The notes under the pieces are model-generated. The model searched no databases, was not told where the DNA came from, and saw only the letters and a program-made list of their open reading frames with translations. A program made the position numbers and the translations under genes. DNA of 64,000 bases from Candidatus Kapaibacterium sp. (GTDB lineage Bacteria; Bacteroidota; Ignavibacteria; Kapaibacteriales; UBA2268), in the NCBI GenBank assembly GCA_963665665.1, contig OY762428.1, positions 3,456,001 to 3,520,000 of the forward strand, read 5' to 3'. Positions 1-64,000 of this stretch are shown here, piece after piece (the stretch's first letter is position 1; each line of letters begins with the position of its first letter).

Positions 1-726
1 ATTAAACAGGCTTTTTCCGTTTGAGGAATTCCTTCCTGCAACAAATAGTATTATATCGTTGTCAGAGGCGAATTTTCTCAGGTTCTCGTCCCTGCCATGA
101 ACATATTTGCAGATAGTATCCTTTGTCTGGAAATCCTGTTCAATTTCTCCACCATCAATCAGGTGGCTGAGTTTATCTTTAAGCGTTTCTGCAATATTTA
201 AATATGTTTGTTTATTCATTGTCGTTTGCGAGAAAATTACAGCCGGCTTTTCGGGATCAATCAATTTTACAGCCTCGTCATCGGGTGATTTAATAACCAC
301 ACACTCGTCATTGCAAACACCGCGGATGCCTACTATTTCAGGGTGCTCGCGTTTGCCGTAAACAATTACCTGGTATCCCCGGTCGTAGTATTTCCGGACT
401 CTTTTCTGCAATGCAGTTACCAGTGGGCAGGTTGCGTCTACAAGGTTCAGGTTCAGGTTCTGAATTTTTTTATAAGTTGAAGGCGGTTCGCCGTGAGCAC
501 GAATAAATATTTTCGCGTTCTTTCCTTCAAGTTCCTTCATGTTGTCGTGATTGGCAGTTTTCAGGCCCTTAGCCTCAAGCCTTTCAATCTCGCGGGGATT
601 ATGGATTATATCTCCAAGAACATAAATCTCTTCGCCTTTGTTTTCGTCAAGGTGCTTTTCAACTATATCTATCGTACGTACAACTCCCCAGCAAAATCCT
701 GCCGAGTCATCTATATGTATATTCAT
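1..726 (-). CDS. ispH: 4-hydroxy-3-methylbut-2-enyl diphosphate reductase (5' part, runs off window start)
   Basis: Manual translation from ATG at 726: MNIHIDDSAGFCWGVVRTID..., with IIHN, IRAHG and VDATCPLV motifs. Lies downstream of cmk. Missing from the ORF track because it has no stop in the window. Confidence 0.93.
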   Translation of the reverse strand, partial: MNIHIDDSAGFCWGVVRTIDIVEKHLDENKGEEIYVLGDIIHNPREIERLEAKGLKTANHDNMKELEGKNAKIFIRAHGEPPSTYKKIQNLNLNLVDATCPLVTALQKRVRKYYDRGYQVIVYGKREHPEIVGIRGVCNDECVVIKSPDDEAVKLIDPEKPAVIFSQTTMNKQTYLNIAETLKDKLSHLIDGGEIEQDFQTKDTICKYVHGRDENLRKFASDNDIILFVAGRNSSNGKSLFN

Positions 727-753
727 TGTATTCTCCGGTTATTGAAGATTATT

Positions 754-1422
754 TTAAGCAATAATTTTTCTTGCAAGGTCAATAATTTTATCAGATTGTT
801 CTTCTATTGTTAAATTCGATGTATCTATTTCTATTGCATCATCTGCTTTTCTAAGCGGGCTGATGGGCCGGTTGCTGTCGTAGTGGTCTCTGTCTGCAAT
901 TTGCTTTTTGATTTCGTCGACAGAAAATTCCATCCCCTTTTCTTTCATTTCAAGCATACGCCTTTCAGCGCGGGCATCTATCGTTGCCGATAAGAATATT
1001 TTCAGTTCTGCCTGAGGGAATACATCCGTTCCAATATCGCGGCCGTCCATTACCACGCCGCCGGGTTTTCCCATTTCTCTCTGCATGGCGACCATTTTTT
1101 CGCGGACAATACCCATAGCGCTAACCGGGCTGACCTGTTTTGTTACTTCAGGAGTGCGTATCTCTTCGGAAACATCCTCCGATCCGAGATATGTTCTTTG
1201 TCCGTTTTCTGAAGGAGCCAGCCTGACCGGATATTTCTCCATAAGGTTTGCAAGGTTTGCATCATTCATTTCAGATTCTGATCTTAGCCATGCAAGGGTT
1301 ACTGCCCTGTACATTGCACCGGTGTCAATATATATATACCCAAGTGTTTCCGCGACAATTTTTGCAGTGGTTGTTTTTCCAGATCCGGCAGGGCCGTCGA
1401 TTGCTATAATTATTTTTTCCAT
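754..1422 (-). CDS. cmk: Cytidylate kinase
   Basis: IAIDGPAGSGKTT, YIDTGAMYRA and VMDGRDIGT motifs. Confidence 0.97.
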   Translation of the reverse strand: MEKIIIAIDGPAGSGKTTTAKIVAETLGYIYIDTGAMYRAVTLAWLRSESEMNDANLANLMEKYPVRLAPSENGQRTYLGSEDVSEEIRTPEVTKQVSPVSAMGIVREKMVAMQREMGKPGGVVMDGRDIGTDVFPQAELKIFLSATIDARAERRMLEMKEKGMEFSVDEIKKQIADRDHYDSNRPISPLRKADDAIEIDTSNLTIEEQSDKIIDLARKIIA

Positions 1423-1447
1423 TTATTAAATGCCTGTTTTAAAATAT

Positions 1448-2161
1448 TCAATGTTCAGATTTTACTAAATTATAAAAAACGGAGATAACTTCATCAGTGT
1501 TCTCAAGAGTATCCAACACTACATCGGGTTTGAGTTCTTCGAGCTTCTCAGTATTCAGCCATCCGGTGGCAACGGATACTACGGGTATTCCGTTTGAACG
1601 GGCGCATTCAATATCCATGTGGCTGTCTCCGATAATAATTGTATTGTTCAGATTGAAAACATCTTCACCCCAATAACGGTTTGCTCTGTCAATGGCTATA
1701 GGCAGGAGTTTGTTCCTGTCCTGATGATCCGATCCGAAAGCTCCGAAAGGAAACAATTTATCAATTCCCCAGGGCGACAGTTTCAGGTAGGCATTTTTTT
1801 CAAAATTCCCGGTAAGCAAGGCGCACTGGAAATCATCGCTTGCAGAAAGTCTGTGCAGAAGGGTATTTATTCCCGGTAATAATTTTAAATGCTCATCATC
1901 TGCAAAATCCTTGAACATATCGTACATCATTTCCCAGATATTATCTATGTCGTCCAGAAGCTTTTGATAAGAGAAACCAAATTTATGGCAGATCAGTTGC
2001 AGTATTTTCAGGTCTGTCTGTCCCTGGAAATCCGGCATCATATCCTCGCTGATCTCCGTTCCGAATATATTTTTCATTGCTACAGAAAAAAGTTCCTTTG
2101 ATTTTCCATCCCTGAAGCGAACCAGGGTTCCGTCAATATCGAACAATAATAAAATCGGCAT
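1448..2161 (-). CDS. HAD-family hydrolase
   Basis: LFDIDGTL motif I, LLTGN, IIGDSHMD. Start moved to the Met just before motif I. Confidence 0.88.
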   Translation of the reverse strand: MPILLLFDIDGTLVRFRDGKSKELFSVAMKNIFGTEISEDMMPDFQGQTDLKILQLICHKFGFSYQKLLDDIDNIWEMMYDMFKDFADDEHLKLLPGINTLLHRLSASDDFQCALLTGNFEKNAYLKLSPWGIDKLFPFGAFGSDHQDRNKLLPIAIDRANRYWGEDVFNLNNTIIIGDSHMDIECARSNGIPVVSVATGWLNTEKLEELKPDVVLDTLENTDEVISVFYNLVKSEH

Positions 2162-2369
2162 ATAAATATTTTCACATTTTATATTTAACATAAGGCCAAT
2201 ATAACAAAATACTTTGTTACGCCCAAGAATAGGCATATCACAGCCAAATTCGGATTAGAAACGTATTAGTTCTGATTTGATTGAATCTTAAATAATAACA
2301 AATCGGCTTTGAAACTTAACTTTTCGACAATCGTATTATTAATTGAGATTTATGAAGAATCCAGGCTAA

Positions 2370-3542
2370 GTGATGAATAGTAATGAAATGCCATACAACC
2401 TTGAATCAGGAAAAGACAGCAGCCAGTTTTACGAGAATCTTAATATTGCCTGTGACCTTGTAATCAATACCGCGAATGATAAACTTGACGATCTGATCAA
2501 AGATTATATGGTATTTATAAGGGTCGGCAAAATTGAACCATTACGGAGTCATGACGAATATCTTATTGAAGCTATAAGCATTGGCGTTTTCTGGAAGAAT
2601 TATCTTGGCGGCGCTTTGAAACTTAATCGCAGTATAGCGGATTTTCTTCATTATCTCTACAACCTCAGAAGGAGAAACAAAAAACTTAAACCTTATGTTG
2701 ACAAGGTGCGCGGATATCTTTTTTCCCGTTTTTTAAAATCAGAGACAGAATCAGGCCAGCCAAAGATAATAGGGAATTTTGAGTCGCTTGTTGCATGGCT
2801 GAAATCCAGTGGCGATTTCAGGGAGGAATGTGAAAGGTTAGACAATTGGCTACATTTCTTCACTATCCAGTCCGATTCGAATGCAAGAAAATGGATTTCG
2901 ACTATAGTTTCCTATGCTTCAACATTTGAAGATATTGGAAAGACTTTGCTTGGGAAATACACAAGCAAAGTGGATTCCTTCAGGAATAATAATTATTCAT
3001 CTTATAAAAACAGGGAAGACCTGATTCTTTGTTTCAGGCCCGAAAACGAATACCACCTGAATATGATAGCTGCCGGGATATTGAACAGGGAATTTCAGGA
3101 GAAGTTTGAAAGAACAGAACAAAAAATACTTCTTCTGCCAACTTGCATGAGGACAATGCCGGAGAGCCATTGCAAAGCAAGTCCGAAAGGCCGTGAACTG
3201 ATATGTGCTTCCTGCAGTGTTAATTGCCGTATAAATAATATTAAATCAAAAATGAATAATGAGGGAATTGAAGTAAGGCTGATACCTCATTCTTCAGATT
3301 TCTCTGAATTTCTGAAAACATGGGAAAATTCCGAAACCACCGGCCTGATTGGCGTTGCCTGCGTGTTAAACCTTCTGACGGGCGGATATGAAATGAAAAA
3401 ACTTAATATACCATCGCAATGTGTTTTCCTTGAAAGCTGCGGTTGCAAAAACCACTGGGACAGTGAAGGAATTCCTACTGAATTGAATCTCAGGCAGGTT
3501 TTACAAATCGCGCAGCCAAAAAAAATGAAACTATCTGCATAA
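2370..3542 (+). CDS. DUF116-like Cys-rich protein
   Basis: C-terminal LLPTCMR, CASCSVNC and GLIGVAC motifs. Confidence 0.7.
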   Translation: MMNSNEMPYNLESGKDSSQFYENLNIACDLVINTANDKLDDLIKDYMVFIRVGKIEPLRSHDEYLIEAISIGVFWKNYLGGALKLNRSIADFLHYLYNLRRRNKKLKPYVDKVRGYLFSRFLKSETESGQPKIIGNFESLVAWLKSSGDFREECERLDNWLHFFTIQSDSNARKWISTIVSYASTFEDIGKTLLGKYTSKVDSFRNNNYSSYKNREDLILCFRPENEYHLNMIAAGILNREFQEKFERTEQKILLLPTCMRTMPESHCKASPKGRELICASCSVNCRINNIKSKMNNEGIEVRLIPHSSDFSEFLKTWENSETTGLIGVACVLNLLTGGYEMKKLNIPSQCVFLESCGCKNHWDSEGIPTELNLRQVLQIAQPKKMKLSA

Positions 3543-3620
3543 TATTATAAATTTTCTCCTGCAAGAATTTTAATTCTGGTTCGTATAAAAATGAAATTTG
3601 TATAATTCTTACATGGAGAT

Positions 3621-4025
3621 ATGTTAATGGATATTAAAAAAGTATTCGAAGATTACAATACTATTGCTGTTTACGGCATGTCCACCAATCCTGCCAAACC
3701 TTCTCATACCGTTCCCGTATTTTTTCTTGATCACGGATATACTGTTTATCCTGTAAATCCGGTTGCTGATGAAATTGCCGGCGAGAAAGTATATAAAAAC
3801 CTGGCCGACGCTCCTGAGGGAATAGAAATACTTAATGTGTTCCGTCCTTCTGATCAGGCCTTGGGCGTTGTTGAGGAAGCTGTTGCCAGGAAAAAGGCCA
3901 AAGGCGATATTAAACTGATATGGCTTCAGGAAGGTATAATCAGCGACGAAGCAAAAAAACTTGCCGAAGAGAACGGTATTGATTTTATCCAGGACAAATG
4001 CATGTATAAGGAATATCTACGATAG
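3621..4025 (+). CDS. CoA-binding protein (YccU-like)
   Basis: IAVYGMS, VYPVNP, IWLQEG and DKCM motifs. Confidence 0.9.
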   Translation: MLMDIKKVFEDYNTIAVYGMSTNPAKPSHTVPVFFLDHGYTVYPVNPVADEIAGEKVYKNLADAPEGIEILNVFRPSDQALGVVEEAVARKKAKGDIKLIWLQEGIISDEAKKLAEENGIDFIQDKCMYKEYLR

Positions 4026-4046
4026 AAACCAATTTATACTTCATCC

Positions 4047-4088
4047 AATCCCTTCCTGTTATCCGGGAAGGGATTTTTTTATTTTTTT
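4047..4088 (+). terminator. Intrinsic terminator
   Basis: aatcccttcc/ggaagggatt hairpin followed by T-runs. Confidence 0.8.
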
Positions 4089-4162
4089 ATGATACTGAAA
4101 TCCGGGGTGAAACAAAAATTAATAAATTGTGTCTATTCAAAAAGAAATTTTGAACGGGGAAC

Positions 4163-4720
4163 ATTATCAATAAAAATAAACATAAGGAATGGAATCAAAG
4201 TTTCCGGGAAAGTAAAGAATCAGCTGATTCAGCTTTCACTGAAATTTATAATACTTACTCGAAAAGCCTGTATGTTTATTGCGTAAAAATGTCCGGCAGC
4301 AATGAATTTGCTGATGATATTTACCAGGAAGCCTTTATAAAGCTTTATAAGACTCTTGAGAAAGGCAATAATATTGAGAATATGTATGCATATCTTCTTA
4401 CTATCTGCCGCAACCTGATTTATAACAGGGCCAGGAATAAAATTTATTTCGAGGATGTTGAGAAAGCAAATGATATTGTTGATCTTAGCAGCAATATTCT
4501 GGAAAAGAAGGAATTCAACACGGCAGTAAGTGACGCCCTGGACAAACTGCCCTCCGAACATAAAGAAGCTTTTATTCTTCAGGTTTTCGACGGAATGTCG
4601 TATAAGGAAATAAGCAACATCAGCAATGTACCTGTATCTACTGTCAGGAACAGGGTTGTCCGGGCAAAACGAAAATTGAGGCAATTATTATCAACTTATC
4701 TTGAACTGAAAAACAATTAA
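4163..4720 (+). CDS. ECF RNA polymerase sigma factor (start uncertain)
   Basis: DDIYQEAFIK (region 2) and MSYKEIS...TVRNRVVRAK (region 4). The frame is open from 4154 and contains the sigma-like SAFTEIYNTYSKSLYVYC upstream of the ATG at 4289. Confidence 0.85.
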   Translation: MINKNKHKEWNQSFRESKESADSAFTEIYNTYSKSLYVYCVKMSGSNEFADDIYQEAFIKLYKTLEKGNNIENMYAYLLTICRNLIYNRARNKIYFEDVEKANDIVDLSSNILEKKEFNTAVSDALDKLPSEHKEAFILQVFDGMSYKEISNISNVPVSTVRNRVVRAKRKLRQLLSTYLELKNN

Positions 4721-4732
4721 AATGGCTGAGCA

Positions 4733-5989
4733 ATGGAAAACTATAGTATAAATTCAGATTCGGAACTTCTATATATGACGCTTGACGGTGAAGCCGATGA
4801 AATACAGAGTTCAATTTTGTTCAGAAAACTTGCCGTGGACGCGGAACTGCAAAAAGAATTCCGCGATGCTGTAAGTATCAATCACGGAGCCGTAAAAGAA
4901 TCAGAAAATATAGTTCCATCAGGAAAGCTGACTAATAATATTTTTTCAACTCTGAATATCGGAACTGCCACGGCTCCTGCAATTACCGAAAAATCCATAC
5001 CCGGAATAAATAAATTAACTCAGTTTTTGTTCAATCGCTGGCCTGTTGCGATTATATCAGGCATAGTTTGTTCGCTTCTTACATATTTCATGCTTGGAAA
5101 TAATAGCTTACAGGACAGATTGCCAATCAAAGTTTATACCTATACTGCAAATACAGCAACAAATAACGCTGACAACAATACCGGCAGCAACAACACTGTA
5201 GCAGGAAAAACTCAGCAAATAAATAATCCGGGTGGCGCCAAAACTGTTAGGAGTACAACAGCGAATTCCGATAATAAAAATTTCCAAAACAGCAGCATGG
5301 CACAGAAAGATGACTCAGAAAATACGCTTTCGAAAGTACCTACACTAATTCCGATTCAAATTATAAGAACTGAAAATTTGTCTTATGTTGCATCTGAGAT
5401 TAACTCCGGGAGTATCTTTTTCAGTATTATACCAACAGAATTATCCGGTAGTTCCCTTATTGATAGAAATGATAATGGCGATGAAGATATTGACGAATTT
5501 CCATATTTCCTGAGTATCGGGGCTTTCAATCAGAACGCATTAAAATTCTATCCTGACAGAGATTTAAATATTGGAAATGAGCCATTGTTCAATAATTCAG
5601 GGTTAAATATATCCTGGCTGATTGATGAAAGCAATTCTATTGGAATTGAATACAGCCAGGAAACTTTGCCCATGTATATAGGTGGTGATGCAATAACTGA
5701 TCCATACTATCCCAGGAAATCTCTTGTGTTCTTCGGGATCAATTATACCCATATATTTAATTCACTCGAAATAATCAATAATCTGAGGCCCTATTTAAAA
5801 AATTCTGTCTCGGGTTGTAAAATTGGCATGTCATTTAAACCCGAGGCAGGATTGATTTGGAATCCTGCCGACAGGGTTCAGGTTTTCCTTGCTGCAGACG
5901 GGAATATCCTGCTATACAGAAACAACCTTGACGTATTTAAAACTATAAAAAAGGTAGGGCTACGTTACGGTATAAATTTATTATTCTGA
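4733..5989 (+). CDS. Putative anti-sigma factor with TM helix and C-terminal beta-barrel-like domain
   Basis: Directly follows the ECF gene. N-terminal LDGE motif, hydrophobic segment near aa 103-121, N/T-rich linker, C-terminus GLRYGINLLF. Confidence 0.6.
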   Translation: MENYSINSDSELLYMTLDGEADEIQSSILFRKLAVDAELQKEFRDAVSINHGAVKESENIVPSGKLTNNIFSTLNIGTATAPAITEKSIPGINKLTQFLFNRWPVAIISGIVCSLLTYFMLGNNSLQDRLPIKVYTYTANTATNNADNNTGSNNTVAGKTQQINNPGGAKTVRSTTANSDNKNFQNSSMAQKDDSENTLSKVPTLIPIQIIRTENLSYVASEINSGSIFFSIIPTELSGSSLIDRNDNGDEDIDEFPYFLSIGAFNQNALKFYPDRDLNIGNEPLFNNSGLNISWLIDESNSIGIEYSQETLPMYIGGDAITDPYYPRKSLVFFGINYTHIFNSLEIINNLRPYLKNSVSGCKIGMSFKPEAGLIWNPADRVQVFLAADGNILLYRNNLDVFKTIKKVGLRYGINLLF

Positions 5990-6008
5990 AAATGAAAAGG
6001 AACATAAA

Positions 6009-7121
6009 ATGAAACACCTTGTAATTTTTGCCAGTTTATGTATATTTATGTCTTGCAGTAATGCTTCGCTTGAGCCTGTTCTTCCAGACCAGACTGATAT
6101 GGAAAAGCTCTATAATGTTTACGAAATGCCCGAATATTTTATTCATCCTGGCGAGATATTTATTGATACCGAAGGAACCTTTTTTTTGATAGGCCGGGAT
6201 GAACAAGCTCTGAATATTTTTAGAAGCTACGATACTTGCAGGGAATGGAAAATATTTATGAAGGATTCGTCTGTTTCCCATACCGATCCGGAGGAGTTTG
6301 TTGTTTATGATAATGGCCAAAATATTGTATACCGTGGATATTATCCATATAGTTGGTCCGAACAACATAATGAATGGAGAAATTGGTATAATTTCTTTGG
6401 TAAAATAAAGGAAAACGGGCGCTTTTATCCTGATGAACTTGATATGGATGAAGAGGGGAATCTATATCTTACAGGACTTCTTGATGAAACTGAGGTTTAT
6501 ATTCTTTTCTCATCTGACAGGGGAATGTCATGGGAAATTCTTCCGCCTCATGAAAAGAACAAATTTCACCAGGGCTTGTTTTGTTTCAGCAACAGGATAC
6601 TCAAGATATTGAAGCAAACCGGACTATATTATAGTGATGATAAAGGCCAAAACTGGACTCTGGTTTCAGGATTGGATTCAAAGGATTTGGCATTTTCCAG
6701 CAATGTCGGATGGAAAAATACAGTATCGAATGCAATAATAGAAGGTAGAAACGGAAAATTATATATGTGTAATAGTTATTCTAATTATCTGTTAATCAGT
6801 CCTGATAATGGAGAAAGCTGGCAGAAAATAAGCTTTGATTTTCAAGGTTATAATCTTCAGGACATTCTTTACGTGGATGAAACAGGCAATATTTTTGCAT
6901 CTTATATTTTCACAAATTATTCAAATAGTGCTGATATTGAAGAGAAAGCCGGAATCTATAAATCATCTGATGGAGGAAAAACATGGGAATATTGTATAAA
7001 AATTTTCAACGAGAGAAAAGACTGGGATTTTAAACCGATATACAATCGAATTCTCGACGACGGAACAGTTCTCTACCTATATAATAGCGAGTTTTATGTC
7101 TCAAAAAATAAGATTTTTTAA
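6009..7121 (+). CDS. Lipoprotein with BNR/Asp-box repeats
   Basis: Lipobox-like FMSC; repeats SSDRGMSW, SDDKGQNW, SPDNGESW, SSDGGKTW. Confidence 0.8.
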   Translation: MKHLVIFASLCIFMSCSNASLEPVLPDQTDMEKLYNVYEMPEYFIHPGEIFIDTEGTFFLIGRDEQALNIFRSYDTCREWKIFMKDSSVSHTDPEEFVVYDNGQNIVYRGYYPYSWSEQHNEWRNWYNFFGKIKENGRFYPDELDMDEEGNLYLTGLLDETEVYILFSSDRGMSWEILPPHEKNKFHQGLFCFSNRILKILKQTGLYYSDDKGQNWTLVSGLDSKDLAFSSNVGWKNTVSNAIIEGRNGKLYMCNSYSNYLLISPDNGESWQKISFDFQGYNLQDILYVDETGNIFASYIFTNYSNSADIEEKAGIYKSSDGGKTWEYCIKIFNERKDWDFKPIYNRILDDGTVLYLYNSEFYVSKNKIF

Positions 7122-7226
7122 AAGTACATGATGCAATTCAAATATTAATATAATCATTGCGTTCATTGATCATATTCATTCTCCGGATAATGGAGAAAAG
7201 GGAAATATTAATTCGAGGGAAAATAG

Positions 7227-7466
7227 ATGGATCAGGAAGTTACATTCGAGGCGGTCAATGAAATCATTCAAAAAGAGATAAAATCTTTTATCGAGGCTGA
7301 CGGGGGAAAAATCGAGCTGGCTAAAGTGGAAAAAGGCAGGGTATATGTTAAGCTTAGCGGAGCATGCGCCGGCTGCCCTGCCGCATCGATGACATTGAAA
7401 TTCGGAGTGGAAAGAATTTTGAAAGAAAAGCTTCCCGGTATAGAATCTGTTGAACTGGCATTCTAA
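7227..7466 (+). CDS. NifU/NfuA-like Fe-S carrier
   Basis: ADGGKIEL and GACAGCP motifs. Confidence 0.92.
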   Translation: MDQEVTFEAVNEIIQKEIKSFIEADGGKIELAKVEKGRVYVKLSGACAGCPAASMTLKFGVERILKEKLPGIESVELAF

Positions 7467-7478
7467 TAAATACAAACT

Positions 7479-8111
7479 ATGACATTGAACTTTATACTTA
7501 GCGGACTTATAGGTTATTTTCTCGGTGCAATTCCATTTGCCCTGATAATTGTAAAAATGGCATCGGGAATGGATGTCAGGAAGGTCGGAACCGGAAATGT
7601 CGGCGCCATGAACAGTTTTGAATCCACCAACAAAAAATGGATTGGAATCTTTGTTATGCTGCTTGACTTTGCCAAGGGAGTTCTTGCTGTTTTAATCTCC
7701 AATCTTATTAGCGACGGTGATATTAAAGTTGCAGCTATTGCTGGCAGTGCGGCAGTTCTGGGACATAATTACAATATATTCCTGAAATTCAAAGGAGGGC
7801 GCGGGCTTGCTACAGCCGCCGGAGCTTTTGTAATGGTAAATCCTCTTGCCCTGTTCCTTTGGATATTCGGCTGGCTGTTGGGATATTATATTATCCGGCG
7901 GAATGTACACGTGGCTAATACGGTCGGAACAATGATGTCCTGCATGCTTGTTCTGAATTCTCCGGAATTTGTCCTGACAGGGCTACAAACCATGGAGTTT
8001 ACAAATCTTGCATGGTATAAGATAATGTCTGTTTTAATCACTATTATAATACTCCTGCGCCATATTGAGCCATTGAGAAAAGTAAAATGGAAGAAAAGAG
8101 GGACTGATTGA
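7479..8111 (+). CDS. plsY: Glycerol-3-phosphate acyltransferase PlsY
   Basis: GTGNVGAMN, LDFAKG, GHNY, FKGGRGLAT and LRH motifs. Confidence 0.92.
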   Translation: MTLNFILSGLIGYFLGAIPFALIIVKMASGMDVRKVGTGNVGAMNSFESTNKKWIGIFVMLLDFAKGVLAVLISNLISDGDIKVAAIAGSAAVLGHNYNIFLKFKGGRGLATAAGAFVMVNPLALFLWIFGWLLGYYIIRRNVHVANTVGTMMSCMLVLNSPEFVLTGLQTMEFTNLAWYKIMSVLITIIILLRHIEPLRKVKWKKRGTD

Positions 8112-8252
8112 ATATTTTATTCTTAGAATACAGAACAACTTCTGGCAAATCAACTTTTGCAGTCAGAGTTATTGGGATTGTGTAAAAGATTTTTCCTTTT
8201 GATTCCCCTGCTTCAAAAAAAGCAGGGGAATGAGGAAAATTGTTTTTACGGT

Positions 8253-9342
8253 TTATATCAGCAGGTAGGCCTTCATGAAATCGTCGATATCTCCGTCCAT
8301 AACAGCCTGTATGTCCGTTCTTTTTGTTTCGCTGCGGTGGTCGTTTACCATAGTGTATGGCTGAAATACATAGGAACGTATCTGGCTGCCCCATTCAATT
8401 TTTTTCTTACTGCCTTCTATCTCGGCTTTCGCGGCTTCCTCTTCTTCACGTTTCTTCTGGTAGAGCCTTGATTTCAGCATTTTCATGGCACGTTCGCGGT
8501 TCTGGAACTGAGAGCGTTCCTGCTGGCAGGATACAACAATGCCTGATGGCAGATGCCTGAGCCTAACGGCTGTTTCCACTTTGTTCACGTTCTGGCCGCC
8601 CTTGCCGCCTGAGCGGAATGTATCCATTTCAATATCGTCCGGGTTTACTTCTATTTCAATATCGTCTGTTACCTCGGGGTAAACGAATACTGATGCAAAC
8701 GATGTATGGCGTCTGGCGTTGGAGTCGAATGGCGAGATCCTTACCAGCCTGTGAACGCCATTCTCGGCTTTCAGGTAACCGAATGCATGCTTGCCCTGAA
8801 TTTCAATTGTTACTGATTTCATCCCGGCCACGTCGCCCGGAAGTTCGTCCAGAAGGAAGACCTTGCTTTTGCGTCTTTCGGCCCAACGCGTATACATCCT
8901 GAGCAGCATTTCCACCCAGTCCTGAGCTTCTGTTCCGCCGGCGCCGGCGTGAATTGTCAGTATAGCCGTTTTATCATCGTCCTTACCGGAAAGCAGTTTT
9001 TGTATTTCCAGGTCGGCAATTTTTTGGGCGGCGGAATCTATTTCAGATATTATATCGTCTTCAAGCGTTTCGTCTTTATCTTCTTCGGCCAGCAGCAGCA
9101 TAGCTTCAGCGTCGTCCACAGCGGTGCTTGTTCTTTTCCAGTTCTGCACCCATTCCTTGCGGTCTGATATTTCCTGCATAGTTTCGCGGGCTTTATTCTG
9201 GTCGTTCCAGAAATTTTCTGCCTCGGTTATTTTCTGAAGTTCGGAGATTTCATTTTCCTTGGCGTCAATGTCAAAGATACCTCCGTAGTTCAAGGGTTCT
9301 TTTTCTCAGTTCTTCAATCTTTTCTTTTTGCGGTTCAAACAT
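8253..9342 (-). CDS. prfB: Peptide chain release factor 2, +1 programmed frameshift
   Basis: SPF and GGQ motifs. ORF0 from ATG 9342 ([23 protein letters not shown]) ends at CTT TGA C (9276-9270), preceded by an internal SD CGGAGG. Confidence 0.97.
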
Positions 9343-9742
9343 TTACAATCTCCGAAGATTTAAATTTATACAGAATTACAAAATTATGATATATGGGGCT
9401 TAGAAAAAAATAATAATTTTAGTGAGATTTGAATTGCTGAAATTACACTCAAAAAACATCTTTATTATTTTTCAAAAAATTGTATATTATGAAGGATTGA
9501 TGAGAAATATCAAATTTAAAAAGTTAAAGAGTAATAAATCAATAAGGAAATCTTTTTCTATTTATGGTTTCATTAATATTTGTTTTCTTTTATTTTTGTA
9601 TGTAAATTTATTCAATAGTTGAATACGTATCTTATTACATTGAACTTAATGCGTATTGCGTGCATATTTAGCTTGTAGTAAAACTAAAATAATCGAGTGC
9701 TGCAAATCAATTATAATAAATAATTTTCAGACCGATATAACA

Positions 9743-10732
9743 ATGAAAATGAATATTTTTGACAACAAAATAGAAGATTTTAGTAATTGGTACGATGATC
9801 AATTACCATTTCATGAGGAAGCTGCTCGTTTTTTTTCCTCCCTAATTAATACATTTCCGAAAGTTGAATCTGTTAAATTTAGAATAAAAGCTAAAGATGA
9901 GAGTATCAGAAAATTTAAGCGTAAATATTTGCCATTAGAAGATATAAATGATAATGATTATAAGATTAAAACTTTTATAACCGATTTGATCGGGGTTAGG
10001 GCCATTTGTCTGTATTCTGATGATGTAAATAGAATCAGGCGGGACTTAAAGAGATATTTTCATGAGGTAGAAATTACTGATAAATCGGGCCAGTTAGAAA
10101 AGACAGAAGATAAGTTCGGATATAAAAGCTTACATCTTCAATTAATATTAAAAAATAAGTTGAAAGGTGTTTATGATTACAAGAGATTTAGTAAACTTAC
10201 ATTTGAACTCCAAATACGGACAACAATACAGGATGCTTGGAGCACTCTTGATCATAAAATTAAGTACAAAAAAAGCATCCCTCAGAATTTGAAACGGAGA
10301 ATTAATCGATTATCCGCTTTATTTGAAATTGCAGAAGATGAATTCCTTAATATTCAAAAAGAGATTATCCAGGAAGAATCAAAAATTCGTACCAGATTAA
10401 AAAAAGGAGGTAAAATTCAAAAATCGAAAGCCTTAGATGTATTTAGATTCTTATTTGTGGCGCTAAAATATTTTTCTGACTATAATTTTATTGAATATAA
10501 AGTTGACAGTTTTGTTGAGGAAATTCTCTCATTAAACAAGAACTTTACTGAAGGAGAGTTAAGTGAAGCATTAGAAAAATACCTTCCTTTTGCAGACAGT
10601 ATTGAGCAAATGATAAAACAAAAAATGAATCCATATACAAAAATCAGATATTGCCTGTATAAGTTGGATATAAAAACATTCGCCTTAATATTATCCATAC
10701 ATCAGACAAGAATTATTAATAGTATGAATTAA
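9743..10732 (+). CDS. RelA/SpoT-domain small alarmone synthetase-like protein
   Basis: RIK...K, DLIGVR, GYKSLH and ELQIRT...QDAW...H motifs; no hydrolase, TGS or ACT domain evident. Confidence 0.85.
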   Translation: MKMNIFDNKIEDFSNWYDDQLPFHEEAARFFSSLINTFPKVESVKFRIKAKDESIRKFKRKYLPLEDINDNDYKIKTFITDLIGVRAICLYSDDVNRIRRDLKRYFHEVEITDKSGQLEKTEDKFGYKSLHLQLILKNKLKGVYDYKRFSKLTFELQIRTTIQDAWSTLDHKIKYKKSIPQNLKRRINRLSALFEIAEDEFLNIQKEIIQEESKIRTRLKKGGKIQKSKALDVFRFLFVALKYFSDYNFIEYKVDSFVEEILSLNKNFTEGELSEALEKYLPFADSIEQMIKQKMNPYTKIRYCLYKLDIKTFALILSIHQTRIINSMN

Positions 10733-10990
10733 GATGAATAAAATTGCAGCGCCTACTAATGTTAATTATTTGTAAGATTTCTAATGTTTTCGATCGTTAT
10801 CGTCCGCTTCATTTTTGGATTTTTGACATGATGCCATGCGCTGAATATCGGCATTTGCAAATTTGAAAATTAAACATGCAAACCATTGATAAAATCTTTT
10901 AAATTTGTATATTTATATATTACTGGGAATTGTGAATATCACTTTGGAAAAAAGGAATAAAATTTAATAAATCCAGGTTGGATATTTAAA

Positions 10991-11593
10991 ATGAAAGCTT
11001 CATATCTTTATATATTAGGCGCATTAGCGACAATTGCCGGGTATTATGCGTTTCAAAAGCAGCAGAAAAAGAACAGGAACAAAGAAAACAAAAAAGACTA
11101 TTCAAATATTGATTTCACAAAGGAATATTTCTTTGAGCCAAATTGGAAAAGAATAAAATTAGAATTGGTCGTAATTTTGATATTATGTATATCAATCTGC
11201 AATTATTATTTCCAAGATCCTGACTTTCAGAATATAGAAGAGCGGATTTTTTTTGGATCTTTTATATTTTCTGGTTTTTTGTTTATCTGGACGTTTATAT
11301 TCTTTATGTTCAATAAAAGGAAAGTTGTTATAAGTAAGAATCATTTATCGATATATTCCTTTTTTTCGACAAAACAGAAAAAAATTGATTGGGATGAAAT
11401 TGAATCTGCGAATGAATCTGCGAAATATCTTACACAGAATGACAAAATAAGAGTAGAAAAGAAAGCCCCCTCGAAATTTGACACAAATGTTGGCTTGATG
11501 CATTTCAAAAGTAATGATAAAAAAATGATAAAGGATTTAATTGATGCTAACCTGGAGAAAAGAGGTAAAAAAATTCAAGTAAGATATTGGTAG
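10991..11593 (+). CDS. Hypothetical membrane protein
   Basis: 200-aa ORF with three hydrophobic segments and a possible PH-like C-terminus (IDWDEI). Confidence 0.6.
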   Translation: MKASYLYILGALATIAGYYAFQKQQKKNRNKENKKDYSNIDFTKEYFFEPNWKRIKLELVVILILCISICNYYFQDPDFQNIEERIFFGSFIFSGFLFIWTFIFFMFNKRKVVISKNHLSIYSFFSTKQKKIDWDEIESANESAKYLTQNDKIRVEKKAPSKFDTNVGLMHFKSNDKKMIKDLIDANLEKRGKKIQVRYW

Positions 11594-11916
11594 AATATGA
11601 TTTTCAAAAAATAATTCTTTTGGTCTTCAGACTGCTTATAATTGAAGCCTTTTCTATCTAAACTATATCAAATAAACAACTTAAGCTATTGATAAAATCT
11701 TTTAAAAAATTGATATTGAGGTTTTGATGGAGAATATATACAGTTTTGCGCCGCAGAAATTATTTGATTAATTGATTGTTTGTATTGGAATATTGGTAAA
11801 TATATTTCAGATACATCGAATATCATCCGAAATTTTACAATTGGAGCTAAAATTTTTTTAAAAGTAGAACTGATTGATTATATTAAATGGAATAGTTAAA
11901 TAATCAGGATTTATAG

Positions 11917-12150
11917 AACAAATTACTACGCAGGGCTGTAGAAAGAGAAATTGAAATTATCGGCTAAGCTATAAGCAGGATATTGAAACTTGATTTAAAC
12001 ATTGAAATTGAGAATGCAAGACAGATTGTTGACACAAGAAATTGGGTGATCGATGGTTACGATAAAGTTGATGATATTGTTGTCAGGGGAATTATTTCAA
12101 TTCATTTGCCAAAGCTTAAAAAGGATATCGAAAGATTGTTGGTTGTGTAA
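11917..12150 (+). pseudogene. HepT/DUF86 (HEPN) toxin remnant
   Basis: Manual translation NKLLRRAVEREIEIIG*AISRILK...ARQIVDTRNWVIDGYDKVDD...HLPKLK. Contains an in-frame stop, RX4H changed to RX4D, and no intact 5' end. Confidence 0.8.
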
Positions 12151-12219
12151 AAATTATTTTCTTTGAATTTTTGATTTTCCTCTGTTTTTCTGTGGAAGCA
12201 TTTCACTTAAATATTTTTC

Positions 12220-14357
12220 AAAAAATTGTACATTTATAATTATTGAAATAAGAAAATATAAAAAACGTTCTACAAAATAGTCGGGACAATTTAAACGAGG
12301 ATACAATGCGTTACCTTGATCCAAAAAATGATTTAACTTTTAAAAAGGTTTTCGGGCAGAATCCTGATTTGTTGATTAGTTTTTTGAACGCGCTTATGCC
12401 TTTCGAAGAGAATCAATTTATTGAAAGCCTGGAATATCTGCCGCCAGAACTTGTTCCCGAAATACCGGGCCTGAAAAATTCGATTGTAGACGTCAGGTGC
12501 AGGGATAATTTCGGGAGACAGTTTATTATCGAAATGCAAATGCTCTGGACCGACAGCTTCAGGACAAGGGTGTTATTCAATGCATCCAAAGCTTATGTCA
12601 GCCAGTTGGAAAGGGGAAGTAAATTTGATTCGCTAACACCGGTTTATTCGCTAAACCTGGTAAATGACGAATACCTGCGGGACGATCCCGAATTCTACCA
12701 TCACTACCGAATTGTAAATATCCAAAATTCAGAAGACAGGATAGACGGTTTGGAGTTTATTTTCATTGAATTACCTAAATTCAGGCCCGAAACAATTACC
12801 GAAAAGCGTATGGCTGTGCTGTGGCTGCGCTTCCTGACGGAATTTGATAATGAAAACCCGGAAATAATTAATGCTCCTGAAACAGATGAAATCCGGAAAG
12901 CAATTGAAATACTTGAAGAATCCGGGTATTCAAGAAGGGAACTGGATGTATATGACAAATACTGGGACGCGGTTCGTGTGGAAAAGGCAATTAAATCCGA
13001 CTCTGAGAAAAAAGGACGGAAAGAAGGTAAAAAGGAAGGTAAGAAAGAAGGAATTGAAGAAACCATCGGCAAGGTAGTAATAAAAATGAATGATAAAGGA
13101 TATTCATTCGAAGAAATTTCAGAAGTAACAGGATTATCCCTGGAAAATATCAAAAGACTTATACACAAATAATTCACCTGAGAACATTGTACAAATAGAA
13201 TTTATACACCTGTTTTTTTTTGAGTATTTTATTTTTAGAATTGTGAACTTAGAGGATGAAAAAATGAAAATCAAAATTAAGGACAAATTCCAAAGAGCAA
13301 TTGAGGTTTAAATAATATTGACTTAGAATATCAGCCTGATAACTTACATGGATTTTATTTAATTGATTACATAGAAGGATCAGGAAGCGGATGGCAGTTC
13401 TATGATTAGATCATATTTTCAATTGAAGTATGAATAATTCTGAAATTACTTCTTAAAAAATTGTACATTTATAATTATTGAAATAAGAAAATATAAAAAA
13501 CGTTCTACAAAATAGTCGGGACAATTTAAACGAGGATACAATGCGTTACCTTGATCCAAAAAATGATTTAACTTTTAAAAAGGTTTTCGGGCAGAATCCT
13601 GATTTGTTGATTAGTTTTTTGAATGCGCTTATGCCTTTCGAAGAGAATCAATTTATTGAAAGCCTGGAATATCTGCCGCCAGAACTTGTTCCCGAAATAC
13701 CGGGCCTGAAAAATTCGATTGTTGATGTCAGATGCAGGGATAATTTCGGAAGACAGTTTATTATCGAAATGCAAATGCTCTGGACCGACAGTTTCAGGAC
13801 AAGGGTGTTATTCAATGCATCAAAAGCTTATGTCAGCCAGTTGGAAAGGGGAAGTAAATTCGATTCGTTAACACCGGTTTATTCGCTAAACCTGGTAAAT
13901 GACGAATACCTGCGGGACGATCCCGAATTCTACCATCACTACCGAATTGTAAATATCCAAAATTCAGAAGACAGGATAGACGGTTTGGAGTTTATTTTCA
14001 TTGAATTACCTAAATTCAGGCCCGAAACAATTACCGAAAAGCGTATGGCCGTACTGTGGCTGCGTTTCCTGACGGAATTTGATAATGAAAACCCGGAAAT
14101 AATTAACGCTCCTGAAACAGATGAAATCCGGAAAGCAATTGAAATTCTTGAAGAATCCGGGTATTCAAGAAGCGAACTGGATGTTTATGACAAATACTGG
14201 GACGCAGTTCGTGTGGAAAAGGCAATTAAATCCGACTCTGAGAAAAAAGGACGGAAAGAAGGAATTGAAGAAACCATCGGCAAGGTAGTAATAAAAATGA
14301 ATGATAAAGGATATTCATTCGAAGAAATTTCAGAAGTAACAGGATTATCCCTGGAAA
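12220..14357 (+). repeat. Direct duplication of the Rpn gene plus ~86 bp upstream (12220-13146 vs 13455-14357)
   Basis: Identical leader aaaaaattgtacattt...gaggatacaatg; homology ends at ggattatccctggaaa. Confidence 0.92.
12306..13172 (+). CDS. Rpn-family PD-(D/E)XK nuclease/putative transposase, copy 1
   Basis: LDPKNDLTFKKVFG, DV...IEMQ, FIELPKF, (K/R)KEG repeats and a C-terminal HTH. Confidence 0.9.
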   Translation: MRYLDPKNDLTFKKVFGQNPDLLISFLNALMPFEENQFIESLEYLPPELVPEIPGLKNSIVDVRCRDNFGRQFIIEMQMLWTDSFRTRVLFNASKAYVSQLERGSKFDSLTPVYSLNLVNDEYLRDDPEFYHHYRIVNIQNSEDRIDGLEFIFIELPKFRPETITEKRMAVLWLRFLTEFDNENPEIINAPETDEIRKAIEILEESGYSRRELDVYDKYWDAVRVEKAIKSDSEKKGRKEGKKEGKKEGIEETIGKVVIKMNDKGYSFEEISEVTGLSLENIKRLIHK

Positions 14358-14383
14358 GTATCCGGAACCTGTTACAGAAGTAA
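13541..14383 (+). CDS. Rpn-family PD-(D/E)XK nuclease/putative transposase, copy 2
   Basis: Near-identical to copy 1 but with two fewer KKEG units and a different last ~8 aa. Confidence 0.9.
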   Translation: MRYLDPKNDLTFKKVFGQNPDLLISFLNALMPFEENQFIESLEYLPPELVPEIPGLKNSIVDVRCRDNFGRQFIIEMQMLWTDSFRTRVLFNASKAYVSQLERGSKFDSLTPVYSLNLVNDEYLRDDPEFYHHYRIVNIQNSEDRIDGLEFIFIELPKFRPETITEKRMAVLWLRFLTEFDNENPEIINAPETDEIRKAIEILEESGYSRSELDVYDKYWDAVRVEKAIKSDSEKKGRKEGIEETIGKVVIKMNDKGYSFEEISEVTGLSLESIRNLLQK

Positions 14384-14486
14384 ATCACATATCCATTCAG
14401 AAATAGTATTTTTCAGATTGATCGTATTTTTTCTTATTTTCTGATTGTGATTAAAAGCATTTTAAATAAGCATATCGGATTTTACT

Positions 14487-15023
14487 ATGAGACTGTTTGT
14501 CGGAACTTTTATCGACCCTGAAATATTCGAATACCAATACGAAGAACTGATCGACGACTTTTCCGGAATAACAAACGGGAAATGGGTGGAAAAAGAGAAT
14601 ATTCACTTTACATGGAAGTTTATTGGCGACTATGACGACAACAGGCTGAATGAAGTAAAAAACGCACTTAAACCCCACTGTGTAAGCCACGAGCTCCCGA
14701 TTGTGTTGAAGGGCATTAAGGTGATGCCAAATATTAAACGACCCAGAGTACTGTATGTTCCATTTTATTCCACCGGAGCATCCATAATAAAGATTCATGC
14801 CGGCATCGAAAATGCCCTGCTCCCACTGGGAATTGAAAAGGAAAAGCGGCCATTCAAACAGCATATCACTTTGCAAAGGCCAAAGGCACTTGATATTGCA
14901 AAATTTAAAGATATTAATACAAAATACAATGACTTCGAATTTGGCCAAATGCAGTCCTTCAGGGTTAATCTTATCCAAAGCGTTCTGACAAAATCAGGTC
15001 CGGTTTATAAAAAATTACTTTGA
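14487..15023 (+). CDS. thpR: RNA 2',3'-cyclic phosphodiesterase (2H family)
   Basis: MRLFVG start, two HxT motifs (HFT, HIT), C-terminal SVLTKSGPVY. Confidence 0.9.
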   Translation: MRLFVGTFIDPEIFEYQYEELIDDFSGITNGKWVEKENIHFTWKFIGDYDDNRLNEVKNALKPHCVSHELPIVLKGIKVMPNIKRPRVLYVPFYSTGASIIKIHAGIENALLPLGIEKEKRPFKQHITLQRPKALDIAKFKDINTKYNDFEFGQMQSFRVNLIQSVLTKSGPVYKKLL

Positions 15024-15420
15024 TATCAATATTCATTCGATGATTTTGAGCTATGATATTTTTTTGACAGGAAATGATTGTGGAGTTTTTTAAATATGTT
15101 TTTCTATTGCCGGTCATTTTCGCTTCATCCTTTTTTAATTTAGCGAATTCCATTTTTTAGATGTTCAATTATAATTGTAAATATCCTTGTTTACAGGTAT
15201 TTTTATCAGTAGAATTCTGGCTTTGCAGACTAAAATTTTGAAATGGATTTTTCGGCAACTTACTTCATAGTAGTAGTAGAATCTGATATTATTCTTAATT
15301 TTCGTAGATAAAATTCATTTGTCCATAGAATTTATATTTGATTTGATTGATAATAATTTTCATTTAATCATTATAGAATTATTTTAGTTGTCAAATATTA
15401 TTTTTCATTTGGAGACAGAT

Positions 15421-18400
15421 ATGAGAAACAGAATATTCAAAAAAGTTTTACTACTTATTCTTCTTGGCCTTTCGACGAATGTGGCTATTGCACAGACAAT
15501 AACATCGGTTAATCCAAATTCGGCATTCCAGGGAGAAACAGAACTGTCTGTAGAAATAATTCTAAGCCCGGATGGTATAGAGATGCCTCCGCCGGATGCT
15601 CCTGTTTCAAGTGTGATGATAGGAGAAATAGAAGCCAAATCATCTGAACGGAATGATACAGTTGTAACTGCCGTTTTTGAAATAGCTCCGGATGAAGAAC
15701 CGGGCTTAAAAGATGTAGAAGTTACGTTTGTTCCACCCCCGGATATGGGAGAACCATTAATCTTTTCACTGAAAAATGGCTTTACAATAAACGAACTGAC
15801 AGAAACAGCTCCGGTTATTACAACTCAGCCAAAGTCCCAGTCTGTAAGAATTGGAAATTCAATAACATTATTTGTCAAAGCATACGGTTCAACTCCGATG
15901 CAATATCAATGGAACAAAGATGGGGTTGATATTGCCGGTGCAACAGAATCAGGCTATACAATTGAGACCTTCAAAGAAAGTGATGCAGGAAGTTTCATCT
16001 GTAATGTAACTAATGACTTTGGTTCTGCGACTTCAGAAGAAGCAATATTGACAGTTAACCAGGCAAGTTATATTGGTAATTATCCAATCGTTGATACAGA
16101 TCAAACAACATTTTATAATAATTTTACAGTTATTTCTACTCCTTCAACGGGTGAGGATTTTTACGGACAGGATGCCCAATATCAAGGCAATCAGCCATCA
16201 TATACGGATAATGAGGACGGGACTGTAACCGACAATGTTACCGGGCTGATGTGGCAGCAGTCTTTTGACCATAATAATGACGGTGTAGTAAATTATGATG
16301 ACAAAATGAGCTACGATGAAATTTTATCAATGGTTAACGAGGGTGTTAGCTTTGCTGGCTATGATGATTGGCGTTTGCCAACAATTAAAGAACAATATTC
16401 TTTGATTATGTTCAGCGGCAAAGATATTAGCGGATATGAAGGCACGGACACAGATGACTTAACTCCGTTTATTAAAAAAGATGTTTTTGAATATGCCTAC
16501 GGAGATACTGAAGCAGGCGAAAGATTAATTGATGTTCAATGTGCAACAACAAATGAATATGTTGATAATTCTGATATGGTTTTCGGAGTAAATTTTGCTG
16601 ACGGGCGCATAAAGGGTTATGGAAAAACTATGATGGGACAGGCAAAAGCTTTTAACTATCTATTAGTCAGAGCTAATACGGAATATGGTGTCAACAACTT
16701 CAGGGACAACGGGGATGGAACCATAACAGATCAGGCTACCGGCTTGATGTGGATGCAGGACGATAACGGAGAAGCTGTTCTTTGGAAGGAAGCATTAAGT
16801 TATGCTGAAGGAATGGAGTTTGCCGGCCATGATGATTGGCGTTTGCCAAATGCTAAAGAATTACAAAGTATTCTGGACTATACCCGTTCTCCCGGAACAA
16901 CAAATTCAGCAGCAATCGATCCATTGTTTAACTGCACCGGAATTACAAATGAAGCCGGTGAAGCGGATTTTCCCTGGTACTGGAGCGGAACAACACATGC
17001 AAACTGGACGGAAGGACATGACGGCGGTTGGGGTGCTTATGTCTGTTTTGGCCGTGCTTTGGGAAATATGGAAGGCTGGCAGGATGTTCATGGCGCCGGC
17101 GCACAAAGAAGCGACCCAAAAGACGGCGATCCGGCAGAATACTCGGAAGGGCATGGCCCGCAGGGCGATGGAGTGAGAATTTACAACTTTGTACGATTGG
17201 TCAGAAACCTGAGTTCCTCATCGGGTACCGACAATTTCGAGTTAAATGAAACAGGACAGGACAAATGCTACGATACAGATGGTAATCAGATTGATCCTCC
17301 GAATGAAGGAGAGTCTTTGTTCGGCCAGGATGCTCAATTCGGGGAAAGCTTGTTTTCTTTCCGGGACAATGCTGACGGTACGATAACAGATAATAACACA
17401 GGCCTGATGTGGCAACAAATACCATCTGACCAGGATTTTTCCTGGCAGGAAGCTGTTGATTATTGCGAAAATCTTGAGCTGGCGGAATATGATGACTGGC
17501 GTATGCCAAGTGCCAAAGAATTATTCTCGATAAGTGATTTTGAAAGCGGTTGGCCATATTTAGATACCGAATATTTTATTCTTGCAAGTGGGCAGGTTAG
17601 CAAAGATGAGCAATATTGGACCAGTAATTATTACATAGGCAGGACTGTTGAAGGCGGCTACAACTCGGCTTTTGGTGTAAACCACGTAACCGGCCATATA
17701 AAAGCCTATTCTGCCAATGCACAGGGGCCGGTAGGAGGAAAATACGTGAGAGCTGTACGGGGAAATAGTTATGGGGAGAACGATTTTGTGGATAATGGAG
17801 ATAATACTGTTACAGATAAAGCCACTGGTCTTATGTGGGCAAAAAATGATGATGAGATTACCCTCGATTGGCCTGGTGCATTACTCTATGCAAAGAATTC
17901 GGAGTTAGCCGGCCATAGCGACTGGCGTCTGCCCAACGTAAAAGAACTCCAGAGCATTGTTGATTATTCACGTTCTCCCAGCGCTGAGGATACTGAAAAT
18001 ATTGGACCGGCAATAGACCCGATATTCAATTGTACACCAATTGTGAACGAAGCAGGAAATGATGATTATGGTTACTACTGGACATCAACATCTGCTAACT
18101 TCACCAGAGGGGAACCATATTATTATGCCTGGTATGTAGCTTTCGGAATGGCCGTTAATGGTGAAGGCGAAGATTTTCATGGTGCAGGCGGGGTTCGATT
18201 TGATACTAAAGTTGAGGGTGGCCCTTTGGGGGAAGGCGGAGAACGATACTATAACATGGTTAGGCTGGTAAGAGATATGAACGGAACAACAGGATTGATT
18301 GAGAATACGAACATCAGAGATCGGAAAAATAGCATGATAGAAAATTATCCCAACCCAGTGATGCAATCAACGAACATTTCGTTTAACCTGACTGAATCAG

Positions 18401-18588
18401 GTTTGGTTAAGATAATAATTATGAACAGTTTTGGAAATACAGTAGCAACGATAATTAATACTCAATTATCCGAAGGCATATATCAATACAAATGGGTTCC
18501 TGAAGAAATTATTCCGGGATCTTATCATTACATTTTAACTGTATCCGGAAAATATTTAGCCTCCGGAAAGATGGTTCTTATTCACTAA
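15421..18588 (+). CDS. Secreted Ig-domain + 4x DUF1566 (Lcl C-terminal-like) protein with T9SS CTD
   Basis: Signal peptide; Ig domain (YQWNKDG...C.V.N); four DNxDxTxTDxxTGLMW...DWRLP units; NYPNP CTD. Confidence 0.85.
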   Translation: MRNRIFKKVLLLILLGLSTNVAIAQTITSVNPNSAFQGETELSVEIILSPDGIEMPPPDAPVSSVMIGEIEAKSSERNDTVVTAVFEIAPDEEPGLKDVEVTFVPPPDMGEPLIFSLKNGFTINELTETAPVITTQPKSQSVRIGNSITLFVKAYGSTPMQYQWNKDGVDIAGATESGYTIETFKESDAGSFICNVTNDFGSATSEEAILTVNQASYIGNYPIVDTDQTTFYNNFTVISTPSTGEDFYGQDAQYQGNQPSYTDNEDGTVTDNVTGLMWQQSFDHNNDGVVNYDDKMSYDEILSMVNEGVSFAGYDDWRLPTIKEQYSLIMFSGKDISGYEGTDTDDLTPFIKKDVFEYAYGDTEAGERLIDVQCATTNEYVDNSDMVFGVNFADGRIKGYGKTMMGQAKAFNYLLVRANTEYGVNNFRDNGDGTITDQATGLMWMQDDNGEAVLWKEALSYAEGMEFAGHDDWRLPNAKELQSILDYTRSPGTTNSAAIDPLFNCTGITNEAGEADFPWYWSGTTHANWTEGHDGGWGAYVCFGRALGNMEGWQDVHGAGAQRSDPKDGDPAEYSEGHGPQGDGVRIYNFVRLVRNLSSSSGTDNFELNETGQDKCYDTDGNQIDPPNEGESLFGQDAQFGESLFSFRDNADGTITDNNTGLMWQQIPSDQDFSWQEAVDYCENLELAEYDDWRMPSAKELFSISDFESGWPYLDTEYFILASGQVSKDEQYWTSNYYIGRTVEGGYNSAFGVNHVTGHIKAYSANAQGPVGGKYVRAVRGNSYGENDFVDNGDNTVTDKATGLMWAKNDDEITLDWPGALLYAKNSELAGHSDWRLPNVKELQSIVDYSRSPSAEDTENIGPAIDPIFNCTPIVNEAGNDDYGYYWTSTSANFTRGEPYYYAWYVAFGMAVNGEGEDFHGAGGVRFDTKVEGGPLGEGGERYYNMVRLVRDMNGTTGLIENTNIRDRKNSMIENYPNPVMQSTNISFNLTESGLVKIIIMNSFGNTVATIINTQLSEGIYQYKWVPEEIIPGSYHYILTVSGKYLASGKMVLIH

Positions 18589-18712
18589 GAGAATTCTATC
18601 TGGATATAAACTGTTTTTTTAATCATTAAGATTTAAATAAAATAGTTTATATCCTGAATAGTTTTTTGAAACTATAAATTTCTTTATTTTGTAATGTAGA
18701 AAAGAAATAAGA

Positions 18713-19798
18713 ATGCAGAGACAAAATATTAAATTGGTAGAAAAAATATTATTGCTATTTGTGTGGATTCTTCTTTTATCTGCCCCAATGCTATTTACGG
18801 AATGGGATCTTTCAAATTGGAGAAGTTTTTTCCCTCCTTTGGCAATAATAATTTCACTTTTCATAGTGTTTATCATTAACCGTTTTGTATTAGTACCCGG
18901 GGCTCTGTTAAAAAAGAAATATATTCAATATATTTCTTATGTAACATTGACAATCACATTCTTCACTTTTTGCATTTTTTTTATTGAAAATAGTGATACC
19001 GATAAATCTCAGAGAATTAGACCGGATAACAATTTTAGATTGGAAAATCAATATTTTCAATCAAAGCACTCAATTTCAAATGAAAAGGAATTATCAGGTC
19101 CTAAGCATCTTCCTGAGTATGCCAATTTTCTGATTTTTGCGATATTATTAGTAGGATTCGATTCGGGGCTGAGACTTTCTTTTAAATTGATTGAATCTGA
19201 GAAAGAAAAATCGAGACTTGAAAAAGAAAATCTTGCCGCACAACTTGCTTTTCTAAAAAATCAGATCAGCCCGCATTTTTTTATGAACACATTGAATAAT
19301 ATTCATGCTCTTATTGATTTTGATACTGAAAAAGCAAAGGAGTCAACAATACGTCTTTCAAAATTAATGCGGCATCTGTTATATGAAGCAGAAAATCCAT
19401 CGATACCTATTGCTAAAGAAATTGAATTTGTAAGGAATTATGTTGATTTAATGAGATTGCGTTACAATGAAAAAGTAACGATCAGTTTGAATTTACCTGA
19501 ATACATACCTGAAAAATTCATACCTCCATTACTTTTTACTTCTTATCTGGAAAATGCTTTCAAGCATGGCATAAGTTATCAAAAAAATTCTGAGATATTT
19601 ATTTCGTTTGATTTTAATAATGATGTTATTACTTTTATAATAGAAAATACTAATAATAAAGAGTTAGATAATAATAGAAGTGGAATAGGAATAGAAAATT
19701 CAAAAAAGCGGCTTGAACTGTTATATGGCGATAAATATGAATTAAAAATTGATAGTATCAATGAAAAGTATATTGTAAATCTAATTATTCCATTATGA
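18713..19798 (+). CDS. LytS/YehU-family sensor histidine kinase
   Basis: LKNQISPHFFMNTLNNI, ENAFKHG and GIGIEN motifs. Confidence 0.93.
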   Translation: MQRQNIKLVEKILLLFVWILLLSAPMLFTEWDLSNWRSFFPPLAIIISLFIVFIINRFVLVPGALLKKKYIQYISYVTLTITFFTFCIFFIENSDTDKSQRIRPDNNFRLENQYFQSKHSISNEKELSGPKHLPEYANFLIFAILLVGFDSGLRLSFKLIESEKEKSRLEKENLAAQLAFLKNQISPHFFMNTLNNIHALIDFDTEKAKESTIRLSKLMRHLLYEAENPSIPIAKEIEFVRNYVDLMRLRYNEKVTISLNLPEYIPEKFIPPLLFTSYLENAFKHGISYQKNSEIFISFDFNNDVITFIIENTNNKELDNNRSGIGIENSKKRLELLYGDKYELKIDSINEKYIVNLIIPL

Positions 19799-20511
19799 TA
19801 AATTGTATAGCAATTGATGATGAGCCTTTAGCTTTAAGGCAAATGGTATCGTATATAAATAAAACGCCATTTTTAAATTTAATTGGCGAATTCGATAGTG
19901 CTTTGGCAGCCCTTGATTTTATCAAAAATAATGATCTGTGCTTAATGTTTCTGGACATAAATATGCCGGATATGAACGGAATAGATTTTGTCAGAACATT
20001 GAAAATAGCTCCAAAAGTTATTTTTACAACAGCATATAGCGAGTACGCTGTGGATGGATTTAAAGTAGATGCAATAGACTATTTGCTGAAACCAATTAGC
20101 TATGCCGATTTCCTGAAAGCTGCTGAAAAAGCCCGGGAAAGGATTCATGGAATTAACTCAGAGTCAAATTTATTAAAAAGTAACGATCAGTACTTGTTTA
20201 TCAAATCGGATTACAAAATATTCCGGATAAATTTGGCTGAAATAAAATATATTGAAGCTCAAAGGGAATATCTTAATATTTACATCGAAAATCAGAAACC
20301 TGTCTTAACTTTGATGAGTATGAAAAAAATGGAAAAGTTTTTACCAAGTGAACAATTTATGAGAATCCACAGGTCATATATTGTTAATTTGGATAAGATT
20401 AATGTAATCGAGCGATTTAGAATAATTTTTGATGACTCGGTATATATCCCTGTGGGAGAAAAATATAAAGCAGAGTTTCAAAAGTTTTTAGATGATAATT
20501 TCCTTTTATAA
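19795..20511 (+). CDS. LytTR response regulator
   Basis: IDDEP, FLDINMP, DYLLKP and FMRIHRSYIVN motifs; 4-bp overlap with the kinase. Confidence 0.95.
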   Translation: MINCIAIDDEPLALRQMVSYINKTPFLNLIGEFDSALAALDFIKNNDLCLMFLDINMPDMNGIDFVRTLKIAPKVIFTTAYSEYAVDGFKVDAIDYLLKPISYADFLKAAEKARERIHGINSESNLLKSNDQYLFIKSDYKIFRINLAEIKYIEAQREYLNIYIENQKPVLTLMSMKKMEKFLPSEQFMRIHRSYIVNLDKINVIERFRIIFDDSVYIPVGEKYKAEFQKFLDDNFLL

Positions 20512-20637
20512 ATAATTTTAGAGTTTTTCGGTAAGTTTAATTTCTGTAATTACCATATACTGTCCAATATTAATCTTTTCTATAACATTAATCCCTTTTT
20601 TACGTATTTTAAGAAAATTCTATAATTTGGGGATATA

Positions 20638-21339
20638 ATGCTATCAGTTAATAATCTTTCGAAAATATATAAAAGGCAAAGCAACCAGCTAAAGGCGCTA
20701 AATAATATTTCGTTTGAAGTTGAAAAAGGAGAATTTATTTCGGTTGTCGGGCGTTCTGGGTCCGGGAAATCCACACTGCTGAACCTGATTGGAGGGCTTG
20801 ATACACCTACTAACGGGGAAATACTCTTTAACGGGAAAAACCTGCACAGTATGAACAGGAAGGACAGGGAACTTCACAGACGTTTCTCTATTGGTATGAT
20901 ATTTCAATCATTTAACCTGATTCCTTATAGATCGGCCCTGGACAATGTAGCGTTGTCAATGATATTTGCCGGTTATAGCAAAAAGAAACGTCGGGAAAGG
21001 GCGGAAGAACTTCTTGATATAGTGGGTTTGTCACAAAGAGCCGGCCATAAGCCGTCCGAGATGTCCGGTGGGGAAAACCAGAGGGTTGCAATTGCAAGAG
21101 CCCTTGCTAATAAGCCCATGATGCTGCTGGCCGATGAACCAACCGGCAACCTTGACAGCCAGACCTCTGATAAAATATCTTCTTTACTGACTGACCTTAA
21201 TAAAAACCAGGGAATAACGATATTGATGATAACACATGAAAATGAGATTGCAGAAGCAGTATCTGACAGAATAATTACTCTTCTCGACGGAAAAATTCAG
21301 GATATAAGAAACATGGAGGCTGGCAATGAAGTTCTATGA
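20638..21339 (+). CDS. ABC transporter ATP-binding protein (MacB/LolD-like)
   Basis: GRSGSGKST, MSGGENQRVAIARAL and LADEPTGNLD motifs. Confidence 0.95.
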   Translation: MLSVNNLSKIYKRQSNQLKALNNISFEVEKGEFISVVGRSGSGKSTLLNLIGGLDTPTNGEILFNGKNLHSMNRKDRELHRRFSIGMIFQSFNLIPYRSALDNVALSMIFAGYSKKKRRERAEELLDIVGLSQRAGHKPSEMSGGENQRVAIARALANKPMMLLADEPTGNLDSQTSDKISSLLTDLNKNQGITILMITHENEIAEAVSDRIITLLDGKIQDIRNMEAGNEVL

Positions 21340-22771
21340 TGCATTTGAAATGGGTGTGTATAACCTGAGAAGGACTATACTCAGAACCATATTAACCACT
21401 GCCGGAGTGATAGTAGGCATTGGAACGCTTAGTTCCATGATTTCCTTCGGAGCCGGTATGGAAAAGAATATCGTTGAAACTTTTACAAAAAATGATCTTT
21501 TTACCAGCCTGTTCGTAACCGAGAAAAGTATTGATGTTGAAGCTGCAATGAGCGGAGATATTGAAACTGCAAAAGAAAGCCTTGAGAAAAAGTCATCACC
21601 ACTGAATGATTCCACACTTGCGATAATAAAGGATATTGACGGAGTTGAAATTGCATTTCCCGAAATTTCTTTTCCGGCCCGTATCGTGATAGGTGAAAAT
21701 GATGAAAAAGATAATATCAGGGCTTTGCCGGCTGAAATGAGCAAATATCCTCCTTTTGACGAATTGGCTTATGGAAAATTCTTTGAATCTGATGATTCGC
21801 ATGATATGATAATATCAGTTTCAGCATTAAAAGAAATGAAAATTATTCTGAAAACAGACAGGAAAAAGAAACTTGATAAGGATGAAAAGGAGGAAGGATA
21901 TACATTAATGCCTCCTGATTCTGTCCTTGGTATGAAAATTGATATTGTTACTGCAACTGTCAGAGCCAGCTCGATGGCAACAACTGCCCTGAAAGCGATA
22001 ACAGGTATGGATTACAACAAAGTGATGAAGAAGAAGCCATTTAAAAATCATGTTACAAAATTCAGGGTGTCTGGTATTCTGAAACCTGACAACAACATGG
22101 GTAGCAATCGTTTTTTTGCCGGAGCTATCATACCAATAAAGACCTCTGAATCTATACCACGTGTAAATTTCAGTAGTGTTTGGGATATACTCGGCAGTGA
22201 TTCAGAAAACAATAAATCCAAGTACCAGTCATTCTATGTCAGGGCTGAATCAATGTCCGCAATTGGCCCTGTAAGTGATAAACTGAAAGAAATGAATTTC
22301 AGCATTCTGTCTATTACCGACCAGCTTGATGAAATTAGAAACGTATTTATAGTAATTGATTCTTTCCTTGGTGCAATTGGTATAATTTCACTTTTCGTTG
22401 CTGCATTGGGAATTATGAATACAATGATTATGTCAATCCTTGAAAGAACCAGGGAAATTGGAATAATGAAAGCCATTGGCGGCGGTGAAACAGATATCAG
22501 GAAGATATTCTTCGTGGAAGCTACTATTATCGGTACAATGGGAGGCCTGTTTGGACTAATACTTGGCTGGATTGTTACTGAAATTGCAGGATTTATAATT
22601 AATAATTTCTTCAACCAGGATGGGGAAATTCCAATAGACCTGTTCGATTTTCCATTCTGGCTGATAGGCGGGGCTATCCTGTTTTCCATTGGCGTTAGTC
22701 TTGTTTCAGCCCTTTACCCAGCCTACCGCGCGGCAAAAGTTGATCCTGTTCAGGCACTTAGGCACGAATAA
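21326..22771 (+). CDS. ABC transporter permease (MacB/FtsX family)
   Basis: ERTREIGIMKAIG and PAYRAAKVDPVQALRHE motifs. Confidence 0.93.
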   Translation: MKFYDAFEMGVYNLRRTILRTILTTAGVIVGIGTLSSMISFGAGMEKNIVETFTKNDLFTSLFVTEKSIDVEAAMSGDIETAKESLEKKSSPLNDSTLAIIKDIDGVEIAFPEISFPARIVIGENDEKDNIRALPAEMSKYPPFDELAYGKFFESDDSHDMIISVSALKEMKIILKTDRKKKLDKDEKEEGYTLMPPDSVLGMKIDIVTATVRASSMATTALKAITGMDYNKVMKKKPFKNHVTKFRVSGILKPDNNMGSNRFFAGAIIPIKTSESIPRVNFSSVWDILGSDSENNKSKYQSFYVRAESMSAIGPVSDKLKEMNFSILSITDQLDEIRNVFIVIDSFLGAIGIISLFVAALGIMNTMIMSILERTREIGIMKAIGGGETDIRKIFFVEATIIGTMGGLFGLILGWIVTEIAGFIINNFFNQDGEIPIDLFDFPFWLIGGAILFSIGVSLVSALYPAYRAAKVDPVQALRHE

Positions 22772-22782
22772 TGTTTGTTCTG

Positions 22783-22819
22783 GCTTAATACACTTCCCGA
22801 AAGGGGAGATGTATTAAGC
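22783..22819. terminator. Hairpin between convergent genes
   Basis: gcttaataca-cttccc-GAAA-ggggag-a-tgtattaagc. Confidence 0.6.
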
Positions 22820-22935
22820 GGATAATTGATATCCCGGCAGGGTGCAGGTTAATTGATGTGGGCAAGAACCGGTTTCGCAATAACTTGCATTAAATGATAA
22901 ATCATCAATATGATACCTGTTAATATCTGTATTAA

Positions 22936-23547
22936 TCAAAAAATTGTAATAAATTTCTTCATCATTGAATACAGCATTTCGAGCGGAAGCCCGACAATAT
23001 TGTAATAGCAGCCTTCAATTCTACTTACAAACAGCGCTCCGAAATCATCCTGTATGCCGTAGGCTCCGGCTTTGTCCATTGGCGAACCGCCGTCAATATA
23101 AGCCCAAATTTCTTTATCGTCCAGTTCCCTGAATGTTACCAGCGTGCTTTTCACATCGGCAATGCCTTTCATTTCCGGCGCGGAAACCAGAGCCACCCCG
23201 GTATGAACCGTGTGGGTATTTCCGCTAAGCGTTTTCAAAATTCTGAAAGCGTCGTCCCTGTCGGTTGGTTTGTGAAGCATTTCCCCGTCCAGGACAACTG
23301 TCGTGTCAGCGCCCATTATTATCGATGGATGTTCGATATCTTTTGCAATATGCTTTGCCTTTTCAAGCGCCAGTGTTTTAACATATTCTGCCGATTCCAG
23401 ATTGTTGTGGTTTGTTTCATCAATATGCGCCGGGATAATATCAAATTTAAATCCCAGCATTGTCAGAAGATGTTTTCTTCGGGGTGATTTTGAAGCCAGT
23501 ATAAATTTTCTGTCAAGTCCGATTAGTTTGCTTATATTTTCCTGCAT
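22936..23547 (-). CDS. maf: Maf nucleoside triphosphate pyrophosphatase
   Basis: LASKSPRR, GADTTV, DKAGAYGIQ and NIVGLP motifs. Confidence 0.95.
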   Translation of the reverse strand: MQENISKLIGLDRKFILASKSPRRKHLLTMLGFKFDIIPAHIDETNHNNLESAEYVKTLALEKAKHIAKDIEHPSIIMGADTTVVLDGEMLHKPTDRDDAFRILKTLSGNTHTVHTGVALVSAPEMKGIADVKSTLVTFRELDDKEIWAYIDGGSPMDKAGAYGIQDDFGALFVSRIEGCYYNIVGLPLEMLYSMMKKFITIF

Positions 23548-23630
23548 AGTTGTTTTGTTTTTTTACAATTTGTTCAAATATTATTGTGCAAAAATCCGAA
23601 AGTCCATCAAAATATAAAAATTATCAATAT

Positions 23631-25052
23631 TTAACTTAGTATTTTCATTAAGCTGTCATTATCAAAATCATCCTTTTCGGATATGATGTCATCAGTTTTA
23701 ATAATTTTGAGTTTGCCGACAAATTTACCATTATTCAAGCGGAATTCCTTTTGGTAAATATATTTACAATTATTACTCAATTCAATTTTCAAATTGTCTT
23801 CAAGCAATTGAGATTTTAACTCGGCAAGAGTTTTATCACCAAGTAAAGCAATTATATATTTTCCTGCTGAATCAAGATATTCTATCCATCTCCTCAGGGC
23901 TTCATTAATGTTTTTACAAACGTATTGTTCAATATATGTTCCGTGACAATAATTAAATATTATCGAATAGGAACCAGGTGCTTCTACCGGAGTTGTATCA
24001 ATTTTTATACAATAAATATCTCTGTAAATATTATTTTTATCATCAAATTCAATAAATCCATACCAGATATTGTTCACTTCATTGATTCGGACCATTGCTT
24101 TCGATTCGTTTTCAATATCATCCCGGAAACTTTCTTTAATCATATTGATAACATCAGGAAATTGATTTTTTTGAATAAAATCAAATATTAGTTTATTAAT
24201 ATTTTCAGCTTCAGTTTCAATATAAATCTCATCAGAATCAACAATTAAAATTATAGCAAAGGTAGTATTCGTATCTTTTAGGGACAGATGATTGGCATGC
24301 ATCTGACTTAAATATTTTTTTCTGTTCTTTTCGTTTATTTCTTTATTGATTGTGCGTTGTTTCTTTACTTTTTCCCTCTTTGATTTGTTCCTGTCATAAG
24401 GATAATTGTAAACATCATCATCTTCAGAATATTCATTATCTGTTTTAAAAAATCTGATATTGATTTTTTCAGCAAGCTCCTTATCATGAAAATATAATTT
24501 ATATAAATGCTCGTAATTTTTTTCTTTTCCAATACTATAATTGCCCGAGGCCATTGAATCAATAAAAACGTTTTTTATTGCCGGATCAAGTTTTTTAATC
24601 GGGGCAATATCGTTTTCTAAAGTATATTCAATCCATCTTAGCGGAACTTCTGCAATATTATTACAGTAAAATTGATCAATTGGACGCCAATCAACTCCCT
24701 CGCTATCATTGATTAGGGTAAATCTGCCGGGTTCGTTGATTGAGCTAAAATCAATTTTGAAAGCATAAAATTCACCCCATGATCCTGAATTTGTCCAGCA
24801 ATTAACTATTTTCTCATCTCTTTTAGGTTTTAAATCAATATAATCCTCATCATCAATAAGCATTTTTTTATAATAGCCCAATTCAAATTTTTCTAATCCA
24901 ATACTATTCTTAGATACAAAGTCTTTGATTATAGTTATAAAAGAATCGAAAAAGGTTTTTCCTACTTGTTCCGTAACAACTGTTTCATGATAAAGATTAT
25001 CTTTTTCTTCATCAAAAATAAGATTATCAAATATATACATATACAAATTCAT
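23631..25052 (-). CDS. Hypothetical protein with internal duplication
   Basis: Two similar halves (FKIDF..EPGRFTLI..IDQFYC.N...LRWIEY..FFKTD versus IKIDT..APGSYSII..IEQYVCKN...RRWIEY..IIKTD); AT-rich. Confidence 0.7.
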   Translation of the reverse strand: MNLYMYIFDNLIFDEEKDNLYHETVVTEQVGKTFFDSFITIIKDFVSKNSIGLEKFELGYYKKMLIDDEDYIDLKPKRDEKIVNCWTNSGSWGEFYAFKIDFSSINEPGRFTLINDSEGVDWRPIDQFYCNNIAEVPLRWIEYTLENDIAPIKKLDPAIKNVFIDSMASGNYSIGKEKNYEHLYKLYFHDKELAEKINIRFFKTDNEYSEDDDVYNYPYDRNKSKREKVKKQRTINKEINEKNRKKYLSQMHANHLSLKDTNTTFAIILIVDSDEIYIETEAENINKLIFDFIQKNQFPDVINMIKESFRDDIENESKAMVRINEVNNIWYGFIEFDDKNNIYRDIYCIKIDTTPVEAPGSYSIIFNYCHGTYIEQYVCKNINEALRRWIEYLDSAGKYIIALLGDKTLAELKSQLLEDNLKIELSNNCKYIYQKEFRLNNGKFVGKLKIIKTDDIISEKDDFDNDSLMKILS

Positions 25053-25085
25053 ATTAGCTCTCCACCTCAGATTGTTTTAAAAACA

Positions 25086-25110
25086 CCTTCCCGGGAAGAA
25101 CCCGGGAAGG
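25086..25110 (-). terminator. Hairpin downstream of thrS
   Basis: ccttcccggg-aagaa-cccgggaagg. Confidence 0.65.
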
Positions 25111-25148
25111 AATAGATAATCAGCTTTCCGTGCAGCATTAACCACAAT

Positions 25149-27074
25149 TTACATTGCGCCGGGCACGTTCAGTTCTTTGAATGTTTCAATCATTTCGTCA
25201 AGGGATTTTACTCCAATATCGCCCTCAAGATGCTTGCGGACTGATACTGTTCCGTTTTCAACTTCGCGTTTGCCGACGATAAGAGAGAATGGTACTTTCA
25301 TCTGTTCGGATTCGGCAATCTTCCTGTTTACTTTCTCGGAGCGGACATCAACAGAAGCACGATAACCGAGACCTTTCAGCTTTTTCATGATTTCTTCAGC
25401 TGCTTCCTGCTGGTCTCCGCCAACGGGAAGAACTCTGATTTGCTCGGGTGCCAGCCAGAATGGGAAGTTTCCTGCGAAGTGTTCAATCAGTATAGACATA
25501 AACCTTTCAAGCGAGCCGAGTATAGCCCTGTGGATGATAACCGGCCTGTGAGGCGCGTTGTCTGCCCCGGTAAACTCAAGCTCAAATCTTTCCGGCATAA
25601 CGTAGTCAAGCTGTACTGTGCCAAGCTGCCATTTCCTGCCGATGGCATCTTTCAGGATGAAGTCAATCTTCGGCCCGTAGAATGCGGCTTCGCCCGGTGA
25701 AACAACATAATCCAGGTTCATATCTTCTGCCACTTCAAGAAGTTTTTGCTGTGCGTTTTCCCATACTTCCACGTTACCGCCGTACTTTTCTTCATTGTCG
25801 TCGCGGAATGAAAGCTCAGTGGAGACGCCTTCGTCAAGGTGGAATATCTTTGCCACGTCAAGAATAAACTGTACGCAGTCGCGTACTTCGTCCTTAAGTT
25901 GTTCCTCGGTGCAATAAATATGTGCATCGTCCTGAGTAAAGCTTCTTACCCTGGAAAGGCCGCTAAGCTCGCCGGACTGTTCGTAGCGGTGCACGTGCCC
26001 GAATTCAAACAGCCTTAAAGGCAGTTCGCGGTAGCTGTGCGGTTTGGTCATATATATCTGGTGGTGGTGAGGACAGTTCATCGGTTTAAGAAGGTATTCC
26101 TCATCGTCCATTGTTATCGGCGGATACTGGGAATCTTTATAGTAGGGATAATGTCCCGATGTGCGGTACATATCTAAGTTGCCGAGTACCGGAGTGATAA
26201 CTTCAGTATAATCCCTTTTCAGGTTTTCTTTTCTCATCATATCTTCGATTATCCTGCGAAGAAGGGCGCCGTTAGGCAGCCAGACAGGAAGGCCGCCACC
26301 GACAGCAGGCAATATCCGGAATAATTCAAGTTCCTTACCCAGTTTCCTGTGGTCGCGCTTTTTTGCTTCTTCCAGGAACTCAAGATATTCGTCAAGCATT
26401 TTTTTCTTAGGGAATGTGATGCCGTAAACGCGTGTCATCTGCTGGCGTTCGGAATCACCACGCCAATATGCGCCTGCTACACTAAGCAGTTTAATCGATT
26501 TAATCATTCCGGTATTAGGGATATGGCTGCCACGGCAAAGATCAATAAATCCTCCATGCTTGTAGAATGTTATTTCTTCATCCTGCAAGCCTTCAAGCAG
26601 TTCGATTTTGTATTCGTCGCCAGCTTCTTTCCAGTGCTTAATAGCATCGTCCCATGATATTTCCACGCGCTGGTATTCGGATTTCTTCTTGGCAAGCTCT
26701 TTCATTTTCTGCTCAATTTTTGGCAGGTCATCGGATGTAATCACTTTATCGCCTGTATCAACGTCATAGTAGAAACCGTGCTCGATAGCCGGGCCGATAC
26801 CGAATTTTGTGCCGGGATAAAGTTCGGCAATTGCTTCAGCCATCAGGTGGGCTGAAGAGTGCCAGTAGATTTCCTTACCTTCTTCATCGTTGAAAGTAAC
26901 AATTTTTACTTCAGCGTCTTCATTTATCGGCCTTGACAGGTCATATTTTTTACCATTTACAAATATGCCGAGTGAGTTTCTGGCCAGGCCCTCGGAAATA
27001 GACATTGCTACGTCCATTCCTGTCGAGCCGTCAGGCATATCTTTCTTTGTTCCGTCCGGAAGAGTTATAATCAT
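25149..27074 (-). CDS. thrS: Threonine--tRNA ligase
   Basis: TGS domain; HSSAHL, RDHRKLG, KPMNCP and AFYGPKID motifs. Confidence 0.98.
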   Translation of the reverse strand: MIITLPDGTKKDMPDGSTGMDVAMSISEGLARNSLGIFVNGKKYDLSRPINEDAEVKIVTFNDEEGKEIYWHSSAHLMAEAIAELYPGTKFGIGPAIEHGFYYDVDTGDKVITSDDLPKIEQKMKELAKKKSEYQRVEISWDDAIKHWKEAGDEYKIELLEGLQDEEITFYKHGGFIDLCRGSHIPNTGMIKSIKLLSVAGAYWRGDSERQQMTRVYGITFPKKKMLDEYLEFLEEAKKRDHRKLGKELELFRILPAVGGGLPVWLPNGALLRRIIEDMMRKENLKRDYTEVITPVLGNLDMYRTSGHYPYYKDSQYPPITMDDEEYLLKPMNCPHHHQIYMTKPHSYRELPLRLFEFGHVHRYEQSGELSGLSRVRSFTQDDAHIYCTEEQLKDEVRDCVQFILDVAKIFHLDEGVSTELSFRDDNEEKYGGNVEVWENAQQKLLEVAEDMNLDYVVSPGEAAFYGPKIDFILKDAIGRKWQLGTVQLDYVMPERFELEFTGADNAPHRPVIIHRAILGSLERFMSILIEHFAGNFPFWLAPEQIRVLPVGGDQQEAAEEIMKKLKGLGYRASVDVRSEKVNRKIAESEQMKVPFSLIVGKREVENGTVSVRKHLEGDIGVKSLDEMIETFKELNVPGAM

Positions 27075-27276
27075 AATATAATCTAATTAATATAGTGAAA
27101 CATTTCTTTCATTTTAACAAACAACAAATATAATTCATTGTGTGATAATGAAAAAGAACGTTTTATATAAATTATTATTTAATTAAGACTAAATTGGCAA
27201 ATTATAAAATCAAAATTTTGGCATTAATACTAAAATGAATAAATTGGTTTATGTTTTATCAAGCAAAGGCATAGTA

Positions 27277-28158
27277 ATGTCAAAAAAAATTGCTATTTTA
27301 CTAATATTATTATTTTACAGCCTTGTATTAGATGCTGAAGGGGAATCAATGAGATTTGAGATAAAAAAAGCTGAAATAAACGGAGAAGAGATTGCTTATC
27401 ATGTATATTCAGAAGAAATGGCGGGCAGGCCTCTTTTAATGATTATGGGTTATGGCTGCACTATGGATATGTGGCCTTTGAAATTGATAGAAAAGCTTTC
27501 GGCTGAAAGGCCCGTAATTATATTTGATAACAGGGGTATGGGGCATTCAACAGGCAGGGGAGAGTACCTGATAGAAAATTTTGCAACTGATGCGGCAGCC
27601 CTTCTTGACTATCTTGATGTAGATAATGCTGACGTTTTTGGATGGTCGATGGGTGGCTATACTGCTCTTCAGATGGCAGTTGAATACCCACATAAAATTA
27701 AAAAACTGATTGTCCATGCTGCTATGTGCGGTGGAGAAAATGCTATTAATCCTCCTGATGAAGTTTGGAACAGCCTGACTGATATGTCAGGAACAATCGA
27801 GGAAAGAGTTGGAAGAATGTTCTCCAACCTTTTCCCCTCCGACTGGCTGAAAGAAAATCCGGATCCTTCAAAATATTTCCCGCCTGTGTTTGAACCTGTA
27901 AACGATGAAAATATTATCAAACAGGCCGGATGCTTTGATAAATGGCCCGGAGTATATGATGAACTGAAGAATATCAGGCAACAGCTTTTGCTGATAACCG
28001 GTGATTCAGATAAGGTTATACCGCCGGAAAATGCTTTAATAATTGCCGGACAGGTAAGGGGGGCTTCGGTTGTGCAAATAGCAAAAGGCGGGCACGGGGT
28101 AATGTATCAGTACCCGGATCAAATGGCAGATTATATCAATTTATTTTTAAAATACTAA
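27277..28158 (+). CDS. Alpha/beta hydrolase
   Basis: FDNRGMG, GWSMGG nucleophile elbow, GDSD, GGHG. Confidence 0.9.
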   Translation: MSKKIAILLILLFYSLVLDAEGESMRFEIKKAEINGEEIAYHVYSEEMAGRPLLMIMGYGCTMDMWPLKLIEKLSAERPVIIFDNRGMGHSTGRGEYLIENFATDAAALLDYLDVDNADVFGWSMGGYTALQMAVEYPHKIKKLIVHAAMCGGENAINPPDEVWNSLTDMSGTIEERVGRMFSNLFPSDWLKENPDPSKYFPPVFEPVNDENIIKQAGCFDKWPGVYDELKNIRQQLLLITGDSDKVIPPENALIIAGQVRGASVVQIAKGGHGVMYQYPDQMADYINLFLKY

Positions 28159-28169
28159 CGATCATCAAT

Positions 28170-29573
28170 ATGTTTAGAATAATTATCATTTTTTTGTTTT
28201 GTGCAATTTTTTCGATAAATGCTGCTGAACCTTATATAATCAGCGGCAGGACCGGTAATGAAATTAATTCGAAAGAAAGAGATTATTTCGGATTATTCCC
28301 GGATATCAAAGGTTTCAAAAATGCTGTATTTACAACTGACGGGAATAATAGCGTTTATGTGGATATAATGGCAGATAATAATTCTGTTGTTACCATGAAT
28401 GCTTCTGAAGCTAAGGAGCTTGGAGCTTATATTAATAATTTTGAAAATGTGAACTGCTGGAATTCCAAAGATATTATTAATCTTGATTATGACCTGTTTT
28501 CAAAATTTATCAGGGATGGTAATCACTTTATTAACCCGCAGCACTCAACTGTGCAAACATTTGACGGAAGAATAGTCAGCTCAAAAATAATATATGCGGA
28601 TTCAAGCTGGATAATTGTCTGGAAAGGGAAAGATTTTTATAATCCTGAAAATACACAAGAACAGGCGGAAATATTCCATTACAGCCAGGTACAGGCAATT
28701 TTTATTGGTGAATGGGTGTATTTTGATGGTACGCTTTCGGACTATATTGATATACTTCCGATACTTTGGGAAAGAGATTATGCAAGGGGCAAATCATTCG
28801 AAAACAATATACCTCCGGAACTTTGGGAGCCTTTTGATAAAGTCAGGAGTAAGTTGAAAGATGTAAAAACTGAAATATCAGTGAATAAGGAAAAATTTGA
28901 ATATGAATCCGGACGAGTTTATAATTTTACAATTTCCTATAATATTGAAGCAGTCAGATTAATTTTTAGTGAGCTTTATTATAAGTATAAGGATGAAGTG
29001 CCGGGGGGAGGATCCTTTTGCGGGACATTTACAGAGGTTGCAGCAGTACAGAACTTAAGTATTGGTATTAGCAGGCAGATATATGGAAGATGGCGGGGAA
29101 AGCTGGAATTTATTTATTATCCTGACAGAACCTCGTCTTTCGACAGAACACTATTAATAAGCGGTTATTCTGTTAGTCCTGAAATTGAATTTGTGGCATT
29201 TAGATATATTCCCGGTGTTCCGTCCGGAACCGAAGGGCTGGAAATTACTTTGCATGCAGGGATTGAATTTATGAATATCACTAATAATTCTGTAATCCCA
29301 TATCTTGATGGCTTTAGCGGACTGGATTGCAATCACGATGCGAAAAGGCTTGAAGGAAGTGCCGATGCTGACCTGATGGCATACCGTTTTGGTGCACATA
29401 TTGATCTGTTCCTTTCGGATAATATATCATTTTTCGTGAATAGTGAAGTAGATGTATGCGAGGAAATTGAATTGAAACCCATGGAAACTGGAAAAGGATC
29501 TTACGAATATATTGGTGATGAATATGAAATAATGCCTTTGAAATTCGGTGTAGGGCTGAAGTGGCATTTGTAA
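28170..29573 (+). CDS. Hypothetical exported/outer-membrane protein
   Basis: Signal peptide; C-terminal beta-strand-like FGVGLKWHL. Confidence 0.6.
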   Translation: MFRIIIIFLFCAIFSINAAEPYIISGRTGNEINSKERDYFGLFPDIKGFKNAVFTTDGNNSVYVDIMADNNSVVTMNASEAKELGAYINNFENVNCWNSKDIINLDYDLFSKFIRDGNHFINPQHSTVQTFDGRIVSSKIIYADSSWIIVWKGKDFYNPENTQEQAEIFHYSQVQAIFIGEWVYFDGTLSDYIDILPILWERDYARGKSFENNIPPELWEPFDKVRSKLKDVKTEISVNKEKFEYESGRVYNFTISYNIEAVRLIFSELYYKYKDEVPGGGSFCGTFTEVAAVQNLSIGISRQIYGRWRGKLEFIYYPDRTSSFDRTLLISGYSVSPEIEFVAFRYIPGVPSGTEGLEITLHAGIEFMNITNNSVIPYLDGFSGLDCNHDAKRLEGSADADLMAYRFGAHIDLFLSDNISFFVNSEVDVCEEIELKPMETGKGSYEYIGDEYEIMPLKFGVGLKWHL

Positions 29574-29580
29574 AAAAGTA

Positions 29581-29606
29581 GTTCCTGCCATGGAAATGGC
29601 AGGAAC
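29581..29606. terminator. Hairpin between convergent genes
   Basis: gttcctgccat-ggaa-atggcaggaac. Confidence 0.7.
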
Positions 29607-29631
29607 CTGTTTCAAAATATCAAAGCTAATA

Positions 29632-30444
29632 TCATAATTCCATTTCAATAATATTCTTGCCGAGGAAAAGGCCAATACCGTCGCCCTTGATGTTCCATAT
29701 AACATTCGTTCCGGAGGAACCGAAAAATTCCCAGTCCAGTTCGCTGTTGTATTTTGTTCGGAAATAGTCAAAAAAATCAGAATCATAGCTGATAATTCCA
29801 AGCGTATAATCTTCAAAGCCCTGAATGTTTGTAGTATCATCGGTGTAGTGCTCCTGAAATGAAAGATTAAGGTAGCCATTCAAGGTTGTATCAGAATATT
29901 TTGTCGAACTATTTGACAGATACGATACTTTATGGCCATTTCCATAATCCTTTATCAGTACCGAGGTATAAGCGCAATCTGTTTCGGGATCGATTTTTAC
30001 GAAATATTCAATCAGCCAATCGTACCAATTGTCTTCGCTTTCTGTAATTTTATAAAATATTGATTCTGTAACAGGCGTATGCGGGACGTGCGTTGATGCA
30101 TGAACTTTCATATTATCCGCGGTTATTTCCAGATGATATTCTTTCCCTGCTTCGGGTATCAATCCCTGGGCTTCATAAGTAATTATATCTTTTTTTACGA
30201 TATTATATTTGTTTTCCCCGTCTGTTATAAATCCGCTGACTGAATCCAGGGCTATCTTGTCCTGGGTGGCTTCTTCAAGCGGGGGGATTGTTTTGCTTAT
30301 GTTAATGTAATCAACAGGTTTGCCTGCTTCCAGTATGCAGCGTACAACCAGCTTTTTCTCATAGGGAAGATCATAATCATTTATGTTCTCTTCGCAGGAA
30401 ACCAGTGCCATAATAAATGTCAATATTACAAATAGGTATTTCAT
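29632..30444 (-). CDS. DUF4249-like lipoprotein
   Basis: LVSC lipobox, KLVV, C-terminal NIKGDGIGLF; follows a TonB receptor gene. Confidence 0.75.
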   Translation of the reverse strand: MKYLFVILTFIMALVSCEENINDYDLPYEKKLVVRCILEAGKPVDYINISKTIPPLEEATQDKIALDSVSGFITDGENKYNIVKKDIITYEAQGLIPEAGKEYHLEITADNMKVHASTHVPHTPVTESIFYKITESEDNWYDWLIEYFVKIDPETDCAYTSVLIKDYGNGHKVSYLSNSSTKYSDTTLNGYLNLSFQEHYTDDTTNIQGFEDYTLGIISYDSDFFDYFRTKYNSELDWEFFGSSGTNVIWNIKGDGIGLFLGKNIIEMEL

Positions 30445-30453
30445 TTTATTTCC

Positions 30454-32802
30454 TCAAAATTTAAAACTTAGTCCGAGAGTAGGTATTATCGGGAATAGTG
30501 TGAGTTGTTTTAACTTTTTAACATCTTTCCAAACCAATATTCCGGTATCAGGGTCTTCAACTTCCTCGTAGTCATAATCAATATACCAGGTAAATGGATT
30601 TCGGTTATTATATGCATTATAGATATTGATTGAAAGGGTGAAGGGGAGGCCAAACCACTTGTAATTATACATAAAATTCAAATCCAGCCTGTGGTAGGCC
30701 GGGAGCCTGAATGCATTCCTGTCAGTATAAAGCGTTCCCTCGGAAGACCAGTAGTAATGGGGATCGGAATCATCATCGAACCCAACCGGATCGAACATAA
30801 ATGCAGCCGATGGCATTGTGAATGCCTGGCCGGTTCCGTACACCCAGGCTGCACCGAGTTCCCAGCTTTCGCCAAGACGGTAATTAAACGTAAGGCTTAT
30901 GTCATGCCTGCGGTCGTATCGGGGGTAGAACCATTTCGATTCGTTCAATTCGTCGAACTGTCTTTTTGTCCAGGCAAGTGTGTATCCAAGCCAGCCGGTG
31001 AAACTCCCAACCTGCTTATGAAAGAATAGCTCGAATCCGTAAGCAACCCCTTGTCCGCCAGTGAACTGTGATTCCACGGGTATTCCGAAAGTGAATTCTG
31101 CATCGTCTTTATATTCATAGAGGTTCTGCATATCTTTGTAGTAAATTTCTGCGGTAAGAAGATACTCCTCGTCGAAAAGCATGGTTTCTATTCCAAGAAC
31201 ACCCTGCCAGGACTGGCTGGGTTTTACCTTGTCATTTGAAGGAAACCAGAGGTCTGTTGGCAGGTTAATATCGTTTCTTGTCAGCAGATGCACGCATTGG
31301 TTTGCATAGGCAAGCGATGCTTTCAGGAAAACATCGCCGTTCAGTGCGTATGAAGCTGAAAGCCGTGGTTCAAGACTCAGATAATCAGCTTCCTGGAAAT
31401 AATATAGCCTAAGCCCCATGTTTGTATTCAGCCTGTCGGATATTTTCCATTCATCCTGGGCAAAAATGGCTGCTTCCAACGAGTTTATTCTTGTTTCCTT
31501 AATTTCAATAAAGTCATTGATATTTTCACTGGAATTTACTTCAGAAAGGAATCTGTGATAAGTAGCTTCGGCCCCGAATTTTAAAATATGAGATTCATCA
31601 GGAAAGTACTCGGCATTTGCTTTCAGCATAATATCTTCAATGCCGGAATTTGTTTCAAAGAAATCCCGTGAATCTTTAAAACCTGATATGAAATTATAGT
31701 CTGTGTATATCAGGGAGAAATTTGTAAACAGGGAGGGGCTTACAATATGCATCCAGCGCAGGTTAGCTGTTTTGTTTCCCCAGTCGATCGAGAAATCATC
31801 ATCTTCTTCCTCGGGGGGCGACATAACGTCCCTTCCGAAATATCCGCTGAAGAAAATATGATCGTTTTCGGATATTTTAATATTAGTTTTTGCATTAAGA
31901 TCATAGAAATAATAACCAATAGTGTTCTCAGCACCTCCAAGGGCCGTTAGAATATCAAGGTACATTCTGCGGCCTGAAACCATGAATGTGGCATCCTCGG
32001 TAATTGGCCCTTCCAGTAAAAGCCGGGATGCAATAAGGCTTACTCCGCCGGAACCGGAAATTTTTTCTTTAGTACCTTCCTTCATATTCAGGTCTATCAC
32101 GCTGGAAATCCTGCCACCGTATTCAGCCGGAAAAGCTCCTTTGATCAATCGTACATCGCGAATAGCATCGCCGTTGAAAGTACTTAGAAATCCTCCGAGA
32201 TGAGACGGGTTATACACTATTACCCCGTCAAGAAGTGTAAGGTTCTGGTCCGGGGAGCCTCCCCTGATGTATAAACCACTTGATAATTCAGTTGACTGAG
32301 AAATACCGGGCAAAAGCTGCAAAGCCCGGAAAACATCATTTTCACCGCCAATTGACGGCATTTTCATAAGGAATTCCGGTTTAACGTTTACGGTGCTAAT
32401 TGTTTTGGCGGAGCCTGTTTCACGATCTGCTGTTACTTCAACTTCTTCGGTTTTGATATCTTTTTGGTTTAATTCAATATCAAGCCTTATTGAACTACTG
32501 TCGATGAATTCGATTGATTTCTGGTATTGGCCAAATCCGATAGAACTAACTTTCAGAAAGTATTTGCCGACAGGTATATTCTGTACTGAATAAAATCCGA
32601 ACTTATTGGAATATGCTCCTCTGAATGGTGTGTTGCTATCGGGTTTATACAGGGCTACGGTTGCTCCTGTAATAGCTTCTCCGGATTTTTTGTCGCTTAC
32701 CTTACCGTTAAGAATTGTAGTTTCGGATGCAATACTAATATCAAAAATCAAATAAAAAATTGCTATGCAAATTAATAATACCCTCATTGAACCTCCGGGC
32801 AA
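30454..32802 (-). CDS. TonB-dependent receptor
   Basis: N-terminal carboxypeptidase-regulatory-like domain, IRGGSPDQN plug, C-terminal F. Confidence 0.93.
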   Translation of the reverse strand: MPGGSMRVLLICIAIFYLIFDISIASETTILNGKVSDKKSGEAITGATVALYKPDSNTPFRGAYSNKFGFYSVQNIPVGKYFLKVSSIGFGQYQKSIEFIDSSSIRLDIELNQKDIKTEEVEVTADRETGSAKTISTVNVKPEFLMKMPSIGGENDVFRALQLLPGISQSTELSSGLYIRGGSPDQNLTLLDGVIVYNPSHLGGFLSTFNGDAIRDVRLIKGAFPAEYGGRISSVIDLNMKEGTKEKISGSGGVSLIASRLLLEGPITEDATFMVSGRRMYLDILTALGGAENTIGYYFYDLNAKTNIKISENDHIFFSGYFGRDVMSPPEEEDDDFSIDWGNKTANLRWMHIVSPSLFTNFSLIYTDYNFISGFKDSRDFFETNSGIEDIMLKANAEYFPDESHILKFGAEATYHRFLSEVNSSENINDFIEIKETRINSLEAAIFAQDEWKISDRLNTNMGLRLYYFQEADYLSLEPRLSASYALNGDVFLKASLAYANQCVHLLTRNDINLPTDLWFPSNDKVKPSQSWQGVLGIETMLFDEEYLLTAEIYYKDMQNLYEYKDDAEFTFGIPVESQFTGGQGVAYGFELFFHKQVGSFTGWLGYTLAWTKRQFDELNESKWFYPRYDRRHDISLTFNYRLGESWELGAAWVYGTGQAFTMPSAAFMFDPVGFDDDSDPHYYWSSEGTLYTDRNAFRLPAYHRLDLNFMYNYKWFGLPFTLSINIYNAYNNRNPFTWYIDYDYEEVEDPDTGILVWKDVKKLKQLTLFPIIPTLGLSFKF

Positions 32803-32822
32803 TAATGTAGAAAAAGTAATTA

Positions 32823-34712
32823 CTATTTATTTGGTAAAGAAATCTCAAATACAGAACCATGACCGGGGCTGCTGCTTACTTTAATATTGCCGCCCTGTTT
32901 CCTTATAAAATCATAGCAGATCAATAGTCCGAGCCCGGTTCCGCTTTCATTATTGGTTCCCGGGGTGGATTTGTTTTTATCGATAACAAACAGCATAGAA
33001 ATTTGTTCGCTATCCATACCTATACCGGTATCAGAAATAATAATTTTCAGATGCTCTTCGCTGATATCAGAACTCAGAACAATTTTTCCGCCAGGGTTTG
33101 TGAATTTAATGGAATTAGATATAATGTTCCTGATAGCTGTCATTGTTAAGTTCACATCAATATTTATCTTTTCATTGAGAGAAATATTGTTATCAATTTT
33201 AATTTTTTTGTTATTAGCCTGCAATTTCAAAACTTCCACAGAATTGGAAACAAAGGAAGCCAGGTCTGTTTCTTCAATGTTCACTTCAATAATCCCTCTT
33301 TGCGAACGAGACCAAAGCAGCAGGTTTTCCAGGAGGTCATAAATGTTGTTTACTGATTCATGGAACATATCAATAAATTCGCGCTTGTCTTTTTCACTAA
33401 GCTCATTATAATCATTTGAAAGCATTTCGCTGCCAAGCTTCAGCCCTCCGAGCGGCCCGCGAAGGTCGTGCGCAATAATCGAGAAGAATTTATCCTTGGT
33501 TGCATTTAATTTGTTCAGTTCATCATTCTGATCAATAATTTTATTATTCTTTTCAATAATTTCATCATTGTTCTTTTTCAGAAGTTTATGTTTCCTGAAT
33601 TGCAGAATTGTAAGTACTAAAGAAAAAAGTATTATGGTAGAGAACAGAGCTGTAATATATGTGGTACGTGTTTTTTCAGCTTCAATTTCGTTTTGTTTTC
33701 GTTCCAGTTCATATTTTGCCTGTAGTTCAAGCATAATGTCCTGTTTCTGGTGGAAAAATTTATCTGTTTTCATATCAAGCGTTCGGCTGGCAAAATAGTA
33801 TGCGGAATCATATCTTTTCAGGCTGTCGTAGCACATGGTTAGAAATGAAGCTACTCCGTCGCCGTATATATCAAGGTCGTTTTCTTCAATAAAATCGAAA
33901 TTAAGCCGGCCATAATGGATTGCTTTATAAATTTTTCCCTGCATTCGGTACATATTTACAATATTATTAAGCACCATTGAATAATTATATATTTTATTAT
34001 TTTCGTCGATCAGGTTGAAAGCGTTGAATAAATGTTTTTCTGCCAGATCAAATTCCTGCCTTGATGAATAACAACTGCCGATTATATTATTCAGGCTGAG
34101 AGTGAGCTGTATGTTGTCTTCGGGGCTGAAAAGAGCCAAAGCTTTTTTCGCGTATTTTATTACTTTTAATGTGTTATCTTCATCCGGGATTTCAAAATAT
34201 ACAGCTGCATATCTGTCGTAAGTTTTGGCCAGCATCATTGAATCTTTCAATGATATGAAAAGTTTTTCGGCTTTTTTAAGCGATTTCAGGGCCAGGTCAT
34301 AATCCAGAGATGCTCTGTACGCCTCACCCAAAGCTCTGTAAATCATGGCTGTTTCAAATTTCATATCATTATCGATATAAAATTTCAGTGCTTTCTGGAA
34401 GTAATTGATCGATTGGTAGAAGTTACTTCTGATTTTCCAGTAAGTTCCGTATAAGGTGTTTATGTCTGCAATTTTTTCATGTTTATCGAATTTTTCAGCC
34501 AGTTTCAAGGCTGCATCAATTTCATTTATTGCTGTTTTATCAAGATTACCGTTTTTAATATCGGCCATTTCAATAAGCAAATCAATTTTCTTTTCAATTA
34601 TCGTGGTTCTGTTGAATTCATTTTCCAGTTCTTCAACAGTTTTTGTATCCGCAATTGAACCCGAATACATGAAAAAAATAATAATCCCGATTAAATAATA
34701 TGACTTTGCCAA
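32823..34712 (-). CDS. TPR-containing sensor histidine kinase
   Basis: TPR repeats, TM segment, FSIIAHDLRGP H-box, N/G1/G2 boxes; TTG start. Confidence 0.92.
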   Translation of the reverse strand: MAKSYYLIGIIIFFMYSGSIADTKTVEELENEFNRTTIIEKKIDLLIEMADIKNGNLDKTAINEIDAALKLAEKFDKHEKIADINTLYGTYWKIRSNFYQSINYFQKALKFYIDNDMKFETAMIYRALGEAYRASLDYDLALKSLKKAEKLFISLKDSMMLAKTYDRYAAVYFEIPDEDNTLKVIKYAKKALALFSPEDNIQLTLSLNNIIGSCYSSRQEFDLAEKHLFNAFNLIDENNKIYNYSMVLNNIVNMYRMQGKIYKAIHYGRLNFDFIEENDLDIYGDGVASFLTMCYDSLKRYDSAYYFASRTLDMKTDKFFHQKQDIMLELQAKYELERKQNEIEAEKTRTTYITALFSTIILFSLVLTILQFRKHKLLKKNNDEIIEKNNKIIDQNDELNKLNATKDKFFSIIAHDLRGPLGGLKLGSEMLSNDYNELSEKDKREFIDMFHESVNNIYDLLENLLLWSRSQRGIIEVNIEETDLASFVSNSVEVLKLQANNKKIKIDNNISLNEKINIDVNLTMTAIRNIISNSIKFTNPGGKIVLSSDISEEHLKIIISDTGIGMDSEQISMLFVIDKNKSTPGTNNESGTGLGLLICYDFIRKQGGNIKVSSSPGHGSVFEISLPNK

Positions 34713-34957
34713 ACTAATGAAATGCTCCCTATTGCTTAGACAAATAAAAGTATAGTTTATGGTGTTTATTAATCTATACTTCTTCTCTAATAAAATAAGA
34801 AAAAAATATGTAATAATATTAATTTTTCTTTTTTTTGCTACTTTTTTTTCTTTTTGTTAACAACCTGGAAATTGTGGATAACTTTCACTCTCCTTTCTAT
34901 TTCTTTTTTTATCAATTGCTTACCGGATTGCATTTTTTCACTTTTCCAACAAAGTTT

Positions 34958-35803
34958 TCAATTAACGAACCGCTGTTCGTTCATATATTTTTCAGCCGGA
35001 ATCTGGTATTCAATTCCTGCGTGCGGCCTCGTGTTGTTATACCAATCGACATAAGCCTTTATACCGCCATAGAGCTCTTTTCCGTCTTCGTAAGACTTCA
35101 GATACAGGTCTTCGTATTTAAAGCTGCGCCAGAAGCGTTCTATGTAAACATTGTCCAGTGCACGGCCTTTGCCGTCCATGCTTACCTTAACATCAGCATC
35201 CAGAATCGTTTTCACAAAATCATTGCTCGTGAACTGACTGCCCTGATCCGTGTTTGTTATTTCCGGTTTCCTGGTTTTCAAAGACCTTTTTATTGTATCT
35301 ATGCAGAACTCCTTCTCAAGGTTATTCGATAATTCCCAGTCGACGATATACCTGCTATAAACATCTATAATTGCTATAAGATACATAAATCCTTTACGCA
35401 TCGGAATATATGTTATATCCAGGCTCCAAACCTGATCCGGACGACTTATTTTCATATCCCTCAACAGGTATGGATAAATTTTGTGCTCCTTGTTCGGTTT
35501 GCTCGTGTCCGGTTGGGGATATATTGCCCGAAGTCCCAATAATTTCATTAATCGCCTGATTCGTTTATAGTTAACATGGTATCCCAAAGAACGTAAGTGT
35601 GCTGTCATTTTTCTGGCTCCATAAAATGGAGTAATCGCGAATTGTTCTTTGATCAGCTTCATATATAGAATATTTGCTTCACTTTCACCCTTGGGTTTGT
35701 AATAATAACAGCTCCTGCTAATACCCAAAAGCTCGCACTGCCGGCTTATGCTAATTTCTTTATTATCAGCATCTACCATATTTCTACGCTCTTTTTTACT
35801 CAC
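34958..35803 (-). CDS. IS3-family transposase OrfB (DDE)
   Basis: WSLDITY, NTDQGSQF and DNVYIERFWRSFKYE motifs. Confidence 0.95.
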   Translation of the reverse strand: MSKKERRNMVDADNKEISISRQCELLGISRSCYYYKPKGESEANILYMKLIKEQFAITPFYGARKMTAHLRSLGYHVNYKRIRRLMKLLGLRAIYPQPDTSKPNKEHKIYPYLLRDMKISRPDQVWSLDITYIPMRKGFMYLIAIIDVYSRYIVDWELSNNLEKEFCIDTIKRSLKTRKPEITNTDQGSQFTSNDFVKTILDADVKVSMDGKGRALDNVYIERFWRSFKYEDLYLKSYEDGKELYGGIKAYVDWYNNTRPHAGIEYQIPAEKYMNEQRFVN

Positions 35804-36083
35804 GTCCCAATTTTTTTTTTAACCAGTCTAATTCAATTTTTAGCCGGCCTATTTCTTCATATAATACTGATTCGTCTTTTTCTTTTTTATTCTTCCCTGG
35901 CCCACGCTTGTTTTCAAATACTTCCTTTTCACTTTCTTTTAAATGCTTTTTCCACATGCTTATCTGGTTTGGATGAACCCCGTACTCCGATGCCAGCTCG
36001 GTTATTGTTTTTCTCTCTTGGACTGCCTCCAGGGCTACCTGCATTTTGAATTTTGAACTGTAATTTCTTCGTTTGTTTGCCAT
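35796..36083 (-). CDS. IS3-family transposase OrfA
   Basis: HTH LASEYGVHPNQISMWKK; ELDWLKKK over an A10 slippery run (35811-35820). Confidence 0.93.
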   Translation of the reverse strand: MANKRRNYSSKFKMQVALEAVQERKTITELASEYGVHPNQISMWKKHLKESEKEVFENKRGPGKNKKEKDESVLYEEIGRLKIELDWLKKKLGRE

Positions 36084-36295
36084 TTGATGCTCCTTTTGAT
36101 TTTTTGCAAGTTAAGAATATCTTATCTTAATTCGCTGTTATTTTTGAAGGAAGCCGCTCATAATGCCTGATTTTTAAATACCAATAAATCTAAGATAATA
36201 AATTCCTGACTCATAATTTTATATTTTATTTTTCCTGTATATAATTGTTTTGCAGGATAATATTATATGCGGACTGTTAAGAAAAATATAAAATA

Positions 36296-36399
36296 TTAAC
36301 ACTATCTTAACACAAAAAATGCCATATATTTTATTTGCCTTTTAAACCCAATAAAATTAATTAATTAGGTTTGTTCTTGCCCTTTAACTTAAGATTAAC
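36296..36399 (+). promoter_or_regulatory. Two TTAAC-N6-TTAAC direct-repeat boxes upstream of the TonB receptor operon
   Basis: ttaacactatcttaac (36296-36311) and ttaacttaagattaac (36384-36399); the 11-bp period is typical of OmpR/PhoB-family sites. Confidence 0.5.
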
Positions 36400-36482
36400 A
36401 TCTCCTTTATCCCTAATTCACCCTCATAAAGCAATTTTGTACTGATGTAAAAATAAGTTTTTTAAACAATGTTTTTCGAGGA

Positions 36483-39365
36483 ATGACAATGACTAAGAAA
36501 ATCAAAAAAATCGGCTTCATCCTTACCATCTTCAGCATAATAACGGTGCTGACCGGGATTGAAGTTTTTGCTCAGAAGGGCGGTACGGAAAAAGGAATAA
36601 TTGAGGGTAAAGTTGTTGATGATAAAACGGGCGATCCGCTTATCGGAGCTCGTATAATGATAAAAGGCACAAAAAGAGGCGGCCTGAGTAAATACGACGG
36701 TTCCTATATTATTCGTAAAGTTGATGCCGGAGAATATACATTACAATTCACTTACGTTGGTTATTCAAAAGCTGAAGTAACCAATGTAGTTGTTAAAGCT
36801 GGTAAAACTACAAAAATTGATCTCTCGCTTAAAGAAGAATCAATCACATCCGACGAAGTAGTTGTTACAGCTAAAAGAGTTCAGGAAACCGGCGCGGCAC
36901 TTCTCAAAGAAAGGCAGAAAGCTGAATCAGTTTCCGATGCTATTGGCGCGGAAGAAATCTCACGCAGTGGCGGAAGTGATGCTGCCGATGCCATTAAGCA
37001 GGTAACAGGCGCTACTACTGTTGGCGGAAAATATGTGTTTATCCGCGGCCTTGGCGATCGTTACAGTTCAACTCAGCTGAACGGAGCAAACCTTCCGAGT
37101 GCTGATCCTGATAAAAAAGCTGTTCACCTTGATCTTTTCCCGACAAATCTTATTGAAAATATTACGACCATAAAAACTGCCACACCTGATAAACCTGGTG
37201 ATTTCACGGGTGGTACTGTTGATATAAAAACAAAATCCTTCCCTGACAAATTCCGTATGGGATTTTCAGCATCTTCATCGTATAATACAAATACAACTGG
37301 CGCTGATATGCTCAGCTACGCAGGCGGCGGAACAGACTGGCTTGCTATTGAAGATGGTACAAGAGATGTACCGTCAGATATTAGAAATGCCGATATTCCT
37401 TCGATTACAGATGCCCGAAGGGACAGGGATGCTGCTATGGAACTTGACAGGCTGTCAAATGCTTTCAATCCTCTGTTTGCACCGACAAATGAAATAGCCC
37501 CTGTTAACGGCGGTTTCTCTTTCAATGTTGGTGATAACATGATGGACGGTAAGCTTGGGTATCTTGCAAGCCTTAGCTACGGACGCAATTACAAATCTTA
37601 CGACAATGGTAAAATTGCAAATTATTCTCAGCCCGGAACTGAATCAAAAGAACTTGATGCTGAATATGATGCTACCCAGGTAGAAGGCATTTACGAAGTT
37701 GCATGGGGAGCAATGGCGAACATGGCATACAACTTCGATCAGAACAATGATATTTCCTTCAACTTCATATACAACAGAAGCGGTGAATCAAAATCTGTTT
37801 ACCAGGATGGCTACAGAAGATACTACGGTATAGATATGGAAACAAGAATTCTGAGCTATATCGAGAGAAGTATTTCTTCCTACCAGCTTGCAGGTGAACA
37901 TAATTTTGCTTCAATGCTTGGAAGCAAACTCGACTGGCAGGTTTCCCTGAGTGATAATATGCAGAATCAGCCTGACTTCAGAACATTCGATAATGTTTAC
38001 GAATGGGAAGAAGATGAAGAAGGCAACATGTACAAACAGTATAAACTGAATACCAGTGATAATAATGCCGTTCCTTCAAGGTATTACAGAGACCTGACAG
38101 AAGATCTTTACGGAGCAAAATGGAATCTCGAAATTCCGCTTAAAGACGTTTTCGATACTCCGCTTGATTTCAAAACAGGTATGCTTTTCAATATGAAAGA
38201 TCGTTCCTTCGCAGAAAGCAGATATGTTTTTGAGCAGGACAGGCAGACTTATTCTCTGAAATATAACGGCGACCCGAATTCCTTTATGGCTGATTCAACA
38301 GGCCTTCGCGATTGGGCAAGCCAGGGAGCTTTCAACTATTTCGGAAATTACCTTGTAGACTGGACTTCACCTGCCGGATCTTATACAGGTGAGCAGACAA
38401 TTATGGCCGGTTATGGTATGATTGACTGGTATGCAACCGATGAATTCAGGGTTGTAGGTGGCGTTCGTTATGAAACAACAGATATTGAAACAATAAGTAA
38501 AGACACTACAAAAGCTAAAGGTATTATTGACGAACAGGATGTATTGCCTTCAGTTAACTTAACATATATGCTTACTGAAAAAATGAATATAAGGGCTGCT
38601 TACGGAAAAACGATTGCGCGCCCTACATTCAGGGAGATTGCTCCTTATAATTCGGAAATGCCGATTGAACATAAAAAATTCTTAGGAAATCCTGATCTTG
38701 AAAGAACAATCATCGACAACGTTGATCTTAGGTGGGAATGGTTCGTAAATCCCGGTGAAATCCTTTCAGTTGGCGGTTTCTACAAGAGAATGGAAAATCC
38801 AATAGAGCTTGCTTATGTAAATGCAAATAATAATATCCAACCCAGGAATGTTGATGAAGCAATTATCTACGGCCTTGAGTTTGAATTCAGAAAACAACTT
38901 GATTTTGTTGACTTTCTGAAAGATGTCAGCTTTGGTATGAACCTTACACTTGTTCAGTCACAGGTTGATATTCCGGAATTCGAACTTCTGCAGCGCAGAG
39001 CTTTTGATGAAAATGCTGAATCAACAAGGGAACTTCAGGGACAGAGTCCTTATATCGTAAACCTCGACCTCTCGTATGCAAATTATGAATCAGGTACGGA
39101 TGCCAACATTCACTTCAACGTGTTTGGCAAAAGGCTTTCAGAGGTTGGCGATGGATCACCGGATTATTACGAATATCCGAAACCGGACCTGAATATTGTA
39201 TTCTCACAGAAATTCTTCGACAATTTCAAAGCTAAATTGAGCGTGAAGAATGTTCTTGATGCCAAAAACTACAAAGCTGTTGAGTTCCTTGGCAGAGAAT
39301 ATGTTTCCGAGCAATACCTCCTGGGCAGGACAATTTCACTAAGTTTATCATATTCATTAAACTAA
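36483..39365 (+). CDS. TonB-dependent receptor
   Basis: IRGLGDRY plug, ARPTFRE, GNPDL; C-terminal SLSYSLN. Confidence 0.93.
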   Translation: MTMTKKIKKIGFILTIFSIITVLTGIEVFAQKGGTEKGIIEGKVVDDKTGDPLIGARIMIKGTKRGGLSKYDGSYIIRKVDAGEYTLQFTYVGYSKAEVTNVVVKAGKTTKIDLSLKEESITSDEVVVTAKRVQETGAALLKERQKAESVSDAIGAEEISRSGGSDAADAIKQVTGATTVGGKYVFIRGLGDRYSSTQLNGANLPSADPDKKAVHLDLFPTNLIENITTIKTATPDKPGDFTGGTVDIKTKSFPDKFRMGFSASSSYNTNTTGADMLSYAGGGTDWLAIEDGTRDVPSDIRNADIPSITDARRDRDAAMELDRLSNAFNPLFAPTNEIAPVNGGFSFNVGDNMMDGKLGYLASLSYGRNYKSYDNGKIANYSQPGTESKELDAEYDATQVEGIYEVAWGAMANMAYNFDQNNDISFNFIYNRSGESKSVYQDGYRRYYGIDMETRILSYIERSISSYQLAGEHNFASMLGSKLDWQVSLSDNMQNQPDFRTFDNVYEWEEDEEGNMYKQYKLNTSDNNAVPSRYYRDLTEDLYGAKWNLEIPLKDVFDTPLDFKTGMLFNMKDRSFAESRYVFEQDRQTYSLKYNGDPNSFMADSTGLRDWASQGAFNYFGNYLVDWTSPAGSYTGEQTIMAGYGMIDWYATDEFRVVGGVRYETTDIETISKDTTKAKGIIDEQDVLPSVNLTYMLTEKMNIRAAYGKTIARPTFREIAPYNSEMPIEHKKFLGNPDLERTIIDNVDLRWEWFVNPGEILSVGGFYKRMENPIELAYVNANNNIQPRNVDEAIIYGLEFEFRKQLDFVDFLKDVSFGMNLTLVQSQVDIPEFELLQRRAFDENAESTRELQGQSPYIVNLDLSYANYESGTDANIHFNVFGKRLSEVGDGSPDYYEYPKPDLNIVFSQKFFDNFKAKLSVKNVLDAKNYKAVEFLGREYVSEQYLLGRTISLSLSYSLN

Positions 39366-39411
39366 TAGATATATGTCTTTTAAAGAATTAATTATCCGGA
39401 GGATTTTTTTG

Positions 39412-42400
39412 ATGAAAATCAAATTGTTTACCGCATTGTTCGCGATGATTGTTTTATCGCTGAATTTGACAGCAGCCGAAGTTTCAGTATTTGATGCTGA
39501 TATCAACTCGGGTGACAAGACTTACTGGACTAATGACAACGTATACGTACTTGAAGAAATGGTCTTCGTTGAAGACGGAGCAGAACTTTACATTCAGGAA
39601 GGTACAGTCATTAAAGGTAAAGAAGGACAAAAAGAAGATTCTAAAGCCCTGGTTATCTGCCGCGGCGCTAAAATCTTTGCTGAAGGTACTCCTAACAAAC
39701 CGATTATCTTCACTGCTTACGCTGATGACCCCTATTCAATGACTGATCTTCCGCTTACGGAAACAGGCCTTTGGGGCGGCGTTATCATTCTTGGTAAGTC
39801 CGTTACAAACAATACATCAGGCGAGAAAAATATCGAAGGTATCGATGAAAACGAGCCTCGCGGTAAATATGGTGTTGCAGACGGGGAAGGCGACCCGCAT
39901 GATAACTCAGGTGTTGTTCGCTACGTTTCAATCCGTCACGGCGGAACAGATATTGGCGACGGTAACGAAATCAACGGCCTTTCACTTGGCGCTGTTGGCG
40001 ACGGTACTACTATCGAATACGTTGAAGTATGGTACAACAAAGATGACGGTTTCGAATTCTTTGGCGGAACTGTAAACGCACGTTACCTTGTATCTGCTTA
40101 TAACGGCGATGATTCTTTTGATTATGACGAAGGTTTCAACGGTAAAGGCCAGTTCTGGTTCTCAATCCAGGCAGAAAACCGCGGTGGAAACGCCGGTGAA
40201 CATGATGGCGGTAACAAACCTGATGATTCTGAACCTTATGCACGTCCTGAAATTTATAACGTAACTTATATCGGTTCAGGTTTGAATTCAGAAAATACAG
40301 GCAAAGACGGATCAAAAGGTTTCCTTATCCGCGACAATGCCGGTGGAAAATACTACAACTCAATCTTCATGGATACTCCTGACCTTGGCCTTGAAGTAGA
40401 AGACCTTGAATCAGGACACGATTCACGCGAAAGACTTGAAACAGGCGATCTCGTGTTTAATAATAACATCTGGTGGAATGTTGGCGGCGAAACAACAACA
40501 GTTGAAACAATCAGCCCGGATGCAGAAAAATATTCACAGGATTTTGTAAGGTCATACCTTGCAGATGCTAATAACAATAACTGGATTGTTGATCCTCAGA
40601 TTATGAGCATCAGCAGGAATATTGCTAATCCTGATGGTGGACTTGATCCACGCCCTGCTTATGGCAGCCCTGCATTTACAAATGCTACAGCTCCTGTTCC
40701 AACCAACGGATTCTTTGAAGCAGCTGATTACATTGGCGCTTTTGGCCCCGGTAATCTTTGGATTGACCACTGGACTCTTCTTTCTCAGTCTGGTATCATG
40801 AAAGAACTTCGCAAAACAGAAGTTTCTGTATCTGATGCTGATATCAATGCCGGCGATATGGTAACATGGACTTCAGACAATGTTTACGTTCTGGATGACA
40901 TGGTATTTGTTGAAGAAGGCGCTACACTGACAATCGAGCCCGGAACAGTTATAAAAGGAAAAGACGGACAGAAAGAAGATTCAAAAGCATTGGTTATCTG
41001 CCGCGGTGCAAAGATCATGGCTGAAGGTACACCCGTACAGCCTATCATCTTTACTGCTTATGCTGACGATCCTTATTCAGTAACTGACCTTCCTTTAACT
41101 GAAACAGGCCTTTGGGGCGGCGTTCTTATTCTTGGTAAATCTATAACAAACAACGTTTCAGGCGAAAAGAATATCGAAGGTATCGATGAAAACGAACCTC
41201 GCGGAAAATATGGCGTAGCAGACGGAGCCGGCGATCCTCATGATAACTCCGGCGTATTCAAATATTGCCAGATCCGCCATGGTGGTACAGACATCGGTGA
41301 CGGTAACGAAATTAACGGCCTTTCAATGGGTGCTGTCGGCGACGGTACAGTTATTGAAAATGTTGAAGTTTGGTACAACAAAGATGACGGTTTCGAATTC
41401 TTTGGCGGTACAGTAAATACACGCTTCCTCGTTTCTGCTTTCAACGGCGATGATTCATTTGATTATGATGAAGGTTTCAGTGGCAAAGGCCAGTTCTGGT
41501 TCTCAATCCAGGCAGCCAACCGCGGTGGAAACGCCGGCGAACACGATGGTGGAAATAAACCGGATGACGCAACACCTTATGCAATTCCTTATGTATATAA
41601 TGTAACATATATCGGTTCCGGTGTAAACTCAGAAAATACAGGTAAAGACGGTTCCAAAATCTTCCTTCTTCGCGACAATGCTGGTGGTAAATACTTCAAT
41701 AATATCTTCATGGATACACCTGACCTTGGTGCTGATATCGAAGACCTTGAATCAGGCCACGATTCACGCGAAAGGCTCGAACAGGGAGACCTTAAGCTTC
41801 AGGGTAATATCTGGTGGCACATTGGCAGCGAAACAACAACTGTTGAAACAATCAGCCCGGATGCTGAAAAATATACTCAGGATTTTGTAAGGGAATATCT
41901 CTCAAATGCTGATAACAAAAACGTAATTGTTGATCCTAAACTTTATGGAATCAGCAGAAATGTTGTTACTCCTGACGGCGGACTTGATCCCAGGCCTATG
42001 ATGGAAAGCCCCGCATGGACAGCTGACAGAATGCCCGTTTACGGCGTAAATAATACATTCTTTGCTGTTGCTGAATACAATGGCGCTTTTGGACATTACA
42101 ACTGGCTCAGCGACTGGACATTCCTTTCACAGGCAGGCGTTACAGGCGGTATGGCCGGACGCAACCCGATGATTGAACTTGCAACAGGCGTTGACGAACC
42201 AACATCAGTTGAAGAACAGCCAATCGAAAACAATGGCGAAAACGGAATCAGCAACTATCCCAACCCCTTCGAAGAAACTACTGAAATTCAGTTCTACGTT
42301 TCAGAATACTCAAACGTAAAAGTTACAGTATTCAACTCAATGGGCCAGGAAGTTGAAACACTTGTTAACAAAACTCTTGCACCGGGCCTTTACGGAGCAA

Positions 42401-42492
42401 AATGGACAGTTAACAATCTTCCGGCAGGCGCTTACATAGTAAGAATGGTTAACGGTAACACAGTTAAAACACACAAGATCATTCTTAAATAA
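39412..42492 (+). CDS. Secreted T9SS protein with two tandem ~445-aa beta-helix-like domains
   Basis: Duplicated HGGTDIGDGNEINGL...DDGFEFFGGTVN; NYPNPF CTD. Confidence 0.85.
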   Translation: MKIKLFTALFAMIVLSLNLTAAEVSVFDADINSGDKTYWTNDNVYVLEEMVFVEDGAELYIQEGTVIKGKEGQKEDSKALVICRGAKIFAEGTPNKPIIFTAYADDPYSMTDLPLTETGLWGGVIILGKSVTNNTSGEKNIEGIDENEPRGKYGVADGEGDPHDNSGVVRYVSIRHGGTDIGDGNEINGLSLGAVGDGTTIEYVEVWYNKDDGFEFFGGTVNARYLVSAYNGDDSFDYDEGFNGKGQFWFSIQAENRGGNAGEHDGGNKPDDSEPYARPEIYNVTYIGSGLNSENTGKDGSKGFLIRDNAGGKYYNSIFMDTPDLGLEVEDLESGHDSRERLETGDLVFNNNIWWNVGGETTTVETISPDAEKYSQDFVRSYLADANNNNWIVDPQIMSISRNIANPDGGLDPRPAYGSPAFTNATAPVPTNGFFEAADYIGAFGPGNLWIDHWTLLSQSGIMKELRKTEVSVSDADINAGDMVTWTSDNVYVLDDMVFVEEGATLTIEPGTVIKGKDGQKEDSKALVICRGAKIMAEGTPVQPIIFTAYADDPYSVTDLPLTETGLWGGVLILGKSITNNVSGEKNIEGIDENEPRGKYGVADGAGDPHDNSGVFKYCQIRHGGTDIGDGNEINGLSMGAVGDGTVIENVEVWYNKDDGFEFFGGTVNTRFLVSAFNGDDSFDYDEGFSGKGQFWFSIQAANRGGNAGEHDGGNKPDDATPYAIPYVYNVTYIGSGVNSENTGKDGSKIFLLRDNAGGKYFNNIFMDTPDLGADIEDLESGHDSRERLEQGDLKLQGNIWWHIGSETTTVETISPDAEKYTQDFVREYLSNADNKNVIVDPKLYGISRNVVTPDGGLDPRPMMESPAWTADRMPVYGVNNTFFAVAEYNGAFGHYNWLSDWTFLSQAGVTGGMAGRNPMIELATGVDEPTSVEEQPIENNGENGISNYPNPFEETTEIQFYVSEYSNVKVTVFNSMGQEVETLVNKTLAPGLYGAKWTVNNLPAGAYIVRMVNGNTVKTHKIILK

Positions 42493-42544
42493 GAAATATT
42501 GTCATTCCTTGGGGGTGTGGACCTTGTCCCCCCCTATATTTTAC

Positions 42545-42579
42545 AAATGCCGCCGGGCTTATCAGCAGGGCGGCATTTT
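42545..42579 (+). terminator. Intrinsic terminator
   Basis: aaatgccgcc...ggcggcatttt. Confidence 0.7.
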
Positions 42580-42684
42580 GTGTTTTATTGAAAATGAATA
42601 GGAATGTCTCCCGTTGGCGGGGGTGTCCGAAGGACGGGGGTGGATTTCTTTTTCTTGCTTTCAAACATCGGTGAAATGCCTCTG

Positions 42685-42795
42685 ACCCTTCCTACCTCCC
42701 CCCGACCCCCTCCTTCGGAAGGAGGGGGAGTTAATTCCATGATATTTAACTTCTTATCCCCTCCTAATGTAGGAGGGGATTATAGGGGTGGTTTC
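42685..42795 (+). repeat. GC-rich double-hairpin (REP-like) module, copy A
   Basis: ccccctccttcggaaggaggggg and cccctcctaatgtaggagggg; matches copies at 44313 and 44544. Confidence 0.85.
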
Positions 42796-42918
42796 TTCAT
42801 ACATTATCTGGCGAACAAAGATGGATTCTTCCGTCGCTTCGCTCCGTCAGAATGACAACATAATACTTCCTTCTCCGGCCCTTTCCCCCCGTTCTTCCAC
42901 CGCAATTAACCAAGCACC

Positions 42919-43278
42919 GGCCTTAATTCCCCATCCTGTGGTTTCAATGAACCTGATAATTTCCTTAATTCAAAGCTGTTTTGCTCCAGAATCCTGATAT
43001 TTGGGCTAATTGCTTTGTTGGCAGGGCTTTATACTGCCTTGTCCGGAGGTATTGAAGCATTGTTTTGCCTTAATGTAGTGATATTTGGCTTCATTGCTCA
43101 CTTGTTTCACCTCAATGATGTCTTGTTCGGATTCATTGATGTCTTGTCCGGTCTCATTGCTCACTTGTTCTGCATCACTGTTGTCTTGTTCCGCTTCATT
43201 GATGTCTTGTTCTGCCTCATTGCTCACTTGTATGGCTTCATTGCTCACTTGTCCGGCTTCATTGCTTGCTTGTTTGGC
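42919..43278 (-). repeat. Left 21-bp tandem array, ~17 units
   Basis: Units such as ggcttcattgctcacttgtcc in exact 21-bp phase; well conserved at 43087-43275 and decaying leftward. Confidence 0.88.
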
Positions 43279-43320
43279 ATTGAAATCCCGAAGATAGAGA
43301 TGAGAATAGTCTATAGATAG

Positions 43321-43806
43321 AACTGATAATCAAATATTCAATCTAAAATACTATATATTATACTATTTGTATTAAATATATAGTATTTATAATAATTTAT
43401 ATAATATATCCAAGCCTTGATATAGTTCATCTAACAAAACTTTTTATATAAATAACTAAATATTATATACATATAATTAAATAATTGGTATGATTTATTA
43501 AATTAATTTTATAAACTATTAAATATCAGTATTAACCTATTAATTAATTAGTATATCTAATTTGTTAGAACAATTAAATATATCCTTGGATACATAATTA
43601 ATTTTATAAAAAGAGAATAATAAATAATACTATTTAGTGATTAATGACTTGTATGAATTATTAATTTGATTAATTATATTATTAATATTGTAAATCTATA
43701 TGATTATTTAATAATCTGATAAATATATTTATTACAAACACTTAAATATTTACTAATTCTTATAATATATTTTATTATTCAAATATTATAAATAATAAAA
43801 TCAGTT
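43321..43806. other. Ultra-AT-rich (~13% GC) self-complementary spacer
   Basis: Manual count of 61 G+C in 43321-43800; terminal aactgat/atcagtt; several nested inverted repeats. Confidence 0.75.
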
Positions 43807-43829
43807 AAATATTCCGGATTCCAACGCTA

Positions 43830-44312
43830 CACAAGCAATCATTACCACCAAACAAGGCAGCAATGCCTACAAACAAGGCGACAATGCCTCCAAACAAGGC
43901 AACAATAAAATCAACCATCGGTGCAATGGCGTCAAACATTGGTGCAATGCTTCTGAACAAGGCAGCAATAACTTCAAACAAGACAACCATAATTCCTAAC
44001 AAGGCGACAATGCCTCCAAACAAGGCAACAATAAAATCAAACATCGGTGCAATGGCGTCAAACAAGGCAACAATAACTCCTAACAAGGCGACAATAGCTT
44101 CAAACATCGGTGCAATGGCGTCAAACATTGGTGCAATGCTTCTGAACAAGGTAGCAATGACTCCTAACAAAGCATCAATGACTCCTAACAAGGCATCATT
44201 ATCTTCAAACAAGGCAGCAATAACTTCGAACAAAGCGACAATACTTTCGAACATCTGTACTTTGCCTCTAAACAAGGCATCAATGACTTAGAACATCGGT
44301 TCTTTGCTTTCG
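43830..44312 (+). repeat. Right 21-bp tandem array, 23 units
   Basis: Units such as aacaaggcagcaatgcctaca and aacatcggtgcaatggcgtca; higher-order repeat 43872-43934 similar to 43998-44060. Confidence 0.93.
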
Positions 44313-44669
44313 ACCCTTCCTACCTCACCCCGGCCCCCTCCTTCGAAAGGAGGGGGAGTTAATTCTATGATATTTAACTTCTTATCCCCTCCTAAAGTAG
44401 GAGGGGAGTACAGGGGAGGTTTTCTTTCTTTGCTTCCGACCAAGGCAGCAATGACTCCGACCCCTCCCAAACCCTCCCCGAAGGAGAGGGCTTTGAAGTA
44501 AAACAAGGCAGCAATAGAATAAACCATTGGTTCTTTGCTTTCGCCTCTTCCTATCTCTCACTGGCCTTCTCCTTCGAAAGGAGGGGGAGTTAATTCTATG
44601 TTATTTAACTTCTTATCCCCTCCTTGCGGAGGAGTGGATTATAGAGGTGGTTTTCTTTCTTTGCTTCCG
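44313..44669 (+). repeat. REP-like hairpin modules B (44313-44438) and C (44544-44669) plus a 42-bp hairpin (44460-44501), interleaved with 21-mers
   Basis: Direct similarity to copy A; 21-mer units at 44439, 44502 and 44523. Confidence 0.85.
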
Positions 44670-44761
44670 AACATTACATCTATTTCCACGAGATAGAGAA
44701 CGCGGCTATTGATTATTAGGATGCTAAGTCCGGGATGTCATCCTGAAACGGCTGGTCGGGA

Positions 44762-45628
44762 TCACAGCTTATTATCGAGAATATATTGTGTATTCAGGCG
44801 GGGGTCCTTATAGCCGGGGCTGATTTTCAGGGCTTTGGAAAAATGTTCCAGGGCCTTGTTATACCTGCCAATTCTTGCAAGGGCAAATCCTGTTTTGTTC
44901 TCATTCTCAGCGTAGGCATAATCTCTGCGTACAGTTGAAAGGAATAATTCCTCGTCATAATAATTGAGATCGAAATTACCTGCTTCGAGGAAAGCCTTTA
45001 TCCTGCTTTTTTCATCTTCATCTCTCCTGTAGCGGTAGCATGAGAAAATCAGCATATCATGGTAATAAGCTGCCATATCTTCCCTGTAATCAAGTGCTTT
45101 TTTGAAGAATGTATACGAATTTTCCCAGTTAGCTGTATTCATGTAGTAAATGCCTCTCTTCATAGGCTTATCTATCATGTAGCGGTTAGCATTATCAGAT
45201 TTTTCAAAATTTGCTAAAGCTCCGAGGCTGTCCTTGTTTTTCAGGCTGATAATTGCCAGGTTATTATAAATGTCTGCACTGTCTGCATGTTTCATAGTGA
45301 GTGCTTTTTTTAATGATTGCCTGGCTTCGTCTATCAGATTTAGTTTTATCATGCTTACTGCCGCGTTATTATGAGCGGCTGCTGAATTAGGCATTTCTTC
45401 TATTGCTTTGCGGTATTTTATTATTGCTTCCCGGTCGTTGCCGTTTTGGGACAGCGCCATGGCTTCTTCGAGCGTATAATTTACTTCCTGTTCCCTGTTG
45501 CCTTCAGTAATGCTTTGAAGAAATGGTGGATCGATTAATATAATGGCTGCTGAAATAGCTATGAATACATATATGCCAATTAGTGTTAACGAAATCGCTT
45601 TATCTGAAACTATCGGTTTGTTTTCCAT
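44762..45628 (-). CDS. Membrane-anchored TPR protein
   Basis: N-terminal TM segment; TPR motifs AHNNAA, IYNNLA, ALEHFSKALKISP. Confidence 0.8.
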   Translation of the reverse strand: MENKPIVSDKAISLTLIGIYVFIAISAAIILIDPPFLQSITEGNREQEVNYTLEEAMALSQNGNDREAIIKYRKAIEEMPNSAAAHNNAAVSMIKLNLIDEARQSLKKALTMKHADSADIYNNLAIISLKNKDSLGALANFEKSDNANRYMIDKPMKRGIYYMNTANWENSYTFFKKALDYREDMAAYYHDMLIFSCYRYRRDEDEKSRIKAFLEAGNFDLNYYDEELFLSTVRRDYAYAENENKTGFALARIGRYNKALEHFSKALKISPGYKDPRLNTQYILDNKL

Positions 45629-45629
45629 A

Positions 45630-46901
45630 TCAGTGGTGGTATATTAATATCACATTTTTATTATTTTTTTTTAGCCTGTTGAATTCTTCAATGGCCTTTT
45701 TGTTTTCAAGTATAGCAAGCTGTGTGCCCCTGCCGGTATTCGGGTTGTATATGAATTGCGGTACCCTTGTACTTTTTATTGCTTCAAGCCCCTGACCGCC
45801 AATATTGTTCTTTCCTTTGGAAAATATCAGGATGTCAGGTTCTTTTTTCAGTATTGTCTGCAAATCAACCGAGTTAAAATAATCTTTTTTATCAACCAGC
45901 CTGAACCAACCATCCGAATAAAGCATTACATCAAAATATATAATTGGCAGGCCACGGTAAAGAATTGTATTCTCTCCGGAATATTCAGCGCCTGAATCAG
46001 AATTACTAACAGCAGAATAAATAACTGAAATGATTACTAATGCACTAATAACAGATATAGCATATTTTCCGATTTTAATTGTCGTGAGATGAATCAGGAT
46101 TAATAAAACAATTGTTATTGCAAGGCTTATGGAAACAGCTTCAAATATCAAAGCGGTATCGGTTAAAAATGAGGATACTGATACAAGTGCTATCGCGAAG
46201 ATCATATAAATAAACAACAGGGATATGGGATTCCTGAAATAATCTCCGATTTTTTTGTTTCTAATATTTTTGAAATTATCAAGTATTCTACCATTTTCGA
46301 TAAAAAATAATACAAAAATAATTCCCATTACTGAACCGAATGAATCTTTGGCAATATCACATAAATCAAATATTCTGTTTGAAATAAAGTATTGGAATCC
46401 CTCATCAATTGCAGAAATAATCAATGCTTTGAAGAATATTATTGTGATTAGTTTGTTATATGGAAGATTTTTATGCTTCAATGCACGGTACATAACAAAA
46501 GCGAAAAGTCCGTATGCAATGTAGTGCCAGTTCTGCTGAAGGTCAAAGAAAGAAAGATCAAGATAATAATCGCTTACATTATGCCCGATGAAAACCATGA
46601 TTATAATATAAGCAAGGGATATTGTGCGCGAGGCTGAAAGTTTCCCAAGATTCGGGATTAAACCAATAAGGCCCAGAACAATAACAACTGACAGTATTAT
46701 AGGTATATTAATATCAAATAATGAAAATGAAAGATGTGATAATTCCCTGATGGAAGTTTGAAGGTAATTAGTAACCATCAAAAAAGGTGTAATAATCAGC
46801 AGCATATCGAAAAGGATGATATTTACTGCCGGGCTGAAAACTTTTGTATTTTTATTATTTTTTGTCATTGCCTTTGTCTTTTGAATTACAATATTTCTCA
46901 A
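45630..46901 (-). CDS. Membrane protein with VanZ-like segment and Mth938-like C-terminal domain
   Basis: HYIAYGL...DEGFQYFISNRIFDLCD (VanZ-like); C-terminal AIEEFNRL...ILIYHH. Start uncertain. Confidence 0.6.
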   Translation of the reverse strand: MRNIVIQKTKAMTKNNKNTKVFSPAVNIILFDMLLIITPFLMVTNYLQTSIRELSHLSFSLFDINIPIILSVVIVLGLIGLIPNLGKLSASRTISLAYIIIMVFIGHNVSDYYLDLSFFDLQQNWHYIAYGLFAFVMYRALKHKNLPYNKLITIIFFKALIISAIDEGFQYFISNRIFDLCDIAKDSFGSVMGIIFVLFFIENGRILDNFKNIRNKKIGDYFRNPISLLFIYMIFAIALVSVSSFLTDTALIFEAVSISLAITIVLLILIHLTTIKIGKYAISVISALVIISVIYSAVSNSDSGAEYSGENTILYRGLPIIYFDVMLYSDGWFRLVDKKDYFNSVDLQTILKKEPDILIFSKGKNNIGGQGLEAIKSTRVPQFIYNPNTGRGTQLAILENKKAIEEFNRLKKNNKNVILIYHH

Positions 46902-48315
46902 TATATTCCATTGCCGGTTTAAAACCGAGATTAAAAGATTTATTCCAGCTTTTACATGCTTCGGATTCTTTTCCCATCATATATTGCGCGTTGGCAAGGT
47001 TATACCATCCCTGTGAAAATTCAGGGTCAATCTTTACGGATTTTTTGAAATCAGGTAATGCTCTGTCTGTTTTTTTCATATTCATATAAGCGTTGCCACG
47101 GCTATTGTATGCGTCCCTGAAACTATCATTAAGTGATATAACTTTGCTATAATCCTTTACAGCTCCTTTCAGGTCACCCGTGTCAAATTTAGCTTCGCCA
47201 CGAAGATAATAAGCATCTACAAATTTCCTGTCAAATTTTATTGCTTTGTCATATTCCTTTATTGCTCCGGCAGGATTCTTTTTATCTCTTTTTATATTAC
47301 CAAGCTGGAAAAAAGCTACCGGGTTTACCGGATTTATCCTTGTACTTGTTATAAGGTCTTTTTCAGCTTTATTAATTTCTCCCAATCTGTAAAAAGCTAT
47401 TCCCCGGGCCAGGAACACCTCCTGATTTTTCAATCCAAACTCTATTGCTTTGCTGTAATCTTCAGCTGCGCCTTTGAAATCATTTTTATCCATTCTGGCC
47501 AAAGCCCTGTTCTGATAAGCGTCAATATTTTTCGGATTTTTTCTTAGCGCTTCGGTGAAATCGGAAATGGCATCGTCGTATTGTCTGATTTTATACCTGA
47601 TTATTCCCCTGTTCAGGTAAAGGCCTGGTATTTTATTGTTAAGTTCAATGGCCCTGCTTAAATCGTATTCAGCTTCGGTGTTCAATCCAATATTTGATTT
47701 GGCTACACCGCGGCTCATATAAGCTTCGGCAAAATCGGGGAGCAGCTTGATAGACATATCGTAATCTTTTATTGCTTTTTTATCGTTTTTAATATTGGCA
47801 TAAGCCACTGCACGGTTGTACCATGTGTAACCGTTCGTCGGGTCAAGGTTAAGAGCGTGATTGAAATCTTCAATGGCTTCTTTATCCTTTCCCAAATCCA
47901 TTAGGACGTATGCTCTGTTCTCGTAGCTGCTGACAATAGTGGAGTCCAGTTTGACAGCCATGGAATAATCGTTGATTGCTCCTGTATCATTTCCAAGATT
48001 GTGTTTTGCGTTACCTCTGTAAATGTATAAACCTGCTATATCAGGCTTAATAGAAATCGATTTATCATAATCTTTCAGGGCTTGCTTTTTATTTCCGAGT
48101 TCAAACCATGCTTTTGCCCTGCCCGCATATAAGATATGTTCGTCGGGTGTTTGTGCAATAGCACTGTCGTAGTACCTGATTGCTGTTTCCCATTGTTCGA
48201 TTTTAAGCAGTTCCGCAGCTTTGTTATGGAAAGTATAGTCCTGCTGTGCCTGAACATTGGTAATCACTAAAATAAGGCCTGTTAATAATAGGTAAATGAA
48301 TTTTTTTATTGACAT
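46855..48315 (-). CDS. Exported TPR-repeat protein
   Basis: Signal peptide and many AYxxRG...AIxDYxKAI repeats. Confidence 0.92.
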   Translation of the reverse strand: MSIKKFIYLLLTGLILVITNVQAQQDYTFHNKAAELLKIEQWETAIRYYDSAIAQTPDEHILYAGRAKAWFELGNKKQALKDYDKSISIKPDIAGLYIYRGNAKHNLGNDTGAINDYSMAVKLDSTIVSSYENRAYVLMDLGKDKEAIEDFNHALNLDPTNGYTWYNRAVAYANIKNDKKAIKDYDMSIKLLPDFAEAYMSRGVAKSNIGLNTEAEYDLSRAIELNNKIPGLYLNRGIIRYKIRQYDDAISDFTEALRKNPKNIDAYQNRALARMDKNDFKGAAEDYSKAIEFGLKNQEVFLARGIAFYRLGEINKAEKDLITSTRINPVNPVAFFQLGNIKRDKKNPAGAIKEYDKAIKFDRKFVDAYYLRGEAKFDTGDLKGAVKDYSKVISLNDSFRDAYNSRGNAYMNMKKTDRALPDFKKSVKIDPEFSQGWYNLANAQYMMGKESEACKSWNKSFNLGFKPAMEYIEKYCNSKDKGNDKK

Positions 48316-48484
48316 ATCAAATTTTCCGTGGCATATTTTATAATAAATTCCAATTTTGAAATTAGTGATTATTTGAATTAAAACAAAATTGGCCGGAATA
48401 TATTTTTCCCTTTGTATATCAAATTATTTGAGATGAAGTATCCTTTTTATATTTTTGCATTTTATCATCAACAAAAATACAGCC

Positions 48485-49033
48485 ATGGATTGGAAAAAAA
48501 TACTTAACGACTCAGGGAAGAAAACAATATACAGGGTGGCCGGTATTGCCGGCACTGATGCGAATGCTTTCGAACAGCTTCTGGAGCTTTCGCTTACCGA
48601 TAAATCGCCAATGTGCAATCGGGCTGCCCGGGCGATGTATCTGTGCCTTGAGAAAGATATTTTTTTAATTGAGCCACACGTGGGCAGAATAGTTAGAACA
48701 TTGCCTGATTTGAAGAATGAAAGCTTACGTGGAAATTTTATAAAAATGTTCACTATTTGCAACCTGCCGGAGGATGAAGATGACCTTGGAGGTATGATTA
48801 ATATTTGCTTTGATTTTATGAACATGAGTATGAAAAGAATAGCTGCAAAAATATATAGTATGGAAGTCCTTTACAGGATTTGTGAATTTCTGCCTGAACT
48901 AAAAGGTGAATTGTACTGGACAATAAAAAATCAAATGCCGTATTCAACACCGGGCTTTATTAGCCGGGGCAGAAAAATTATCAAAAAATTGAATTATTCT
49001 CCTGATGATGAGTATATTTCAGAAATGGAGTAA
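48485..49033 (+). CDS. Hypothetical helical-repeat protein
   Basis: Long ORF; SMEVLY...PELKGEL...TPGFISRGRK pattern. Confidence 0.6.
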   Translation: MDWKKILNDSGKKTIYRVAGIAGTDANAFEQLLELSLTDKSPMCNRAARAMYLCLEKDIFLIEPHVGRIVRTLPDLKNESLRGNFIKMFTICNLPEDEDDLGGMINICFDFMNMSMKRIAAKIYSMEVLYRICEFLPELKGELYWTIKNQMPYSTPGFISRGRKIIKKLNYSPDDEYISEME

Positions 49034-49097
49034 CGAAACTTCGTTAAATTTGTTTATCTTATATATTAGATTGACTTAAAATTATTATGGTGTAAAT

Positions 49098-64000: not shown

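Follow-up and report, generated by a model that had tools for sequence, protein, structure and literature searches.

Dispersed repeats in bacteria are usually treated as selfish sequences or as simple hairpins. The REP/BIME elements of enterobacteria are modular mosaics of oriented motifs that occupy gene 3' ends and the space separating convergent genes; binding of architectural proteins (gyrase, IHF) to them is reported. Iteron origins, and some plasmid centromeres, are laid out as direct repeats with a spacing of about two helical turns beside an AT-rich segment; such iteron and parC/parS-type arrays comprise 3-12 units, lie beside rep or par genes, and are present once or a few times per replicon. 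For eukaryotes, elements are known in which two long inverted arms of tandem short repeats surround a middle segment, the arms being the termini recognised by a transposase. Within the Bacteroidota, Porphyromonas gingivalis possesses BrickBuilt, a MITE with a 23-nt minisatellite (PMC4596501).

The locus described here lies in a stretch of 64,000 nucleotides (the window, i.e., the whole stretch of DNA that was analysed) and carries an element built of 21-bp units. Similar to BrickBuilt and to MITEPgRS/464, this element belongs to a member of the Bacteroidota and is dispersed, strictly intergenic, species-limited, and present in tens of copies of variable unit number; a unique leader and tail around an array of units of about 20 nt with conserved and variable positions, and the absence of a transposase inside, are further shared features, and the bidirectional promoter activity reported for BrickBuilt is comparable to the outward polarity of the element (PMC4596501). 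Despite this similarity, there are differences: BrickBuilt is a single array in which 23-nt units (in PgRS, 41 nt) follow one another directly, with 0-6% indels and IS5-like terminal inverted repeats, and neither an AT-rich periodic centre nor a global phase lock is described for it (PMC4596501), whereas the element consists of two inverted arms about a dyad, with a period of 21, an identical register in 54/54 pairs, and no terminal inverted repeats found (the two being compared by description). Equally to MITEs, it is multi-copy, intergenic, and transposase-free inside (54 pairs). Its outer ends merge into other REP families, such that no clear terminus can be defined.

Concerning the other systems, the mosaic of oriented motifs at convergent gene ends is shared with REP/BIME elements, and the binding of gyrase and IHF to these is the kind of role proposed below for the element. 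BIMEs differ in that palindromic units of about 35 bp alternate in them; they lack a strict two-turn period, long minisatellite arms, and an AT-rich centre. Mobilisation by a RAYT was considered and rejected, the single RAYT-like Y1 transposase of the genome being flanked by a different REP family. With iteron and parC/parS-type arrays, the element has in common units of about two turns, which in those arrays carry proteins on one face, and the proximity to AT-rich DNA, and the cooperative filament-like binding known from them offers an analogous mechanism; direct repeats of 17-22 bp at about two turns, as in iterons, are present (21 bp, 0% indels), but the arms are inverted and much longer than iteron sets, with up to 38 units per arm at 54 loci, at convergent gene ends, and with no cognate gene nearby. 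The eukaryotic elements with inverted arms are similar in layout, but a helical-phase lock is not reported for them, and a prokaryotic counterpart of them was not found in the literature searched. Nor did this literature yield a description of an element like the present one, which apparently is undescribed so far.

Organization of the locus

Two mirrored arrays and an AT-rich centre form, at this locus, one copy of a two-fold-symmetric element with a period of 21 bp. Its parts are as follows (positions in the window):

42590-42814, plus strand: outer repeated flank on the S side, with REP-like G+C hairpins and one copy of a 173-nt hairpin module (42642-42814); the repeated span begins near 42590
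42815-43044, minus strand: S tail, the conserved, non-tandem end of the S arm, including about 6 degenerate units of 21 bp that adjoin the array (genome search with a 170-nt query, consensus of 43 tails)
43045-43275, minus strand: left array, S type, 11 units of 21 bp reading outward (Tandem Repeats Finder, PWM caller)
43276-43828, no strand: the core, an AT-rich periodic centre of 553 bp (28 + 25 x 21) made up of two outward-reading half-arrays of AT-rich 21-bp units, dyad axis at 43552 (autocorrelation, register listing, mirror symmetry, 16 gapless copies)
43829-44311, plus strand: right array, R type, 23 units of 21 bp (Tandem Repeats Finder, PWM caller)
44312-44437, plus strand: hairpin module, 126 bp = 6 x 21, with two G+C-rich, outward-facing, terminator-like hairpins
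44438-44542, plus strand: continuation of the R arm in unchanged register, 5 unit lengths, enclosing a 42-bp small hairpin module (44459-44500)
44543-44720, plus strand: second copy of the hairpin module and end of the repeated span

The units are contiguous, without spacers between them, which together with the lack of cas genes among the neighbours speaks against a CRISPR array. Tandem Repeats Finder reports a period of 21 for both arrays, with 9.1 copies and 73% matches on the left (43087-43278) and 18.4 copies and 68% matches on the right (43848-44233); indels amount to 0% in either array, as the strict 21-bp phase of the original prediction implies. Higher-order repeats of 42, 63, 84, and 126 bp are found within the arrays. 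The exact motif ACAAG-N4-CAAT occurs in 7/11 left and 11/23 right units. That both arrays belong to one motif family in inverted orientation, as had been proposed from the letters, is borne out by their outward profiles, which exhibit a similarity of 0.582 at rotation 0, whereas the other 41 combinations of rotation and orientation average 0.248 +/- 0.062 (maximum 0.389) and 500 within-unit shuffles of the left units, each taken at its best rotation, give 0.325 +/- 0.010 (maximum 0.375), far below the observed value.

The PWM caller returned the 23 right-hand units counted before (43829-44311). On the left, about 17 units had been claimed; 11 of these are clear, and the remaining 6 or so are degenerate units of the conserved tail. 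The core had been given as 486 bp of about 13% GC, which fits its interior (43310-43800, 13.0% GC), whereas the full interval between the arrays measures 553 bp with 16.1% GC. Rather than being a distinct, non-repetitive segment, the core is itself composed of AT-rich, 21-bp-periodic units.

In the contigs from short reads (four DNA runs), the unique flanks stop at 42644 and restart at 44595, and none crosses the element, such that the exact array lengths are those of the assembly alone. Read depth is about 13 times that of the flanks in the core and about 80 times in the hairpin module, in line with the copy numbers.

The element family in the genome

Genome-wide, units were called with a PWM of the 21-bp motif, and the 5.46-Mb genome contains 2062 of them in 142 arrays, with 54 divergent pairs. 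The element is a modular intergenic repeat of about 2 kb, a dyad of two outward-reading 21-bp minisatellite arms around a short palindrome, present at 54 loci. Almost all arrays (138/142) are situated within 53 repeated spans, which make up 2.3% of the genome, and none lies inside a unique gene.

Arrays elsewhere are tied to orientation in the same manner as in the window: neighbouring arrays on opposite strands within 800 bp are divergent in 54/54 cases, each with a gap of 7 mod 21, and a convergent pair inside one element occurs nowhere in the genome. The gaps measure 28 bp in 39 pairs, 553 bp in eight, 574 bp in five, and 658 and 700 bp in one pair each. The 39 pairs possess a 28-bp palindromic centre and no AT-rich segment, whereas in the other 15, including the window copy, the dyad centre is widened by at least 25 AT-rich units of 21 bp. 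The proposed association of the arrays with AT-rich cores holds for 15/54 pairs; the core is optional and part of the periodic array. Between neighbouring arrays on the same strand, the spacing is an exact multiple of 21 in 22/28 cases, the hairpin modules of 126 and 42 bp (likewise multiples of 21) included.

Arms range from 3 to 38 units. The S arm terminates in the conserved tail of about 230 bp, whereas hairpin modules of 126 and 42 bp are scattered through the R arm. A 170-nt query from the S tail (42841-43010) has 51 copies in the genome, all of them less than 400 bp from an array; the small hairpin has 98 copies, 78 of them near an array; and the family of the 173-nt hairpin module (D2) has 3 copies in the window, with 84 copies of its hairpin part in the genome. 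The modules are locked to the orientation of the arrays (65/66; 77/78 for the small hairpin; 51/51 for the S tail). In R arms, adjacent units have an identity of 0.74 close to the centre, and this value declines outward to about 0.5 where the arm ends; in S arms, newer unit subtypes are found beside the centre and an older, shared subtype beside the tail. Outward decay from a well-conserved inner end, first noticed in the left array, is hence a property of R arms only, genome-wide, whereas the left arm of the window is of S type. The polar addition of units that had been suggested receives some support, with R arms most homogeneous at the centre and S arms carrying their newer subtypes there and older ones at the tail.

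Periodicity and constraint in the AT-rich centre

The core consists of exactly 25 units of 21 bp plus 28 bp, in a register common with both arrays. Its autocorrelation at lag 21 reaches z 5.6-5.8 in the window copy, and the 21-bp periodicity is found in 16/16 core copies (z 5.5-7.4). When 121 axes were compared for mirror symmetry of the core, the highest value was obtained at 43552.0 (52% vs 37.5 +/- 3.9%), which is where the arrays place the dyad axis; taken alone, the core exhibits imperfect inverted ends.

The 16 core copies of the genome align over 671 columns with zero gaps, a figure set against the general indel-to-substitution ratio of bacterial non-coding DNA rather than this genome's own at equal divergence. 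Of 551 sites, 223 are variable, and the maximum-likelihood tree has a length of 1.82 substitutions per site (about 1000 inferred events). Terminal branches of 0.03-0.12 indicate that the copies diverged in place. Over 23 units and 15 copies, three positions are nearly invariant (A at position 4 in 91%, T at position 7 in 90%, and T at position 10 in 100%), and between-copy variability is 0.003-0.009 at these positions vs 0.03-0.17 elsewhere. As judged from these comparisons, the purifying selection on the core is periodic, and the exact spacing of the element looks preserved by selection. In-register slippage and concerted evolution alone could keep the arrays without off-period indels; the core falls outside this argument. 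Aligned to the core, the seven solo AT islands require 16-27 gap events; their identity to it is 71-76%, a range in which gaps in an alignment are not reliable. With a longest ORF of 30 aa in the window copy, the core is judged to be non-coding.

Genomic context

The window copy is located between the 3' ends of convergent genes, and the same is true for 25/53 classifiable loci, whereas 8.3 would be expected from the 3371 gene junctions of the genome (a three-fold excess; binomial p 7e-8). Selfish repeats acquire such a preference too, through selection against harmful insertions. In agreement with what had been noted from the letters, no recombinase, RT, Cas, Par, or Rep gene is adjacent, the neighbours being a TonB-dependent receptor, a T9SS-tailed protein, TPR proteins, and a subtilase; Pfam found no Rep, Par, or cas genes among ten neighbouring proteins within about 10 kb, and the nearest transposase is of IS3 type with an rve domain (34958-35803).

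Along the chromosome, the spacing of the loci is random-like (CV 0.92 vs 0.98 +/- 0.13 for random placement) and lends no support to a regular chromosome-organising role. A bias of S/R polarity with the direction of replication was considered as well, but polarity clusters along the chromosome without following the replichores defined by skew. The singular origin-like or partition locus that had been suspected proved to be one of 54 dispersed copies with this random-like spacing. Nor does its position point to an origin, as the turns of the GC skew are found near 1.75 and 5.05 Mb, whereas the window covers 3.46-3.52 Mb; the DnaA box (consensus TTWTNCACA) has ten matches in the window and none in 42500-44800.

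Relatives and sequence collections

A motif of two units has 172 matches in this genome, none in a reversed control, and none in 100 genomes of the family; the core has no match in 40 relatives. Among the genomes examined, the element family is confined to this genome and a near relative. A genome of another genus of the family (G081) contains multi-copy, strictly 21-bp arrays of unrelated sequence; inverted arrays abut there at two loci, at one of them around a palindrome between convergent genes, and the repeat frames contain stop codons.

In public collections, the two-unit motif is matched by 10 viral and at least 88 genome stretches, with a single match in each genome stretch except one, a Chitinophagales MAG (L100) with an unrelated-looking 21-bp intergenic array. 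A degenerate motif of three units is matched by 29 metagenome and 4 viral stretches with assorted heptad-coding or satellite repeats, one of which (L144) looks eukaryotic. These matches are read as chance among abundant 21-bp tandem repeats, not as relatives of the element.

Possible function and origin of the element

The element is probably a structural or protein-binding scaffold, not a gene. As a candidate role, we tentatively favour that of a DNA element, either architectural or protein-binding, that depends on helical phase and is carried by an intergenic repeat which proliferates; to this reading we give a chance somewhat short of even; the phased DNA-level scaffold of the original prediction is still the reading that best fits the lack of indels together with the periodic conservation. 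The element would act at the DNA level, in dependence on helical phase: because 21 bp correspond to two turns of B-DNA, every unit would show the same face, and intrinsic bends would sum in one plane. A trans-acting protein may bind the scaffold cooperatively, nucleating at the dyad and spreading outward along both arms; alternatively, the element may work directly as curved DNA. The strong preference for convergent gene ends suggests, speculatively, a role where transcription units collide, e.g., as a topological or termination boundary. We infer that the element multiplied as a non-autonomous repeat.

A more far-reaching version of this reading, which we consider possible but doubtful, would see in the element a new class of chromosomal cis-element, i.e., dyad arrays of two-turn period, GC-richer in the outer arms and AT-rich in the inner segment, that nucleate a DNA-wrapping or filament protein or, as planar curved DNA, pin supercoils at dozens of convergent junctions, with period and symmetry conserved across genera of one Bacteroidota-like family and the sequence turning over, similar to eukaryotic satellite DNA that co-evolves with its binding proteins.

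Non-coding DNA of 13% GC with 16 diverged copies, no length change, and near-invariant bases spaced at 21 bp constitutes direct evidence, at the level of sequence, for selection on helical phase. If a protein or the DNA shape reads this phase, the 54 loci with two centre types and variable arms would offer a tractable natural system for convergent-boundary marking or supercoiling, and an example of bacterial satellite-like DNA with a conserved period and a fast-changing sequence.

The element might instead be a purely selfish, non-autonomous, MITE-like satellite repeat with no host function, lengthened and shortened by palindrome-stimulated in-register slippage, its period and symmetry being founder accidents. 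Restriction of the two-unit motif and the core to this genome among those searched, arm lengths varying from 3 to 38 units, higher-order repeats of 42, 63, 84, and 126 bp as typical of unequal exchange, R arms decaying outward, the placement of the loci where genes have their 3' ends, an IS3-type insertion that splits a core-like AT island, and the precedent of BrickBuilt in the Bacteroidota (PMC4596501) are all consistent with such an origin. Against it stand zero indels across about 1000 inferred substitutions in 16 cores diverged in place, near-invariant positions recurring periodically within the core, exact multiples of 21 in core and module lengths, and the recurrence of period and dyad layout in another genus (G081), where the sequence is unrelated; moreover, BrickBuilt arrays tolerate 0-6% indels (PMC4596501), and here neither terminal inverted repeats nor a matching transposase were found, and the outer ends blur into other REP families. 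We therefore regard a selfish repeat devoid of function as a serious candidate that is nevertheless unlikely.

Strict period and absence of indels would likewise result from a reading frame, and the element could be read as a divergent pair of small genes with start codons overlapping in the central palindrome, S encoding coiled-coil-like heptad repeats and R heptad repeats rich in Q/N/G/D. Predicted S-arm heptads are, e.g., NQVFSKV or KQAWDEV, followed by the conserved C-terminal tail, whereas the predicted R-arm protein would end in the hairpin modules. In the class with 28-bp centres, 36/39 S arms are open outward to within one unit of the array end, with the conserved tail at the finish, and 27/39 R arms are open as far as the array end; an ATG serves both arms in 26/39 centres (GAACATGTTC), heptad positions 4 and 7 stay hydrophobic across S subtypes several bases apart, and terminator-like hairpins follow the R arm in outward direction. 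As ORFs run outward from the central ATG through most arms, the GC-richer arms may be translated. Nevertheless, we deem a gene pair improbable as an explanation of the element. The core, whose longest ORF in the window copy has 30 aa, obeys the same register and no-indel constraint, and the register is held to 21, beyond mere multiples of 3. The ATG is absent from 4/39 centres and serves only one arm in 9/39, early stops occur in 12/39 R arms and in the right arm of the window (4/23 units begin with TAA), and several further frames are open to about the same degree (stop counts over the 2062 units: +0, 122; +1, 182; -0, 95; -1, 164). No wobble pattern is seen, the Gln and Asn/Ser codons being nearly constant at synonymous sites; in the GC-richer units, the positions conserved to at least 90% (2, 4, 5, 12, 13, and 15) fall on all three codon positions, and information content has no period of 3. 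A centre of 28 bp is too short for promoters, and the analogous G081 arrays contain stop codons. Pfam gives coiled-coil noise for S, mostly below curated cut-offs, and nothing for R; a search of 5.8 billion proteins returned one coiled coil, unrelated; and of 712 HMMER matches to an R ORF, all five examined are unrelated heptad repeats, most resembling translated minisatellites.

Even less probable, in our estimate, is outward transcription of the arms into repeat RNAs that are A/C-rich, have little structure, and act as RNA, e.g., by sequestering an RNA-binding protein or by loading Rho, such that the period of the DNA is that of an RNA motif. The outward strand is indeed rich in A/C and poor in T, and the terminator-like outward hairpin modules are locked in orientation; the AT-rich centre contains 12 sigma-70-like hexamer pairs, but 9.6 +/- 2.7 are expected. 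No Rfam family is matched (Rfam 15; best E 0.28 and 0.76, with 22.9 and 19.7 bits vs gathering scores of 100 and 54), the Bacteroidota-type -7 motif is not conserved in the core (none on the plus strand, at most 6/16 copies at any minus-strand site), a centre of 28 bp leaves no space for a promoter, and an RNA motif leaves the multiples of 21 in core, centre, and modules as well as the two-fold symmetry of the DNA unexplained.

An iteron-type origin or a parC-type partition centromere, suggested by direct repeats of about two turns beside an AT-rich segment, is extremely improbable in view of 54 copies dispersed on one chromosome, the lack of a rep or par gene or a partition operon beside the window copy between its convergent 3' ends, the absence of DnaA boxes from the element, its distance from any skew inflection, the absence of the AT-rich segment from 39/54 pairs, and the presence in this genome of an integrated iteron-type replicon whose 44-bp repeats are unrelated to the 21-bp units.

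The spans of the element break short-read assemblies, and the elements are open to mis-annotation as heptad-repeat proteins.

Organization of the element in the window

On inspection of the sequence, the layout of 42919-44690 agrees with the original prediction, i.e., two arrays of one 21-bp motif inverted around an AT-rich core. Tandem Repeats Finder reports, with a period of 21 and 0% indels in both cases, a left array at 43087-43278 (9.1 copies, 73% matches) and a right array at 43848-44233 (18.4 copies, 68% matches). Array ends vary with the profile threshold chosen, and array lengths are taken from the deposited assembly, on which they depend because short-read contigs break at repeats.

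Features of the window element
43045-43275, minus strand: left array, 11 units (profile-based caller)
43829-44311, plus strand: right array, 23 units (profile-based caller)
about 42590-44720: whole repeated span, filling the gap between two convergent genes
ending at 42492: gene of a T9SS-tailed protein, one convergent neighbour
ending at 44762: gene of a TPR protein, the other convergent neighbour

With both arrays read outward and kept in the register of the locus, their unit profiles show a similarity of 0.582, compared with 0.248 +/- 0.062 for the 41 other rotations or orientations and 0.325 +/- 0.010 (maximum 0.375) for 500 within-unit shuffles, each at its best rotation; the claim that left and right share a motif thus holds beyond shuffled controls. 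The interval between the arrays (553 bp) has a GC content of 16.1%, its interior one of 13.0%. The T9SS-tailed protein (1039 aa, 39373-42492) is built from two long halves of high similarity, across which short-read contigs join ('goes back 938'), such that this gene is an assembly hazard, too.

Genome-wide distribution and architecture

The window feature is not a single locus but a member of a dispersed, modular, dyad-symmetric repeat family under a global 21-bp register. In the complete genome containing the window (5,458,198 bp, 38.6% GC), the exact motif occurs 539 times, and an iterated profile scan finds 142 arrays with 2062 units (43,302 bp, 0.79% of the genome); 138 of these arrays fall within 53 repeated spans, which sum to 123 kb (2.3%). 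In chromosomal order, the arrays form 54 divergent pairs ('minus then plus'), and only two cases of 'plus then minus' occur within 1 kb, each between facing outer arms of adjacent elements. The loci occupy the entire chromosome with random-like spacing. The origin-like role considered in the original prediction finds no reflection in the GC skew: the loci are unrelated to its turns near 1.75 and 5.05 Mb (window at 3,456,001-3,520,000).

In 39 pairs, the arms join at a 28-bp centre based on a short palindrome.

Types of 28-bp centre
GAACATGTTC: 26 loci
imperfect palindrome around GAGGTTACTC, in either orientation: 9 loci
GATTATAATC: 4 loci

The remaining 15 pairs possess gaps of 553 (8 pairs), 574 (5 pairs), 658 or 700 bp, equal to 28 plus 25, 26, 30 or 32 times 21. 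As every gap measures 28 bp or 28 bp plus a multiple of 21, one register is common to all 54 pairs.

The element is polar, its two arms differing in type. The S arm (left, minus strand in the window) consists of highly homogeneous units (adjacent-unit identity around 0.92) and terminates in a conserved tail of around 230 bp, whose 51 copies in the genome all adjoin an array in the array's orientation. The R arm (right, plus strand) is heterogeneous, with two kinds of interruption: a double-hairpin module of 126 bp, which has 84 genome copies, and a hairpin of 42 bp, which has 98. Of the copies close to an array, 65 of 66 and 77 of 78, respectively, share its orientation. Both 126 and 42 are divisible by 21, and in 22 of 28 cases the register continues over the modules from one array to the next on the same strand. 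The module hairpins face outward and have terminator-like scores. Among the 54 loci, those of like S/R polarity cluster along the chromosome (S mostly on the left at 0.1-2.85 Mb, mostly on the right at 2.8-4.6 Mb). The switch points lie apart from the GC-skew turns (~1.75 and ~5.05 Mb), and skew-defined replichores are not followed.

The AT-rich core

The core (551 bp) is present in 16 full-length copies, 83-93% identical to the window copy, and 15 of them sit between arrays. It is not, as originally described, a separate AT-rich segment bracketed by the arrays, but belongs to the periodic structure: outward from the middle, in phase with the arrays on either side, its halves consist of AT-rich 21-bp units; autocorrelation peaks at lags of 21, 42 and 63 (lag-21 z 5.5-7.4 in all 16 copies); and mirror symmetry peaks at 43552.0, the exact array midpoint (52% vs 37.5 +/- 3.9% over 121 axes). 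In the unit consensus (15 copies with 23 units each), A occupies position 4 in 91% of units, while T occupies position 7 in 90% and position 10 in 100%, and variability between copies is 0.003-0.009 at these positions vs 0.03-0.17 at the others.

Aligned with 60-bp flanks, the 16 copies yield 671 columns with zero gaps, with 223 of 551 core sites variable (81 singletons) and a median pairwise identity of 88%. Given these variable sites and a maximum likelihood tree of 1.82 substitutions per site in length with terminal branches of 0.03-0.12, much of the divergence arose in place, indel-free. Bacterial non-coding DNA acquires roughly one indel per 10-20 substitutions; from this general ratio, which is not a control measured here, tens of indels would be expected across the copies. 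The core is thus indel-free with periodic base conservation, and its window copy holds no ORF above 30 aa.

Solo AT-rich islands on the chromosome (C1), 8-20% GC, no flanking arrays
1732512, 1194016, 3765241, 2358348, 2399511, 5074580, 2666392: tested islands
166637 and 860332: two more, matched by the AT-unit pattern only

The seven tested islands (~500 bp) are 21-bp periodic, too (z 3.7-6.9). Their alignment to the core requires 16-27 gap events at 71-76% identity, whereas 15 of the 16 embedded cores stay one block under the same aligner. An IS3-type insertion divides one further core-like island (C1 2032443/2034248).

Gene context

Genes were approximated for junction typing as ATG-started ORFs of at least 150 aa, by which 53 of the 54 loci were classifiable.

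Junction types at element loci
convergent: 25 loci, expected 8.3
tandem: 25 loci, expected 36.5
divergent: 3 loci, expected 8.3

Genome-wide (n=3371), 15.6% of junctions are convergent, 68.8% tandem and 15.6% divergent. The elements are enriched at convergent junctions (chi-square p 1e-9 for the overall departure; binomial p 7e-8 for the convergent type and 0.055 for the divergent type).

Occurrence in other organisms

In 40 relatives searched, the core was not found, short AT-rich chance matches excepted. A 2-unit motif gave 172 matches in this genome, 0 in the reversed control and 0 in 100 family genomes, many of which are draft MAGs whose assemblies may lack repeats. Another organism, contained in sequencing runs X4/X5 and around 2% diverged in a flanking gene, possesses core and modules at multi-copy depth. 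A looser AT-unit signature matched 69 times in this genome vs once in the control, and in relatives mostly hit 7-bp microsatellites. Five members of the same family (G011, G044, G063, G075, G046; loci L163, L167-L170) carry many long heptanucleotide microsatellites, with units including TAATTCG, TAATTCC, TAATTGT and TATTTTC; they recall the intergenic heptamer repeats described for Beggiatoaceae, cyanobacteria and some Bacteroidetes (PMC4679880).

A counterpart of the element, brought to light by this looser signature, exists in another genus of the family (g23, genome G081), in which strictly 21-bp arrays of unrelated sequence are multi-copy (17 matches, at least 7 contig places). At one locus (L175), two arrays abut, inverted, around a palindrome between convergent genes, and at another (L172) two AT-rich arrays abut as inverted copies. 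Period and dyad layout therefore recur without recurrence of the sequence.

Matches from motif scans of viral, genome and metagenome collections were judged chance among 21-bp tandem repeats. One intergenic array (L100; Chitinophagales MAG contig JAAFIK010000049.1, 5240-5490; ~12 units of 21 bp) lies upstream of a gene, with G+C hairpins on both sides, and contains ACAAG-N4-CAAT; its S/R-equivalent frame has a stop in each unit. It may represent chance or a distant analogue.

Possible nature of the element

As 21 bp correspond to two turns of B-DNA, selection may act on the helical phase of the element. We tentatively favour, from the sequence pattern, an element working as DNA, which would either offer same-face sites to a putative protein that binds cooperatively and nucleates at the dyad, or take effect through planar curvature. 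It is speculation that the element marks a boundary where convergent transcription meets.

A purely selfish satellite-bearing repeat is a somewhat less likely alternative. Because 21 bp also equal seven codons, a coding function was examined, with the elements as small ORFs of heptad repeats. In one outward frame, no stop interrupts 36 of 39 S arms between a central ATG (or TTG) and the tail, their translation giving amphipathic heptads and a conserved terminus, and 27 of 39 R arms stay open as far as the end of the array. However, the register is held to 21, not 3; the positions conserved to at least 90% (2, 4, 5, 12, 13, 15) cover all codon positions; and stops are comparably rare in four frames. 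Four centres lack any ATG and nine supply one arm only, the window right arm has stops in the same frame in 4 of 23 units, and the core shares array register and constraint, yet ORFs inside its window copy reach at most 30 aa. Pfam returned only coiled-coil noise, mostly under curated cut-offs, and two large protein searches only unrelated heptad or minisatellite translations. Coding is thus improbable. A repeat RNA is very unlikely. Iteron and centromere arrays work in the proposed mode, but copy number, context, DnaA boxes and cognate genes all speak against counting the element among them, and an origin or centromere is hardly credible.

Comparison with known systems

Neither terminal inverted repeats nor target duplications nor a cognate transposase were found for the element. 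A single RAYT-like Y1 transposase gene (C1 1821817-1822161, L160) lies between copies of its own REP family, which has ~10-20 further copies elsewhere in the genome; having its own REPs, it was rejected as mobiliser. REP/BIME elements have their genomic niche in common with the element but differ in structure.

Such an element was not found described in the literature searched. Of the systems described, BrickBuilt comes nearest, a P. gingivalis MITE in which leader and tail flank a 23-nt minisatellite; it differs in its one direct array, tolerated indels and IS5-like ends (PMC4596501). Foldback/Galileo transposons possess similarly inverted repetitive arms, but are eukaryotic.

Other features of the window

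An IS3-family transposase (rve, HTH_21; 34835-35803) is situated ~7 kb upstream of the element, and an AAA_15/AAA_21 (AbiEii-like) ATPase gene (52600-53640) ~8 kb downstream. The 16S-23S spacer contains a perfect 41-bp tandem repeat (59045-59218; 4.2 copies, 100% identical) immediately following the second tRNA gene of the spacer (58981-59053). Its units each repeat the 3' end of that tRNA together with a T-arm-like hairpin, which looks like a fourfold duplication of the tRNA 3' part.
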